From a virus (lineage: Duplodnaviria > Caudoviricetes), in the IMG/VR virus record IMGVR_UViG_3300031994_000035, positions 59,840-123,839 of that record: DNA of 64,000 nucleotides. One strand, written 5' to 3'. Positions 1 to 64,000 of the stretch are shown here, piece after piece; the stretch's first letter is position 1, and every line of letters starts with the position of its first letter. The position numbers and the translations under genes were made by a program. The notes below the pieces were generated by a model. The model ran no database searches and was not told the origin of the DNA. It saw only the letters and a program-made list of their open reading frames with translations.

Positions 1-45
1 GATGCTGAAGACAATCAGTATTCAATCTCTTTTGATAAAGAGTAT

Positions 46-1002
46 ATGTGCCATCTTTGGACTATCCAAGACGCGAAGGATGGTGATGTGCTTACATTTG
101 TCAAGAACGGAACAATTTTTATATTCAAAAACGTTTTGGATAATATGCCATATTCTTATTGTGGAATAGATTACTTTGCAAGATTTAGAAATTGTATCGA
201 AGAAGGCGGAAAAGAGGGAAGAAATTGGACATCGTCCTTACAAGGTATTTGTCCTGCAACCAAAAAACAACGTGACATACTATTCCAAAAGATGAAAGAA
301 GCTGAGTATGAATGGGATGCTGAAAATAAATTAATAAGAAGACTTTCTAAATTTCATGTAGGCGATAAGCTGATTAGTTCAAAGAACCCAAGACTTACTT
401 ATAATATTTTGGAAGTTGGACATATCAATGAACTCGGCAACACAGAATATAAAGTAGAAATCTTTACTGATGGAAAAGCACAAAATCCTTGTAACATTCT
501 TTATATGGAATGTTGTAAAGTAGATGAATGGGCTGAACTGATTAATCAAAAGTCCAATGATAAAGTTGAACCAAAGTTTAAGGCTGGTGATTTGGCTGTT
601 GATAACTGTGGTTATATCTGGAAAATAGAAGGAATCTTAAACCAGTTTTATCTCTTAGAAGGTGTAGAAGGTGGTGAATCTCGCCCTCCAATAGAATTGG
701 TTAACAAGAACTTTCATCTTTGGACTATTCAAGATGCAAAAGATGGCGATGTACTTTCTTATGTAACAGATAAAGGAAATTTGTGGATATTGATTTATAA
801 GTCTTTTTATGAACCTTATGAAGGACATGTTCATTATCACGCACTTCTTGCTAATGATGACTTTTCATGTGAAGGTACTTGTTGTATTTCTATTGACAAC
901 TTGAAACCATCATCTATAGAACAACGTAAACTTTTATTCCAAAAAATTGAAGAGGTTGGTTATAAATGGGATTTAGAAAAGAAAGAACTAATAAATGAAT
1001 AA
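46..1002 (+). CDS. Modular phage protein with two 'WTIQDAKDGDVL...WD' domains (probably 5'-truncated by the window edge)
   Basis: Two copies of the WTIxDAKDGDV domain, also found in 1058 and 2000. Confidence 0.75.
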   Translation: MCHLWTIQDAKDGDVLTFVKNGTIFIFKNVLDNMPYSYCGIDYFARFRNCIEEGGKEGRNWTSSLQGICPATKKQRDILFQKMKEAEYEWDAENKLIRRLSKFHVGDKLISSKNPRLTYNILEVGHINELGNTEYKVEIFTDGKAQNPCNILYMECCKVDEWAELINQKSNDKVEPKFKAGDLAVDNCGYIWKIEGILNQFYLLEGVEGGESRPPIELVNKNFHLWTIQDAKDGDVLSYVTDKGNLWILIYKSFYEPYEGHVHYHALLANDDFSCEGTCCISIDNLKPSSIEQRKLLFQKIEEVGYKWDLEKKELINE

Positions 1003-1057
1003 ACTATAAGTTATTAAAAAATAACTTTTATAAAGAAAATTAAAATTGATAAAGAAT

Positions 1058-1957
1058 ATGGAAAGAAAAGAGGCAATAGAAATTATAAGAAGCAATTTCC
1101 ATAATGGAAGTGTTAAGTTAAGTGAGGCATTGAAAACACTCATTCCTGAACTTGAAGAAAATGAAAACGATGACGATGGAATAAGAATGGACCTTATTGA
1201 GTTTGTTAGACAATATGGTGATAACTATTATGGTCAATTTTCAAAGGCATCCGTAATTTCTTGGCTTGAAAAGCAAGGTGAGCAAAACAAACAGCATCTA
1301 TATGATATAATTATATCCCTATGGGGTTTATTGGATAAAATAGATACGTTTGTAGACTTGCAAATAAATGATACTAGTCAACATAATCCTTTTAGAAAAA
1401 TAGAGGATATAACACAAGAAAGACATAAATTTGTGAAATCAGATGGATATAATTTGTTCATTGATGACTTTATGATAACGAATGATAAAAATTTTGAAAA
1501 ACAGGGTGAGAAAAAATCTGCAGATAATGTTGGCCCAAAGTTCAAAGCTGGTGATTGGATTATCTGCGATGGACTTCATCCTGCACTTATATTAAATGTT
1601 GCCGATAATAAGTATGAAATCGAATTTACCGATAATGGTGCTGTAGGGCATCATGCTATTGATTTCATAGAGAGACATTGGCATCTTTGGACCATCGAGG
1701 ATGCAAAGGATGGTGATGTACTTGTAAGCGGTAGTGGCTGCCCGTTTATTTATAAAAATATTAATGATAGATTGGCTCTATTTTATTGTTGTGTAAGTGC
1801 TGATAATGATTTCCTTATTGGTAATGATAGAAGTTATTGTGGTCTTAAAAAAACAGCCAAGCCTGCAACCAAGAAACAACACGACTACCTATTCCAAAGA
1901 ATGAATGATGCGGAATATAAATGGGACGCGAACAAAAAAGAATTGCATGCAATATAA
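1058..1957 (+). CDS. Modular phage protein ('LKTLIPEL...WLEKQG' N-domain plus DAKDGD C-domain)
   Basis: ATG at 1058 preferred over TTG at 1046; domains shared with 2000 and 54235. Confidence 0.8.
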   Translation: MERKEAIEIIRSNFHNGSVKLSEALKTLIPELEENENDDDGIRMDLIEFVRQYGDNYYGQFSKASVISWLEKQGEQNKQHLYDIIISLWGLLDKIDTFVDLQINDTSQHNPFRKIEDITQERHKFVKSDGYNLFIDDFMITNDKNFEKQGEKKSADNVGPKFKAGDWIICDGLHPALILNVADNKYEIEFTDNGAVGHHAIDFIERHWHLWTIEDAKDGDVLVSGSGCPFIYKNINDRLALFYCCVSADNDFLIGNDRSYCGLKKTAKPATKKQHDYLFQRMNDAEYKWDANKKELHAI

Positions 1958-1999
1958 TACTACATTAAATTTTTAATACATAAACTTTAAATTTTGGTT

Positions 2000-3007
2000 A
2001 TGGAAAGAAAAAAAGCAATAGAAATTGTAAGAAAGAATTTTCCTGACAGTAGCTTCACTATGTTGTGTGAGGCATTGAAAACCTTAATTCCAGAACTCAT
2101 AGAGATTGAGGATGAGAAGATAAGGAAAGAAATCCTTGAGGATGAGAAGATAAGAAAAGAAATCCTTGATTATTTCAAAGACCTTGATGAACACGGTTAT
2201 CCGACCAAAGAATGGACTGCTTGGGTTGAAAAGCAAGGTAAACAAAAGTCTAAAGACAAATATACATTTAATTCAATACCTCGCTTGCTTGAAATGATTA
2301 AGCCAACAGATAGAGCAAAAAGATATTGCCAAAAGTTGATTGATTCTTTACAGCAAGAAGGATATGTTACAGATGCTAAGATAATTAGTAAATGTCTAAA
2401 ACGAATGAACGGTGAGAAAGTTTCCATAGTCACTATGGATGAAAAACAAGGAGAACCTGAATCAAATAATAAAGTTGAGCAAAAGTTTGAGACAATGTTC
2501 AAGGTTGGGAATTGGATTGTTACCAATGACGGGATTACTACCAACAATGGTACAAACACGTTTTTAATAACGAATATTAATTGCGGATATGACTCATTAG
2601 GAGAGAATATGATTTATAGACATTACTGCTCATTAGAAGATACTGAAGGTGTTGTTCATTATCCTTGTCTACTATCTGAAAATCTCTACCACCCATGGAC
2701 CATCAACGATGCAAAGGATGGTGACGTAGTTGTCGATAAATCCAATGGAATTATTGGGATATTTCAAAGCATAGGACACCACACCGATGGTGGTAGTTAT
2801 AATGACCCTTCTTATTGTTTCCTACATTGTCGTTATGATGACGGATTCTTTTATGCAGATTTTGAAAATGGAAATATGATTGATTCTGATAATTTAATTC
2901 CGGCTACTAAAGAACAGCGAAATACTCTCTTTGTAAAAATGAAAGAGGCTGGTTATGAATGGAATGTAAACAAAAAAGAAATAGTTTCAATATCAAAAGA
3001 TAAATAA
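2000..3007 (+). CDS. Modular phage protein, same family; internal 30-bp tandem duplication (EDEKIRKEIL x2)
   Basis: N-terminus nearly identical to 54235; DAKDGD C-domain. Confidence 0.8.
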   Translation: MERKKAIEIVRKNFPDSSFTMLCEALKTLIPELIEIEDEKIRKEILEDEKIRKEILDYFKDLDEHGYPTKEWTAWVEKQGKQKSKDKYTFNSIPRLLEMIKPTDRAKRYCQKLIDSLQQEGYVTDAKIISKCLKRMNGEKVSIVTMDEKQGEPESNNKVEQKFETMFKVGNWIVTNDGITTNNGTNTFLITNINCGYDSLGENMIYRHYCSLEDTEGVVHYPCLLSENLYHPWTINDAKDGDVVVDKSNGIIGIFQSIGHHTDGGSYNDPSYCFLHCRYDDGFFYADFENGNMIDSDNLIPATKEQRNTLFVKMKEAGYEWNVNKKEIVSISKDK

Positions 3008-3074
3008 AATATGTAGGTAGAAAGGTTGATTAGTCCAAGCATGTACAATAATATTGTCTATAAAAATTGGCTTT

Positions 3075-3166
3075 TGTAAAAATTTTTCAAGATTTTGATC
3101 CAACTTTCAAAAAGTCGTATTATATTTACCTCAACAAATTAACATTAACATTAAAATTAAACGGAT
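3075..3166 (+). promoter_or_regulatory. ~90-bp repeated early promoter/leader element, copy 1
   Basis: TGTAAAAATTTTTCAAGATTTTGATCCAACTTTCAAAAAGTCGTATTATATTTACCTCAACAAATT...; TTTG (-33) and TATATTTA resemble the Bacteroidota TAnnTTTG (-7) box; ends at an ATG. Confidence 0.8.
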
Positions 3167-3520
3167 ATGAGTACTAAGAACATTTTAACAGATGAAACTG
3201 AAATTGCAATCAATTCATTCAAGAACAGATTGAAATCTTTAGGATTCAAAAAAATAATTGACGGATGTGACTATACTACATACCGTTATGACGAACTATG
3301 TGAAGACACAAGCAAATCCCTAACATTGGAAATCCAAGAAAAATCAGGAGCAACTACGTACAATTTATACACAACGGACTTTGACAATACTAAACCAAAA
3401 GGTCATCAGAAATTTATAAAACGTGTATACCGCACAATGGTGTCCTTTAAATATTCTGAAAAAGAATTTGACAAAATCATCAAGAAATACAAATTCTCGA
3501 CTCTTAAAAAATCCAAATAA
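3167..3520 (+). CDS. Hypothetical protein
   Basis: ORF directly after the promoter repeat. Confidence 0.75.
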   Translation: MSTKNILTDETEIAINSFKNRLKSLGFKKIIDGCDYTTYRYDELCEDTSKSLTLEIQEKSGATTYNLYTTDFDNTKPKGHQKFIKRVYRTMVSFKYSEKEFDKIIKKYKFSTLKKSK

Positions 3521-3528
3521 TTACGGTT

Positions 3529-4038
3529 ATGACAAAATCAAAAGCATTAAAATTGCTTAAACAGCAATTAGAGAAAGATGATACAGTTCTTATTAGCTTA
3601 TATGATATATATAAGAAAGAGCTTCGATATAATCAAGAAATCGTAGAGACAAGAGGTAAGAGCGACTTTCGTCAAGACCTACAGGATTTTGTAATAGAAC
3701 AGGTGAAGGTTTCAGACCTCATCAAAAACTTGAAAAAAGAAGAGGTCAAACTTCAAGATATTGTGATAGACGAAAATAAAATAGCAGAAGAAAAATGCTA
3801 TATGCCGGAGCTTCGTCCATCATTGACTTACCAAGTGCTTGTGATGGAGATTGAAAAAATCAAAAAGCCACTAATGATTCCAGCCTACATTGTAGAATCT
3901 GTTAATGAACTTAGTGACTTCATACATAATCCTGAAAATAAGAAGATTCTCGACACTCACGAATATGCTATGAAGAAAATACTTCATGGTTATATCGCAA
4001 ATGCTTTTACATCAGTAAATAACTCAATGTTCAGGTAA
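3529..4038 (+). CDS. Hypothetical protein
   Basis: 169-aa ORF with operon spacing. Confidence 0.75.
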   Translation: MTKSKALKLLKQQLEKDDTVLISLYDIYKKELRYNQEIVETRGKSDFRQDLQDFVIEQVKVSDLIKNLKKEEVKLQDIVIDENKIAEEKCYMPELRPSLTYQVLVMEIEKIKKPLMIPAYIVESVNELSDFIHNPENKKILDTHEYAMKKILHGYIANAFTSVNNSMFR

Positions 4039-4054
4039 TTAAAAATTTGGAATT

Positions 4055-4549
4055 ATGGAAAATTTTAAGACATTCAAAGAATTCAACTTTGACAAAAATG
4101 GATACACGGACCTTACAGGTGACAAACAAGAAATAAAGGATTTTCTTATAAAAAACAAAGACTCTCTTCCTGTAAAGGCTGAAATAATGGCAAATGCAAC
4201 AGAATCAGATACAAAGCTTGCAATGCTCTATAACATCTACGGTCTTGTAGACGACTTCGAAATTATAGGTGACGACTTGTATATCCTGTTCTATCCTGTA
4301 TATTTCACATACTACAAATATCATTTTACAAGACCTCTGATACTGAAACATTCCGAGACCGGGAAAAATCTACGTTTCGACAAAATGTTTTCATTCATAG
4401 TACCATACCTGTCAGACCTGCTTACTGGTGCTTTGATGAACGAAGGCTTTTCAAAAGACAAGGCCATAGAGTGGATGAATAAATCTACCAACAAGGAATA
4501 CTTTAAAAAAATGACTGGTAGACAAACAGTGAATCCATATGAAAAGTAA
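4055..4549 (+). CDS. Putative internal head protein (capsid-targeting-like N-terminus MENFKTFKEF)
   Basis: N-terminus resembles the T4 internal-protein leader MKTFKEF/MKTYQEFIAE. Confidence 0.55.
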   Translation: MENFKTFKEFNFDKNGYTDLTGDKQEIKDFLIKNKDSLPVKAEIMANATESDTKLAMLYNIYGLVDDFEIIGDDLYILFYPVYFTYYKYHFTRPLILKHSETGKNLRFDKMFSFIVPYLSDLLTGALMNEGFSKDKAIEWMNKSTNKEYFKKMTGRQTVNPYEK

Positions 4550-4611
4550 AAAGAAAAATTTGAAAAGTTTCGTAATATAGTTATTAAATGTTGTTTATTT
4601 AATTAAACTAT

Positions 4612-5350
4612 AAAGTCAATAACTTGAAAAGATTTGACAGGAGTTCGAGTTCAAACTATACTCCAATAAGTACATTGAAATAATGATAATTTTATACAGC
4701 TTGACGGTCTGAAACCTAAGTTTAAATAATTTACTGGAAGAACGCCTGCTTTGTAAAGATGTAGATTGCAATAATTCAATCGTCTGATAAGTAGGATATT
4801 ACAGCATCAAGTTGTATTTTAGAAATAATTTTGTGTGCATAGGCGAGAAATCCCTATGTAGAATCTCCTAAATTCGGTGGAAATCCTTATCCTGATATAG
4901 AATCCTAAAACGGTTATGGATATTTTCTATAAAGAGTAGTCGGGAAGAAAGCACTAACTAATAATGTGTAAGGACTATACCGAGCGAAAATGAGATAAAT
5001 ACGATGCCAATAGGAGCATAGAAGTAGTATTACTGTTACGCAATATACAGAATCTTATAATCGTGTAGACTGAAAGGGAGATACATAAAGTTGGAATTGA
5101 GATTTAAGCACCTTTGATGGAGAGGGACGTGAAATGATACTCAGCCTATATGGAATAAGTCACGTTGAAATAGCTAAAATATATCTCTACTTGCAAGAAT
5201 TTCAATATGGTAATATCAGTCAAAACCACAACAAACAATAAGGTTGAAAATCCGAGATTGTGTAAATCGAAAATGTAATTACTTGTCATTAAGTCTTGTA
5301 ATGAATTGTTTGTCTATGGTAACATAGTGTGGTAGGGTTTCACAGACCCA
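4612..5350 (+). ncRNA. Free-standing structured RNA with a group I intron (IC3-like) catalytic core
   Basis: P2 4837-43/4853-59; P3 ATCTCC 4863-68/GGAGAT 5077-82; P4 TTCGGT 4873-78/ACCGAG 4979-84; P5 TCCTTA/TAAGGA; P6a ATGAGAT/ATCTTAT; P7 GACTGA 5068-73/TCAGTC 5216-21; P8; P9 ACCACA/TGTGGT with a GTAA tetraloop; candidate terminal G at 5335; ends approximate. Confidence 0.8.
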
Positions 5351-5418
5351 TTTTAAAACAGTACATTAAAATTTTATGATTTATAAATTCTGAGATGTAG
5401 AAGTTAGAATAAACAGAC

Positions 5419-6315
5419 ATGAAAGTAAAAACAAGAAAATTTCCAGAATGTAATTACAATGCGACATGGATTGACGGTAAAACATTTCGAATGGGAGATG
5501 GTTTTGCTAAAGAATTACCAGCAGACAAATCTGAATTTTATGACATTGCCCTTGGCACAATGTGTAACCTAAATTGTCCGTTTTGTTATGCAGAAGCATC
5601 AAACAACGGTAAATTCTATGATGATATTTGTCAAAAGGCCGAATTGTTTTTTGGTAACATGTCAGAAAACGACAAGCCGTTTCAGGTGGCAATAGGAAGT
5701 TTGGGTGAACCGACAATACATCCGGATTTTATCAATTTTCTAAAAACAATTGCAAAATTTGATATTGTTCCTAATTACACAACAAACGGAATAACATTAA
5801 CAACAGAAAACGATTTCCGTGACGAATTGTTAAGTGTTACAGATAAATTATGTGGCGGTGTTGCCATAAGTACAAACGAATGGAATACAAAGATTCAAGA
5901 AACGTGGAGAAAGGCAGTAGAAAACTTATCATACTTTACAAAGACAAAGATAAATTTACACTATGTTGTTTCAGATGAGAACTCTGTTGTTAGGTTTAAA
6001 GAAATTTATGACGAATATAAAGATAGAATCTTTTATTTTGTATTACTGCCAATGATGGATTCCGGACGTTGTACACAACGGTATAGCGAGAGCGCTTTTA
6101 AAAAATTGGAAACTATGTGGAATGATTTCGATGTTTCAAAAATATCATTTGGTGCTCATTTTTATCCATTATTGAAAGAAAGCAAAATAATTAATTGTTC
6201 ATTGTACGAACCTGAATCATTTAGTAAAAATTTGATTCTTGACAATCCAATAACGATTACAAGAAGTAGTTTTGATTTAACAGTTTTAAAAACAATAGAA
6301 TATGAAAAGAAATAA
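5419..6315 (+). CDS. Radical SAM protein
   Basis: CNLNCPFC (CxxxCxxC), GEPTIHPDF and YTTNG motifs. Confidence 0.92.
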   Translation: MKVKTRKFPECNYNATWIDGKTFRMGDGFAKELPADKSEFYDIALGTMCNLNCPFCYAEASNNGKFYDDICQKAELFFGNMSENDKPFQVAIGSLGEPTIHPDFINFLKTIAKFDIVPNYTTNGITLTTENDFRDELLSVTDKLCGGVAISTNEWNTKIQETWRKAVENLSYFTKTKINLHYVVSDENSVVRFKEIYDEYKDRIFYFVLLPMMDSGRCTQRYSESAFKKLETMWNDFDVSKISFGAHFYPLLKESKIINCSLYEPESFSKNLILDNPITITRSSFDLTVLKTIEYEKK

Positions 6316-6895
6316 AATTTTATTCACGTTTAAAATTCAGAGTTTTTCTGATGTTATTACAAACAGTTCAAGCGAATTGTTTGTATTTGACGACAAAGGA
6401 GATGTAGAAAAAGTAAAAGAAATCCTTGATGGTCTTTATCCTGATTGGAGAAGCGAATATGAAGAGCCTGTCTTATTGAAAGATGCGGATGATGCTTCTG
6501 TTGAGTTATATGCTGAATATCTATTGCCAAGGGGCTGGGATTACGACTATCGTGGAGAAACAACAGAAGAATGCAGAAATCTTCTTCGTCAAGATATTAA
6601 ACATTTCTTTAATGAAGACGCAAAAAGATTTTATCCAAATATTGATACTTGGGACCCGAAATATAATTGGAGTAATGATAAAAAGTTTAAAAATAAATTA
6701 TACGAAGATTTAACAAGAGAAGAAAGGAGTGAAATATGGAGTAAACACGAACTCGAGTGTGATTATGATGAAGTTGTAAAATACTTAAAAGATAATAGAC
6801 AAAATGAAGTATTATTATTTTCATTAGGTGATAATCCTGATTGGGATATGCAGAAAAAACTTCAAACAGTTGCTAACCGCTATCATTTAGGTTAA
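6302..6895 (+). CDS. Protein with N-terminal IQSFSDVITNSSSELF motif
   Basis: Overlaps the radical SAM stop; leader shared with 6912. Confidence 0.8.
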   Translation: MKRNKILFTFKIQSFSDVITNSSSELFVFDDKGDVEKVKEILDGLYPDWRSEYEEPVLLKDADDASVELYAEYLLPRGWDYDYRGETTEECRNLLRQDIKHFFNEDAKRFYPNIDTWDPKYNWSNDKKFKNKLYEDLTREERSEIWSKHELECDYDEVVKYLKDNRQNEVLLFSLGDNPDWDMQKKLQTVANRYHLG

Positions 6896-6911
6896 AATTT
6901 TAATATTAAAA

Positions 6912-7286
6912 ATGAAAAAGAGATTTATTATACAAATTCAGAGTTTTTCTGATGTTATTACAAACAGTTCAAGTGAGTTGTTTGCTGTTGGAGATGTAAA
7001 CAAAACAGCAAAAGAAATAAAAAAATTGCTTATACAAAAGTTTAAAGAATCAGGCGATACGTGTAGTGGCATGGAAGGATACATAGAAGTTACTCCATAT
7101 GATGCACCTGATGATATTAATGATTTTGTAATTACAAGTGATAATCTTAAATATGCACGTTATCTTAAAACTTGGAAGAAACTAAATATACCACAAAAAG
7201 GTTTTTTCATTGATATAGATAAGGGTTTATATAATACGATAGAGTTTATCAGAAATGAATTAAAAGGATATTTATTAGATTATTAA
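6912..7286 (+). CDS. Protein with N-terminal IQSFSDVITNSSSELF motif
   Basis: Same leader, unrelated body. Confidence 0.8.
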   Translation: MKKRFIIQIQSFSDVITNSSSELFAVGDVNKTAKEIKKLLIQKFKESGDTCSGMEGYIEVTPYDAPDDINDFVITSDNLKYARYLKTWKKLNIPQKGFFIDIDKGLYNTIEFIRNELKGYLLDY

Positions 7287-7376
7287 AAAGTATACTTGTA
7301 AAGTAAAAATGAAAAAGAGATTTATTTTACATCAACAAATTAATATTAACTTTAAAATTAAATAATTATGGAAATA

Positions 7377-8715
7377 GTTCCAAAATCCATAGAAATATGG
7401 AAATTGTTTATAATTTAACAATTACCGGGTGAACTACAACGCCCTCTATCCCATCAAAAAAGACTTTTGGGAATGCTTTTCTCATGATGTTATAGCTTCC
7501 GTTCACATCGGCATTTATTTTGTTTCCGTTTTCAGAAACAAACAAGCCTCGATGAACACGTTTTCCTTTATAAACATCATGCTTTCCAATTTCTTCCAAA
7601 TCAAGGAAACTACATTTGGATGTGTAGCTTTCCTCGTTTGTAATTACTTTTATCCCCACCTTTTCGCATTTGTATGAAACCATCTCGACAAATCTACTGT
7701 GAGGTATTTGTATGAAGTTCTGGTTGTTTCTTGAACCGGCGTTGCAGTCTTGCTTCCATCCGTCGTTCTTTCCTATAACCAGAACAGATATGCTCTTGTC
7801 TTTTAAATCATTTACTATTCTCTTGCTTGCACGATGCAAGTAGTTGTCAACCTTATTATTCCTTTTGTTTGTAAGTCTTCTTGTCCTGTGTGAATGCTTT
7901 TTCTTATTGACTTTTTCTAATTTTGACTTATATTTTGCAAGTTCCTTGTTATAGAACTGGTTAATCGATTTCAACGGCTTTCCGTTTATAATTGTCGGCT
8001 GTTCTCCTGATGAATATGTTACTGTAGCAAGATTACTTACTCCTAAGTCTATTGCAGCTATATTCTTGTTGAATTTTACTTTTTCTACATCTTCAATGGT
8101 ATATATTACTTCAATAACATACTGCTCCGTCTTAGGGACAATCCTTATGCAATTTATTGATTTAAAGTTATTTATCTTCGTATAAAATTCTATATCTACT
8201 TTTGACAGTTTAATTTTATGTGACTTTTCAAAAACCTTCTTTGAAATCGTCTGGTTGTTGAATGTTGCAACATACCTCCCATCTTCCTTATGTAAGAATT
8301 TCGGGAACTTGACGTTTTTGTTATCAATATTTTTTGAACGAAGCATTCCGAAAAAAGAATTGCAAGTTGCATGAACTGATCTTAAAGTCGCTTGCGCAAC
8401 TTTTTGAGGAAGCTGTTTGAAGCATTCTTCATTTTTCATGAAGAAATATGAATCATTCAAAATATCATATGTTTTACTTTCCTCGTATTCCTTACGTATC
8501 AGATACAATGTCCTGTTATATATGTTCTTTGAAGAAAAGCATAGTAAATCACATTCCTTATATAAGGGATGACTTCTTTTAATAATATGTCTTTCCACCA
8601 ATTGCATTTCTGTATAATGATACGTTTACTATTTTATTTATATATTTTCAAAAATACTTGATTTTTAATTTGTTAAATAAATAGAATTATTTCTATAAAT
8701 TTTCTATAATGTTAT
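7377..8715 (-). mobile_element. Non-autonomous IS200/IS605-type element (tnpB only)
   Basis: tnpB with no tnpA; right end inferred near 7377, where a short ORF start (ATG GAA ATA at 7368) is interrupted; left end approximate. Confidence 0.6.
7408..8607 (-). CDS. tnpB: TnpB RNA-guided nuclease (clade with IVIGKN / EESYTS rearranged RuvC-II)
   Basis: AAIDLGVSNLA, VLVIGKNDGWKQ, EESYTSKCS and NADVNGSYNI motifs. Confidence 0.9.
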   Translation of the reverse strand: MQLVERHIIKRSHPLYKECDLLCFSSKNIYNRTLYLIRKEYEESKTYDILNDSYFFMKNEECFKQLPQKVAQATLRSVHATCNSFFGMLRSKNIDNKNVKFPKFLHKEDGRYVATFNNQTISKKVFEKSHKIKLSKVDIEFYTKINNFKSINCIRIVPKTEQYVIEVIYTIEDVEKVKFNKNIAAIDLGVSNLATVTYSSGEQPTIINGKPLKSINQFYNKELAKYKSKLEKVNKKKHSHRTRRLTNKRNNKVDNYLHRASKRIVNDLKDKSISVLVIGKNDGWKQDCNAGSRNNQNFIQIPHSRFVEMVSYKCEKVGIKVITNEESYTSKCSFLDLEEIGKHDVYKGKRVHRGLFVSENGNKINADVNGSYNIMRKAFPKVFFDGIEGVVVHPVIVKL

Positions 8716-8850
8716 ATAAAATATATGAAGTTTAACAATACAATTATTATATTGTTGTTTATTATTTTAAGATTACAATTTAATATTACAGATATGGCCC
8801 TAAGAAAAATAACGGACAGAAGGAATGTACAATTTTTAAATAACTGAACT

Positions 8851-9225
8851 ATGACAAACGAAGAAAGACAAATATTGCTAAAAGACCTTTGTATGCGGTT
8901 ACCATATAAGGTCAAGGTACTTGACGATATGGGAAGACTGTATGAATTACATATAGGTGACTCATATATTATAGATTTATTCTATGGAAACGGAGGTTAT
9001 ATAGAGCCACCAGTAAAGCCATACCTCCGTCCCTTGTCGTCAATAACGCCTGAAGAGAGAAAAGAATATCATCGACTTTGTGATGTGGAAGAAGGCCCTT
9101 TTTATGAGAGATTCTTTCACGATACGATTGCCTCAATTGAATATCTTACTTCAAAGCATTTCGACTATCGAGGTCTGATAGAGAAAGGACTTGCTATTGA
9201 AGCATCCGACGATATGTATAACTAA
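8851..9225 (+). CDS. 'LLKDLCARLPY' paralog family protein
   Basis: Conserved N-terminus, KPYLRP and C-terminal HFDYRGLIEKGLA. Confidence 0.8.
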   Translation: MTNEERQILLKDLCMRLPYKVKVLDDMGRLYELHIGDSYIIDLFYGNGGYIEPPVKPYLRPLSSITPEERKEYHRLCDVEEGPFYERFFHDTIASIEYLTSKHFDYRGLIEKGLAIEASDDMYN

Positions 9226-9236
9226 AATTTATAACT

Positions 9237-9719
9237 ATGACACAAGAAGAAAAACAACTTTTACTTAAAGACCTTTGTGCAAGGTTGCCATATGGTGTAA
9301 TAGTAAGGCACTCTGATTGTATAGTAGATGATGAAGGTAATGAAACTGGAAAATTCTATCATACAAAGGGTTATTTATGTGATGTTTGTACAGAGGATGA
9401 TATGACCACAACCATTATAGAAAGTGAAGGTGAGGATGAAGGATACAATCATATTTGTTCCTTAGAGTGGACTGTTCCATATCTCCGTCCAATGGATTCA
9501 ATGACAGTTGAGGAAATATGTAAAATAGAGGCAATTATTGGAAATGGTTTTAAATATGGAGACGGTGAATTGACGGTATGCGGCGAAGATGTTATTAAGC
9601 TGTCATTTCCAAAAATACACGAACTCATGGAGTTTTTATATCAACACCATATTGATGTTAATTGTCTTATTGAAAAAGGTCTCGCTATTGAGGTGGAAAA
9701 AGGAATGTATAATTTTTAA
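9237..9719 (+). CDS. 'LLKDLCARLPY' paralog family protein
   Basis: Same conserved blocks. Confidence 0.8.
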   Translation: MTQEEKQLLLKDLCARLPYGVIVRHSDCIVDDEGNETGKFYHTKGYLCDVCTEDDMTTTIIESEGEDEGYNHICSLEWTVPYLRPMDSMTVEEICKIEAIIGNGFKYGDGELTVCGEDVIKLSFPKIHELMEFLYQHHIDVNCLIEKGLAIEVEKGMYNF

Positions 9720-9730
9720 ATGACTGAATT

Positions 9731-9931
9731 ATGATAGCGTTAATTATAATTGGATATTTGATAGGATTTGTCATCACATTGAAATTATTTAAAAGGGCAT
9801 TTCCAAGCAATGACAATAATGATGATAAGATGTTTTTTACATTGGCTGGAATACTCTTTCCAATCACATTAGTTTTTGTTACGATGGTTTACATTTGGCG
9901 TTTATTAATTAAATTTTATGACTGGCTATGA
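9731..9931 (+). CDS. Small membrane protein (2 TM)
   Basis: Two hydrophobic segments; ATGA overlap with the next gene. Confidence 0.7.
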   Translation: MIALIIIGYLIGFVITLKLFKRAFPSNDNNDDKMFFTLAGILFPITLVFVTMVYIWRLLIKFYDWL

Positions 9932-10263
9932 CAGACGAAAAAATATCAATATCATTCAAAGACAGGGAAGTCATTATAGCGGCGGCATACAAGGTAAAGC
10001 CTGAATATGTATGCAATGACGGCGGCGTTTATAAGACAGGTACTCGGGAACGTGACGATATTTACCGCTGCAGGATAGGCCGTCATCATGCCGAAATCCT
10101 GCATATTTTCGAGGACGAGGTTGACGAATTTTCAGACGGATTCTACACTTCTTATGGAAGATGGGTTGGCAGGAAGGAGGCTGCTGAAATCGCCCTTGCG
10201 GCAGGCCAGTGCAAGAAGCCTCTGATTATGGGAGACATGCTGGACAGCAGCGACATATTTTAA
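9928..10263 (+). CDS. Conserved phage hypothetical (GRHH...GFYTS.GRWV.R.EA)
   Basis: Motif pattern typical of a widespread small phage protein. Confidence 0.7.
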   Translation: MTDEKISISFKDREVIIAAAYKVKPEYVCNDGGVYKTGTRERDDIYRCRIGRHHAEILHIFEDEVDEFSDGFYTSYGRWVGRKEAAEIALAAGQCKKPLIMGDMLDSSDIF

Positions 10264-10411
10264 AATAGACAAAATGACAGGACATGAAAAACACGGATTT
10301 TATAAAGTTCATTATTTGCTGGCTTTTTAATTTAGGGCTGGTTTATTTAACGGCAATTTCTTTAGTAGAATACATATTTTAAATAATTATAATAGATAAG
10401 GAGATAGACAT

Positions 10412-10693
10412 ATGACACAGGAACAGGCACTAAATGTAATAAAAAAGTATGTAGGGGATCAATGGAATGACGTTGATTACTTCACATCATATCCTATAAA
10501 GGCGACTTTTCCAGACGTACCTATAAGCGTGAGGGCTGATTACCAGTTCATCAATGGCGGACAAATATGGGGTATTGTATTCTGCACATCCACATATAAT
10601 AGGTGGGGTGAAAGTGATTCAAATGATATTTGCTTCTGCGATACAGAGAAAAAGGCAGATGTGGTATATGGAACAATAAAATATAGGGGATAG
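10412..10693 (+). CDS. Hypothetical protein
   Basis: 93-aa ORF. Confidence 0.65.
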   Translation: MTQEQALNVIKKYVGDQWNDVDYFTSYPIKATFPDVPISVRADYQFINGGQIWGIVFCTSTYNRWGESDSNDICFCDTEKKADVVYGTIKYRG

Positions 10694-10829
10694 CATGCAA
10701 TTGAAAAATTCACAGGCTGGAAACTAGGAACAAGGCCTTTTCAATACGATTTGTTCATGGAAGTTTCTATCATATTGTTTATTATTTTAAGATTACAATT
10801 AAAATTTAAGTTTTTTAATTTTTACAGAT

Positions 10830-11114
10830 ATGCCCCTAAGAAAAATAACGGAAAAAGAATGTAAGGAACTTTTGTCGCTCGCTGATGACTATTTGGTAAA
10901 AAAGATTTCAGATGAAAACTATGACCAGTCTTTCGCTGCGTTCCTTAACAACAATTTCACAGCCACAGATTTCATATTCACACGCGATTCAGGAGAGAAA
11001 CTTCTTGACATACTGTTGGAGACTGCCGAAAAATATTCAGATTCATTTATTGACGATCCTTCTGAAGAAATCAAATTTGTGACAAACGTCCTTAATGAGA
11101 ATTACTTCATATAA
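10830..11114 (+). CDS. Hypothetical protein
   Basis: ORF after the TTGTTTATTAT motif at 10775. Confidence 0.7.
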   Translation: MPLRKITEKECKELLSLADDYLVKKISDENYDQSFAAFLNNNFTATDFIFTRDSGEKLLDILLETAEKYSDSFIDDPSEEIKFVTNVLNENYFI

Positions 11115-11117
11115 TTT

Positions 11118-11590
11118 TTAATAGTGGAAAGTCGGCACCTGTTCCCAATATTCGTCCTTGCCTGATTCCCATCTTGAAATATATGTTTTTCCATTCCAGT
11201 CCACCCGTATAGGCAATAGTTTTTCAGAATTCCATTTTTTTGAAAACCAGTCGGTATACCAATATGTTCCTCCCCAACGGCTGTATGCTATTCCTGATAC
11301 TTCCGTTATATCGAAATTCTCGTTTCTGTGAACCTCAATTTCAACATTTATAAACGAGGCCCGCCGGCCGCATTGTCTGTCTATAGAATCATTGAAATTC
11401 CCGTGAAGACGAAGTCTGCATTTATGCCAGCCATCATTTAATTCATCCGCATACTCTTTATAAAATTCATCAACTGTACCATATGTCACCTGTCCGTAGA
11501 ACATATAAGGATGCTTTTGATTTGAATGGTATTTGAATCGGGATTGCCGTTTTCATTCAGAAATTCAAAATATGTTTTCAAGTTTTCCAT
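11118..11590 (-). pseudogene. Frameshifted putative internal head protein (MENLKTYFEFLNE, then a frame change into ORF 11504-11118)
   Basis: ATG at 11590 lies after TATAAATA (11632-11625); adding one A to the A4 run (plus strand 11550-53) fuses the leader to the 128-aa ORF. Confidence 0.6.
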
Positions 11591-11639
11591 AAACGAAATA
11601 TAAAGTAAATAATTAAACTCATAATATTTATATAAAATT

Positions 11640-12075
11640 AATACCTGTAATTACATAACGAAATATAAAATCCCTTTAATCCATTCCAACCTCCTGACAA
11701 GGAAATTCCAATATGTTATAATATCGCATATCCGTAGATTAAGACATTATGGCATTATAAAATGACCCAAATATATTCAGGCCTATTTTACAATTTATAT
11801 ATAATACTTAAATAATATCCGTAATAATATACCTATAATAATATTACAATATCCCCATGCACCCGACTATAATTATCATCAGCCTTTCACTATAATATTA
11901 TCATAATATTATTACAATATACTGTATAATATCCTAAATGATTTCTTTACAATATTGTTATATTATTTCATATATTATCTATTATTATTCATATATGCAT
12001 ATATAACGGCTTATCATTAATATCGGATTTTCAATTAAAAATTCAAGAAAACTGATTAAAAACTTTGAATTTTTC
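11640..12075. other. AT-rich non-coding block with ATAATATTA/TTACAATAT repeats; candidate origin
   Basis: No ORFs; lies between divergent late promoters. Confidence 0.4.
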
Positions 12076-12083
12076 TATAAATA
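12076..12083 (+). promoter_or_regulatory. T4-type late promoter TATAAATA (also + 14973, 16562, 42490, 46124, 47769, 49391; - 8642, 11632, 31794, 39413)
   Basis: Exact octamer, mostly 20-60 nt upstream of structural, lysis or internal-protein genes. Confidence 0.7.
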
Positions 12084-12139
12084 TATAAAGAACAGTTTTA
12101 GACATTATATTAGTAATTCATAATTAAAATTATAGAGAC

Positions 12140-14236
12140 ATGCTTTACAGGTCGAAGATAGAGGTAAGAAAATTCTCATCTAAATACAAGATTGTAACAC
12201 CTTCCAAGCCCTTGCAGGACAAAGGTCTAGAAAGAACTAAAATAATTACCAAGCCTTACAGGGCCGAAGTAATAAAGCCATTACGCATAGGAAACAGACC
12301 TATAGAAAAAAATGACGAAAATATTCCCGGAACTTTAAAAATGCATAATATAGGCGATTTACGTCCATGGAAGGAACTGAAACCCCTGACAGCCCCTGAC
12401 AGGTACACGGGATCGGAATACAGGAAAATACATGTCATACACTGGTGGTACACTGACAGAACCTGCCAGGACCTGACAGAGATTGAGAAGTTCCATTTCG
12501 CGATGCTGAACCTTTCAGACTTCGACAACAAGTTTGACGAAATTTATTTTTCAGTGGCCGTCAGCCCGTCAGTCCTGAAAGGAATGAAAGATTCGAAAGA
12601 CCCTGACAGCATGCAAGACCCTGACAGCCCCGTCAGTCCCTCCGGTTCTGAAAGGGATTTCATAATTAAAAGCATAAAGGAGCTGACAGGGCATGGCAGG
12701 GCCGCGGTCTATGTGAAGTTCATAGAGAACTCATCTACTCTCGGCGAATACGAATCTTGGAAAAATATTTTCTCCCTGATAGACCCGTCAGACCCTGCAG
12801 GACCTGAAAGAGATTACCGGGATTCCAAATGCACAGTAATCAAAAAAATTCCCGTACATAACAATACCGGACATGATATTATAGAATCTAATATTACTGA
12901 AAACCCGGAGGCCGAATTGGTTTCAATCCCTCCTCTCTTCGAGGGGTTTGAGGAGCTGAAGCCCATGACATGGATTCATAAAAACAGAAAGGACGGATTC
13001 AAGTGGGATGAATATAAAAACCGGAACGTGATTTCATTCTATTCGCACTTCAAAGGGGCGAAGTACCTTCAGGAGCCGGCAAGGGTGGAGGACGTGAAGT
13101 ACTGGAGCTACATAATGTACAAGTCGCTCATATATTCCGAACCGGCGTGGAAGGAGTCACTGATGAACCTGAAAGAGAACAGGAGCCGCTGCGCAATCCT
13201 GCAGGGAGGAGTGGGACGCAGGTATGAAACACTGCTCAACTACTACCAGAAGACAATCTGTCCAGAGATGAAAATGACAGACCTGCATATGGCGGGAACC
13301 TTCTATTTCTATAATACCGGACTGATTAAAAAATACTATAATGATAATAAACTGTATCCGTCCCTGAAAGGACTGGAGGGGCAGCTGACCCATGTGTCCG
13401 AGTTCTGTTCATGCTTCCTGGCAGGAAATGACGTATCTGCCGCGGTGCCGGAGGCGAACGGACTTGACAAGTACCATATGTTCACAAGGAAAAATCTTTT
13501 AGGATTTTATAACGAATACCTGACGGAGGCCGACAGGTGGGCAGACTCTAAAATGGATTCCGTCATCTATACTGTCGGGAAGTCGACCGACAGCTTCATA
13601 TACATGAAGGATAATGATCCTTTGAGGGAGAAGTTCCTGATTGACGAAAGCCGTGAAGGCGACAACATAGACGACAGGAACTCCGTGTACTGCGAACTGA
13701 CGGGGCTCTACATGCTATGGAAGGACAGGAGGGAATGGAAGGGGCTCGACCACTACAGGAGGTGCATGATGAAGGACGGGCAGCCGGTATCCAACTTCGA
13801 CATCATGCTTGCAAGGAACAAGGGATACAGGGCGCTGCTCGCGAGGTACGACATGCCCTTCGCGAACGGCAGGACGCTTGAGGAGGCGAACACGAGGCTG
13901 ATGTTCCCTGATATCATAAGGGAGAGACTTGTTCCCATACTCGACAAAAGGAACGGATTCGGCTCGTGGTTCATGGAATGGATCAGTAGGAAGACCCTGA
14001 GGGAGGCGTGCTTCTGCAACATGATGGTCGCCGAAAGGGAAGTTGCAGACGAGTACTGTTCATTGCTGTTCCCCTCGCTCGACGAGTTCTGGAAGGAATG
14101 CAGGGACGAAATCCCTCCAAGGCTTTTAGGCTACACGACGGAGACGATGTTCCAGGCATGGCTGGAATGGAAGGGGATTCCATATGACCCTTCATACACC
14201 ATAGTGACCACAAAGTACGCCAAATACAGGAAATAA
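12140..14236 (+). CDS. Multidomain glycosyltransferase with C-terminal DUF4422 (GT111-like) domain
   Basis: GDNIDDRNSVYCELTGLYMLWK...GLDHYRR...CNMMV...LFP...RLLGY..E is the DUF4422 pattern; central YSHFKG...W...M domain. Confidence 0.75.
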   Translation: MLYRSKIEVRKFSSKYKIVTPSKPLQDKGLERTKIITKPYRAEVIKPLRIGNRPIEKNDENIPGTLKMHNIGDLRPWKELKPLTAPDRYTGSEYRKIHVIHWWYTDRTCQDLTEIEKFHFAMLNLSDFDNKFDEIYFSVAVSPSVLKGMKDSKDPDSMQDPDSPVSPSGSERDFIIKSIKELTGHGRAAVYVKFIENSSTLGEYESWKNIFSLIDPSDPAGPERDYRDSKCTVIKKIPVHNNTGHDIIESNITENPEAELVSIPPLFEGFEELKPMTWIHKNRKDGFKWDEYKNRNVISFYSHFKGAKYLQEPARVEDVKYWSYIMYKSLIYSEPAWKESLMNLKENRSRCAILQGGVGRRYETLLNYYQKTICPEMKMTDLHMAGTFYFYNTGLIKKYYNDNKLYPSLKGLEGQLTHVSEFCSCFLAGNDVSAAVPEANGLDKYHMFTRKNLLGFYNEYLTEADRWADSKMDSVIYTVGKSTDSFIYMKDNDPLREKFLIDESREGDNIDDRNSVYCELTGLYMLWKDRREWKGLDHYRRCMMKDGQPVSNFDIMLARNKGYRALLARYDMPFANGRTLEEANTRLMFPDIIRERLVPILDKRNGFGSWFMEWISRKTLREACFCNMMVAEREVADEYCSLLFPSLDEFWKECRDEIPPRLLGYTTETMFQAWLEWKGIPYDPSYTIVTTKYAKYRK

Positions 14237-14271
14237 TATATAATTGTGTGACATGTAAATTGAAAAGCATC

Positions 14272-14940
14272 ATGGCAGGAAATATGACGGACGAAGAAAA
14301 GAACAGCATAGACACCCTCGCGGACATAGCGGCGGACATGGCGAAGTCATCCCAGAACGACGAGATGGTCTTCGAACGTCCTCAGATAATGGGGCAGATA
14401 GCGAAGAAGATGAAGGCCGAAGGGTCGCAGGCCGAGATAAAGGCGAAGAAGCTGATGGACTCCATGTACAAGCAGTACGCAAAGAGCGGCGTCATAGACA
14501 AGAACCAGTACCTGAAGATAAAGTCGCAGGTCTATTCGGCCAACCTTACGACGGTCATCAAGCAGATCTCGATAGCCGAGGAGCTGGTAAACACGATGAT
14601 CGCGTCGCTCGAGATAGACCCGAACCCGAAAATCTTCGACAGCGTTTCGAACTCCCAGAAGACGATAATAGAGCTCGTGAAGCTGGAGCAGCAGCTGATA
14701 GCGGACGCCGAGATAAAGATGAGGGACATGGCTGGCGACATCCCTGACGCAGTCGAGGAGGACAAGCCCGACACCGCCCTTATGTCTTCAAGCAGGCAGC
14801 TTCTGGAGGTCATCAAGAATGTGGTGAAGAACAACGATCCTGAGGAGGACGATCAGGACCACGACGAGGAGGAGCCCGAAAATGTCCCCGGATCCGACGA
14901 CGTTGATGACGTGGAGGAATTCAAGGAGCCTGAGGTCTAG
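14272..14940 (+). CDS. Putative terminase small subunit (T4 gp16-like)
   Basis: Helical; PNPKIFDSV...LMSSSRQLLEVIK resembles the gp16-like HPRxYEV...FVGSTxELxKL pattern; acidic tail. Confidence 0.5.
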   Translation: MAGNMTDEEKNSIDTLADIAADMAKSSQNDEMVFERPQIMGQIAKKMKAEGSQAEIKAKKLMDSMYKQYAKSGVIDKNQYLKIKSQVYSANLTTVIKQISIAEELVNTMIASLEIDPNPKIFDSVSNSQKTIIELVKLEQQLIADAEIKMRDMAGDIPDAVEEDKPDTALMSSSRQLLEVIKNVVKNNDPEEDDQDHDEEEPENVPGSDDVDDVEEFKEPEV

Positions 14941-15013
14941 TGAAGGAATTTGCAGACATCAAACCGGAATTATATAAATATTAATGATTGTTTATTATTT
15001 AAAAAAATTATAT

Positions 15014-15721
15014 ATGGAAAACCTGAAGACATTTGACGAGTGCATGCGCGCCTACAATGAAGGGTTAGGATCAGCAAAGACTTTTGCAGACCTCAAAGAA
15101 GGCGACAGCCTGTACATCTGGTACATGGGTAAAATGAAGAATCCGATGAAGCTAAAGGTGTTGGATTCAAAAATCGGTGAATGGAAAATAAACATAACAG
15201 TAAATAAAAATATAGAGGACTTTAAATATGATAACAAAAATGTCGTCAGTTTTAATTCCGACTATAAGTCATCAACGACATATTTCGATAATGACAACAT
15301 ACGGGGACTTGTTTTTATAAGTACGAATGAAAAAGATTTTTTAGATGAATTGAAGGCGCGTTTCATAAAAGCGCCTATAATAGAAGATGAGAGTGAAGAG
15401 AATCTGAATAAAGAACTCTTACCTTTCACCAAAGAAGAAGGAAAGAAACTGCATGCTGATTTTTTAGAGCTTGCAGACGCTTTGGAGGCGTCATGTAGTA
15501 AAAATCCTTCAGATCCCTGTAATGACGAAAAGAAGAAACTTGCTGACGAAATCTACAGCCATACGAACAAGGATACTTTTCTGTTAATCCTTCCATACAC
15601 TGAAATCATAGTAGGCCTGTATAAAAGAGGAAAGGAGATATGCAAGAAGTATAACATCAAATTTCCGGATTTCAACAAAGATACGATAGTGAAAATTGTT
15701 CAAGAACTTCCACTTTTCTGA
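15014..15721 (+). CDS. Putative internal head protein (MENLKTFDE...YNE)
   Basis: Late promoter at 14973; ATG 15014; C-terminal domain duplicated in the next gene. Confidence 0.65.
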   Translation: MENLKTFDECMRAYNEGLGSAKTFADLKEGDSLYIWYMGKMKNPMKLKVLDSKIGEWKINITVNKNIEDFKYDNKNVVSFNSDYKSSTTYFDNDNIRGLVFISTNEKDFLDELKARFIKAPIIEDESEENLNKELLPFTKEEGKKLHADFLELADALEASCSKNPSDPCNDEKKKLADEIYSHTNKDTFLLILPYTEIIVGLYKRGKEICKKYNIKFPDFNKDTIVKIVQELPLF

Positions 15722-15765
15722 TACAGGATGCACCCGCGTAAATTAAATACTAAATTATAAAGATT

Positions 15766-16482
15766 ATGGAAAGCCTAAAGACATTCAATCAATATATTCG
15801 TGAAAGCGTGTTTCCTTTCAATAATTTCACTAAAGAAGAAGGAAAGAAACTGCATGCAGACTTTTTAGAGCTTGCAGACGCTTTGGAGGCTTCATGCCGT
15901 AAAAATCCTTCAGATCCAGGTAATGCTGAAAAGAAGAAACTTGCTGACGAAATCTACGACCATACAAATCGTGACACTTTCTTGTTAATCCTTCCATACA
16001 CTGAAATCATAGCAGGCCTGTATGAAAGAGGAAAAGAGATGTGTAAGAAATATAATATCAAATTCCCGGATTTCCGAGGGGACACGATAACGAAGATTGT
16101 TCAAGAACTTCCGCATAAGTCAGGCAAGCCCCGTGACAAATGGGTTGAAAAATTCCAAGACATAACTATGGTGCCGCTCCGCTATATGTCCAATAGATTC
16201 GACGCATCCGACACATGGGACACATATGGTTATTATGACAAACCTGCAAGCGAGAATCCTGCAAAACCTATGCTGATGTTCGAATTTTCGGATACAGGAT
16301 ATGTCCGTATCAGCAGAGGTGGAGACTATTTGGTAATTGATGAAAACGGATGGCGTTTGGAATATCATAATGCTATGAATAACGACGACCTTCCTGAAAT
16401 CCACATAGACAAGGATACCCTTAAAGGAATGCGTCCACGTAAATTGGTTGAAATATTCAAAATAAAGTCAGTGTTCATTTAG
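15766..16482 (+). CDS. Putative internal head protein (MESLKTFNQYIRE)
   Basis: Capsid-targeting-like leader; shares a ~95-aa domain with 15014. Confidence 0.65.
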   Translation: MESLKTFNQYIRESVFPFNNFTKEEGKKLHADFLELADALEASCRKNPSDPGNAEKKKLADEIYDHTNRDTFLLILPYTEIIAGLYERGKEMCKKYNIKFPDFRGDTITKIVQELPHKSGKPRDKWVEKFQDITMVPLRYMSNRFDASDTWDTYGYYDKPASENPAKPMLMFEFSDTGYVRISRGGDYLVIDENGWRLEYHNAMNNDDLPEIHIDKDTLKGMRPRKLVEIFKIKSVFI

Positions 16483-16529
16483 GCTTTCCCGTCCAAATAT
16501 TAAGGACGCCTACATATATCATAATTGTC

Positions 16530-16562
16530 GGAAGAGAGGGTTTTCGAATCCTCTTTTCTTTT
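16530..16562 (+). terminator. Intrinsic terminator
   Basis: GAAGAGAGGGTT-TTCG-AATCCTCTTTTC followed by a T run. Confidence 0.7.
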
Positions 16563-16592
16563 ATAAATATAATAAACAAATATATTAACATT

Positions 16593-16907
16593 ATGGAAAC
16601 TGTAAAGAAATACATCCATTATCTGCTGCTGGCGCTTATGCTGGTGTTCATGACCAAATCATGTACGAAGAACCATCAGATAAAATACCTAAAGACAATT
16701 GTCGAGGATACTGTCAGATTCGAAAAAACAATAATCGACAGCCTTGAAGGAGTAATCTCGGAAAGGGATACATATATCATAGGCCTTGAAAACCGGCATG
16801 CAATAGACTCGGTCAAGATAGACAACCTTGAAAAACAAAAACCGACGGTCATCAACAACTCATATACCAGAATATATCAGTCAAAAGACACGACTGCAAA
16901 AAACTAA
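16593..16907 (+). CDS. Membrane-anchored coiled-coil protein (spanin-like?)
   Basis: N-terminal TM ending in KSC, then coiled coil; late promoter at 16562. Confidence 0.5.
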   Translation: METVKKYIHYLLLALMLVFMTKSCTKNHQIKYLKTIVEDTVRFEKTIIDSLEGVISERDTYIIGLENRHAIDSVKIDNLEKQKPTVINNSYTRIYQSKDTTAKN

Positions 16908-16913
16908 CAGGAA

Positions 16914-18467
16914 ATGGTCAACATAGAACAAATCGATTTAATAAAGAAAGCCAACGCGGCATTTAAGGATTCGTTGTTTCATCCATTCGCTGGATTCACG
17001 GCGAACTCGACGTATGTAAGGAACGACGGCGCAGGCGCTCTTGCAAAGCGAAACAGACTGAACAAGTTCGTCAATGACATACGTTACAGTGATCCGTTGT
17101 TGATGGGTTTTTCTTTAAAGATCGATTTCTATAATTCACCGTTGTTCAGGACGATGGGTGTGTTCGACAGAGGCGATATCGATTACAGTGACAAGGGTGC
17201 GTTCACAGCCGCCAAGATTCTTGTAGAGATTGAAGACTCGCTTAGTAAGTTCGACAAGCTTTCTGAGACTTCGTTTACATCAGTGGGACCGATATCAGGC
17301 GTTCATGAAAGAAGGGTGTTCGATGAAATGTACGGCGCTATAGAATATCTGTACCTGTCAGACTCGTGGAAGCTTAAAAAAGACAAACCTCAGGCAGACA
17401 ATAACACAGGCAATAAGAAAAACCAACAAAGCCTGGAGGATCTCATAGACAGGCTCCGTACTGAAAAAACCGATAAGGAAAAGATAATTAATGCCGATAA
17501 TGAAAAAATAGCCGACTATGGGCAACGTCTTGAAGAAGAGTATCAGAATGAGAAGAAGAAAGTCATTAAGAACCTTATGAACGCTATGAAAAATAAGCGG
17601 ACAGGCGAACCTAGTCCTAAAAGTGACATGGTTATATACTATGAATCAGAACTTGACAGGCTATATGATGAGGTTGCCAGATATTCGTCAGACATCACTG
17701 TCCTTGAATCAGAGATCCTGCGTCTTGAAATAATGCGTGAGTCTGAAATACGTCAATATGAAAACACCAGACCTTCAATCAATGTAAATCCCTACCAGGA
17801 ACCAATATATCCGGCTCCTACGTCATGTATGAACCTCATCAGGGCATATAAGATTCTTAAGACCTATAACGACCAGAAGCAGTTCATGTTCAGAAAGGTG
17901 TCAGGTATGGAAAACGTGATAAAGGACTATTACGCCGTTGACAAGGCTGAAGCCATAGAACGTACGTTCTCCATAGACATTATGGAAGACGTGAAAATGG
18001 ATACAATACGTATGCTGACATCTTTGTCTGAGGCCATAACCGACACATACTACAAACGTGAGAGAATTCCTGTAAACCTGCAGAAATTCAACATGTCCGT
18101 GTATGTATATGATCTGAGATCATTCCGTAACGCGCTTACAATTACAGGCAGGAACCTGATAGAATTTACAAACAATGTCGAAAATAATTCAAGAAAGCCT
18201 GTTGTTCAAGAATCAGACAAGTCCCAGATTAACCAATACCTGTTGAAGCTCGCGTCAGAACACATATCGGTATTGGAGCTGTACTTCACAGGATGCCGCA
18301 TGAAGGATTTCCAATTCGGCGGGATAAATGATATTAACTCTGAAACAGTACCTAACGCCTCACCGAACCATACGGTAAATTTCGTATATGATACCGTCGA
18401 TGTCAACCCTGTAATGTTTGAAGACCTTAACAGTCTTTTCAACATTATACATAGTGAAGTCCAATAA
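16914..18467 (+). CDS. Putative virion structural protein with central coiled coil
   Basis: 517 aa in a late operon; function inferred from context only. Confidence 0.45.
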   Translation: MVNIEQIDLIKKANAAFKDSLFHPFAGFTANSTYVRNDGAGALAKRNRLNKFVNDIRYSDPLLMGFSLKIDFYNSPLFRTMGVFDRGDIDYSDKGAFTAAKILVEIEDSLSKFDKLSETSFTSVGPISGVHERRVFDEMYGAIEYLYLSDSWKLKKDKPQADNNTGNKKNQQSLEDLIDRLRTEKTDKEKIINADNEKIADYGQRLEEEYQNEKKKVIKNLMNAMKNKRTGEPSPKSDMVIYYESELDRLYDEVARYSSDITVLESEILRLEIMRESEIRQYENTRPSINVNPYQEPIYPAPTSCMNLIRAYKILKTYNDQKQFMFRKVSGMENVIKDYYAVDKAEAIERTFSIDIMEDVKMDTIRMLTSLSEAITDTYYKRERIPVNLQKFNMSVYVYDLRSFRNALTITGRNLIEFTNNVENNSRKPVVQESDKSQINQYLLKLASEHISVLELYFTGCRMKDFQFGGINDINSETVPNASPNHTVNFVYDTVDVNPVMFEDLNSLFNIIHSEVQ

Positions 18468-18515
18468 ATGTTGTTTAATATAGGTAAATATAATAACTTT
18501 AATATAATTTAGAAC

Positions 18516-20432
18516 ATGGATACAATACCTTCATTTAAAGAATTTATCAATGAGTCAAGACAAGAGGATCTTGAACTCTATAACAAGGCTAAAGAAGCCT
18601 ATTATAACGGAAACCCTATCATGGGTGACGCCGAATTTGACGAACTTGAAAGAAAGCTAGGACTTGAAAACAAAGGATACATCGGTACACACCATTCATC
18701 CAACTATACTGTCAAACATCCTGTAAAGATGGGCAGTCTGTCAAAAATCCAAATCAAGGAATCATCTGACGGATCGACCCACTTTGATGAATACCTTGGC
18801 ACGCTTAACAAATACTTCTCAGGTGTTCCTGACGACGGGCTTATAGAAGTTACTCCTAAATTCGACGGCTGTTCATTCGAGGTTATCTTTGACGAAACAG
18901 GCAAGGTTGAAGGAATCTCAACAAGGGGTGACGGTGAGTACGGACAGGATGTGTCGCACTGGATTATGCCTCAGGTTGAAAAGATCCCATATAAGGAATT
19001 CCTGCAGTCAGGTAAAAAGCTTGTAGTAAGAGGCGAAGCCCTTATCGGATTCGAGGACTTCAACAAGTCGTATAAGGATAAGTTCGCTAACACACGTGCA
19101 TTCGTTGCAGGTATGTTCGGTCAAAAGTGGGAAGGCAATACAGAACAGACTACAGGCAGAAACGATATTTCGATTGTAGTGTACGACTTTCGTCTAGTTG
19201 CTCCGTCAGGATCATACCAATGGGTTGACTATAATACGGTAAAGGATAATCCGGTTCTTGCATACAATATCATGACATTCAAGAAATCTGAAATCTCTGA
19301 AATGAAGTTTGCACAGATATATGACGCAATGGAGAAAGTCCGTGCCGAAAGCAAGTTCCCTCTTGACGGATTCGTATTAAAACCAGAAGTCAAATACCGT
19401 AAGACTGAAAATGTCACAAGACCTACCGACTGTGTTGCAATCAAGTATAAGCCAAGCATCCTTGAAACAGAAATCATAGATATCGAATGGAATGTAGGTA
19501 AGACAGGAGAGCTATTCCCTAAAGCAATATTCAATACCGTGAAGATGGACGGCAAGAACATCAACAAGGCTTCACTACACAACTACGGTTACGTAAAACA
19601 GAATAACGTAGGCATAGGCTCGGTTATAAAGATTTCGCTTGCAGGCGACATCATACCTTTCGTCTATGAGATTGTAAAGAACGGTGGCGACCCTAAAATA
19701 CCGACAGAGAATGTTGAGGTAAGAGGAACACACTTGATGCTTGATATGTCGGCTGAAGAAAAACTGGCTGTCAAAGTCATAGCGGGCGCTGAGGCATTAA
19801 ACCTTCGTTCATTCAAGGAGGCGACAATCAGAAAAATCCTACCAGAGTTCATTGCTGATCCTGAAATGGAAATCACGACAATCCTTGATTTCATGCGTGA
19901 TTCGTCTATAGAGTTCATGAAGCAGAAGTTCGGTAACGGCACTTCAATAATGAATGTCGTCAATACGCTTATAGAGAGACGGAACACGCTGACATTGAAT
20001 GAAATCATTTTGTCAATGCAGTACAGACTGTGCGGTAAGACAGCTTCCGACATGTGCGCAAAATATCTTAGAGGCGAGATTAACCAGACACAGCTCACAG
20101 GTGTTCCACAGGAGGTAAAGAGATGGCTGCTTGATGAAAACTCTGCAGAATACAAGCAGGTAATGGGATATGCGACGGAATTCAAAGTTAACATGGCTCC
20201 TGTGGTTTCGACAGGATCATCAGACGCAGTTCCTGTGATTATGACAGGAAGTCCGAAAGAATTCGGATATGTGACGAAAGCAGAGTTCCTTAAAGCGCAT
20301 CCAGAGTACATAGAGACATCTGACTGGAAACAATGCAAGATTTTGTTCACTGACGACCTTGCGTCTACGTCAAGCAAGATGAAAAAGGCTACGACTCTTG
20401 GAATTGAAATAAAAACATATGGTGACGCATAA
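18516..20432 (+). CDS. ligA: NAD-dependent DNA ligase
   Basis: YYNGNPIMGDAEFD, HPVKMGSLSK, adenylation motif KFDG, STRGDGEYG, VRGE, DGFV, AIKYK, SLHN, AGDIIP; C-terminal BRCT-like SSKMKKA. Confidence 0.95.
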   Translation: MDTIPSFKEFINESRQEDLELYNKAKEAYYNGNPIMGDAEFDELERKLGLENKGYIGTHHSSNYTVKHPVKMGSLSKIQIKESSDGSTHFDEYLGTLNKYFSGVPDDGLIEVTPKFDGCSFEVIFDETGKVEGISTRGDGEYGQDVSHWIMPQVEKIPYKEFLQSGKKLVVRGEALIGFEDFNKSYKDKFANTRAFVAGMFGQKWEGNTEQTTGRNDISIVVYDFRLVAPSGSYQWVDYNTVKDNPVLAYNIMTFKKSEISEMKFAQIYDAMEKVRAESKFPLDGFVLKPEVKYRKTENVTRPTDCVAIKYKPSILETEIIDIEWNVGKTGELFPKAIFNTVKMDGKNINKASLHNYGYVKQNNVGIGSVIKISLAGDIIPFVYEIVKNGGDPKIPTENVEVRGTHLMLDMSAEEKLAVKVIAGAEALNLRSFKEATIRKILPEFIADPEMEITTILDFMRDSSIEFMKQKFGNGTSIMNVVNTLIERRNTLTLNEIILSMQYRLCGKTASDMCAKYLRGEINQTQLTGVPQEVKRWLLDENSAEYKQVMGYATEFKVNMAPVVSTGSSDAVPVIMTGSPKEFGYVTKAEFLKAHPEYIETSDWKQCKILFTDDLASTSSKMKKATTLGIEIKTYGDA

Positions 20433-20462
20433 ATATTATATGAAATCTAAAAAAATAGAAAA

Positions 20463-20978
20463 ATGGAAAGACTAAAAACATTTATGGAAGTGACAAGAGG
20501 CGTCAATGAAGGAGCAGGTGCAGGCTATACCATTGAAGGTATTATAAAGAACATCAAACTTGGTCAAAACACTCAGTTTAAAAAAATTTCTGAGGATGTA
20601 TTTTTGATTGAAGGCGGCATTACTGGAAATATAGAAATTACGAATGCACATTCTTATGAATATTCAGGATCAGCTGAAGGATATGACGCAGAATGTAAAA
20701 TATCTGAATTGAAAATCCAGGTCTATGATATGAGATATGGCTCAAAAGAAGAAATAAGCGAAGACCTTAGAAATTCAGAGTATAAGTTTTCATGTCTTTA
20801 CGGAGTAGGATGGTCGCATGTCACGTTTGGCGGCGATATAAACCTTGATAACGTTGATGTAAACGACTATTCCAATATATTGATACTTGACGGGAAACTT
20901 CAGATAAATGACAATAAATTATGTACTTTCATCGATAATGCCGTAACAGGTGAAAGCCAACATTTTCAACTGACATAA
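20463..20978 (+). CDS. Putative internal head protein (MERLKTFME...VNE)
   Basis: Capsid-targeting-like leader. Confidence 0.6.
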   Translation: MERLKTFMEVTRGVNEGAGAGYTIEGIIKNIKLGQNTQFKKISEDVFLIEGGITGNIEITNAHSYEYSGSAEGYDAECKISELKIQVYDMRYGSKEEISEDLRNSEYKFSCLYGVGWSHVTFGGDINLDNVDVNDYSNILILDGKLQINDNKLCTFIDNAVTGESQHFQLT

Positions 20979-21046
20979 ACGGTAATAAAAACCTTATTGA
21001 TTCTGAAAGCCTATAAGTTTTAATAGAAACCGTCTATAGAAATGCT

Positions 21047-21080
21047 TAAGGATATCGTAACTGCTACGGTATCCTTTTTA
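21047..21080 (+). terminator. Intrinsic terminator
   Basis: AAGGATATCGTA-ACTGC-TACGGTATCCTT followed by Ts. Confidence 0.7.
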
Positions 21081-21109
21081 TATAAAATATTGTTTATTAT
21101 TAAAAAATT

Positions 21110-21409
21110 ATGCTTATGAACGAACTAAAGGAATTAATTCAGAAAAACAAATTTGTAGTGGTTGACTTCTATGCCAACTGGTGCGGACCATGCAAGGTCC
21201 TTTCGTCGACAATAGACGGCATCAAGGAAAAATATCAAGATGTGGTTTTCGTAAAGTCCGATGTCGAAACAGATGAAGCCTCAACGGAATATGGTGTAAG
21301 AAACCTACCGACACTTATATTCTTTAAAGACGGTGAAGTCGTTAACAGACTTACAGGAGCTATACCGGCTACCGAACTTGAAACTGCAGTTAATGACTTA
21401 ATAAAATAA
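21110..21409 (+). CDS. trxA: Thioredoxin
   Basis: VDFYANWCGPCK and LPTL motifs. Confidence 0.95.
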   Translation: MLMNELKELIQKNKFVVVDFYANWCGPCKVLSSTIDGIKEKYQDVVFVKSDVETDEASTEYGVRNLPTLIFFKDGEVVNRLTGAIPATELETAVNDLIK

Positions 21410-21416
21410 ATTGGCT

Positions 21417-22469
21417 ATGGAAGAAGTTAAATTTGCACCTGCAAGCGTACTTGTAAATTATAACAATAACCGCAAGCTTAGATTATGGTGTTCAGCTATC
21501 GGAACTGTCGAGTTCGATTCCGTAAATTCTGACAGACAGATTATCTGCTATACTGAAAGGAACGGCAACAGGATGCCTATCGTATTTAATGAATATGGTG
21601 AACTGTATTCTGAATATGATGACGACCGTGAATGCTGTCTGTTTCCTAGTAGGAGATGTAAGGACTGGAGGCAATGGCGTCTTGTAATGATTCAGGAAGG
21701 AGACATCGTTGTAAATGTACAGACAGATAAGGTGTACATGGTGATGACAGCTAAAGTCTCAGAAGATCCGAATCTTACGACCTATAAGCTTGTTGACAGT
21801 GAAAGCAATGTTTTGGAAGAAGCTGAAGTAAATGCAATAATTCCATTACTGAGGTTCGCGACAAAGCAGGAAATCCGTATGTACTATGAAGAAGTACGAA
21901 TTTATACAATTGCTAAAAAAACTGACCGTACAATCATAGTGAACCTGTTTGCAGGACCAGGTGCCGGTAATAGTACAGGGGCAGCTTACATATTTTCAAT
22001 GCTTAAGATGAACGGATTCCGTTGTGAGTATGTGTCTGAGTTCGCAAAAGATAAAGTCTGGGAAGAAAACAATACCGCCTTAAACTGCCAGTTCTATGTA
22101 GCAGGCAAGCAGATCTATAAAGTCAGCAGGGTTATAGGCAAGGTGAATATTGTCATTACAGACTCACCTATACTGCTGAGCGCATATTACAGCAAGGACA
22201 ACTCATTGAAAAACGCAATCCTCTATGAGCATAACAAGTATGAAAACCTTAACATATTCATAGAGCGCGACAAGGCATATGATGAGGTTGGCAGGCTGCA
22301 GAACTATGATGAGGCATGCAAGATAGACAATGACCTTAAAGACATGCTTAACAGCTACAACCAGGAGTATGTGTCAGTTAAAGGTAATAAAGACGGCTAC
22401 GACAAGATAGTTGATATGATTACTAAAAAGTGGGACGACAAATATAAACCTACCAAAAATAAGATGTAG
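21417..22469 (+). CDS. Fusion of an unknown N-domain with a NadR/AAA_28-like P-loop kinase domain
   Basis: IVNLFAGPGAGNST, EYVSEFAKD, ITDSP and GRLQ motifs. Confidence 0.75.
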   Translation: MEEVKFAPASVLVNYNNNRKLRLWCSAIGTVEFDSVNSDRQIICYTERNGNRMPIVFNEYGELYSEYDDDRECCLFPSRRCKDWRQWRLVMIQEGDIVVNVQTDKVYMVMTAKVSEDPNLTTYKLVDSESNVLEEAEVNAIIPLLRFATKQEIRMYYEEVRIYTIAKKTDRTIIVNLFAGPGAGNSTGAAYIFSMLKMNGFRCEYVSEFAKDKVWEENNTALNCQFYVAGKQIYKVSRVIGKVNIVITDSPILLSAYYSKDNSLKNAILYEHNKYENLNIFIERDKAYDEVGRLQNYDEACKIDNDLKDMLNSYNQEYVSVKGNKDGYDKIVDMITKKWDDKYKPTKNKM

Positions 22470-22541
22470 GGCATTATTTTGTGAAAAACATAGAAAACTA
22501 TTAAAAACTCTTAAAAACGTCTTAAATGCGAAATAAACGAT

Positions 22542-23702
22542 ATGATTCCAAAGCATGACTATATGATCGTAGGTTCAGGATTGGCAGGTAGCGTCCTTAC
22601 GAATCTTCTTACCAATAGAGGGAAGACCGTGCTCGTTGTCGAATCAAGAAAGCATGCAGGCGGAAACATCGTTGAAAAAATAATGGACGGAATACCTGTG
22701 CATCAATACGGACCCCATATATTCCATACAGACAATGAAATTATTTGGGACCTGGTGAACAAGTATACTGAGTTTGACACAACCTATATCCATTCACCTA
22801 TAGCTATAAGTGACGGCATCCAGTACAACCTGCCTTTCAACATGAATACGTTTACAAAAATATTCAATGTCTACAAGGTAAGCGATGTCGCGAAGGCCAT
22901 AATGAATGAAATAAACGCATGCAAGTTCGACTACAAAAATCCTAAGAACCTGGAAGAAAAGGCGATATCTATGATAGGTACGACAGTATACCAAAAACTC
23001 ATAAGGGATTATACTGAGAAACAGTGGAACAAGAAATGTACTGACCTGCCACCAGATATTATAGCTCGCATACCTTTCAGACTGACCTATAACAACAGGT
23101 ATTTTAATGACAGGTTTCAAGGCATACCTGTATGCAAGAATGGAAAGGGAGGATATCAGATACTCATAGAGAACCTCCTATACCAAAACAAACATAGGGT
23201 GGACGTACTTACAAACTGGAGGATAGAGAATATCCAGCAGCTTAAGGCTGTCAAGGAAAGATACAACTGCGACAAGATAATCTATACAGGCCGTATAGAT
23301 ACATTGTTCGGTGTAGACGCCCTAGAGTTCAGATCATGCGACTTTATTCATGAAAAGATTAAGATGTCCAACATGTACGGCAATTCAGTCATCAATATAT
23401 GCGACAAGTCAAAGGACGCGACAAGAATCATAGAGCATAAGAACTTCTACCAAAGGAACTATGAGATATTGTCAAAGCCTTACACCTATGTGACATATGA
23501 ATATCCCTGCGAGCCTGACAGCGACTCAGAGCCATTGTATCCTATAAACGACAAACGGAATCAGGAAATCTATGAAAAGTTCAAGGCAATGGCTGAAAGG
23601 GAAAACATCATATTGTGCGGACGTCTAGCAGAGTATAAATACTATGACATGGATGACGTAATCCAGTCTGCTATGGACTGTTATGAAAAATTGCCATTAT
23701 AA
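22542..23702 (+). CDS. glf: UDP-galactopyranose mutase
   Basis: IVGSGLAG, HQYGPHIFHT, YTEKQW, YFNDRFQGIP, TRIIEHK, EPLYP and GRLAEYKYYDMD motifs. Confidence 0.95.
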   Translation: MIPKHDYMIVGSGLAGSVLTNLLTNRGKTVLVVESRKHAGGNIVEKIMDGIPVHQYGPHIFHTDNEIIWDLVNKYTEFDTTYIHSPIAISDGIQYNLPFNMNTFTKIFNVYKVSDVAKAIMNEINACKFDYKNPKNLEEKAISMIGTTVYQKLIRDYTEKQWNKKCTDLPPDIIARIPFRLTYNNRYFNDRFQGIPVCKNGKGGYQILIENLLYQNKHRVDVLTNWRIENIQQLKAVKERYNCDKIIYTGRIDTLFGVDALEFRSCDFIHEKIKMSNMYGNSVINICDKSKDATRIIEHKNFYQRNYEILSKPYTYVTYEYPCEPDSDSEPLYPINDKRNQEIYEKFKAMAERENIILCGRLAEYKYYDMDDVIQSAMDCYEKLPL

Positions 23703-23754
23703 ATTGTTTATTATAGTTAAACATGTTCTGTTTTGTTGCCATAGACGAAAAGAC

Positions 23755-23806
23755 ATCCCTGCCTTGTCTCCTGCCGTGAGGCGGTTCTTGAGTCAGGGAA
23801 TTTTTA
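23755..23806 (+). terminator. GC-rich hairpin (CCGTGAGG type) with T tail
   Basis: TCCCTG...CTGCC GTGA GGCGG...CAGGGA ATTTTT. Confidence 0.6.
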
Positions 23807-23818
23807 AAAATTAGCATT

Positions 23819-25423
23819 ATGTATTTTAAGAAATTAAAGTTCAAGAATTTCAGAAGCTACGGTAATATTCCAACAGAAGTAGTCTTTGACAATCCTGGAC
23901 ATATATCATTGATAGTCGGATCAAACGGCAGTGGGAAGACCAGTATAGCGCAGGCAATCATATTCGCATTATATGGCGACGTACCTGGCCAGACTCTTGA
24001 CACATTGGTTAATAAGGTGAACAAGAATGCCGAAGTAGAACTATGGTTCGATGCTGACGGACATGAAATCTATGTAAAAAGAGGCATAGCTCCCAAAGCG
24101 TTTGAAGTGTCTATCGACGGTAAACAAGTTGAAGACGCGTTGGCATCATCAAAAGATGAAATCCTTGAAAAGTACCTACATATAGGCAGGGATTTGTTCA
24201 CGAACCTAATAGTTCTGAACATTTCCACATATAAGAGCATGATAACCCTGTCAGAGGCTGACAAGCGGAATTTCATAAACAAAATATTCGACCTGACATT
24301 CTTGGAGACATTGCTTGCAGAAGTAAAGGTGAAGCAAAAAGACTGTACATCATCCATAACTCACAAGAATGATGAGATAGACCGGCTGAACAAGATTCTT
24401 CTATCTATGGAGGAAAAGAACAAACAGGAGTTCAAAAAGAAATGTGAAGAGGCTAAGAAGGAGATAGAGGACCTTACAACGATCAATGAGGATCTGTCCA
24501 AGACGGTAACTGAAAGCAATGCACGTTTATCGAAGGTCACTACTCGCAAAGATGAGGTCCAGAATGAAATCATAGAGAAGAAGTCTGAACTTAAAGAGCT
24601 GAACGCCAAATATGAATTGGGTAAGCATGATAAATGTCCTTACTGCCATCAGCCAATAAAAATGGATGACGAGGAATTGAATAAGATTTCATCAAACATT
24701 AAGGCAGTATCAGACAGGATTACTGAACTGAACACACTGCTTACAAAATGTACTGCAAGGATATCCGAAATAAAGACATTGGTATCGGATACGAACAGCA
24801 GCATCATATCAAACAAGTCAAAGATAAACGATTTGAAGAACCTTATAGATTCCGGAGGGATACAGATTGACTTGGATGAAATAAAGGCGAACATAAGCGA
24901 CCTTAAAGACGGATTAAAGGATACTGAGTACAATGCACACATCTATGACATATGCGTAAAGATCCTTTCAAGCAACAAATACTCATTAAAGAACTACATA
25001 TATTCCGATTACATAGCAAACCTCAACAATATCCTGAGCGACCTATGCGAAAAGTATGCTCCGGAGTTCTTTATAAAGTACAATGCCGACTGTTCTGTCG
25101 ATCTATACCATGACGGATCACCTCAGAAATATGCAGGATTGTCTACAGGTGAGAAGAGAAAGATAGACTTTCTTGTAACAGTCGCTTTCCTTAACTATGC
25201 GAAACTCATAATACCGGACTTGAACATCATATTCTGTGATGAAATATTTGCGTCTGTGTCGACAGACATAATCTCGACAATATGCGACATGCTTGCAAAC
25301 GTGAGCAAGGACCTTAAAATAGAGACATTCCTTGTGCACCATGCTGATGTCGACAGCTCACATATATCCAGAACATATATGATAGACAAACCTGACGGAT
25401 TCTCAAAAATAACTTTGAAGTAA
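23819..25423 (+). CDS. SMC-like recombination ATPase (T4 gp46/SbcC/Rad50)
   Basis: FKNFRSYGN, GSNGSGKT, Zn-hook CPYC, LSTGE, Walker B IFCDE. Confidence 0.93.
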   Translation: MYFKKLKFKNFRSYGNIPTEVVFDNPGHISLIVGSNGSGKTSIAQAIIFALYGDVPGQTLDTLVNKVNKNAEVELWFDADGHEIYVKRGIAPKAFEVSIDGKQVEDALASSKDEILEKYLHIGRDLFTNLIVLNISTYKSMITLSEADKRNFINKIFDLTFLETLLAEVKVKQKDCTSSITHKNDEIDRLNKILLSMEEKNKQEFKKKCEEAKKEIEDLTTINEDLSKTVTESNARLSKVTTRKDEVQNEIIEKKSELKELNAKYELGKHDKCPYCHQPIKMDDEELNKISSNIKAVSDRITELNTLLTKCTARISEIKTLVSDTNSSIISNKSKINDLKNLIDSGGIQIDLDEIKANISDLKDGLKDTEYNAHIYDICVKILSSNKYSLKNYIYSDYIANLNNILSDLCEKYAPEFFIKYNADCSVDLYHDGSPQKYAGLSTGEKRKIDFLVTVAFLNYAKLIIPDLNIIFCDEIFASVSTDIISTICDMLANVSKDLKIETFLVHHADVDSSHISRTYMIDKPDGFSKITLK

Positions 25424-25782
25424 TGGGATTCAGCAAACTTATACGGAAGCATGTCTATGACAAGTATGACGGACACTGCGCATACTGCGGATGTCCTCTT
25501 GAGATGAAGGACATGCAGATAGATCATATGATCTCACGGTTTAATTCAAAAATTCACGGTAATGAAATAGACAACACAATTGACAACCTGAACCCTTCAT
25601 GCAGGCAATGCAACTACTATAAGGGAGCAAGCAACATAGAGGGATTTAGGAATAAGATAAGAAGACAGCTGTCCCATACATGCATAGATTCATTCCAGGC
25701 ACGGCTTGCAATAAAGTACGGTATTATCAACTACACTGAATGGGACAACTTATTTTACTTTGAAAAGATTAAAAACAAATAG
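25423..25782 (+). CDS. HNH endonuclease
   Basis: CAYCG...IDH...NLNPSCRQCNYYK. Confidence 0.9.
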   Translation: MGFSKLIRKHVYDKYDGHCAYCGCPLEMKDMQIDHMISRFNSKIHGNEIDNTIDNLNPSCRQCNYYKGASNIEGFRNKIRRQLSHTCIDSFQARLAIKYGIINYTEWDNLFYFEKIKNK

Positions 25783-25783
25783 C

Positions 25784-26236
25784 ATGGCATGTGATTATAA
25801 AATTCTAAAAGAAAAACAGGAGAACACTGATAAGAGGTATTTAAGGATGGCTCGTATCTGGGCTGAAAATTCTTACTGCATTCGTCGGCAGGTCGGATCA
25901 CTCATAGTGAAAAACAATATGATTATATCTGACGGATACAATGGGACTCCGTCAGGATTTGAAAACATATGCGAGGATGAAGACGGAAAGTCAAAACCGT
26001 ATGTATTGCACGCTGAAGCCAACGCAATCACTAAATGCGCTAAATCAGACAACAGCTGTGAAGGATCGACGATCTATGTGACATTGGCACCATGTATAGA
26101 CTGTGCAAAAATGATTATACAAAGCGGCATAAAGCGTGTGGTATATTATGAACCCTATAAGACTGACGGAATAGAATTGCTAGAAAAATCAGGCATAGAG
26201 GTAATCCGAATAGATATTTCTGAGAATAGGGACTGA
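25784..26236 (+). CDS. dCMP deaminase
   Basis: DGYNGTPSG, HAEANAI and PCIDCAK motifs; ATG at 25784. Confidence 0.93.
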   Translation: MACDYKILKEKQENTDKRYLRMARIWAENSYCIRRQVGSLIVKNNMIISDGYNGTPSGFENICEDEDGKSKPYVLHAEANAITKCAKSDNSCEGSTIYVTLAPCIDCAKMIIQSGIKRVVYYEPYKTDGIELLEKSGIEVIRIDISENRD

Positions 26237-26278
26237 TTTCATAATAAATGTTGTTTTATATTCATAAACGTAAAAATA

Positions 26279-26536
26279 ATGGAAATGGACCCAAAATTTG
26301 AACTATTCAAACTCGTAATCAGTGATTACGGTATGGATGACGCAAAGAAGTATGAACTTTGCAAAGAAATCTTTTTGTCAAGCAGAACCACTGTTATGCC
26401 AATTTCAGTACCCCTTGACAATAATCCAAATGTACCAGAGTCTGTCAGACCTGTAGAAATACCTACTAGACCTACCATTATGTATGCTTCAAATACAACT
26501 GAAGATAAACAAGGAGATTCTAAGATTAACAAATAA
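26279..26536 (+). CDS. Hypothetical protein
   Basis: ORF after the TTGTTTTATAT motif. Confidence 0.65.
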   Translation: MEMDPKFELFKLVISDYGMDDAKKYELCKEIFLSSRTTVMPISVPLDNNPNVPESVRPVEIPTRPTIMYASNTTEDKQGDSKINK

Positions 26537-26547
26537 ATATTAGTGCT

Positions 26548-26763
26548 ATGAGACTGTCAGGAAAATCTAAAAGATATATTTTGGCAACATCAGTATTATT
26601 GATTATCGTGATACTGACGATAATTGAAATGGCACATCAATACGCTGTTGCCGACATACCTGTATTCCTTTCAGTTTTCATGCATGTATTTGTCATGACA
26701 TTTATCATAGGTGTCATAGAAAGCGCCGTAAAATTGTATAAATCTATTAAAGAGGATAAATGA
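26548..26763 (+). CDS. Small membrane protein
   Basis: Two hydrophobic helices. Confidence 0.65.
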   Translation: MRLSGKSKRYILATSVLLIIVILTIIEMAHQYAVADIPVFLSVFMHVFVMTFIIGVIESAVKLYKSIKEDK

Positions 26764-26930
26764 TAGCATTGCTTACCATATGTGTAATTGCTGCATGTGT
26801 CGGCCTGATAGCCATGATAATTACTGCATTTGCCCATATTTTCATGTTTATCTTTGAAATCTTCATTGAATTCGGATTATACATCCTAGCTATAGGTGCT
26901 ATAATATTCTTATTAAGTAAATTATTCTGA
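26760..26930 (+). CDS. Small membrane protein, 56 aa (not in the ORF track)
   Basis: ATGA overlap; MIALLTICVIAACVGL...LLSKLF. Confidence 0.6.
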   Translation: MIALLTICVIAACVGLIAMIITAFAHIFMFIFEIFIEFGLYILAIGAIIFLLSKLF

Positions 26931-26931
26931 T

Positions 26932-27348
26932 ATGAGTACAGAAAATAATACGGACTTGAAGTCACTTGAAAAATCATACAGAGCAATCAAGAAGAAAATC
27001 TGGAAGAAAGCGTCAAGTATGAACAAGGATAACTGTGAGCGGGTCTCAAATGAACTTACTGTCCTGTGTAGGAAACAAACATTATTACGGGATCAGTTAT
27101 ATGCCTATCATATCGCACATCCCCTTCACCCATTGTCAATTAATATAAATGATATTAACATGAAACCTATTTCAACAACATCAGTATTCAGTGTAAACGG
27201 CAGATTGGTAGTTGCAGACTCCATAGAAGAAGCTGTAGAAATTTATAAATCATATTATGAATGCTCGAGTGTCAGTACGGTTGAACAAGTGCTCGGTGAC
27301 AGAGTGTCATGCAATGATTCCGACTGCACTGCATTAATTAAAAAGTAA
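26932..27348 (+). CDS. Hypothetical protein
   Basis: 138-aa ORF in operon. Confidence 0.65.
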   Translation: MSTENNTDLKSLEKSYRAIKKKIWKKASSMNKDNCERVSNELTVLCRKQTLLRDQLYAYHIAHPLHPLSININDINMKPISTTSVFSVNGRLVVADSIEEAVEIYKSYYECSSVSTVEQVLGDRVSCNDSDCTALIKK

Positions 27349-27349
27349 C

Positions 27350-27511
27350 ATGGAGAAACTATTTTATATATTATTGCTGTTCATAGTTATCTTTGCATTG
27401 GCGACAGCAGGAGTGCTCATAGCATTTTGGAATATTAAGGTATTCACAGCCATCTGTTCAGTCTATGTATTATTAATTATTTTCATAATCTATAAATCTA
27501 TACAGAGATGA
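27350..27511 (+). CDS. Small membrane protein, 53 aa (not in the ORF track)
   Basis: MEKLFYILLLFIVIFALA...; ATGA overlap with 27508. Confidence 0.6.
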   Translation: MEKLFYILLLFIVIFALATAGVLIAFWNIKVFTAICSVYVLLIIFIIYKSIQR

Positions 27512-27903
27512 AATCGCCGTTAGAAAACTACAGAGTGACAATTTCCAAAGAAGCACTGAAGCTTCTGCAAAAAGTATTTCAGGCATCTCCGATTCCTATG
27601 GAGATTGTGTCAAACCAGATGAAGAACATATCATTGGATGAGGTTATAGGATATTTCGTAGCTGAACATAACATGTGTCTGTCATTCATATATTCTGAAA
27701 ACAGATGGGTCGGCACCATAGAGGGCATTAAGACACAGATCTGGGGATCAGTATCGGCATTAACATTTGAGGACTGCATTTCAAGCACAATCATAGAGGC
27801 ATGCTATAAAGTCCTTAAAATAGATTCATCTAGTCAGGAACGAGATATTACGACAGACAATGACACAGGCGACGATATGCTACGCGACAACCTGTATAAT
27901 TAA
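27508..27903 (+). CDS. Hypothetical protein
   Basis: 131-aa ORF. Confidence 0.65.
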   Translation: MKSPLENYRVTISKEALKLLQKVFQASPIPMEIVSNQMKNISLDEVIGYFVAEHNMCLSFIYSENRWVGTIEGIKTQIWGSVSALTFEDCISSTIIEACYKVLKIDSSSQERDITTDNDTGDDMLRDNLYN

Positions 27904-27929
27904 TAAATAATTTATAAAGATAAAACATA

Positions 27930-28130
27930 ATGGCGTTCGAAATAGAAAGATGTACTAAATGTTCACAAAGCATTAAATTCACATTGGAAGAGCTGAAAGA
28001 AAATAAAGGATGGCTGGTTTGCCCTCACTGTAAAATGATTCAACCTATATGTTGGTTCTGTGAGCAGAATCAGTCCAAATGCAATGAGTGTTCTCCACAA
28101 AATTCAAAATTTATCAATTATTCAATCTAA
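27930..28130 (+). CDS. Small Zn-finger protein
   Basis: Four CxxC pairs. Confidence 0.7.
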   Translation: MAFEIERCTKCSQSIKFTLEELKENKGWLVCPHCKMIQPICWFCEQNQSKCNECSPQNSKFINYSI

Positions 28131-28185
28131 TCATTGTTTATTATAAATCCAATATTATTTCAAACTATTTAAAATTTTCAAAATT

Positions 28186-29196
28186 ATGGCAGATTTATTA
28201 AAAGTTACACAAGAGGATTTACAAAATGCAAATCAGTCTGAAAATGTAGAAAAGGATGTATACGTCCTAACATGTAGAGAAGACAAAAAGACTACTGGTC
28301 GAATCAAGTTTGTACCGTATTTCAATGCGGACGGAACTATCGGTAAGTCAGTTCACAGAATTTTTGACGTATCGATATCGTCAGTTGACGGAAATGAGAA
28401 ATCTTATTTCACGCTTACTGAAGACGACAATGCCACCCACCTTATTAAGTTTCTTTTCGGAATTAAGAAAAAACTTAAAAACATGGGTTACGAAACAATG
28501 CAGATCAAATCAAAATATTACACAATCGCCGAAGTGTATGAAGATTCCAACAGACCGGATCTTACGAATAAGATTGTAGTGTTCCGCTACAACCAGACAA
28601 TTAAAAAGGATGTGATTGAGGCATCCGTGAAAGACATCAGCGATTTGTACGGCGTTAAATCCCGTGTAATGGACATCCTTTTGAAGCTTGTAAGCAAAAC
28701 AATTGGAAAATCCGTAGTCAATGTGCCAACCTATGGTTCATGTTCGATTTCAGACGAATCATATGAAATCACCGATGAAAACGGCAATAACTTCACAGAG
28801 TTGTCTGAAAAGGCTCGTAAGGCTGTAGAACAAAGTATTTCTGATACATCTGAATATCTTGACAAGATTAAAGAGCATAACTCTATCAAGAATATCAGTA
28901 AGAGCACTTTGAAAGAGTTCAAATTCATTCTTCAGACGCAATATGGCATCACATTTAATATCTCTGATTTCTTTGACTCAGAAGATGAAGAGGAAGTGGA
29001 TGCAACTGCTACACCTGCTGCAAAACCTCAGCAAGTAAAATTGGAGCCTGTTGCAAGAGCTGAAAAACCTGAAAAGCCTGCAGATGACGACGATGATCTT
29101 TTCAATGATCCGAAACCTGCCAAGCCTGCAAAACCTGGACAGGAATTTAAAGCACCTGCAAATAAATATGGTGATGATGTAGAAGACATATTCTAG
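28186..29196 (+). CDS. Single-stranded DNA-binding protein (T4 gp32-like)
   Basis: RIKFVP, VYEDSNRPDLTNKIVVFRY; acidic tail ending DDVEDIF. Confidence 0.7.
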   Translation: MADLLKVTQEDLQNANQSENVEKDVYVLTCREDKKTTGRIKFVPYFNADGTIGKSVHRIFDVSISSVDGNEKSYFTLTEDDNATHLIKFLFGIKKKLKNMGYETMQIKSKYYTIAEVYEDSNRPDLTNKIVVFRYNQTIKKDVIEASVKDISDLYGVKSRVMDILLKLVSKTIGKSVVNVPTYGSCSISDESYEITDENGNNFTELSEKARKAVEQSISDTSEYLDKIKEHNSIKNISKSTLKEFKFILQTQYGITFNISDFFDSEDEEEVDATATPAAKPQQVKLEPVARAEKPEKPADDDDDLFNDPKPAKPAKPGQEFKAPANKYGDDVEDIF

Positions 29197-29230
29197 TACT
29201 TCATAATATTTTATTAACTACTTGTGTTGG

Positions 29231-29267
29231 ATACCGTCCTTGAATTTTTTGAGGACGGTATTTTTAT
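29231..29267. terminator. Terminator hairpin between convergent genes
   Basis: ATACCGTCCTTGAA-TTT-TTTGAGGACGGTAT followed by TTTT. Confidence 0.7.
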
Positions 29268-29926
29268 TTATTGAATTTAGCTAGGTATGAGCAAACCAAT
29301 GCATATGAATCTATAATATCGTCTATCGGTTTTTTGACCGAGTTATCTTTCTCAACATACAAGGTTGAAAGATTTTTGGATACATAGTCCTTTAAACCTG
29401 GTTCACATACATGCTCTTTTTCAAGGAACGCTGAAAGCATTAAGGATTTATCTGCATTCCCTTTGCCTGAAAATAGTTTTTTATTATCAGAAGGTGATAT
29501 TACATATATGTTCTCAGGAGATGTTTCAATTACCAATGCATGACGGAACATAGAATTGAATGCTATCAGATCTATGAACGAATTGCCCTTGCTGCCGAAA
29601 GAGAATCCTTCAAACACGAAGATGTCATCAGGTTGAGGTTTTATCGTCTCTATGATTTTATTGGATAGGTTATAGGCGTTCTTTATCTTCGTCTGTTCTG
29701 TTTCACAGTAATCGTCAGATGTCTTTTCTATTTTTTCATATGGAACCACATCTATGTAATCGAATAAGTTAATATCCATATGCACGGAATATGGCTTGAG
29801 GATCTGCCATTTTTCCATCTTTTTAGATCCTACTGACGGAAATGAATAAAACTTTACAACAGATCCATCCGAAAATCTGGTTATTGCTGTTGAATTGACT
29901 GAAAAGTCTATACCGTAAATGTTCAT
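29264..29926 (-). CDS. RuvC-like Holliday junction resolvase
   Basis: IYGIDFSVNSTA, FEGFSFGS, KKLFSGKGNADK and DDIIDSY motifs. Confidence 0.8.
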   Translation of the reverse strand: MNIYGIDFSVNSTAITRFSDGSVVKFYSFPSVGSKKMEKWQILKPYSVHMDINLFDYIDVVPYEKIEKTSDDYCETEQTKIKNAYNLSNKIIETIKPQPDDIFVFEGFSFGSKGNSFIDLIAFNSMFRHALVIETSPENIYVISPSDNKKLFSGKGNADKSLMLSAFLEKEHVCEPGLKDYVSKNLSTLYVEKDNSVKKPIDDIIDSYALVCSYLAKFNK

Positions 29927-29936
29927 AAAACTAACA

Positions 29937-31754
29937 TTAAATTAATACCTTATATTCACCGGCTTCAGTGTCTATGCATTTAACTGTAAAATGATCCTTG
30001 CCGTCAAGCATCGCTGAAACCATTGTTCCTCCTATCTGTATATTAACTGTAGCTTCAATCTTTCTAGAGAATATAACAACTATGTTCTTACCTGTCTGTA
30101 CAGGGTACTCATCACTGTTAAATTTAAATGCAAGGTAATCACCGTCATCTGTTAGGACATTACATGAGACAGTATCCGTACCATATCCTAAATTTACAGT
30201 ATAGCCGTAATCTTCAGAAATCTCTTCTTCAGAACTGATAAGCGCAACATCAAGTACTGTAACATTATCATATGAATCCGTTGATGAAATCTGGTACTTA
30301 TTGTCAACAACAGATATATCTATGCCTGAACCTGCAGTATACCCTACAATCTGTCTGCTAATTGATTCCAATTCATTCTTCAGTTGCTGGTTTTCATTAG
30401 TAAGCGCCAGTATGATGTTCTCATACTGTCTGAACCTGCCGCTTATTTCATTATACTGCTTCTCAAGAGTCATAAACAATGACGAAGCCTTCTGCAATTC
30501 ACGCATTGCATCCGAAAACATGTTAAGGCCTGTAAGAGTCGACTCGTCTGAAATAGAATATGAGTCGCCGGTACCAGCATTGATATCTATCTTAAGGTCA
30601 AGTTTTATACCGAATGAGTTGCCATTGTATTTGTCAACAACGCTCGTCTTATATTTAGGATATCTTTGGATGTAGCCTACTACGCCTTCTTCATTCTGCC
30701 ATTGGACGTTATCCAGAAATAATATGCCATACAGGTTTGTGACAGTTTCATTCCTTGACTTATCATATAGATCATAATATATGAGAATCGCATTGAATTC
30801 AAAAGCATGGCTGTCTGCTGACAGGTTGTAGTCATTAATGGAGTTTATTTTTGCATTTGACGTAATATCATAATAATCTGACGCATTAAAATCTATGCCT
30901 ATGAATTTATCCATTTCATATGTACCGTCATATTCCGCAGTCGTATCCTCGCTGTCATAGAAGGCGGTATTGCTTCCGATTACCGAGGATGATGAAGATC
31001 TTGAACCTATGATATATCCTGGATCTGTTGTAGAACTGTCTGTTTTAACATTGTATATGCCTTCATCTTTTCTCTTACTATGTGTAAGGTCATCCTTAAA
31101 AATTATTTTAGGAGTGCACCCTGCTTCTGAAGGAATATGCATGTACAATTGTGTATAGCTGTCACCAGCCTTGTCATTTTTGTTAATGATATCTATCGTC
31201 CCTAGATACTTAACGAATGTGTCGTCATTTGGCATTTCTTCAGTGCTTTCGCTCGTATGACGTATTTCTTTGTAGTAAGTATCTTCATTCAAATCCAAAA
31301 GGCCGTTTGAGACATACTTATCGTCATCCGTAATCGCTCCAAACTCTATAGCGTTTACTTTCTCAAGCCAGTTGAATAATATCGCTTCAGATGTCGATTT
31401 TTCAAAGACATCTGTTGAATCAATGTTCAACATGTATGACTCAAAATTAAGTATGTAGTTCTGGATGTTGCGTGCAAGCATGTCATTTAATCCATCCTGT
31501 GTTGAAGTGTCATATGGCACTGTGGAGTATCTGTCTCTTTTAGGATACTTGATGACGAATGTATAGTTCTTTTCACGTCTGTCGTCGCTGTCCACGTCAG
31601 CGTATAGATCAGGCAGGTTGACGCATGCGAATTTCGAAAATGAAAATTCGACATTTGAATTAGTCATCATTGACATTAAGTCATTATTGGCAGATGAAAA
31701 CGTATATAATGTCCCACCTGACGTTTTTAATTTCTGAATATGAGGAGTTCTCAT
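29937..31754 (-). CDS. Putative virion structural protein
   Basis: 605 aa, acidic, with coiled coil; late promoter at 31794-31787. Confidence 0.55.
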   Translation of the reverse strand: MRTPHIQKLKTSGGTLYTFSSANNDLMSMMTNSNVEFSFSKFACVNLPDLYADVDSDDRREKNYTFVIKYPKRDRYSTVPYDTSTQDGLNDMLARNIQNYILNFESYMLNIDSTDVFEKSTSEAILFNWLEKVNAIEFGAITDDDKYVSNGLLDLNEDTYYKEIRHTSESTEEMPNDDTFVKYLGTIDIINKNDKAGDSYTQLYMHIPSEAGCTPKIIFKDDLTHSKRKDEGIYNVKTDSSTTDPGYIIGSRSSSSSVIGSNTAFYDSEDTTAEYDGTYEMDKFIGIDFNASDYYDITSNAKINSINDYNLSADSHAFEFNAILIYYDLYDKSRNETVTNLYGILFLDNVQWQNEEGVVGYIQRYPKYKTSVVDKYNGNSFGIKLDLKIDINAGTGDSYSISDESTLTGLNMFSDAMRELQKASSLFMTLEKQYNEISGRFRQYENIILALTNENQQLKNELESISRQIVGYTAGSGIDISVVDNKYQISSTDSYDNVTVLDVALISSEEEISEDYGYTVNLGYGTDTVSCNVLTDDGDYLAFKFNSDEYPVQTGKNIVVIFSRKIEATVNIQIGGTMVSAMLDGKDHFTVKCIDTEAGEYKVLI

Positions 31755-31797
31755 GCTTTTGTTGTTTAATAATAAATAATATAAATTATTTATAAAA

Positions 31798-32160
31798 ATG
31801 GATGGACCTATAGAAATTGAAATATTTTACGGCAAGAAAAGTCCGTCCAAACCATTATCATCAAAAGAAGAACAGCTGGTAGACTGTAAACTGGTTGCAT
31901 ACCATAAAAAACGGTCAAAATATCTATATACCATATATCAGGTTGTAGAGGCCAACAAATATAATGACAGCAATGTAGAAATATTCCTTTCAGAGGCGAA
32001 AGCTGAAAAGCCATTAAAGGATGCAGAATGTATGTCAAGTACGAAGTTAATGAAGCTATGTACATTTGGCATTATCAAGGATACCGGATTTATTAAGTTC
32101 AGTACACGTAATAATCCCGTACTCCCTGACTTCTTTGAATTGGATGTAAAACCAGAGTAA
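31798..32160 (+). CDS. Hypothetical protein
   Basis: 120-aa ORF. Confidence 0.65.
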   Translation: MDGPIEIEIFYGKKSPSKPLSSKEEQLVDCKLVAYHKKRSKYLYTIYQVVEANKYNDSNVEIFLSEAKAEKPLKDAECMSSTKLMKLCTFGIIKDTGFIKFSTRNNPVLPDFFELDVKPE

Positions 32161-32161
32161 C

Positions 32162-32476
32162 ATGGAAATGAAGCAAAATGAAGCAATCGAAATATTAAAA
32201 ACTGCGTACAATAACATTCAAGATGAAAAATTAAAGGCAGCACTTGATATTGCGATTAAAAAATTGGATACAGAAAAAGCCTATCATGACTATTTGGACA
32301 TGAACAAACGTCATGACACTTTTTGGGAATACATTTCACATGTACCAAAAGATAAGTGGAACAAACCTGCAAAGGTTCTGATAGATGACGGTATGGGATA
32401 TTGCGCAAACGAACCTGCTGATGTAATAGATATGTACTATGACCATGACAGCGATACCATAAGAATCTGGATGTGA
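32162..32476 (+). CDS. Hypothetical protein whose stop codon is supplied by the IS right end
   Basis: TGA lies within the GTGAA IS end. Confidence 0.7.
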   Translation: MEMKQNEAIEILKTAYNNIQDEKLKAALDIAIKKLDTEKAYHDYLDMNKRHDTFWEYISHVPKDKWNKPAKVLIDDGMGYCANEPADVIDMYYDHDSDTIRIWM

Positions 32477-33785
32477 ACTACCTACAAACTAAAGATTTGT
32501 AGGCTTCGGGTTTCACAGACGATTGCTTGCAAGCAAGTCTTACATCATCTCCGCCCGTGTAATCGACAGTCCCTGCCGATAGAGTTTTTAATCCTTCTCT
32601 AAGGATATTGATTGAAGCATTCAAGTCCCTGTTGTGATGTTTACCACATTTAGGACAAGTCCATTCCCGTACATTTAAGTCTTTAGTATTTTGATTGATA
32701 TATCCGCACTCACTACAAGTCTGTGAACTTGGAAAATATCTGTTGATTTTCACCAAAGTCTTATCTTCCTGACTGCATTTGTATTCAAGAAAATTTACGA
32801 ATGTTCCCCAACTTACATCTGCAATATGCTTTGCAAGTCTGTGGTTCTTAATCATTCCTTTTACATTAAGGTTCTCACAACAGATTATATCATAATTCCT
32901 TACAAGTTCCGTTGAAACCTTATGCAACATATCATTTCTTGAATTTGCAATCTTCTTGTGAATCTTGACAACTTTCCTTCTTTGGTTTTCGTAAGAATTA
33001 CTGTCTTTGCATTTACGAGAAAGATGCTTTTGTGATTTACTTAATTGTCTTTCATATTTTTTTGTGTATCTATGGTTCTTATAGACTTTTCCGTCAGATG
33101 TGATTACAAAATCCTTCAATCCCAAATCTATTCCAACTGATTTGTTTGTCTTTTCTATAGGCTCATATTGTTGTTCAGTCAGAATTGCAACATAGTATTT
33201 TTCATCGCAGTCTTTTGATATTGTCATTGAATGCACATTACCATTAACTTCGCAATGCTTCTTGATTTTTATGTTTGATTTAAACTTAGGCAATGATATT
33301 GAATTTCCGTTAATGGAACAGAACTGTGGAACAACAAACGAATTTCTGTCTTTCTTTGACTTGAACCTTGGAAACTTCGCATTACCTCTAAAGAAATTTA
33401 GATACGCTGATTCAAGATGCCTCAAACTATGTTGGAGTGTCTGACTATTGATTTCCTTCAGCCAAGAATACTCTTCTTTCTTTTTAAGAAGCGTCAGTTT
33501 CTTTGCCTGCTCATAATAGTTGTCGGACTTCTGTGTTTCTCTATATTGTTCCTTTCGTTCATTGAGAAAATGATTATACACAAAACGAACACATCCAAAA
33601 TACTTGCTCAACAATTCTTGTTGTTCGGTATTCGGATACATTCTAAACTTATATGTCTTGTATATCGTCTTCACTATATAATCAATTTCTATAGTTATTT
33701 ATTTGCAAATTTACAAAAAACTTTTATATTTGTAAATAAATAATTCAAAGACTAAAGACCTTTGAATTTTCTCACTAAGCAAATT
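32473..33785 (-). mobile_element. Non-autonomous IS605/IS1341-type element
   Basis: Right end TTCAC with hairpin CCTACAAA-CTAAAGA-TTTGTAGG; left-end hairpin AATTCAAAG-ACTAAAGAC-CTTTGAATT with the same loop; TTAT target; excision restores TGG ATA TAA. Confidence 0.85.
32478..33674 (-). CDS. tnpB: TnpB RNA-guided nuclease
   Basis: HTH FGCVRFVYN; GIDLGLK, CENL, CSECG/CPKCG, RDLNASINI. Confidence 0.93.
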   Translation of the reverse strand: MKTIYKTYKFRMYPNTEQQELLSKYFGCVRFVYNHFLNERKEQYRETQKSDNYYEQAKKLTLLKKKEEYSWLKEINSQTLQHSLRHLESAYLNFFRGNAKFPRFKSKKDRNSFVVPQFCSINGNSISLPKFKSNIKIKKHCEVNGNVHSMTISKDCDEKYYVAILTEQQYEPIEKTNKSVGIDLGLKDFVITSDGKVYKNHRYTKKYERQLSKSQKHLSRKCKDSNSYENQRRKVVKIHKKIANSRNDMLHKVSTELVRNYDIICCENLNVKGMIKNHRLAKHIADVSWGTFVNFLEYKCSQEDKTLVKINRYFPSSQTCSECGYINQNTKDLNVREWTCPKCGKHHNRDLNASINILREGLKTLSAGTVDYTGGDDVRLACKQSSVKPEAYKSLVCR

Positions 33786-33808
33786 ATAAAAATTAAATAT
33801 TTAATAAT

Positions 33809-34654
33809 ATGCTTAACGTAGTAATACTTTCAAAACCAAGGTTTATAGAAGACCTTGAAGACATCATCAGATACTATAACACGGTATTTGACGCACGTGT
33901 AATAGCCTTCTGCAACTTTGAAAATACTTTCAAGTCAACTGACAACATCATCATACGTACAGTCGCTCCCTATAAAGGATTCCATAGACAGGCATTGCTC
34001 TATGAGGATTTCATGAATAATAACAATATCATAAATGACGGAGACTATGTACTGTTCGTTGATGACGATGAATACCTATTCAGTCCGTCAGACATTAAAC
34101 TTGAGGACATGTTCAAAATCTATGACAGGGATATGTATGTATTCACAGAAGTCATGATGTCTTCTAGGAAACTGTTAGATACTAGGAACACTACTCAAAG
34201 ACTATATGATATCTTAACCTATAGGCAGACTAGAAAGGACAGTCAGTTAAAGTCTGCAATAAGATATCACAAAGACTACATCTATGATTTCCATACTAAA
34301 TTAAAAGAAGATCACCTGCCTTTGCACACACCTTTAATCAATAATGAGTTTAAGGCCTCCATGCTGTACTTCGACGTTGACGGAAGGTTGAACTGCTATG
34401 ACGGATTAACCTCATCATATGCTATGATACCAACCGACAATCTGAGTCCTAAGATTTACCACTATCATATTAAATCTAGGGAAGATTGGGAATTTAAGAT
34501 AATGAGGGGAAGCGCTGCAAGCAGAACTCCATGGTATGATTCAGACATTACAAAGAACATGTTCTATGGAAACTATGATAAAGAAGATTTATCATTCAGA
34601 CAGTTTATGCAGGAACAATTCTCCAACCGTTTCCAAGGTCCTCAATGTCATTAA
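33809..34654 (+). CDS. GT-A fold glycosyltransferase (GT2/GT92-like)
   Basis: VLFVDDDEYL (DxD), KSAIR and IYHYHIKSREDW..K..RG motifs. Confidence 0.75.
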   Translation: MLNVVILSKPRFIEDLEDIIRYYNTVFDARVIAFCNFENTFKSTDNIIIRTVAPYKGFHRQALLYEDFMNNNNIINDGDYVLFVDDDEYLFSPSDIKLEDMFKIYDRDMYVFTEVMMSSRKLLDTRNTTQRLYDILTYRQTRKDSQLKSAIRYHKDYIYDFHTKLKEDHLPLHTPLINNEFKASMLYFDVDGRLNCYDGLTSSYAMIPTDNLSPKIYHYHIKSREDWEFKIMRGSAASRTPWYDSDITKNMFYGNYDKEDLSFRQFMQEQFSNRFQGPQCH

Positions 34655-37600
34655 GGTATAACCGTACTTCAGTTGTCTGGGTATTGTCAATGTCTTTATC
34701 GTTTTTATTTGGTACAGGAGGATTGCCATTATTGTTATTATTTTTATCATTAATGGCTTTAACCACCTTGTCGGTAGATTCCTTGGTCGAATTTTTTGTT
34801 TCAACAATATTGCCTTTCATCTGTTCGACAATAATCTGACAGATTTGTTCCACCCGTTTTGAAAGCTTTTCAAACGGCGTGTCACCAAGCTTTGCTACAT
34901 CGCTGAATGTTTTAAATGCTCCTGAAAGCGCCGTAGCCTTGTCAGTATCCAAAATGTTTATTGCCTTTACAGACCTTTCAAGGCCTTCTGCAATATTTCC
35001 AAAGTTTTTATCAGCTACATTACCGAGTGTAGATATATTTTTTGTTATGGAATCAAGTGCTTCAAGGTCGCCGTCTTCCAATGAATCAAGTTCGTCAAGC
35101 GCTTTTATTGTAGACTCTCCACAAATACTTTCAATGAATGAAGATATATTTTTACCCTTTTCAGAAAATTGCGATGTATCAATTTGCGTTACTGACTGCG
35201 ACGCCGTAACAAGATCAACTATTGATTTTGAGTAATTTGAAAGATTTTCTGAAAGGTCTGCGGCATCAGCCAGTTTTTGACTGTATTTTGATATATCAAA
35301 GCTTTCTAAAAATTTTGTAATAGTTGTAGAAATATTTTCAGCAATCTTTGTAGGATTCAGCTTACCTACAGATTCCTTACCTTTACTTGTAGGAAGTGTC
35401 GTCTGATTACCTTCGGAATCCGTATGAGGTACTTGTTCTATGTCATATACTGTAAGGTTCTCAAGATCGGCCCATCCTGCAAGTGCTTTAGCGAATACCA
35501 TAAATGATCCTGACAATGCAGTAAGGTCTACAGCGATTGCAAGGTATTTAGCAAGTTTTCCACCTAGTAAACCTGTCTTAACTTTATCAAGTCCGTCAAA
35601 AATTGCATTAACCGCTCCCGAAATATTTTCAGCGACAGTTTTAGGTGTAAGTTTAATAGTATCACCTGAACCCTTGAACCCTATAAGTACTTTTTCTTTT
35701 TTTCCATCAGATAAAGTTCTTTCTTCATATACTGGATCACCAGTCATCTTCATGCTGTCCATGTTAGCCCATACTGCAAGGGCTCCTGCAAATACCGTGA
35801 AACTTAATGAAAGTAATGTAAGGTCTGCTGCAAGTACAAGTGATTTGGCAAGCTTGAATATATTAGGCACCTCTAATCCATTAAACAATGCATTGACTGT
35901 TTCTGAAATATTTTTGGCGCATTCTACAGTATTAAGCTTGACCTTACCTGTTTTCTTATAACCTGTTATAACTTGATTGCCCTTTGAATCCGTACCATAT
36001 ATAGGTTCACTAATATCCATATCTTGAAGGTTCGCCCATACTGCAAGGGCACCTGCAAATGCCATGAAACTTATAGACAGCAATGTAAGGTCGACAGCAA
36101 GCGCTCCGAATGTTGCAAGTTTGAAAGGATTAGGAAATTCAATATTATCAAATAGCGTATTGACGGCGCTTGATACATTTGTTGCAATTGCATCCAAATC
36201 CATGTCATCAGTCAACAGTGCATTCAATGCTTTCAATGACAATGCAAATGACATTAATGATGTTGATACGGCAAGCAATCCTAAAGCACCTATTGCTGCA
36301 GGTATGGCTGCAAGGCTTGCAGCTGCGACGGCTCCGAATAACATCGCTGATGATCCAATCCATTCAATAATGTGAACAAAATCTACTTTTGTATCATTGA
36401 TCATCTTTAATGCAAGGCATAATCCTGCAACCGCCAGTACGACAAGACCTATGGACACTATACTTTTTAATGTTGAGGCAGGAGACGGAACAGATTTCAA
36501 TAATTTAGAAATTATTTTCATAGCGGTCCATGTCACAACAGCTCCGAGAACGGCAGGTACTGCCAGTAATCCTGAAAGGATCGTAGACAAGAACAACATA
36601 GATATGGAAAGCATGCATGCTGCTAGGCTTCTTACGCCTTGTTCGGCACGTTTTGCGCTTCCTGCCTTTATCATTTTCGTTATGCTTGTTACCAATGATA
36701 TGATAGGTTTCATAGCCAACCATGTGATAATGGCTCCTACGACGGCAGGTATTGCCATAATACCTGTAAGGGTGACAAGTGAGAATAGCTTCAATATGTT
36801 CTTGAATATGCTGTTAAGGTCATTGAGTTTGCTGTTGACAGATTTCAAGTGGGTCGTATTCAGATCTTTCTCATACTTTTTATCGCTGAATATCTTTAAT
36901 GTCTTAAGTATAGGTCCTTTAAGTGCCAGTCTTACTAATCCCCCCACAATCAATACAGGTATGGCAAGCAGTCCTGCTTTTATTGTAGTCTTAAACAAAT
37001 CTGAAATGCTTTCTATGGAGTAATTTATTTCATCTACAATATTGGATAGGTTCTGAGCCTCTTTAGGAGTGAATCCGTTTTCTTTGTCTGTAATCTTCTT
37101 AAGGGTTTTTACAATACTGTCCACACATGTATTCAGCATTTTCATGGTCACACGTGCTATGACAATCCTGCCTATGCCTGGAAGGTTTTCAAAGAAAGTA
37201 TTAAGTCCAGCTATGGAGAATACCCTGTTTATTGATTCGGCCTGTGCCTGTGTAATCTTAACAGTCGACAATGTTTTAACAAGATTTTGAAATGGACCAT
37301 CAGTATCGGCTATAATGCTGTTCATCCATTTCATCTTGAGGTTTGCAAATATCAATGATGTAATATCAGGCAATGTATTGAAAAATTCATTGATGGTCGT
37401 AAGCAGCTGTGCCGAACGTCTCTGGACATCCGTCAAATTTACCGACTCAAAGAATTTGAATATCTCGCTAAAGGAACCTATGACCTTGCCTATCGTTTTA
37501 TGGAAGAAGAAGATTTGTGCAGGCTTGACGCCCTCATTAATCGTCTTAAACAGTTTCTCAGTATAATGCAGCAGATCCTGAATATTATCGAAATCATATT

Positions 37601-37931
37601 TAAGGTTACTTATCTCATCTAACGTATGCGCATACTCACGAAGACCGTTTACAAGCGATATCAGGCTGCCTCCCTTGATATTGATGTTAAGGTCCATCTT
37701 ACCGTTTTCTCCACCTCTTCTGTCCTTTGCCGTATCCTTAAGGTTTTTAGACTTAAGAATCCTCTCAATATTATTAAGTGAGTCAACAGTGTTCTTAGTC
37801 CTCTTAGCAAGATCGCTTGATTTAAGGATTGTGGCTATGCTTTCAACACCCAAGTTTGTTTTCTTGGCTGTCTGGAGTATATTGGAATCACCGTCATGGA
37901 GAACGTGAAGTATTTCGTCAAGAGTAACCAT
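34605..37931 (-). CDS. Tape-measure-like tail protein
   Basis: 1108 aa, helical, hydrophobic Ala/Leu-rich repeats (AVDLTLLS..F..FAGALAVWA x3). Confidence 0.6.
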   Translation of the reverse strand: MVTLDEILHVLHDGDSNILQTAKKTNLGVESIATILKSSDLAKRTKNTVDSLNNIERILKSKNLKDTAKDRRGGENGKMDLNINIKGGSLISLVNGLREYAHTLDEISNLKYDFDNIQDLLHYTEKLFKTINEGVKPAQIFFFHKTIGKVIGSFSEIFKFFESVNLTDVQRRSAQLLTTINEFFNTLPDITSLIFANLKMKWMNSIIADTDGPFQNLVKTLSTVKITQAQAESINRVFSIAGLNTFFENLPGIGRIVIARVTMKMLNTCVDSIVKTLKKITDKENGFTPKEAQNLSNIVDEINYSIESISDLFKTTIKAGLLAIPVLIVGGLVRLALKGPILKTLKIFSDKKYEKDLNTTHLKSVNSKLNDLNSIFKNILKLFSLVTLTGIMAIPAVVGAIITWLAMKPIISLVTSITKMIKAGSAKRAEQGVRSLAACMLSISMLFLSTILSGLLAVPAVLGAVVTWTAMKIISKLLKSVPSPASTLKSIVSIGLVVLAVAGLCLALKMINDTKVDFVHIIEWIGSSAMLFGAVAAASLAAIPAAIGALGLLAVSTSLMSFALSLKALNALLTDDMDLDAIATNVSSAVNTLFDNIEFPNPFKLATFGALAVDLTLLSISFMAFAGALAVWANLQDMDISEPIYGTDSKGNQVITGYKKTGKVKLNTVECAKNISETVNALFNGLEVPNIFKLAKSLVLAADLTLLSLSFTVFAGALAVWANMDSMKMTGDPVYEERTLSDGKKEKVLIGFKGSGDTIKLTPKTVAENISGAVNAIFDGLDKVKTGLLGGKLAKYLAIAVDLTALSGSFMVFAKALAGWADLENLTVYDIEQVPHTDSEGNQTTLPTSKGKESVGKLNPTKIAENISTTITKFLESFDISKYSQKLADAADLSENLSNYSKSIVDLVTASQSVTQIDTSQFSEKGKNISSFIESICGESTIKALDELDSLEDGDLEALDSITKNISTLGNVADKNFGNIAEGLERSVKAINILDTDKATALSGAFKTFSDVAKLGDTPFEKLSKRVEQICQIIVEQMKGNIVETKNSTKESTDKVVKAINDKNNNNNGNPPVPNKNDKDIDNTQTTEVRLYLNDIEDLGNGWRIVPA

Positions 37932-37951
37932 TTAATGTCTGTCGAATTAGA

Positions 37952-39361
37952 TTAGTCAATGTTCTCAGGCTTATCTGTCAATATCCAGTTTTCATTGGAT
38001 ATATGATAGTCCTTAAGGTTCGAATCTATGAACTGTTTCGCGAGTACGACTTTATTGTCAGCTTCAGAATATCTGATTTCAAAGTAGGTGTACTTGTAGT
38101 CGTTGCCGTCAAGAGATATGTTTGTACGAACTATCGCTGTCCCGTTCTTTGACGCATAGATATCGGCAGTATACAATGTATCGTTAATTCTGAACTGAAC
38201 CACATTGTTACCTGTGATATTGATGGTATTTGAGAAGATGCAGTTGCTGTCAAGCTTGTAATCGAATTCAAATACGGTATCTATGTCTATTGACGTCTCT
38301 ATGCCTGCCTCATTCTTAATGGATAATATGCCTGCCTCATGTCTGCCAACGATATTTTCGTAGTTTCTAAAGTACTCGAAGTGTTTGAACTTGTCAAGAA
38401 GCACCTGTACAATGTCGACATCGGCTACTGTTGAAATTCCTTTGGTGCCAGGTGATGAGTTGACCTCTATGACATATGACACGTTTTTATTTTTGTCTGT
38501 AATTATATCGACACCGCACCAACGGCATCCTGTAGCGATTGCAGCCTGTATTGCAAGATTCTTCTGTTCATCAGTAAGCTCTGTCTTTTCGACGGTTCCG
38601 CCTAATGAGAAGTTGCTTCTGAAGTCGTTGTCAATCTTATTGCGCTTCATCGCGCCTATGATTCTGTACTTTGAAGGATTCTTGGAAACCTTGTCGAACG
38701 AGTCATATAATACATGTACTCTTAGGTCTCCGTCAGACTCGATTTTCTCCTGAATGATAATTGAGGAGTTCGGTGAAAGCTTGAACATTGCTGGAAGCGT
38801 GGATTTCAAACTTTCCATAGAGTCTATGATAAAAACCCCGACACCCTGGGTTCCGTTAAGAATCTTGCATATGACAGGGAACATGCCACCTGACACGTTG
38901 TCTATCTTCTCTTGAAGCTTGTTTATCGAATCGGTGTTCACGATTTCAGTCTTTGGTGTCATGACATTCTGTTTTTCGAATGCCAGATATGTATCATACT
39001 TATTTTCACATAGTTCAAAATTCTTCAACGAGTTCAATGTGAAGAAGTAGTTGTTCTCAAGCTTCTGCAGGAAACTTTTAGATTCGTCATTCTTAAGTAC
39101 GGTTCGTCTAGGGATGATAATGGTATTTGTTTTCTTGACTTCTATTGATTTATCGTCATCCTCAATTACAAACAAGTCATTATCCTTTTTTCTCAAGACG
39201 GCCCGTGCAGGGTTAATGACTGCTGTCTTAAATCCAGCTTCTTCAGCCTGTTCAACAAACCTGCTTACGGAATTATGATCATTCTTCTTAGTCTTAGCTG
39301 TTGCCGACAGGAACACAAGGGTCGGTAACGAATTTGTCTTTTTGCTCTCTAATAGATTCAT
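37952..39361 (-). CDS. RimK-family ATP-grasp ligase with degenerate RimB-like C-domain
   Basis: CENKYDTY, GTQGVGV, IIQEKI, DLRVHV, FRSNFSLGG, GVDII and IEVNSSPG motifs. Confidence 0.88.
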   Translation of the reverse strand: MNLLESKKTNSLPTLVFLSATAKTKKNDHNSVSRFVEQAEEAGFKTAVINPARAVLRKKDNDLFVIEDDDKSIEVKKTNTIIIPRRTVLKNDESKSFLQKLENNYFFTLNSLKNFELCENKYDTYLAFEKQNVMTPKTEIVNTDSINKLQEKIDNVSGGMFPVICKILNGTQGVGVFIIDSMESLKSTLPAMFKLSPNSSIIIQEKIESDGDLRVHVLYDSFDKVSKNPSKYRIIGAMKRNKIDNDFRSNFSLGGTVEKTELTDEQKNLAIQAAIATGCRWCGVDIITDKNKNVSYVIEVNSSPGTKGISTVADVDIVQVLLDKFKHFEYFRNYENIVGRHEAGILSIKNEAGIETSIDIDTVFEFDYKLDSNCIFSNTINITGNNVVQFRINDTLYTADIYASKNGTAIVRTNISLDGNDYKYTYFEIRYSEADNKVVLAKQFIDSNLKDYHISNENWILTDKPENID

Positions 39362-39418
39362 AGCGAATATGTTTTAATAAATATAATACAAAATTAACGT
39401 TAATTTATTTATAATAAT

Positions 39419-39907
39419 ATGGATGACATTAAAAAATTTCTCAGACCCTCTGTAAAATCCAGGTTCAGGCAAGGATATTACACTCCTCAGAATCCCAGCA
39501 AATATAAAGGAGATCCGACAAAAATAATTTATAGGAGCTCATGGGAAAAGAAATTCATGATCTGGTTGGACATGACGGACAAGGTGACCGAATGGAATTC
39601 TGAGGGCATGTCCATAAAATATTTCTATGAAGTGGACAACAAGCAGCATACGTATTTTCCTGATTTCTATTTCTCCTATCAGAAGGATGAATCCACATTA
39701 CTCAAGTACATCATAGAGGTAAAACCTCATTCACAGCTGTCGAAACCCAGACGGCCTTCTGTGGAGACATACTCTAATATGATGAAATACAAGATGCGCC
39801 TTGAAAACTACATCAAGATAGAGAACAAGACGAAATACATCAAGCGGTGGTGCAGGGAAAACGGATTCATATTTTCATTCCTTACAGAAAAGTCTAACCT
39901 AATATAA
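39419..39907 (+). CDS. Head completion nuclease (T4 gp4-like, TnsA fold)
   Basis: QGYYTPQNPSKYKGD, YRSSWE, WNSE, YFPDF and IEVKP motifs. Confidence 0.88.
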   Translation: MDDIKKFLRPSVKSRFRQGYYTPQNPSKYKGDPTKIIYRSSWEKKFMIWLDMTDKVTEWNSEGMSIKYFYEVDNKQHTYFPDFYFSYQKDESTLLKYIIEVKPHSQLSKPRRPSVETYSNMMKYKMRLENYIKIENKTKYIKRWCRENGFIFSFLTEKSNLI

Positions 39908-39913
39908 TACATA

Positions 39914-40447
39914 ATGGCATACGACATCACAGAATATTATAATAAGCTTAAAGGATATCTTTTTGAAAAGCCTGAGGTAATGACTATGAAATCGTCGTCA
40001 GTGTTCTTTCCAGGACGGATATACTATATTGAAAGAATTGTCGAGACAAAACATAGATATAATACACAGATGTTCCTTCTCGCAATTTCGCAGGATATGA
40101 AATCAGGAAATGTCAAGGGCATAGACTTATGTAAGCTCCTGCTGCCTGCAAGGATTAAATTCCTGCAAATACTCATAGATGCATATTATGAGAATTTGGA
40201 AAAGGAACTTGCAAAGGACGGATCGCTTGAAGTTGATAACATGTTCTACCTTGAGAACTTCAATGAAAAATCCACATATCAAATGTTCTCAAAACTGTTC
40301 AATATAGATAAAGCAATTAAGACTTTAAACATTAAATCAATGTCATATGTGGCAGATGTAAACTGGGGAAATGTTTATAAAATTATTGATTTATGTGATA
40401 AATCTATGATTGCGAACGGCAATATCGCACAATATCAAATATTATAG
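39914..40447 (+). CDS. Hypothetical protein, possibly gp2-like DNA end protector
   Basis: Follows gp4; FFPGRIY...GIDLCKL..R pattern. Confidence 0.4.
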   Translation: MAYDITEYYNKLKGYLFEKPEVMTMKSSSVFFPGRIYYIERIVETKHRYNTQMFLLAISQDMKSGNVKGIDLCKLLLPARIKFLQILIDAYYENLEKELAKDGSLEVDNMFYLENFNEKSTYQMFSKLFNIDKAIKTLNIKSMSYVADVNWGNVYKIIDLCDKSMIANGNIAQYQIL

Positions 40448-40602
40448 TAATGAAGCCCATAACTTACTCATATCGAGGAAATTATAAAGATTTGCCAAAG
40501 TTGGCGTCAACATATTGGTATATGTATATCTTCTTCTTCTTCTCTTCTTGTTGTTTTTTATAGATGAAAATTTTTTAATATAAAAATTAAATATTTAATA
40601 AA

Positions 40603-40794
40603 ATGGAATTAATAAGTTTTACAGTATTACTCTTATTGACAGCAGCATTCCTGTATGGAACTGTAAAGTCGATAATCAATCTTAAGGAAAAGAAAGTACG
40701 TAATGTAAAGGTTACTACTTTAGATGTATTCAAACTGGTGTTAATGATCCTTTGTACAGGTCTTGTAGGAAGTTCATTCATTCAAATGCTTTAA
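40603..40794 (+). CDS. Small membrane protein
   Basis: Two TM segments. Confidence 0.6.
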   Translation: MELISFTVLLLLTAAFLYGTVKSIINLKEKKVRNVKVTTLDVFKLVLMILCTGLVGSSFIQML

Positions 40795-40803
40795 TCTGAA
40801 CAT

Positions 40804-41910
40804 ATGCATATCTATAAAAAGAAATCATTAAAGATGACCACTCTTGAGGTGGTGTTCAATGCAGGTTCTCTTTATGAGCAGAAGGGACGATATGGGACTA
40901 TGCACCTGATGGAGCATTTAATATGCGGCACATTCAGCGACCTTCGTCCGGAACTGACAAAACGGGGAATCGCATGGAATGCCGCGACAGGTGACGAATA
41001 TGTTAAATTCTATTGGACGGGTCTTGAAAGCCAGCTGTCCGATATAAAGAGCACGTTGATCCATAGGGTGACAGGCGATATCACCAAGTATGTCACAAGG
41101 GAGGAATTCGAAAAGGAACGCTCGACGGTCTATCAGGAATATTGCGACGCCTTCAATGATCCGCAGTGCGCTGCGTACCTTAACCATATCCGCAAGAAGT
41201 TCAACTACTACTGTCCTATAGGCAGGCGTGAGGATATTTTAAACTTCACATATGAGGATATGGTTGAGGTGAAGAGGGAATTCTTCATGAAACCCGCATG
41301 CATCATAGAGGTCGGCCCTACTAAAACGGACATCAGGGATGTCGAATATGAGGAGAAAAGACACAAGTTTAAAAAACTCATGTACCGTGAGAACTGGTAT
41401 GCTCCTTTGGAGAACACAGGTCCTTCCGAGAAATATGTCATAGGAATGCTCAGCAAGAAACTGATTCCGAAGAAAGACTATCCTGCTATGAAGGTCGCCA
41501 TCATGATGCTTAACAACAACCTTGAGTCGCCGTTGTACAAGGAGATTCGTGAAAAACGAGGGTTGAGCTACTATTCTGTCGGCGACTTGATGACAATGGT
41601 GAACGATTCGATATGCGTGTTCTATGCTGCGACAACGGATTCCCATATAGACGAACTTGTTTCAGTGTATGCAGACTTTTTCAGGGATACCAAGAAATAC
41701 ATCAGCAGGAACAGGTACGAGGACATCATATCCAATATCAAAATCAATGAGGAGAAACGCGAGGTGCTGAGGTATGCCAACATACAGGACCTTGAAAGAA
41801 AGAGAATGGTGCGTATGCCTAAGGACATTGACAAGGTGACATATGAAAATGTCCTGGAAGTTGCCGAGAAATACCTCAACCTGAATAATTTGGAAAGTTT
41901 CGTAATCTAA
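40804..41910 (+). CDS. M16 (pitrilysin-family) zinc peptidase
   Basis: GTMHLMEHL (HxxEH), NAAT and SPLYKEIREKRGLSY motifs. Confidence 0.92.
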   Translation: MHIYKKKSLKMTTLEVVFNAGSLYEQKGRYGTMHLMEHLICGTFSDLRPELTKRGIAWNAATGDEYVKFYWTGLESQLSDIKSTLIHRVTGDITKYVTREEFEKERSTVYQEYCDAFNDPQCAAYLNHIRKKFNYYCPIGRREDILNFTYEDMVEVKREFFMKPACIIEVGPTKTDIRDVEYEEKRHKFKKLMYRENWYAPLENTGPSEKYVIGMLSKKLIPKKDYPAMKVAIMMLNNNLESPLYKEIREKRGLSYYSVGDLMTMVNDSICVFYAATTDSHIDELVSVYADFFRDTKKYISRNRYEDIISNIKINEEKREVLRYANIQDLERKRMVRMPKDIDKVTYENVLEVAEKYLNLNNLESFVI

Positions 41911-41953
41911 TCTGCCAAATGTTGTTTATTATATTAAACTAAATTGTTTCAAT

Positions 41954-42139
41954 ATGTCGAAGACAAGCAAATGGAATAAGGAATCCAGTGATCAGAAGCT
42001 GACAGCGTCTGACTATATGACCTACCGCTTCAAATGCAGCGATTCGGCATTGAAGCAGGTTGGAAGCAAGACGTCTGTTACGTATTGCAAGAAGACTCAA
42101 AAACCATGCACGGTCTCGAATTGTTACAGGATAAAATGA
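41954..42139 (+). CDS. Small Cys-containing protein
   Basis: 61 aa after the promoter motif at 41922. Confidence 0.55.
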   Translation: MSKTSKWNKESSDQKLTASDYMTYRFKCSDSALKQVGSKTSVTYCKKTQKPCTVSNCYRIK

Positions 42140-42144
42140 TTCGG

Positions 42145-42426
42145 AACCTATAAGATAAGGCAAGGGTGAAACGATATATCCCTGCATGTAAGCCTGACGG
42201 CCTGACCTGTGCCTGAAAGCTGAAACAAGCCTCCTGCATTTACAGGAGTATATTATATGAAAACAGGTCCACAGTCATGTGTCCTTGGGTGAAATATAGC
42301 TCAGTAACCTTAGGAGAATGGTGTCCATACATTGAGGACGGGATCTAGAATCCTGCAGATGTGTAAGAGGTGTTATTGGGAAGCGATGACGTCGAAGCTA
42401 GAATGAATACCGTCATCCCTTTTTAT
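42145..42426 (+). ncRNA. Candidate structured non-coding RNA
   Basis: GC-enriched intergenic region with many helices (GACCTGT/ACAGGTC, CTCCTG/CAGGAG, GTCC/GGAC, GATGACG/CGTCATC) ending in a T run. Confidence 0.55.
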
Positions 42427-42535
42427 GGTTGTTCCAATATTCTGTCTATTATTCTACAGAAGGAACAATCTCCGATACATCTCTTTTACTATAAATATTA
42501 TGATATTGTAATTATATAATTTAAACTTAAAAATT

Positions 42536-43327
42536 ATGAGTGAAGAATTAAAGAAAGAAGCAGCTGAAGAAGCTGTGAACAACGAAGTTGCTGTCAACGA
42601 AGAAGTAAAAAATGAAAAAGAATCCCAAGAAAACGACAATACAAAAATAAGTCGTGAAGAATTCTCTGAACTTTCCAAAAGGGTACGCAAGATTGTACAA
42701 GATGCCGACAACGTGAATTCTGTCGAAGAGGCTGAAAAATTCATAGCTGACGTCGACAACCAGATTAAGGAGCTTATCAAAAAGCAAAGCGATTTGCAGG
42801 CCGACGAAATTACAGCGATTAACGGCATGTCCTTCACAATCTCGATTAACGTCAAGAACCTGAAAAAACTTATGGATTACCTGTATAAGAACATGACTTG
42901 GACATATAAGGATATCTATAAGAAGCTCGGATCTTTCAACAAGCTCGAATCCCTGTATGTTTCTGCCCGCACAGTGGCATCGAAACCAGAGAACCTTAAG
43001 AAGGAAGAGGTTGAGGTCAAAATTGCTCCTACGGACGCACAAATGATTGCGAACCTCATCACATCTGATATCTCTGGTAAAGGATATACGGATGCTAAGA
43101 TGTTCGTAAAGGCCGCTGCAGACGTCGTGTCGTCATTCAAGCCGGTGTTCGAAGGCGTTCAGCAGGTTGACAATAATGAACTTACCAAAGTCAACATCGA
43201 GGTTTCAGCGATGTCAGAGGCATTGTATGACGCAATCGTGCCTAAGTTCAAAGCAAAAGGTTTCTTCAACTTCACGAACGAGGCAATCGACAAAGTAGCT
43301 AAAATGAATAACAAGACCATTAAATAA
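42536..43327 (+). CDS. Hypothetical late protein (helical)
   Basis: Late promoter at 42490. Confidence 0.7.
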   Translation: MSEELKKEAAEEAVNNEVAVNEEVKNEKESQENDNTKISREEFSELSKRVRKIVQDADNVNSVEEAEKFIADVDNQIKELIKKQSDLQADEITAINGMSFTISINVKNLKKLMDYLYKNMTWTYKDIYKKLGSFNKLESLYVSARTVASKPENLKKEEVEVKIAPTDAQMIANLITSDISGKGYTDAKMFVKAAADVVSSFKPVFEGVQQVDNNELTKVNIEVSAMSEALYDAIVPKFKAKGFFNFTNEAIDKVAKMNNKTIK

Positions 43328-43335
43328 TTTCAATT

Positions 43336-44301
43336 ATGGCAAAAGAAGTAACTAATGAATCTTATGAGGAGTCATTGAAAAAGGAGCTTGCGAACAGCGA
43401 AGACCATAAAGTGACGTTCTCATCCGGTAAGAACAGTACCGTACGCAGGGAGCTAGAAGCCGCTAGGGACCAAAACGGATACCACAACATAGAGCTTGAC
43501 AAGCTTCCTTCAAGGGGTATGTTTTATCCTACTAATACACGAATCTGCTTCAGGAGCCTTCGTATCGATGAAGTAAAGGATATTTCATCATTGGACGAGT
43601 CGAACCTTATTGACGTCTACCAGGGGCTCAATAAAATCATTAACAGCTGCGTGCAGGTATGGTATTCGAACACAAGGGGCAACTACCGTGACTTGCTGAA
43701 GTGCGACGAGCTCTATATCATGTTCCTAATCCGGGAACTTACATATCCTGGAGTGGTATTGCCGTTAGACATACCTAAAGGGGCATGCAAGACTGCAGGC
43801 TGCAATTCAGAAAAGTCTATCGATATCCGTGTGTCGGAAACAAATCTCGAATCTCCGTTCGATCCGGAACTTATGAAGTATTATTCGGAAACTGAAAGAA
43901 AGTTCGTGTTCACGACCAAAGGCGGTGATGTGTTCAAAATGAAGCCGGCGACGATAGGATCCCATGCAGCAGCTTTCGACTATGCCGTTGAGATGGAAAA
44001 ATCATCGACTTCATATGACAAGGCGTCACTCGCAATGATGACAGTTTTCGAAGACTGGGAAAAGATGAACACGCAGTATATCGAGAAGTTCGCTTCAGAC
44101 ATCATAGGATGGCCTCTTGCGAAATACAACCTTCTGTACAACCTGCAGACAAAGGTTGAAAAACTCGGCAATGATCTTTATGCACATGTGACATGTCCTG
44201 CATGTGGAGGGCAGATGGTTATTCCTTGTACCTTTCCAGGGAATATCAAAGAGCTCCTTATTCCTGTCGTTTCAAGTGAATCCGATTACGGACTTGTATA
44301 G
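43336..44301 (+). CDS. Baseplate hub / tail assembly protein (T4 gp26-like)
   Basis: LPSRGMFYP, D..YIMFLIRELTY, two Cys pairs including CPACG. Confidence 0.75.
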   Translation: MAKEVTNESYEESLKKELANSEDHKVTFSSGKNSTVRRELEAARDQNGYHNIELDKLPSRGMFYPTNTRICFRSLRIDEVKDISSLDESNLIDVYQGLNKIINSCVQVWYSNTRGNYRDLLKCDELYIMFLIRELTYPGVVLPLDIPKGACKTAGCNSEKSIDIRVSETNLESPFDPELMKYYSETERKFVFTTKGGDVFKMKPATIGSHAAAFDYAVEMEKSSTSYDKASLAMMTVFEDWEKMNTQYIEKFASDIIGWPLAKYNLLYNLQTKVEKLGNDLYAHVTCPACGGQMVIPCTFPGNIKELLIPVVSSESDYGLV

Positions 44302-44569
44302 GATATACGTACAGTTCGCAGACAAGCTAAGGTATTCTCCAACAGAAGTCGGTTCTCTGTTCTTCTATGAGATCGACTATCTGTTTGAGGAGTACAAGCT
44401 GATGAAGGAGGAGGAAAAGAAATACCAGGAAGAGCAGGAGCATACGTCGCAGGGCCGTCAACCGGGATACAGCGACATCGAGTCAATGATATCAAGAGCT
44501 GAGGCAAGGACGAATGCAAGTATTTCAAACCAGATGTCAAAAATGCCTAGCATGCCTAATATGCCGTAA
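44234..44569 (+). CDS. gp51-like tail/baseplate assembly domain, probably expressed by +1 frameshift from 43336
   Basis: YSPTEVGSLFFYEIDYL..EY...EEE pattern; overlaps the upstream ORF in the +1 frame and has no ATG before the conserved part. Confidence 0.6.
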   Translation, partial: FQGISKSSLFLSFQVNPITDLYRIYVQFADKLRYSPTEVGSLFFYEIDYLFEEYKLMKEEEKKYQEEQEHTSQGRQPGYSDIESMISRAEARTNASISNQMSKMPSMPNMP

Positions 44570-44605
44570 TAAATAAATTGTTTATTATTATAAAAATTTT
44601 TGGTT

Positions 44606-44800
44606 ATGAAAAAAGAAGAAGTTGAACTGTTGTTCAAGAAAGGCGACAAAATCTTCATAGACATGATGATAGACGAACCGTCATACAGAGGCAGAACAGG
44701 TGTTGTCGAATACATAGACGACATCGGCCAGCTGCACGGCACTTGGGGAGGACTTGCGTTAATCTGCAATTATGACAAATTCCATAAAGTTGAGGAATAG
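44606..44800 (+). CDS. DUF4314-like protein
   Basis: GRTGVVEYIDDIGQLHGTWGGLALI. Confidence 0.7.
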   Translation: MKKEEVELLFKKGDKIFIDMMIDEPSYRGRTGVVEYIDDIGQLHGTWGGLALICNYDKFHKVEE

Positions 44801-44801
44801 G

Positions 44802-45038
44802 ATGAGTGTATTGGAGAAAATTGCCGTAGCACTTATTTTGATGTGTGTTGTTGACAAGGCATTTGGTCAGCAGCTCACGGTGCATAGTGACAACCTGGTC
44901 CCTTCAAAGTCTGAAATCAGAAAATATTGTCATGGATGTTCAAAGACTGAGGTCAATGACATCTATGACGATATTTTATACCAGGTCAGAATTCACGAAT
45001 TGAACGAAGTCCTTGGTACCAGAAAAGTAAAAAATTAA
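44802..45038 (+). CDS. Secreted/membrane hypothetical protein
   Basis: Signal-like N-terminus MSVLEKIAVALILMCV. Confidence 0.55.
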   Translation: MSVLEKIAVALILMCVVDKAFGQQLTVHSDNLVPSKSEIRKYCHGCSKTEVNDIYDDILYQVRIHELNEVLGTRKVKN

Positions 45039-45054
45039 CATTAACATTAGCATT

Positions 45055-46119
45055 ATGAAAAACGTAAGAGTTTTTATCGATTCTAACAATTTTTATTACA
45101 GGATACTGTTTGCGTCAAAGCTGAGCCTCAAGCTTGAGACTCAGGAAATACAGGACGCATACTATGAAAGCCTGTGTAAGTCCCTATACAACCTGCTGTC
45201 AAAATTCTACAGTGCGAAAGAACTGTATTTCATAAAGGACAGTGCTTCATGGCGCAAGAAGATAACTGCCGGCTATAAGGAAAGCAGAAAGACCGGTGTT
45301 TCGTCTGACATAGATTTCGAAAAGATGTCATTGGTACAGATGAGGTTCGAGGAATTCGTCAAGAAGATAGACGGTAGCATTGTCGAAGTCCCGTCATGCG
45401 AGGCAGACGATATCATCTTCTATAAGATTTCAAAGGATACCGGTTGTTTCGACATCATAGTTTCGGCAGACAAGGATTTCAGACAGCTTCTGTCAGACAA
45501 ATGCATACAGTATGACTGTGTGAAGAACGAAGTCCTTTACAGCGACTCCCTTGTAAAACGGGATATAGACGATATTCTTGCCGATACTGTAAGCGGGAAG
45601 TACTCTATGAATCCCGTACATCCTGACAGGGAGGCGGCTCTCAAAGTCATATGCGGCTGTCCGAGCGACGAGGTTCCTGGAATACCTGGCATAGGCGAGG
45701 TTAAATTCGGTAAAATCTATGACGAGCTGTCGTCAATGTCCAAATATGACGGAGGAAACGTGCTTGACATGCTCAGATTTGACGTTTCCGTCTGTTCTAA
45801 GACCATTTCACCATATTTGAAGGGTAAATTCAGTCTGGAGGAAGAAAAGGTCTCAGAAATCATAAAACGGAATTTGCAGCTGGTCATCCTGAAGGACTGG
45901 TCGGTTCCACAGGAGATATTCGAGTCTATGAAGGCGTCTGAACAGGCAAATGTTGTGTCAGACTACCGTATATTGCCTGCCAAGGTTTTCTTTTACAAGA
46001 ACGCCGGCATATGGAAGGAAAAGGAGCAACAGGACAGGAATACAAACATCAGTAATTCGTTCGCCTCGCTTCTCGGGTCAGTGAAGCATGACAACGACAT
46101 GTCTTTCATAAAAGATTAG
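45055..46119 (+). CDS. 5'-3' exonuclease / RNase H (T4 rnh-like)
   Basis: FIDSNN, SWRK, YKESR, EADDII, SADKDFRQL and G.PSDEVPGIPGIG motifs. Confidence 0.9.
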   Translation: MKNVRVFIDSNNFYYRILFASKLSLKLETQEIQDAYYESLCKSLYNLLSKFYSAKELYFIKDSASWRKKITAGYKESRKTGVSSDIDFEKMSLVQMRFEEFVKKIDGSIVEVPSCEADDIIFYKISKDTGCFDIIVSADKDFRQLLSDKCIQYDCVKNEVLYSDSLVKRDIDDILADTVSGKYSMNPVHPDREAALKVICGCPSDEVPGIPGIGEVKFGKIYDELSSMSKYDGGNVLDMLRFDVSVCSKTISPYLKGKFSLEEEKVSEIIKRNLQLVILKDWSVPQEIFESMKASEQANVVSDYRILPAKVFFYKNAGIWKEKEQQDRNTNISNSFASLLGSVKHDNDMSFIKD

Positions 46120-46161
46120 AACATATAAATAAATTAAGTATTAACATTAAAATTTATTTAA

Positions 46162-46707
46162 ATGGAATATCTTAATGAAAAACTCAGACACCTTAAACAT
46201 CATAGGACGTCTGACTACACTGATATAAATGTGATAGAAGAAGGCCAGCTGTATGCAATGACAAAATCACATTCGACAAGCTGGAATAACGACGACGTGC
46301 TTGATATCCTGGTGTATCTCGGCCGTACTGCAAAGAATTCGAGGGTGTTCAAGCTTTACTCATATAAGGAGAATTCATTCATTTACATCCTCTGGAGCGA
46401 TTACAACAATGAATGGAAGTTTGTGAACACTTCAGACAAGTTCTTTAAGCTGTCTGTATTCACGGATGTCAACCTGCTCCGTGACGCATACCGCATAAAC
46501 TTTTTATCTGATCTGCTGAAGGAGGACCTCATACAGAAAGACATAGTTTCCATAACGGATACCGAAATAACACTGTCGACTAATGCGGTATACAGGTTCG
46601 ATTCTGAGATAACGACTGATTTCGATTACGGTGAGGTAAGGTTCATCTATAACCCTGAGGATTTTGCAATGACGTATAAATGCTATACTGATAAAATTAT
46701 TTTTTAA
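46162..46707 (+). CDS. Late protein with N-terminal YLNE (possible internal head protein)
   Basis: TATAAATA at 46124. Confidence 0.55.
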   Translation: MEYLNEKLRHLKHHRTSDYTDINVIEEGQLYAMTKSHSTSWNNDDVLDILVYLGRTAKNSRVFKLYSYKENSFIYILWSDYNNEWKFVNTSDKFFKLSVFTDVNLLRDAYRINFLSDLLKEDLIQKDIVSITDTEITLSTNAVYRFDSEITTDFDYGEVRFIYNPEDFAMTYKCYTDKIIF

Positions 46708-46722
46708 TATTAAAATTAACAT

Positions 46723-47760
46723 ATGGATACAGGCAAGCTTACAGGCATTGTATCAAAGATTCTTACAAAGGAATTCGACGAACCTCAGAAACGGCGATAT
46801 GTCATCACAGGCGATCGTATGAATTTCGCATGTCCTTTATGTGGCGACTCTGGAACCAATACATTCAAGAAGCGGGGCAACATCTACTTTTCCTCCCTGA
46901 CATACCACTGCTTCAACTGCAACGCGCATTACACGCTGCCGAAGTTCCTTTCAAAATTCGGGTATACATGCGACGATTCAGGCATTACAGGTGAAGACCT
47001 CAAAGCTTCAGTACAGAACAAGGCAAAACATACAAACAGGTCAAGGGCGTTCGTAGACATACCTGACGAACTGTGTTTCAGCATAGACTCAGTTGCAAGG
47101 GCTTACAGGTGCGTTCCGGTCAACGCGAACCCGAAAGCGGTCGAATACCTTACGTCAAGAGGCATTACGGATTTCTCAAACTTCATGTACAATGCGATGA
47201 AGAACTACATAGTAATCCTTAATAAGGTAAGGAACCGTGTAATCGGAATCCAAATCAGGAACCTCAACAAGGACAACGGGTTTCCGAAATACCAGTCTCA
47301 ATGCTATTCCAAAATCTATAAAAAGATTCACGGAGAAGACTGCACGTTGGATCCCGTAAAGCTTGGGATACTTGACGACTTCTCGCTGCTGTTCAACTAC
47401 AACAACATAGATGTCAACAGAAGCTTTTATGTCCTGGAGGGATATATAGATTCGATGTTCATAAACAACTCTATAGCGTTGTGCGGGGCATGCCGTGACA
47501 ACAGGCGTTTTCTCGATTTCGAAAACGTAAAGTATATATTCGACAACGACGCCGCCGGCAGGAAACGGAGTCTGAACATGCTCAAGACCCATAAGAATGT
47601 CTTCATGTGGAAGAAGTTCCTTGAAGACTTTGACAAGAACAACAAACGTCCGAAAGATATTAATGACACCATAGTCCAAAAACTTATTACCCCTAAGGAA
47701 TTGAACGATGTGATAGACAAATATTTCACAAATGACGAATTCATGTCAATCTGCCTATAA
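46723..47760 (+). CDS. DNA primase (T4 gp61-like)
   Basis: CPLCGDS, YHCFNC, YLTSRG, VLEGYIDS, FDND and KDIND motifs. Confidence 0.92.
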   Translation: MDTGKLTGIVSKILTKEFDEPQKRRYVITGDRMNFACPLCGDSGTNTFKKRGNIYFSSLTYHCFNCNAHYTLPKFLSKFGYTCDDSGITGEDLKASVQNKAKHTNRSRAFVDIPDELCFSIDSVARAYRCVPVNANPKAVEYLTSRGITDFSNFMYNAMKNYIVILNKVRNRVIGIQIRNLNKDNGFPKYQSQCYSKIYKKIHGEDCTLDPVKLGILDDFSLLFNYNNIDVNRSFYVLEGYIDSMFINNSIALCGACRDNRRFLDFENVKYIFDNDAAGRKRSLNMLKTHKNVFMWKKFLEDFDKNNKRPKDINDTIVQKLITPKELNDVIDKYFTNDEFMSICL

Positions 47761-47808
47761 TTCATAATTATAAATAACTTATAAGTTATTATGTAATTTT
47801 ATAGTGTA

Positions 47809-48288
47809 ATGAAAGAAAGTTTTATAAATGCTGCGATTAAAATGAAGGATGTTTTTGTTATGGCGTTCACGAACCTTAAGGAATTCCTTGTATACTGCTG
47901 TATGCTGCTAATATCACTTATGGCTCCTTACAAGGATGAGATCACATTTGTGTTCATACTTGTCGTGATTGACTGGATTATGGCGATGGTTATAAATGCC
48001 CGTAAGGGAAATTTAAGGTCTGCAAAGGTAAAGAATGTCGTAGGCAAAATCATATTTTATTCTTTAGGATACCTCATAGCAGGAGGTGTCGACAGGTTTG
48101 TAGGAATCAATTTTTTAGGAGCAGTCATATCGTCAGCCCTGTTCATATCAGAAATCCTGTCAATACTAGCGAATATGATGATCATATGGCCTGAAATCCC
48201 GGTACTTCCAAAGATTAAGAAATATTTTGAGAAAGAGCTTGAAAAGAAATTGAGTATTGAGAATGAAGACGACGAAGAAGAATTATAA
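47809..48288 (+). CDS. Holin (phage holin family 4-like)
   Basis: Several TMs; ID...SAK...KIIFY...EILSILAN; late promoter at 47769. Confidence 0.7.
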   Translation: MKESFINAAIKMKDVFVMAFTNLKEFLVYCCMLLISLMAPYKDEITFVFILVVIDWIMAMVINARKGNLRSAKVKNVVGKIIFYSLGYLIAGGVDRFVGINFLGAVISSALFISEILSILANMMIIWPEIPVLPKIKKYFEKELEKKLSIENEDDEEEL

Positions 48289-48314
48289 TCAAATTTACAT
48301 TTAAATTTAATAAC

Positions 48315-49028
48315 ATGGAAAATCAAAATTCATTTAGACAGCTTTTGACAGAAGGCGCAATTATGCGCATCAACGAAGGCTCAGGCGTGCAGCCGACACA
48401 GGAAGAATTGGAAACTGTAAAGAAAGTGATACGGGTAATATCAGCACACTGTCTGAAACTTACAGGCAAGCTGAGCGGCAGCGACAACCTGTTTGATACA
48501 ATATATGACAACGGATACTATGAAGACTGGAATGAGGCCGTTGACGGTGAAAACCCTCATTACGAACCTGCGACTTGGGATTATCCAGGTTCTGACGAAC
48601 AGGGATGGACTGCATACCAATGTTCAGTGTTCATAGGTATAAGAAAGGACGTATGCGATTCAGTCCTGGACTCATTGACGGTAAATAAGGATTTCTTTGC
48701 GACAGTTGAAGAGTCTAAGACGATATATGACTCAATTGTCGTTAAAAACAAGATAGAGGAAATAAACGCCGTATGTAACTCAGACAAGTATTATAAGATA
48801 GGCGTGTCTTTGGAAATCGAGACTACATGGAACAGTGAAGAAGAATATGACGAAGACGGACCTTGCGGATATATGAAGACAGATGAGGAAGTCAATGAAA
48901 AGAAAATTATTATAGCCGCTGTCAGAGGCAATGAGGCTATAGCAATTGAAAAGAACCTGTGGGATGAATATATTGACGAATTTGTAGACAACGAACTTGA
49001 CATACTTGAAAACGAATTTGAAAAATAA
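48315..49028 (+). CDS. Acidic putative internal head protein (SFRQLLTE...INE)
   Basis: Capsid-targeting-like leader with two L/I-x-E sites. Confidence 0.55.
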   Translation: MENQNSFRQLLTEGAIMRINEGSGVQPTQEELETVKKVIRVISAHCLKLTGKLSGSDNLFDTIYDNGYYEDWNEAVDGENPHYEPATWDYPGSDEQGWTAYQCSVFIGIRKDVCDSVLDSLTVNKDFFATVEESKTIYDSIVVKNKIEEINAVCNSDKYYKIGVSLEIETTWNSEEEYDEDGPCGYMKTDEEVNEKKIIIAAVRGNEAIAIEKNLWDEYIDEFVDNELDILENEFEK

Positions 49029-49068
49029 TATTACTAAATATGCCATAACAAAATTAAACCTAAAAATC

Positions 49069-49356
49069 ATGGAAAATTTAAAAACTTTTAATGCCTTCTG
49101 TGAAGGTGCTGACGTGACTCCAGAACCTAACAAGGCTGCATTGATTAACAAGGCCAAACAGAACATTGGTAATGAATACCGCATAGAACAGGCAGGATGG
49201 CAGGGCGATCATTGGCAGAGCGAATGGGGAGAAATTGAAGAAAAAGGTGTTCGCAGACACATGGGTGATGATGATGAATACGGTTTCTTGGATGTTTGGA
49301 ACGACATAGATGTCTATGTCCTTGAGGAAATCCTTAATAATATTTTGGAAAAATAA
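49069..49356 (+). CDS. Putative internal head protein (MENLKTFNAFCE)
   Basis: ATG at 49069; capsid-targeting-like leader. Confidence 0.6.
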   Translation: MENLKTFNAFCEGADVTPEPNKAALINKAKQNIGNEYRIEQAGWQGDHWQSEWGEIEEKGVRRHMGDDDEYGFLDVWNDIDVYVLEEILNNILEK

Positions 49357-49511
49357 AACATGGTTCAAAAGTTCCGGTAATATTGTTTTTTATAAATATC
49401 TATAGTTAAACACTGTTATGACGCCGGAAATTCTATCTATTTCTTCCATCGTATCCGGCGTTTTGCGGACTTGGTCGACATCTCCAAGTCCGTTTTTATT
49501 TTTATATTTTT

Positions 49512-49602
49512 TAAAAAATTTTTCAAAAATTGATCCAACTTTCAAAAATCTGTATTATATTTACCTCAACAAATTAATATTAACAAATTAAAACTTACAA
49601 CG
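49512..49602 (+). promoter_or_regulatory. Early promoter repeat, copy 2
   Basis: Near-identical to 3075-3166. Confidence 0.8.
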
Positions 49603-49824
49603 ATGGAGGACAAAGAATTACATACTACGAGGAATTACACACGTACTGTAAGTGATGTTACATGGTGCTACGTAGTGACGATAGTACTTGCAATTATGAA
49701 GGCATTCGGATGTATCGACGCATCTTGGAGCGTGGTCATGTCTCCAATAATCATACCATATGCAATTGTCTTTCTATTATGGCTGTTCCTTGTAATCCTG
49801 AAAATCATCAAGAAGATATCTTAA
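49603..49824 (+). CDS. Small membrane protein
   Basis: LAIMKAFGCIDASWSVVMSP TM pattern. Confidence 0.7.
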   Translation: MEDKELHTTRNYTRTVSDVTWCYVVTIVLAIMKAFGCIDASWSVVMSPIIIPYAIVFLLWLFLVILKIIKKIS

Positions 49825-49849
49825 AATTAACATTAAATTATATTCAGCT

Positions 49850-50146
49850 ATGGCAAAGAAAAGTTCAATATGGGTCGGTAAAGAAGCCTACCAGTATTTA
49901 CTGACATTATCAATAACTCAAAGATGTGGTTACAAGCCTGATACAGAAACTTTGGATAAGAAGTGGAAGACAAAATTGTCAACAGCAGGTACCAATGGCA
50001 TGGTACAGTTGACGGATAATGATCTTGGAGGAGCAGATTCAGTCGGAATCTGGTATAGCTGGTCTCTTGACGACATGAAGTACTTCTTAAAAAGAAAAGG
50101 CTTGAAATGGCAGAGAGGCAAGATGGTCGAATATGTCGGTATCTGA
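49850..50146 (+). CDS. Hypothetical protein
   Basis: 98-aa ORF. Confidence 0.65.
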   Translation: MAKKSSIWVGKEAYQYLLTLSITQRCGYKPDTETLDKKWKTKLSTAGTNGMVQLTDNDLGGADSVGIWYSWSLDDMKYFLKRKGLKWQRGKMVEYVGI

Positions 50147-50179
50147 CGTTATTATTGATTAACATTAATATTAAAGATT

Positions 50180-51052
50180 ATGAAATTTGAGGTTGTAAAG
50201 AATAATAAGAGCATTACGAAATGCCTTGATGCCGTTGTCAAGTATGACTGCAAAGACGGTTCCGATTTTCTTTTGTCATATGACGAGGTTAATGAATATG
50301 TAAAGAGCAAGAACCTCTTTGAAGACCTTGTTGACGGAACTTTTGTCATCAAGCGCATAGGCATAAAGATTGTCACCTTGTGGAATGACGGGCATGAAAG
50401 CAAAATCAAAAAAGAATTTACAGTGTACCATAATTCGATAGGCGTGCGTACCAACTATAAAAAGAAATATGTTGTTTCAATATGTCACGACAGAAATGAG
50501 AAATACTTCGAACAGGCATGTTCGGAAGTCAAGAAAATTTCATGCTACATCTTTATAGACGATTTCAATAAAGGAATATCTCAGGATTATCTGGTAAGAT
50601 CCGTAACTCCTGATGAATTCAAGGTTTCAAATAGAGGCGGAAAGCAGAAAGCGACAAGAGAGATAGAACAGAATTGGAGCGAGTCTGTGGACAAGCTGGT
50701 CGCATACAGGGGATTGCCGTCCGACAACTACATCAGCAGCTACCTTAACTCATGCAAATTGTCGACAGGCAACAGGGATAAGTCTGCTAAGTCGTCAAAG
50801 ATAAACGAACTGCTGCAGATTCCGTTGAAGCAGTCGAGCGAGAAGCAGCAGACATATCTGTTGAAGCTTCTTGACGGCCGGTGCACAAACCTTGATGTGT
50901 CTCTCCTTAACACCTATCAGAGTGGCGCATTGATAGACAACCTGACATATGAACCTGTTTCAGGCGCCGACTGTGTTCAAAATGAGGAACAGTTTTTGGA
51001 ACTGTATACATTCTTCCTTAAAAGACAATGGGAAGGAATCAAAAATTTTTAA
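50180..51052 (+). CDS. Hypothetical protein
   Basis: 290-aa ORF. Confidence 0.75.
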   Translation: MKFEVVKNNKSITKCLDAVVKYDCKDGSDFLLSYDEVNEYVKSKNLFEDLVDGTFVIKRIGIKIVTLWNDGHESKIKKEFTVYHNSIGVRTNYKKKYVVSICHDRNEKYFEQACSEVKKISCYIFIDDFNKGISQDYLVRSVTPDEFKVSNRGGKQKATREIEQNWSESVDKLVAYRGLPSDNYISSYLNSCKLSTGNRDKSAKSSKINELLQIPLKQSSEKQQTYLLKLLDGRCTNLDVSLLNTYQSGALIDNLTYEPVSGADCVQNEEQFLELYTFFLKRQWEGIKNF

Positions 51053-51144
51053 TATTAAACTAAATAATGGGTGTTGTTTATTATAAATTAGTTTAATGAT
51101 TATAAGTAACACAATAGTTATATCAAATAAAATCTTAAATAATT

Positions 51145-51882
51145 ATGGCAAAAGAAAGAAAATTGAAAATTGGGAATTTTGAAATCGTTTGCTGGAAGGA
51201 TTTTCCTTGTTTTAGACTGACATTCGCAAAGTGCGGATATTTCGACGGAAGACCTGAAATAAAAATTGGTGCCATCTTTTGGACCATCGTAATAAAATTG
51301 CCGTTCATAAACAAGAAATGGGAAGAGGAATGCGATGCGCCGGAGTACGGTATCGCAATACACAATAACTCATTCTGGTTGTATTATGGTGGTAAAGGCA
51401 ATATGAACGGAGGCACAAAGTGGATTGCATGGGACATTCCGTTTGTCACCCGTTGTTTTTACAAGTATGAAGTCTGGTGTAAGGACGGAAACTGGCTTGA
51501 CGCTACAGACCATTCCGTGTATGAGAAGCAGGTAGGCTACTTGAATTATTGTGATAAGGATAAGCGTCCTACAGACGCCGCAGTATATGAAGGTGTCTGG
51601 AAGGATTTCGACGGTGAAGAAGTTCCTGCAATATACCGTCTCGAAAGAAGGACATGGAGACGAAAATGGCTGATGTGGACAAAATTATTTGACATGCAAT
51701 CTACAGATATAGAGGTTTCATTTAAGACCGATGTAGGAAGGAGTAAGAATTCTTGGAAAGGAGGAGTATGTTGTACAGGTTTCAAGATTAAACCTGGCGA
51801 ACTCGTCCATGAATGCTTTGAAAGGGCAAACAGAGAAGAAAATGAAAAAGGCTTGAACATAAATGATGTACAATTATGTTAG
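51145..51882 (+). CDS. Hypothetical protein
   Basis: 245 aa, Trp-rich, with SWKGG. Confidence 0.75.
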   Translation: MAKERKLKIGNFEIVCWKDFPCFRLTFAKCGYFDGRPEIKIGAIFWTIVIKLPFINKKWEEECDAPEYGIAIHNNSFWLYYGGKGNMNGGTKWIAWDIPFVTRCFYKYEVWCKDGNWLDATDHSVYEKQVGYLNYCDKDKRPTDAAVYEGVWKDFDGEEVPAIYRLERRTWRRKWLMWTKLFDMQSTDIEVSFKTDVGRSKNSWKGGVCCTGFKIKPGELVHECFERANREENEKGLNINDVQLC

Positions 51883-52430
51883 GAGAACTTACAACAAGCG
51901 ATGCTCTGCATGAAGAGCTTAGAAAAAAGAATGAGAAACTCAATAAGGAAAATCCTGATTTGAAGTTTGACTACAGGGACTGGCTTCCTACGGAAAATCC
52001 TGTAAAAGGTGTGTACATAGGAAACTATCAGTTTATGTCGTTTCTTTACGACCAGACTAAGGATTTAGGTCAGGATTTCTGGTGGTCTTTCAATGAAAGC
52101 GACTACTGCAGGATGGAGAATGGAAAGCTTGTAAAGAATAAGGAGTACCTTGGTAGTTGCTATGGTTTATGCGATAACTATGGACAGGCGTTGAAGTACC
52201 TGAAGAAGTACGTGTCATGTAAGGATAAGACTTTCGTAGTATACATGCATCCAATCTGGCAGGAAAAGGAGAATGCTGGCAAATACGGCGGGTTCCGACC
52301 TTACAAGAACGGCGAGTACATAGGAAAGTACAAAGAGGAAATAGAGTCGTGTGAGTATTTCGACGATATTGATTTTCCTGATGATTTTCCTGGTTATATC
52401 TATTCCTTCCATGCAATAAGAATAAATTGA
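51876..52430 (+). CDS. Hypothetical protein
   Basis: YGLCDN...GG.R..K.G.YIG pattern. Confidence 0.75.
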   Translation: MLGELTTSDALHEELRKKNEKLNKENPDLKFDYRDWLPTENPVKGVYIGNYQFMSFLYDQTKDLGQDFWWSFNESDYCRMENGKLVKNKEYLGSCYGLCDNYGQALKYLKKYVSCKDKTFVVYMHPIWQEKENAGKYGGFRPYKNGEYIGKYKEEIESCEYFDDIDFPDDFPGYIYSFHAIRIN

Positions 52431-52431
52431 C

Positions 52432-52812
52432 ATGACAAAAGAAGAAAGACAAATATTACTTGAATATCTTTGTACTATGGTTCCATATGGGATTATAGTA
52501 GTAGATATATCTTTACCACCTACAAGAATACGGACGCATAAATTGCTTGGTGTGGATTTATTGAACGGTGACCGTATTGATGCAGGTGATTATTACCACA
52601 ACAGTTATTCAACTTTAAACATTAGGCCATACTTGCGTTCAATGTCAAGTATGACAGATAAAGAGAAGGATACTTATGATAAATTGGTTATGTGTAACAA
52701 ACCTTGGATAGCCGTTAATTGGCTTAACAAACACTATTTCGACTATCTTGGACTTATTAAATCAGGTCTTGCCCTTGAAGCGCCTGAAGGGATATATAAC
52801 TTAAATAGTTAA
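52432..52812 (+). CDS. 'LLKDLCARLPY' paralog family protein (diverged)
   Basis: RPYLRSMSSMT and FDYLGLIKSGLALEAPEG. Confidence 0.8.
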   Translation: MTKEERQILLEYLCTMVPYGIIVVDISLPPTRIRTHKLLGVDLLNGDRIDAGDYYHNSYSTLNIRPYLRSMSSMTDKEKDTYDKLVMCNKPWIAVNWLNKHYFDYLGLIKSGLALEAPEGIYNLNS

Positions 52813-52816
52813 AATT

Positions 52817-53164
52817 ATGGCTACTTATATTCAATTTTTATCATATAAACGAAAACTGCCTTGGTATAAAAGGATTCTGTTCCCGTTATTCTTGAATAAG
52901 AAGGAATGTGATGATTTTGTCAAGAGATTCTGTGTTGAGCAGACAACAATGGAAAAATATCAGGATTTATTATACTTCGCATATAAGAAATACGAAGAGG
53001 ATCCTTGTTATGAGAATCAGCAGACTATAAAATTTTATGAAGATCTAATCAAATTTGAAAGACAATATCAAAGAAGAGAGGCTGAACGACAATATCATAA
53101 AATAGCAGGAAAGCAATTAAATGATAATTACCATAAAAATTCCATTTATCCATCTATACAATAA
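52817..53164 (+). CDS. Hypothetical protein
   Basis: 115-aa ORF. Confidence 0.65.
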   Translation: MATYIQFLSYKRKLPWYKRILFPLFLNKKECDDFVKRFCVEQTTMEKYQDLLYFAYKKYEEDPCYENQQTIKFYEDLIKFERQYQRREAERQYHKIAGKQLNDNYHKNSIYPSIQ

Positions 53165-53196
53165 TATTGTTTTTATAAAATATAAATTTCCTAAAT

Positions 53197-53511
53197 ATGA
53201 GTTGGAGAAATAATACTGATTTTGATGTTAAATGGCTGAGACAAAATGAGTTTCTTAACAATGAATCTGGAATGTTCAGATATAGGGAGCTCATGGACTT
53301 CAATGGATCAAAGGTGATAAAAGTTTTAATCACAATCGATCTTGAAATACCATCCGTCAGCGGAATTTTCTTTCAATATTGTGATTCACATGGACATTTA
53401 GAACATTGTGAATACAATGGTGAAATAATATCAAAGAAAAAACTAATACTGCTTCTGAAAGCAATTTATCCTGACTTGGCAAAGAAGTTTAACGATAAAA
53501 TAGAGGAATAA
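53197..53511 (+). CDS. Hypothetical protein
   Basis: 104-aa ORF flanked by a 26-bp direct repeat. Confidence 0.65.
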   Translation: MSWRNNTDFDVKWLRQNEFLNNESGMFRYRELMDFNGSKVIKVLITIDLEIPSVSGIFFQYCDSHGHLEHCEYNGEIISKKKLILLLKAIYPDLAKKFNDKIEE

Positions 53512-53563
53512 AATAGATTGAAAAAATAATACTGATTTTGATGTTAAATAAAAGTCAAGAATT

Positions 53564-54175
53564 ATGATAAAGGAATTCATATTCAAAAGAAAAGTAATAC
53601 GGTTCTTCAAAAGATTGGCGTCGCTGAAGGCTTTCGGTTACTGTACATACGAGAACAGGCACTTCGACGACCGTTACCTCATACATATAACAAAATCCTG
53701 GCAGCTTGACGTGATTGAGGAGCTTGACGCATACGAAGCATTTAAAGGTTTTAAGATAAGATATCCTGAGAACAGCGACGAATGGATTGACCTTAAAATG
53801 GTCTTCTCACTCATAACACATAATAAAATTATCAAGCTTACTGACAAATCCGACAGCATACATAATGCAAAGATGTACTTCGGAAAGGACGGTTTCGAGA
53901 TACACGCATACGATGACTGTGACGAAATCATACGCATTAGTATGGCTTCTTTTGATAAGTTTCAGAATCGGAAATGTAAGTCGAATAAGGACACAATGAC
54001 ATACAAGCTTTCAATAAAGGAACAGGAAAGGCAATGGATGTTCAATGACGTACATTGTCATTGCGGAGGCCATACTGAGACAATATTTGTTACAAACAAT
54101 ATCGGGATGTGCACAAAGATGCGGTGTACCGGCTGCAGAGAAGAAGTCGATATTACCGATGTGAATTGCTGGTAG
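53564..54175 (+). CDS. Hypothetical protein with C-terminal Zn ribbon
   Basis: HCHCGG...CTGC...DITD. Confidence 0.7.
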   Translation: MIKEFIFKRKVIRFFKRLASLKAFGYCTYENRHFDDRYLIHITKSWQLDVIEELDAYEAFKGFKIRYPENSDEWIDLKMVFSLITHNKIIKLTDKSDSIHNAKMYFGKDGFEIHAYDDCDEIIRISMASFDKFQNRKCKSNKDTMTYKLSIKEQERQWMFNDVHCHCGGHTETIFVTNNIGMCTKMRCTGCREEVDITDVNCW

Positions 54176-54234
54176 AATTGATATATTGATTATTATAGTT
54201 TAAATTTTATAAAAACAATTAAAAGAGTATAATT

Positions 54235-54696
54235 ATGGATAGAAAAGAAGCAGTAGAAATTGTAAGAAAGAATTTTCCTGACAGCAGCTTCACTATGTTG
54301 CGTAAGGCACTGAAAATCTTAATCCCCGAACTCAAAGAGAGTGAGGATGAACGAATAAAACAAGCACTATTAGAATTCTTTTCAGCTGGAGCAAAGAATA
54401 ATGAAACGACTTGTGATATTCCTGACTCTAAAATTGTTTCTTGGCTTGAAAAGCAAGGCAAGAAATCCGAATGGAGTGAAGAGGATGAATTAAATCACAA
54501 ACAGGCAATATATGTGTGTCATCAAAATGGATATACTGCTGTTGAAAATTGGCTTAAATCACTTAAACCACAAAATAAATGGAAACCAAGTGAGGAACAA
54601 ATGCAGACAATTCACATGTTAATGACGTCAGCTTCATCATTTCCTGAAGATAAACGTGTACTTACGGCTCTATATGAAGATTTATTAAAATTATAA
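54235..54696 (+). CDS. 'LIPELKESEDE...WLEKQG' family protein
   Basis: N-terminus nearly identical to 2000; C-terminal WKPSEEQM. Confidence 0.8.
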   Translation: MDRKEAVEIVRKNFPDSSFTMLRKALKILIPELKESEDERIKQALLEFFSAGAKNNETTCDIPDSKIVSWLEKQGKKSEWSEEDELNHKQAIYVCHQNGYTAVENWLKSLKPQNKWKPSEEQMQTIHMLMTSASSFPEDKRVLTALYEDLLKL

Positions 54697-54702
54697 GTCA
54701 CT

Positions 54703-54936
54703 ATGGCATTCTTAATACCGTGCTCAGTTTCTTGTAAACTCGACAATGACATAGATTTTGTAAAAGGTAAAAAATATCTGTGTACGTCAAATTTATACTT
54801 TGCACCTAACGGATATTCATGGACTAAAGGAAAAGTCTACGAATGTACACAGTCTTACAGTATTCCATGTAACAATAATATACAGATAAGTCAATGGAAG
54901 ATAGTTTCAAGATATTTGAATTTTAAAGAGATATAG
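54703..54936 (+). CDS. Hypothetical protein
   Basis: 77-aa ORF. Confidence 0.6.
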   Translation: MAFLIPCSVSCKLDNDIDFVKGKKYLCTSNLYFAPNGYSWTKGKVYECTQSYSIPCNNNIQISQWKIVSRYLNFKEI

Positions 54937-54996
54937 AATTTATATTTCGGTTATTATGATTTAAAAACAATTAATAAAATATAAATTAAACATAAT

Positions 54997-55554
54997 ATGA
55001 CTGTAAAAGAAACTGTTAGAGAGAATCTGTTAAATTATCCGCTCTTGTTCAAGAATGCTCTTAATGTCTATGATCATCTTTTCTGTGTATGCGGCAACGG
55101 CTACAGGTGGAAAGATGGTGAACTAGTTTCGAAATACACAAATAGAGTAGTGAAGACGAAAGCAGGAGCAATGTTCTGCCAGATTAAAAATCTCATAACG
55201 GACAGGATGAAGTGGAAGGTATTGAAGCTTACGGGACCAGTGAATGCAACAAGGGCGATAATGCGCAGAGGACGTATATTAGTCTCTCGTATCTTAGATG
55301 TTGACAAGAACATCAATGACTTCAGCATCAAAGTTGATGAAGAGATGTATAAATATTTCAAAGACTACAAGTTCAGCTTCTATCCTTTGTGTGAATACTC
55401 AGCGATATGCAATCTTCCAGATGACATAAAATCAGACTGGCTAGAAGCTGCTAAGAAGATGTATGAGATCATGGTTGCGAATCCAGATGCTCTTGATAGT
55501 GGTAAGAGATGGTTGCCAATCATAAAAGAACGAATTGAAGAACTTGAAAGCTAG
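54997..55554 (+). CDS. Hypothetical protein
   Basis: 185-aa ORF. Confidence 0.75.
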   Translation: MTVKETVRENLLNYPLLFKNALNVYDHLFCVCGNGYRWKDGELVSKYTNRVVKTKAGAMFCQIKNLITDRMKWKVLKLTGPVNATRAIMRRGRILVSRILDVDKNINDFSIKVDEEMYKYFKDYKFSFYPLCEYSAICNLPDDIKSDWLEAAKKMYEIMVANPDALDSGKRWLPIIKERIEELES

Positions 55555-55608
55555 ACAATAAGTTTTCAATGACATTCAAATATCCTGAATATTCATAATA
55601 CTAAGAAT

Positions 55609-55699
55609 TGTAAAAAATTTTCCAAGATTTTGATCCAACTTTTAAAAAGTCGTATTATATTTACCTCAACAAATTAATATTAACATTAATGAGGAAATT
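55609..55699 (+). promoter_or_regulatory. Early promoter repeat, copy 3
   Basis: Near-identical to 3075-3166. Confidence 0.8.
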
Positions 55700-56464
55700 A
55701 TGGAAACAATAGGATTTGGAGGTACATATTACACGTTATGGTATGTATATGAAAACGACGGATATGTTCATTATGACTACGTTAAAAACATATCGACTGA
55801 CGAAGAGAAGGCTAAAAGACTTTATCCTGAAGCCGACATCGATATGAGTCTCAAAGGTAATCACAGCTTTACAAGAAAAATAGAAGATTCTTTGGAGAAT
55901 GACTGCTTCAAAGGAGGTATGTATAAAGGTGTGAAATTCGAGAATTGCCATGATGATGACTATATGCTGTGGTGGTATAACAATGGAGGGAGCTGCGATT
56001 GTCTTAGACAGGTTTTGGAAAGCCGTGGATACAAGTTCTATGACGACAGAATGATGACTGAAGAAGAATATACGAAGTTTACTCAACGTGACAAAACTCG
56101 TGAAGATGAAGCTTTTAATATCAATAAGGCGCTTGAGAAATCTCTGCCATTCACATGTTCGTCGTCGAACAGTGTAAGATGCGATTACGGCTATCCGTTA
56201 CCTGACAGCTGTCAGCTTGTTCTTGATAGGATAAATGATATTGAGATTGAGCACACGAATGTCGTTCTTATGTTTAAGGAGTATAAGGAAACATTTTACA
56301 GAATTTTGCCGTGCCGTAATGGAAAAGGTGTCGTTGTAAGGAATAAGAATATCGAAGTGACGGATTATATTGTTATGACAAGGACATTTCTTACAAGTGT
56401 TTCTTATTACATAATAGTAAATGATTTCAGGATTATTAAGGACAAAGCGGCAAAGAGCGAATAA
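55700..56464 (+). CDS. Hypothetical protein
   Basis: 254-aa ORF. Confidence 0.75.
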   Translation: METIGFGGTYYTLWYVYENDGYVHYDYVKNISTDEEKAKRLYPEADIDMSLKGNHSFTRKIEDSLENDCFKGGMYKGVKFENCHDDDYMLWWYNNGGSCDCLRQVLESRGYKFYDDRMMTEEEYTKFTQRDKTREDEAFNINKALEKSLPFTCSSSNSVRCDYGYPLPDSCQLVLDRINDIEIEHTNVVLMFKEYKETFYRILPCRNGKGVVVRNKNIEVTDYIVMTRTFLTSVSYYIIVNDFRIIKDKAAKSE

Positions 56465-56619
56465 GAAGATGAGATGCTTACATCAGATGACTTAAAGGAG
56501 TCTGCTATGAAATGTGCTGAAGCTGAAAGATGTTTCGGAATCTTGAAGGATGATGAAAATGTGAAGCAGATATAGAGTTATATATAACAAATTAGTATTA
56601 ACATTAAAATTAAACGGAT

Positions 56620-57138
56620 ATGAAAGAAGTTGTAGAAAGTGAAACAAAGACTGTGACGGTTGAAAAGACCAAATATGTCGCATGTGACGGCATGGAATTC
56701 ACAAACCGCGTAGATTGCCTCCGTCATGAAATCAAGTCAAAAGCAAACGAGTATTGGACCAAATTCTCAGTCATTAAACTTGTACCTGAAATAAATGGAA
56801 TCTACCAAGACTTAGAAGAGATTCTTGTACGGTACAATGAAAAGTATGATGCCGAATTTCGTGAATTCCTCAAGTATTTCGAGGTAGTAACAATTTATGG
56901 AAACGCACGATATCTTCGTGATATTCGTAAAAAAGATTTGGATGATTTTGAAGCAACAATAGACAATTACAAGTTTGTTGACGACGAATATTACAAAGTA
57001 ATCATAAATGATATCCGTAATGAGGATGCTTGTGATACGTTCGGAATTGTTATCGAGGATTCGGAAATGCATCGTAAAAGGATTCTTGATATGATTAAGG
57101 AGTATGAGGAATCATTCGATAAAAAATTTGAATTGTAA
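56620..57138 (+). CDS. Hypothetical protein
   Basis: Preceded by the 3' half of the repeat; stop codon lies inside the next repeat copy. Confidence 0.75.
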   Translation: MKEVVESETKTVTVEKTKYVACDGMEFTNRVDCLRHEIKSKANEYWTKFSVIKLVPEINGIYQDLEEILVRYNEKYDAEFREFLKYFEVVTIYGNARYLRDIRKKDLDDFEATIDNYKFVDDEYYKVIINDIRNEDACDTFGIVIEDSEMHRKRILDMIKEYEESFDKKFEL

Positions 57139-57225
57139 AAATTTTTCAAGATTTTGATCCAACTTTCAAAATGTTGTATTATATTTACCTCAATAAATTA
57201 ATATTAACATTAAAATTAAACGGAT
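57134..57225 (+). promoter_or_regulatory. Early promoter repeat, copy 4
   Basis: Near-identical to 3075-3166. Confidence 0.8.
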
Positions 57226-57714
57226 ATGAAAGCACAGAAGATATGCATGCCTGGAGATATGAAGTCTTACATCCTTAGTGACGACTTCTATATGTTCCGT
57301 AATGACCCTGAAGAAAAAGAATGGGCCAAGAAGGCAATCAAGTTCATAGAAGATGGAAAATCATGGTATATTTCACCTGAAGTCTTAAAATTGCAGCAGG
57401 TAAAGAGACGTGAATACATCGACTTTTCAAAATGCTCAACAATCGATGAGATGATTGGTGTTTTGTATGATTTGAAGACAAAGGGATATTCAGATATCGA
57501 ATGCGAGGAAACATATGATGACAAAGACATCATATACGACATCATATACGCATACAAACTTGGCAAGGAAGACAAGCGTGAATATTCCGACAGGGTCGGC
57601 AATTACATAAAGGATGTCATCAGTTCATTAAAAGATGAAGAAAACCGCAAGAAACTTGAAAAGATTAAAAGCCTTGAAAACCAAATCAAGGAAATAAAAG
57701 ATACATTGTATTAA
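57226..57714 (+). CDS. Hypothetical protein (distant paralog of 58229)
   Basis: Shared E.K.E...R plus coiled-coil tail. Confidence 0.7.
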   Translation: MKAQKICMPGDMKSYILSDDFYMFRNDPEEKEWAKKAIKFIEDGKSWYISPEVLKLQQVKRREYIDFSKCSTIDEMIGVLYDLKTKGYSDIECEETYDDKDIIYDIIYAYKLGKEDKREYSDRVGNYIKDVISSLKDEENRKKLEKIKSLENQIKEIKDTLY

Positions 57715-57726
57715 ATTATAATAGTT

Positions 57727-58203
57727 ATGAAACAGCATAAATGTGACGGATGCCTAAACTTCAATCCTGAAAAAATCTGTGAAAAAAGAAAACATGATAT
57801 GTCCTGTTATGAGACTTATGATACCGTACAGCACACTATAAGTCCTTCAGCACACAAACTGTTTACAGAACTTGAAAGAGGCGACGAACTGTTTCAATGG
57901 GAATTCAAGAGAGGTAAGAATTCATTTCCTACCATGACCTTTAATAAAATAGATATTAGACGGATCGACAAATGTAAGGATGGCAGCATAAATGTTTTAG
58001 GAGACCGTCTTGCGACATATCTGTTGAGGTATAGCGAGTCAAGCTTTTATGCATGGTGGTGTGAAACAAACAATTCGATATGTGCGTTCTCGACATACAT
58101 GTCAACACCAGATGAAATCCTGAATGATGCGTTATGCTGCATTCAGGCGGATCTTGCAGAAATAGGCAATTTAAAGAAATGCGACAATCTTTGTCACAAG
58201 TAG
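57727..58203 (+). CDS. 'KLF.xL..GD.L' family protein
   Basis: Motif and C.FST shared with 58723 and 59240. Confidence 0.7.
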   Translation: MKQHKCDGCLNFNPEKICEKRKHDMSCYETYDTVQHTISPSAHKLFTELERGDELFQWEFKRGKNSFPTMTFNKIDIRRIDKCKDGSINVLGDRLATYLLRYSESSFYAWWCETNNSICAFSTYMSTPDEILNDALCCIQADLAEIGNLKKCDNLCHK

Positions 58204-58228
58204 TAAGAACCAAAATAAAGTGGAAATT

Positions 58229-58690
58229 ATGGAAACAATGGCTATGAAGGATTTAATTAGAAAAGAGCTTATCTCAGATATGTTTGAGACTTATAAGTAT
58301 TTTGGCATTACAAGGGATATTGTCACTTCTGTAATAGACAGAACATTATCTGATGAAGATTACAATGCCAAAAACGTAAAGAAACAAATTGAGATTTCTA
58401 ATGACATGTTGTTTGGAAAATCTATTACAGATGTCTGTACTTACTTAAAATCGCTTGAAGAGAAATACGGCAAAGGCACGGTTGAAGAAATATGGAGTTC
58501 TTATGAAGAAAACTATTTTGTCTATGAATATGATTCCATTGAAGATAAAGATGAACTGTATTCAAGATTAAGCCGTGTTGTATATGAAGCTATTTTAGAA
58601 GAAAAAGACAGAATGGAAGCCGAGCAAAAAAGATTAGACAGGATGGCAAGAATTGAAAGTGAATTAGCAACTTTAAAGGAAGAACTATAA
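58229..58690 (+). CDS. Hypothetical protein
   Basis: ATG at 58229. Confidence 0.7.
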   Translation: METMAMKDLIRKELISDMFETYKYFGITRDIVTSVIDRTLSDEDYNAKNVKKQIEISNDMLFGKSITDVCTYLKSLEEKYGKGTVEEIWSSYEENYFVYEYDSIEDKDELYSRLSRVVYEAILEEKDRMEAEQKRLDRMARIESELATLKEEL

Positions 58691-58722
58691 GTATTAAAAT
58701 GTAAATTTAAAATATTATAGTT

Positions 58723-59130
58723 ATGGAAAAATCGAATAAACTATTTTCAGACCTTAAACCTGGTGATACTTTATATCATCTGATATTCAACTCAGACGGT
58801 AGCAAATGGATTCTTGAAAGATGCAACAAGCTTATTGTAATGTCGACAGAGATTGACGACAATGAATTTAAGAAAGAGCTTATAATGCATTGTGCAATAT
58901 CCAATATCAAGCTTCCTGACTACATCTGCAATGTTGACACATATGGCATTGATGATTGTGACTTAAATAAGTCAATCTGTACATGGTTTTCAGGGTCAGA
59001 GACACTATGTATGTTTTCAACCAGCGAACCTATGTGCATAAGCAATGAAATAAAGAAGATTCTGACAAGCTACAATCCTGTATGGCCTTCTGACGATGAA
59101 GAAGATACAGATAATGAAGATGATTTTTAA
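58723..59130 (+). CDS. 'KLF.xL..GD.L' family protein
   Basis: Paralog of 59240. Confidence 0.7.
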   Translation: MEKSNKLFSDLKPGDTLYHLIFNSDGSKWILERCNKLIVMSTEIDDNEFKKELIMHCAISNIKLPDYICNVDTYGIDDCDLNKSICTWFSGSETLCMFSTSEPMCISNEIKKILTSYNPVWPSDDEEDTDNEDDF

Positions 59131-59147
59131 AATAAAATCATGAAAGA

Positions 59148-59239
59148 TGTAAAAATTTTTCAAGATTTTGATCCAACTTTCAAAAAGTCGTATTATATTT
59201 ACCTCAACAAATTAGTATTAACATTAAAATTAAACGGAG
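59148..59239 (+). promoter_or_regulatory. Early promoter repeat, copy 5
   Basis: Near-identical to 3075-3166. Confidence 0.8.
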
Positions 59240-59602
59240 ATGAAGACAAGTACACAAAACAAACAGCATAAACTGTTCTGCAACCTTGAAGTAGGCGATG
59301 TGATATATCATATGGTTTATAAATTTAATAATAAGGAATGGGTCTTGGATGGATATAATAAGATCACAATCTCATCTTTCAATACGGGATCTATGACTAA
59401 TTTTTCAGGGTTGAAGCAAAATATGCTGTATGACAATATTCCTGTAATTCATGACACATATGGTATGGATAACTATGACTATGAAAAACATATTTGTTCA
59501 TGGATTTCATTTTCAGGGAAATTATGCATATTCTCGACTTCAAGCCTGGAGGATTCGAAAGATGAAATAAATCAAATTTTGAAAAATAACAGCATGATGT
59601 AA
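59240..59602 (+). CDS. 'KLF.xL..GD.L' family protein
   Basis: Stop codon lies inside the next repeat copy. Confidence 0.7.
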   Translation: MKTSTQNKQHKLFCNLEVGDVIYHMVYKFNNKEWVLDGYNKITISSFNTGSMTNFSGLKQNMLYDNIPVIHDTYGMDNYDYEKHICSWISFSGKLCIFSTSSLEDSKDEINQILKNNSMM

Positions 59603-59689
59603 AAATTTTTCAAAATTTTGATCCAACTTTCAAAAAGTTGTATTATATTTACCTCAACAAATTAATATTAACATTAAAATTAAACTGTT
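59598..59689 (+). promoter_or_regulatory. Early promoter repeat, copy 6
   Basis: Near-identical to 3075-3166. Confidence 0.8.
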
Positions 59690-59863
59690 ATGAAACAAGG
59701 ATTGACAAAACGATATAGAAAATTTGGATGGGAGTTCTATGAGCTTCTTGACTGGCGCAGATCAGGAAAAGTTCGTAAAAGCTACAAAAAATCCTTTAAC
59801 GGAAGAGCTAGAGCCAATGACAAGAAAGCTGTCAGAGATATTGTATTATCTGAAATTTGCTGA
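59690..59863 (+). CDS. Small basic protein, 57 aa (not in the ORF track)
   Basis: ATG directly after the repeat: MKQGLTKRYRKFGWEF...RDIVLSEIC. Confidence 0.7.
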   Translation: MKQGLTKRYRKFGWEFYELLDWRRSGKVRKSYKKSFNGRARANDKKAVRDIVLSEIC

Positions 59864-59867
59864 CAGA

Positions 59868-60065
59868 ATGAATCAGGCTGATAACATATATGTAATGAGA
59901 TATGTGAATCGTCACAGAAGTTGCAGTTGCTGCATATTCTACGGTCGTACATATAAGGAATGTATGTTTAATCCTATAAACCCGCAGAAGATAGTGGGCA
60001 ATGTAGCAATTCATACGATGTGTAAGAACTTTAAGTTTGACGGTAAGGTTTATATTAAAAATTGA
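59868..60065 (+). CDS. Small Cys-rich protein
   Basis: ATG 4 nt after the previous stop; CSCC...C...C. Confidence 0.6.
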   Translation: MNQADNIYVMRYVNRHRSCSCCIFYGRTYKECMFNPINPQKIVGNVAIHTMCKNFKFDGKVYIKN

Positions 60066-60070
60066 GCATT

Positions 60071-60400
60071 ATGACACAAGAAGAAAAACAATTGTTATTG
60101 AAAGACCTATGTGCAAGATTGCCTTATAAAGTTAACATTCAAGTCAAAGACTGGACAGTTTTGGAGGCAGAACTTAAAATTGGACATATCGACAGATTAC
60201 AGCATGATGAAATAGAACTTAAGCCTTATCTCCGCTCGATGTCAAGTATGACTGATGAAGAGAAGAAAGAATATTTTGATGTTGCATCAGTAAGCAATCA
60301 TTGTGCTGCTGTTGATTGGCTCAATTCTCATCACTTTGACTATCGAGGTTTGATTCCGATTGGTTTGGCATTGGAAGCTCCAAAAGATATGTATGTATAA
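60071..60400 (+). CDS. 'LLKDLCARLPY' paralog family protein
   Basis: Conserved blocks. Confidence 0.8.
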   Translation: MTQEEKQLLLKDLCARLPYKVNIQVKDWTVLEAELKIGHIDRLQHDEIELKPYLRSMSSMTDEEKKEYFDVASVSNHCAAVDWLNSHHFDYRGLIPIGLALEAPKDMYV

Positions 60401-60420
60401 AATGGATTAAAAACAAAGAT

Positions 60421-60792
60421 ATGGAGATAAAACACACAAGTACGTATAAAATAACGTCCTATAACGGAATGTCAGATATTGACATATTCGAGATAGAATG
60501 CAACCTGGAGCAACATGAAAACGGTTATTGCACTGAGATTCATGTTACGTCCCATATAGGGAATATCATCACATATACCTCTGAAAAACAAGCAGCAGGT
60601 GAATTTGATATGGATTCCTTCTGTAAAGATACAGACGCTATAAATGAATTACGTAGCTGGCTTTGGGAATGCCATGATAACAAACCTACAGATTCTAAGT
60701 CTGTAGAGCTTCGTCATAAGACGCTATTAGACGAGCTTGACAATATTGTAGATGAATATTGCAAAAAGTATGGATTTGATTATGATTTATAA
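60421..60792 (+). CDS. Hypothetical protein
   Basis: 123-aa ORF. Confidence 0.7.
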   Translation: MEIKHTSTYKITSYNGMSDIDIFEIECNLEQHENGYCTEIHVTSHIGNIITYTSEKQAAGEFDMDSFCKDTDAINELRSWLWECHDNKPTDSKSVELRHKTLLDELDNIVDEYCKKYGFDYDL

Positions 60793-60803
60793 CTTATAAG
60801 ATT

Positions 60804-61241
60804 ATGACTCAAGAAGAAAAACAATTGTTATTGAAAGACCTATGTGCAAGATTGCCATATGGTGTTAAAGCTACAACTACATCTAATGGATGGAAGGATG
60901 TTTATATCGTGTCCGGATATAATAACGATAGAATTTATCTGGATTGTCCAATCTATGATGAAGGTGATGATGAATGGTTGATTGAATCCGTAAAGCCTTA
61001 TCTCCGTTCGATGTCAAGCCTTACTGATGAAGAGAAAGATGAGTTTGATTCATTATGGAATGATGGTTTTGGTGAAGCACTTGATGCCCAGCTTAACGGA
61101 CAAAATGACTTATCTGTAAAAACATTAGAGATAACAGCATCATATAAATCTATTCAATGGCTTCTTGAACATCATTTCGACTTCATGGGTTTAATCCAAA
61201 AGGGTCTTGCATTAGAAGCACCTGAAGGAATGTATAACTAA
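60804..61241 (+). CDS. 'LLKDLCARLPY' paralog family protein
   Basis: Conserved blocks. Confidence 0.8.
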   Translation: MTQEEKQLLLKDLCARLPYGVKATTTSNGWKDVYIVSGYNNDRIYLDCPIYDEGDDEWLIESVKPYLRSMSSLTDEEKDEFDSLWNDGFGEALDAQLNGQNDLSVKTLEITASYKSIQWLLEHHFDFMGLIQKGLALEAPEGMYN

Positions 61242-61339
61242 AATTTACAAAAATGTCTTATAAATATTTTCCTATTGAATTTTCTTCTTATGAAGAATAT
61301 ATCAAATACCTTAAAGAAAAAGGACTTGCTCTTGAAGCA
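61231..61339 (+). repeat. ~110-bp direct repeat (second copy 63213-63321) encoding mini-ORFs MSYKYFPIEF...KGLALEA
   Basis: Near-identical copies; ORFs 61253-61354 and 63235-63348. Confidence 0.85.
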
Positions 61340-61372
61340 CTTAAAGGAATGTAATTTTAAACAATTAAAATT

Positions 61373-62152
61373 ATGACTCAAGTAGAATTAAATGCTGTAA
61401 TTGAAAGACATAAACATTGGTTAAATCAGGACTGTAATGGATGGGAAGACATGTGTGCTGATTTAAGAGATGCTAATTTAAAATGCCTCGATTTGAAATA
61501 TGCCAATTTAAGTAAAGCTGATTTAAGCAACGCTAATTTGAGTAAAGCAAATTTGTGTTATGCCGATTTAAGCGAAGCAAATTTGAGTAAAGCAAATTTG
61601 ATAGAAGCCAATTTAATCGGGGCAAATTTAAATGGAGCAGATTTAAAGAACGCCTATTTGAATTATGCTCTTCTAAAGGGTGCAGATTTGGCAGGAGCCA
61701 ATTTAAAAGGATCTTATTTACAGTATGCAATTTTAAGTAATACAAGACTGATTAGAGCCAATTTGGACGGTGCAGATTTGGAGTATGCAAATTTGTGTGA
61801 AGCTGATTTAGATGATTCTGAAAAATGTCGTCAAGGTATGATTCTAACTGAATCATTAAAAGGCTACAAGAAAACAGCTGAAGACAATGTTATAGAGCTT
61901 GAGATACCTGAAGGCGCAATTGTGTTCTCTATCAATAATAATAACTGCCGCACTAATAAGGCAATTGTAAAGAAATGTGAAGGCATCCAGCATTCGTGGT
62001 TTAATTCAAGTTTTGAATATAAGGAGGGAGATGTAATCGAGGTCAAGGAATTTAATATGCAATACAATGCCGAATGCGTTGAAGGCATTCATTTCTTTCG
62101 AACGAAGGAGGAAGCTGAAAAATATAAAATAGATGATATTGACGTAATGTAA
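61373..62152 (+). CDS. Pentapeptide-repeat protein with DUF5758-like C-domain
   Basis: A[DN]Lxx repeats; CRTNKA and ECVEGIHFF. Confidence 0.9.
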   Translation: MTQVELNAVIERHKHWLNQDCNGWEDMCADLRDANLKCLDLKYANLSKADLSNANLSKANLCYADLSEANLSKANLIEANLIGANLNGADLKNAYLNYALLKGADLAGANLKGSYLQYAILSNTRLIRANLDGADLEYANLCEADLDDSEKCRQGMILTESLKGYKKTAEDNVIELEIPEGAIVFSINNNNCRTNKAIVKKCEGIQHSWFNSSFEYKEGDVIEVKEFNMQYNAECVEGIHFFRTKEEAEKYKIDDIDVM

Positions 62153-62199
62153 AGGAATGTATAACAATTAAATAAAAATAATTAAAAATCATTATAAGT

Positions 62200-62577
62200 A
62201 TGGAAAATATACAGGAAATAACAGGGATGTTTGAAAACGGATTTTATGTTAACACCGAAGTGACAAAATTTATCGGTGCAATATTGGATGCACCTGGAAA
62301 TTTGATAGGTATTGGTGAACTAAAGGAACCGATAACTATCGACCGTAATCTATGTATTAAAATTTCGAGATTGCTTGATATAAATACCGATATATCTGAC
62401 TCTCCTATAAAAGATAAATGTTTTTATGTGAACATAGGACTTTTAAATTTCATTTATCGTGTTTTGAAAGTAGGTCTTGAAATGATACAAACTACTGACA
62501 CGATGTTAAAGAAGGTTTATTTACTTAAAGTATTCGAACATCCTCTTATATGCTCGATAATAACAAAGGAGGAATAA
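62200..62577 (+). CDS. Hypothetical protein
   Basis: 125-aa ORF. Confidence 0.6.
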   Translation: MENIQEITGMFENGFYVNTEVTKFIGAILDAPGNLIGIGELKEPITIDRNLCIKISRLLDINTDISDSPIKDKCFYVNIGLLNFIYRVLKVGLEMIQTTDTMLKKVYLLKVFEHPLICSIITKEE

Positions 62578-62791
62578 ATTATGAGAAACATATGTTGTGA
62601 TTGTAAACATTGTAAGATAGTACCTGTAAACAGCATTTAGCAAGGTATTGTAAAAATGATCTTTCAAAAAATACGTTTTAGATATAATTGATTATCTCGA
62701 ATGCAGTAATGACCTGATATGAAAATGTAAGGATTTCAAACTTGCTCTTACTACAAGAATTTAATAATTTTTCATATTTAAAATTGAAATT

Positions 62792-63223
62792 ATGACTCAA
62801 GAAGAAAAACAATTATTATTAAGGGACCTTTCAGCGAGGCTGCCGTATGGTATAATGTTTCAATATCAAACAGGTAGTTTTAATTCAACAGGAACAAGTG
62901 ATTATTTTCCAATGGTTGGAATAGTTCAGAATGCTGTTGTCCTTGATATAAAGAACAGGGGATTATTCAATTTATCTTTAGAAGATAGTCAATGCAAACC
63001 ATACTTGCGTCTAATGTCAAGTATGACAGATAAAGAGAAGAAGGTATATAGAAGTTTACAGGATAAAATAACTGTACAATGTGATAATCTTGACCAACCA
63101 ATTGGTTATACATATGTACAAACTATTAAATCAATTGACTGGCTTAATAAAAAGATGTTCGACTATCTAGGGCTTATTGAAAAGGGTCTTGCATTGCAAG
63201 CTCCTGACGATATGTATAATTAA
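62792..63223 (+). CDS. 'LLKDLCARLPY' paralog family protein
   Basis: Conserved blocks. Confidence 0.8.
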   Translation: MTQEEKQLLLRDLSARLPYGIMFQYQTGSFNSTGTSDYFPMVGIVQNAVVLDIKNRGLFNLSLEDSQCKPYLRLMSSMTDKEKKVYRSLQDKITVQCDNLDQPIGYTYVQTIKSIDWLNKKMFDYLGLIEKGLALQAPDDMYN

Positions 63224-63356
63224 AATTTACAAAAATGTCTTACAAATATTTTCCTATTGAATTTTCTTCTTATGAAGAATATATCAAATACCTTAAAGAA
63301 AAAGGACTTGCTCTTGAAGCATCAGAAGGTATGTACAATTTTAAATAATCAAACAA

Positions 63357-63554
63357 ATGATAATAGAATACAAGAATCAATGGTCTACTACACAATGTCC
63401 GCACGCGGATTTTTTGTTGCGAGTAGGTAGTGAGTGGTGTAGTAAATGTAAGTATAACAAACTTACAAGAACAGATATTTTTGGTGATGGTTACGTTGAC
63501 TGCACCTGTCCAGATGATAAGAAATTTGAAAATTTACAAGAGAAAGATGCCTGA
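63357..63554 (+). CDS. Small Cys-rich protein
   Basis: CP...RVGS..CSKC...C. Confidence 0.65.
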   Translation: MIIEYKNQWSTTQCPHADFLLRVGSEWCSKCKYNKLTRTDIFGDGYVDCTCPDDKKFENLQEKDA

Positions 63555-63587
63555 AGACAATTATAATCTTAATAAACAATTACAATT

Positions 63588-64000
63588 ATGACAAACGAAG
63601 AACAAGAATTGCTGATTAAAGACTTATGTGCACGTCTTCCATATGGAATACAAGGAATATCTTCATGGGGAGAAGTGTCGTCATTAGTTACAATAGGTGA
63701 AGAAGAATGGGATATTTTAACTTCGCTTAATTATGATATAGTAAAACACGGATGGAGACCTTATCTACGTTCGATGGAAACTATGACTGAGGAAGATTTA
63801 ATTTCCTATGCCAAATATGACTTTGCTGATGACGATATTTATAAGATAGTTGACTTCCGCTGTACAGGAAAGGGCTTCATAAATATTTACTGTTCATTAG
63901 TGCGTGATCCAGAACATTATCCCGTAATTTTTCAAAGGACAAAAACTTCACCATTGGAAAATTGGCGAGGAATTGATTGGCTTAATGCACATCACTTCGA
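63588..64000 (+). CDS. 'LLKDLCARLPY' paralog, truncated by the window end
   Basis: MTNEEQELLIKDLCARLPYG...RPYLRSM...DWLNAHHF. Confidence 0.8.
   Translation, partial: MTNEEQELLIKDLCARLPYGIQGISSWGEVSSLVTIGEEEWDILTSLNYDIVKHGWRPYLRSMETMTEEDLISYAKYDFADDDIYKIVDFRCTGKGFINIYCSLVRDPEHYPVIFQRTKTSPLENWRGIDWLNAHHF

Follow-up and report, generated by a model that had tools for sequence, protein, structure and literature searches.

A Putative Free-Standing RNA Gene Related to Oversized tRNA Group I Introns in a Caudoviricetes Genome Fragment

Genomic Setting and Coding Content of the Locus

The stretch of DNA analysed here (64,000 nucleotides; hereafter, the window) makes up the latter half of a 123.8-kb IMG/VR record whose completeness is estimated at 49%. 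Near its start, a non-coding gap (4550–5418) is flanked by a 164-aa ORF and a gene encoding a radical SAM protein. The gap contains no ORF longer than 51 aa under translation table 11, table 4, or with either TAG or TAA read as glutamine; a hidden coding sequence was rejected, as no long frame appears with code 4, TAG=Q or TAA=Q. ARAGORN finds no tRNA in the gap with its intron option off or on. A preliminary description had placed here an RNA interrupting neither an ORF nor a tRNA, and the ORF scan under four codes and the ARAGORN search bear this out. Rfam 15, searched on both strands of the region, gives no known RNA family at gathering score, and no known RNA was found with Rfam at 4450–5500. 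We propose that positions ~4823–5352 of the plus strand represent a putative free-standing RNA gene of ~530 bases with a group I fold.

For the neighbouring genes, locus L003 is the closest relative, with a radical SAM protein of 91% identity. L003 does not contain the RNA region; its synteny with the window starts at 5403, and the radical SAM gene downstream of the RNA is intact there though the RNA is absent. The gap was also considered as a pseudogene of the ORF holding the same position in L003, a candidate rejected because tblastn gave no match and the synteny merely starts at 5403. The protein encoded directly upstream is also recorded on a 255-kb contig.

A TnpB-like gene (7408–8607) lies 2 kb away on the strand opposite to the RNA, separated from it by three genes that are syntenic in the RNA-less L003. 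An IStron combines a group I ribozyme with an IS605-family tnpB transposon in a single fused element (PMC10690162); unlike this arrangement, ribozyme and tnpB are not contiguous on one strand in the window. An IStron reading of the locus was rejected on both grounds, the wrong strand and the lack of contiguity. Shine–Dalgarno-like motifs precede only 3% of the ORFs in the genome versus a background of 9%, a low frequency that fits a Bacteroidota-type host.

A Family of Large Introns in Phage tRNA Genes

Scanning viral_contigs with the candidate J3/4-P4-J4/5 motif AAATTCGGYGRAAAYCCT gave 39 loci. About 32 of them also carry the 12 bases upstream of it (GTAGAATCTCCT), which lay outside the search pattern, and in those same loci GTGTAGAGACT follows 140–280 nt downstream of the motif. 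In blastn searches, the window matches ~30 phage loci in five blocks (4817–4890, 4950–4995, 5053–5098, 5188–5240 and 5304–5336) with E-values down to 1e-49, and the homology ends with the end of the introns, at their terminal G. Because five blocks match and the 12 upstream bases are conserved outside the pattern, the similarity of the region is not due to chance. Matches in L013 and L100 were judged to be chance ones.

Some 20 loci are insertions of 390–600 nt in tRNA anticodon loops, as delineated by ARAGORN with its -i option. The host tRNAs include Leu-UAA (interrupted after U34), Arg-UCU, Ser-UGA, a tRNA with the CAU anticodon and Thr, and the hosted introns sit in tRNA clusters of 100–400-kb contigs of large, mostly rumen, phages. 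In the hosted members, the guide triplet beside P2 and the final three bases of the exon covary (GAG/CUU, GGA/UCU and GUG/CAU), the splice-site pair is U.G, and the P1 loop ranges from 9 to 36 nt in length across the family. P2 is capped by a GAAA loop and P8 carries CCUAAG/UAUGG, which we take to be the 11-nt tetraloop receptor known from IC3 introns of the Azoarcus type.

Covariation was assessed by transferring a hand-built structure of the window to an alignment of 24 sequences (A1). In this fold 94.6% of the cells are paired, compared with 35–43% when partners are slid, and 40 of the 76 pairs show changes on both sides; none of 500 shuffles attains the observed value, although the sequences are related and such controls overstate their independence. 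The covariation support covers both P3 and P7, which form the group I pseudoknot. Taken together, covariation, guide/exon pairing and junction motifs lead us to assign the family to the group I introns of tRNA (IC3-like) kind, with large peripheral insertions.

The standard Rfam model of group I introns, RF00028, does not match the window at gathering score, at E ≤ 10 on a 1-kb slice, or genome-wide. The preliminary description had suggested that a missing group I model hit would speak against its proposal; run with Rfam, the search indeed gave no match, but it is invalid as a test, since none of eight tRNA-hosted relatives was scored by RF00028 at E ≤ 10 either. The silence of Rfam on the window refutes nothing, because the model misses these tested tRNA-hosted relatives too. 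RF00028 scores a 229-nt tRNA-Arg intron in L038, a phage that also carries the large family, at 46.6 bits, and this intron shares the junction layout of the family: P3-AAA-P4-GAAA-P5, an R element GUGUA.AGACU, and J8/7 AAAGAGA followed by a UAGUC-type strand.

Group I Fold of the Window RNA

A complete and correctly ordered set of group I core helices had been reported in the gap, laid out as in the IC3 tRNA introns yet with no host gene. The named helices are all present in group I order on the plus strand, while homology to the tRNA introns and the absence of exons agree with the rest of the statement. The internal guide sequence TTTGTGTG (4830–4837) lines up, in alignment A1, with the P1 guide of tRNA(CAU) introns. 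It is followed by the P2 hairpin (4838–4858) with bulged C4844 and a GAAA tetraloop (4847–4850), in which 7 of 8 pairs have changed on both sides and 100% of the cells are paired. The stretch 4863–4888 comprises the 5′ strand of P3, J3/4 (AAA), the 5′ strand of P4, J4/5 (GAAA) and the 5′ strand of P5; it holds the motif by which the family was found, and its layout parallels the Rfam consensus ...CuGuCgAAUUGCGGgAAAcC... P3 is formed by 4863–69/5076–82, with the 3′ strand GGGAGAT, and P4 by 4873–79/4978–84. Positions 4889–4984 hold a variable P5 extension, the P5c hairpin and the 3′ strands of P5 and P4. The conserved P5c hairpin (4951–4969) has an 11-nt loop and double changes in three of four pairs. 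P6 (4985–87/5061–63), P6a (4990–96/5052–58) and a variable tip fill 4985–5063, where five pairs show double changes.

Further downstream, alignments A1 and A2 place J6/7 (TG), the 5′ strand of P7 (T5066, A5067, then GACTG), J7/3 (AAA) and the 3′ strand of P3 at 5064–5082. P7 itself (5066–72/5217–22) has compensatory changes in three of five pairs across the family. The P8 region (5083–5211) contains a helix (5091–98/5198–5205) together with a variable tip, and ACTTGCAAG at 5189–5197 is conserved; A5085 is found in the window only, not in the relatives aligned. One half of the 11-nt receptor in P8 is degenerate, reading ACATAAAG in the window versus ACCTAAG in 37 of 37 relatives, and the other half, TATGGT, is intact. 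J8/7 (AATAT, 5 nt), the 3′ strand of P7 (CAGTC-A) and J7/9 (AAA) follow at 5212–5225; position 5224 in J7/9 is A in the window and G in all 37 relatives. P9 is a three-way junction (5226–5336) built from 5226–30/5328–32, 5232–39/5305–12 and the hairpin 5314–27 with a GTAA loop at 5319–22. Its last base, G5336, aligns with the terminal (omega) G with which tRNA introns end, and here the RNA matches the tRNA-Thr intron of L050 with 88.5% identity over 148 nt. The RNA keeps P2 and the ordinary group I topology. Minimum-free-energy z-scores of the region are weak (−1.56, −1.17 and −1.15) and uninformative.

The surroundings of the active site differ from the family. P7 reads GTGTAGACTG / CAGTCA in the window versus GTGTAGAGACTG / CAGTCC in the family; J6/7 is TG rather than TGTA, and J8/7 is AATAT rather than AAAGAGA (gAAGAUA in Rfam), each two bases shorter than its family counterpart. 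The P7 closing pair is U5066-A5222 in the window and G-C in the family; among sister copies of the window RNA it is U-A in 13 and U.G in 2. The guanosine-binding pair G5068-C5221 is kept, with A5067 bulged 5′ of it. The altered P7 had been read correctly in the preliminary description, but the first pair and the bulge, which it considered missing or re-registered, are in place and re-registered. An exact 16-mer of the window P7 gave chance matches only, in coding or 5′UTR sequence.

Outside these junctions the core is well kept. The window retains 108 of 111 near-invariant core columns, with hosted introns deviating at 0–6 of them, which argues that the window copy is not decaying; of its own three deviations, two affect the 5′ receptor half in P8 and one, G5224A, affects J7/9. 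Its peripheral domains cannot be aligned with those of the family. No split tRNA surrounds the window copy according to ARAGORN -i, and no T-arm is present in the 3′ flank. A profile built from 19 tRNA 5′ exons detects no remnant of a tRNA 5′ half at 4700–4810; one suggested by eye at 4740–4807 from comparison with L022 was rejected, as this profile is silent there even at E 1000.

A Class of Exon-Less Relatives

When viral_contigs was searched for the derived J8/7 string and metagenome contigs for the derived P7 sequence, ~16 further distinct copies emerged that share the same short J6/7 and J8/7. The class is recognised by GTGTAGACTG (short J6/7), by GGTAAT(A/G)TCAGTCA (short J8/7, with A after AGTC) and by the lack of a split tRNA, and the window fits this signature. 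In a hand tally, 0 of 16 copies with the derived core lie inside a split tRNA compared with 21 of 25 with a canonical J8/7; the nominal p of 5e-8 for this difference is overstated, as the sequences are related. A short J8/7 is not strictly tied to exon loss, because L038 combines it with flanking tRNA halves. In the alignment of the exon-less set (A2), 85% of the cells are paired versus 37–45% with slid partners and 23 pairs show double changes, a count in which P3 and receptor pairs are under-represented because of a one-column shift of the window row.

Guides and tails divide the class into three types. Type A comprises the window, L092 (= L101) and L028; its members have the guide UUGUGUG and a tail hairpin with a T-run, and lie between protein genes. 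L028 belongs here by guide and tail, yet has a 7-nt J8/7 (AATGAGA) and a lesion at the G-binding pair. Type B (L061, L068 and others) has the guide UAUGAG and the tail hairpin GGUAUU-CUCAU-AAUACC, and is located upstream of tRNA-Leu. Type C (L071, both copies of L041 and others) has the guide CAUUG and a tail with CAAUG, carries mostly A at the omega position and lies between whole tRNA genes; the two copies in L041, a 302-kb contig, are in tandem. Peripheral domains are shuffled between the types, which points to recombination. With the trait columns removed, the tree is poorly resolved; a common origin of the variant copies is compatible with it (AU p 0.55) but is not demonstrated by it.

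The 3′ Tail and Its Complementarity to the Guide

The RNA ends in a terminator-like tail (5335–5354, plus strand) consisting of the hairpin GGGTTT-CAC-AGACCC and ATTTT; the hairpin sequence GGGTTTCACAGACCC (5335–5349) folds locally at −6.3 kcal/mol. The corresponding tails are GGGTTTCACAAACCC followed by T8 in L092, and AAGGAT-TCACAC-ATCCTT followed by T6 in L028. Because a local hairpin and T-run of this kind also terminate both relatives, we read the tail as a putative conserved terminator-like hairpin starting at the omega G, with a weak T-run (ATTTT) in the window. In the preliminary description, the tail GGTTTCACAGACC was instead paired with 4706–16, in a helix with 5336–48 said to close the whole RNA; the local hairpin and T-run explain it more simply.

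The loop and 3′ arm of the hairpin (5341–5346, CACAGA) are complementary to positions 4830–4835 of the guide. At 4831/5345 the window has a U.G pair, whereas L092 has U-A and L028 has G-C, and types B and C carry guide–tail pairs of their own that match. A generic "best helix" score for this pairing is confounded by AT-rich flanks and was replaced by a restricted test, in which cognate Watson–Crick runs average 4.8/5.8/5.0 by type versus 2.3–4.4 for non-cognate combinations. For the window alone, the 6-bp guide–tail helix (4 Watson–Crick pairs and one G.U) is matched by 46% of shuffled tails and does not rise above chance. Where a real P1 would have U.G, the guide–tail pairing has C-G, as in the window, or A-U. 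The tail is the best conserved partner of the guide, for which there is no homologous exon. These observations are consistent, moderately at the level of the class and not significantly for the window alone, with a tail that occupies the substrate site and there imitates ligated exons without being able to react.

The 5′ Leader and Candidate Start Signals

Upstream of the core, the window has a leader of its own (4690–4822, plus strand), described earlier as a 5′ domain, which includes a helix (4694–4704/4807–4817) and a segment (4706–4716) complementary to the 3′ tail. It folds at −29.1 kcal/mol (z −2.07). The first helix amounts to −12.2 kcal/mol and the leader–tail helix (4706–16/5336–48) to −15.7 kcal/mol, the latter being reached by 1.2% of shuffled leaders. 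Both long-range complementarities claimed in the preliminary description do exist as sequence. However, no homologue of the leader was found in any fetched locus or in viral_contigs, no relative has a counterpart of the two helices, and the domain is absent in the closest relatives, L092 and L028. Moreover, the 3′ strand of the first helix overlaps a stretch, AAGTTGTAT..., which type-B relatives have in common upstream of their RNAs and which in them forms part of a TAnnTTTG promoter-like box. The leader and its helices are probably outside the conserved design; if transcribed, the leader could, we speculate, compete with the terminator hairpin.

Three candidate start signals for the RNA can be named. 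A 58-nt element (4553–4610, plus strand) has a second copy at 41883–41941, right after a gene end, with 83% identity, and its core 22-mer occurs twice in the genome against 0.02 expected occurrences; it is a candidate phage regulatory or promoter motif and corresponds to the promoter placed at 4591 in the preliminary description. A sigma-70-like match, TTGACA-17-TATACT (4634–4662, plus strand), agrees with 11 of 12 consensus positions; its relevance is doubtful, because SD-like motifs are rare in the genome, as in Bacteroidota-type hosts. The third candidate is a degenerate TAnnTTTG-like box (4815–4822, plus strand). The window shows no enrichment of the Bacteroidota-type TTTG/TAnnTTTG pattern.

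Discussion

We favour, with a probability of about two in three, the interpretation that the locus encodes a stand-alone RNA derived from oversized phage tRNA introns, which no longer splices and is kept by selection for a non-splicing role. The earlier view of a domesticated group I-derived RNA, as opposed to a mobile intron, is retained here in its central part, for which descent, the missing host gene and conservation speak, and is not followed in its 5′ domain and clamps, which lack such support. The ancestor would have been an oversized group I intron in a tRNA anticodon loop of a related large phage, and the window RNA appears to have stopped splicing. Its 3′ tail hairpin would form and, in type A, may double as a terminator. 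The hairpin loop and 3′ arm would then pair with the guide in place of a 5′ exon, presenting C-G where U.G is expected, so that the particle would be held shut by its own tail, resembling a product complex unable to react. We hypothesize that the result is a stable structured molecule that may serve as a scaffold, decoy or binding platform linked to tRNA biology.

Conservation of the core argues that the RNA is kept rather than rotting. This bears directly on the possibility that it is a dead relic, a neutral pseudogene on its way out after its tRNA exons were lost by deletion or recombination. Such a history would account for the absent exons and the shortened active-site junctions, for mutations confined to the window, at G5224 and in one half of the P8 receptor, that could mark the onset of decay, and for the lack of the RNA in the otherwise syntenic L003; a thermodynamic z of only −1.15 also agrees with it. 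However, 108 of 111 near-invariant core bases are preserved, no worse than in hosted introns, despite a periphery that cannot be aligned; the same derived core recurs in ~16 diverged copies with compensatory changes preserving the helices, and the tail hairpin and its complement in the guide are conserved. We consider decay unlikely. Still less likely, in our estimate, is that the core is not dead but re-tuned as a ribozyme with a new task, such as processing its own 3′ end at G5336, or using the guide in trans on tRNA(CAU) once the tail is displaced, with the tail or leader as an autoinhibitory switch. In the latter case the guide, whose sequence complements the CAU anticodon loop, would capture tRNA(CAU) of the host or the phage, and the RNA would then cleave or ligate this tRNA or insert itself by reverse splicing.

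Two further readings depend on the leader. The architecture originally proposed, a ~740-nt RNA starting near 4612 with an added 5′ domain and closed by two long-range clamps, can draw on the presence of both complementarities, on the fold of the domain (z −2.07) and on the repeated motif and promoter-like site upstream. Nevertheless, we hold it to be improbable, to much the same degree as a re-tuned ribozyme: the two helices would make a pseudoknot with each other, neither has a homologue, the tail is better explained by its own conserved hairpin, and the 3′ strand of the first clamp coincides with the promoter-like box stretch of type B. Alternatively, an ordinary cis-splicing intron may interrupt a small RNA gene that has escaped recognition, its 5′ exon ending at U4807 and its 3′ exon starting at G5337, in which case the clamp 4706–16/5337–48 would belong to the mature host RNA as one of its helices. 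The preliminary description saw no convincing P1 with a U.G pair, and we agree, though a non-conserved candidate exists, GCAU (4804–4807) with guide GUGU (4833–4836). It is in the right register, with U.G at the usual guide position and a 25-nt P1 loop as in L024 and L025, inside the range of the family; the omega G and G5068-C5221 are retained, and the leader–tail complementarity of −15.7 kcal/mol is matched by only 1.2% of shuffles. Yet P10 cannot form, the presumed host RNA has no homologue in the fetched loci or viral_contigs and no Rfam counterpart at 4450–5500, the nearest relatives L092 and L028 share guide and tail but not the leader, and J8/7 is two bases short, as in exon-free copies. 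We regard cis-splicing as the least probable of these readings.

Returning to a stand-alone RNA that would have ceased to splice, its nearest known counterparts are the bacterial tRNA group I introns described previously (doi 10.1101/2020.01.27.920355; PMC3984707). As in tRNA (IC3-type) introns, we find the same core order and junction motifs, a GAAA loop on P2, an 11-nt receptor in P8 and no endonuclease ORF, and the hosted relatives are inserted at identical positions, in tRNA-Leu(UAA) for instance following U34, and have a U.G P1 and a guide covarying with the exon. Unlike the known introns, the phage family is 2–3 times larger (390–600 nt), is phage-borne and is missed by RF00028, and the window copy additionally differs in being exon-less, in having C-G at the U.G position and in J6/7 and J8/7 each shortened by two bases.

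To our knowledge, the lariat-capping ribozyme is the sole established case of a group I-derived RNA put to a non-splicing use. The window RNA resembles this ribozyme, GIR1, in its group I descent, in a core rearranged around a kept G-binding pocket and apparently in lacking a standard P1 (PMC2219692; PMC4167309). GIR1 is found in eukaryotic rDNA, nested in a second intron and preceding the mRNA of a homing endonuclease, and has a double pseudoknot (P15) and proven branching activity (PMC2219692; PMC4167309). Unlike GIR1, the window RNA would be a free phage gene with P2, ordinary topology and no ORF, and its chemistry is not established.

GOLLD and ROOL are large structured non-coding RNAs of phages, several hundred nucleotides long and often found beside tRNAs, whose function is not established. 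The window RNA is likewise several hundred nucleotides long, highly structured and phage-borne; unlike GOLLD and ROOL, it is of clear group I ancestry, and no sequence or Rfam relationship to them was found. A full-text literature search returned nothing on exon-less group I-like RNA genes in phages, and nothing on the oversized phage tRNA-intron family.

The exon-less class would represent phage RNAs in which the group I fold persists in the absence of an exon, with a co-ordinated change of the active-site junctions and with their own tail in the substrate site. The parent family is invisible to the standard Rfam model, and tRNA genes and intergenic gaps of such phage genomes are being mis-annotated. 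If expressed and stable, these RNAs would constitute a natural experiment in the retirement or re-purposing of a ribozyme, and would add a novel sort of large structured RNA to those of phages with many tRNAs.

Genomic Surroundings of the RNA Gene

Downstream of the exon-less RNA, a radical SAM gene and the ORFs that follow it (5419–7286, plus strand) form a block that is kept in a syntenic relative lacking the RNA (L003). The radical SAM gene and the ORF after it overlap, and a near-exact DNA repeat (6335–6384 and 6934–6984) gives the ORFs at 6302–6895 and 6912–7286 a common N-terminal stretch. The opposite strand then carries a gene (7408–8607) for a TnpB-like protein of 399 aa, containing OrfB_IS605 and Cas12f1-like TNB domains and matching the transposase family phrog_506; its omega (guide) RNA would be expected at approximately 7290–7407, just downstream of the 3′ end of the gene.

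A 58-nt element is present at 4553–4610 and 41883–41941, with 83% identity between the copies. Both are placed after a stop codon, the two genes concerned being unrelated, and the second is followed by a 61-codon ORF (41955–42140) inside a GC-richer 600-bp gap.

Among ORFs of 120 aa or longer in the whole record, just 3% are preceded by GGAG, GAGG or AGGA, against a background of 9%, and an A-rich patch occupies positions −14 to −11 in place of a Shine-Dalgarno-like motif. Together these sequence features suggest a host without Shine-Dalgarno initiation, e.g., a member of Bacteroidota.

Related Introns and Exon-Less Copies

In the tRNA-Thr (CGU) introns of three relatives (L030, L050 and L055), the splice site appears to follow C, not U (ACUC|AUG..., guide GAGU), as Williams (2020) reported for the C(−1) intron class. 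In these three introns the terminal G is placed four bases upstream of its position in the other family members.

In the 410-kb contig L038 (IMGVR_UViG_2799112330_000002), a tRNA-Arg (UCU) gene is interrupted at 2032–2260 by a small group I intron that Rfam can detect, and this intron is adjoined by a large-family copy (2377–2883) with tRNA halves still on its flanks. The J8/7 junction of this copy has 4 nt and its guide is unable to pair with its own exon; the copy may represent a stage between intron and exon-less RNA. Two tandem exon-less copies (568–1889) occur in the 302-kb contig L041 (IMGVR_UViG_3300028591_000072), where each is preceded by a complete tRNA gene (in the order Arg-ACG, copy 1, Arg-UCU, copy 2), and both have A at the position of the terminal G.

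The motif GTTCTTTGAAAA recurs 10–30 nt upstream of the guide in exon-less copies from L092, L028, L041, L059, L071 and L086, its counterpart at the same place in the window being GTATTTTAGAAA. This motif may belong to a promoter or mark a site of processing.

Recombination and Mobility

In the alignment of the exon-less class, the P8 tip is identical among the L071, L093 and L077 copies, and the P9 tip in those of L074 and L068; copies sharing identical peripheral domains differ in guide and tail type, a pattern which argues for an exchange of modules between these RNAs by recombination. The other type-A RNAs, grouped with the window RNA by guide and 3′ tail, occupy non-syntenic positions in L092 and L028, phages whose proteins shared with the window's phage are 30–78% identical. 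Judged from these positions, the type-A RNA gene behaves as a cassette that moves.
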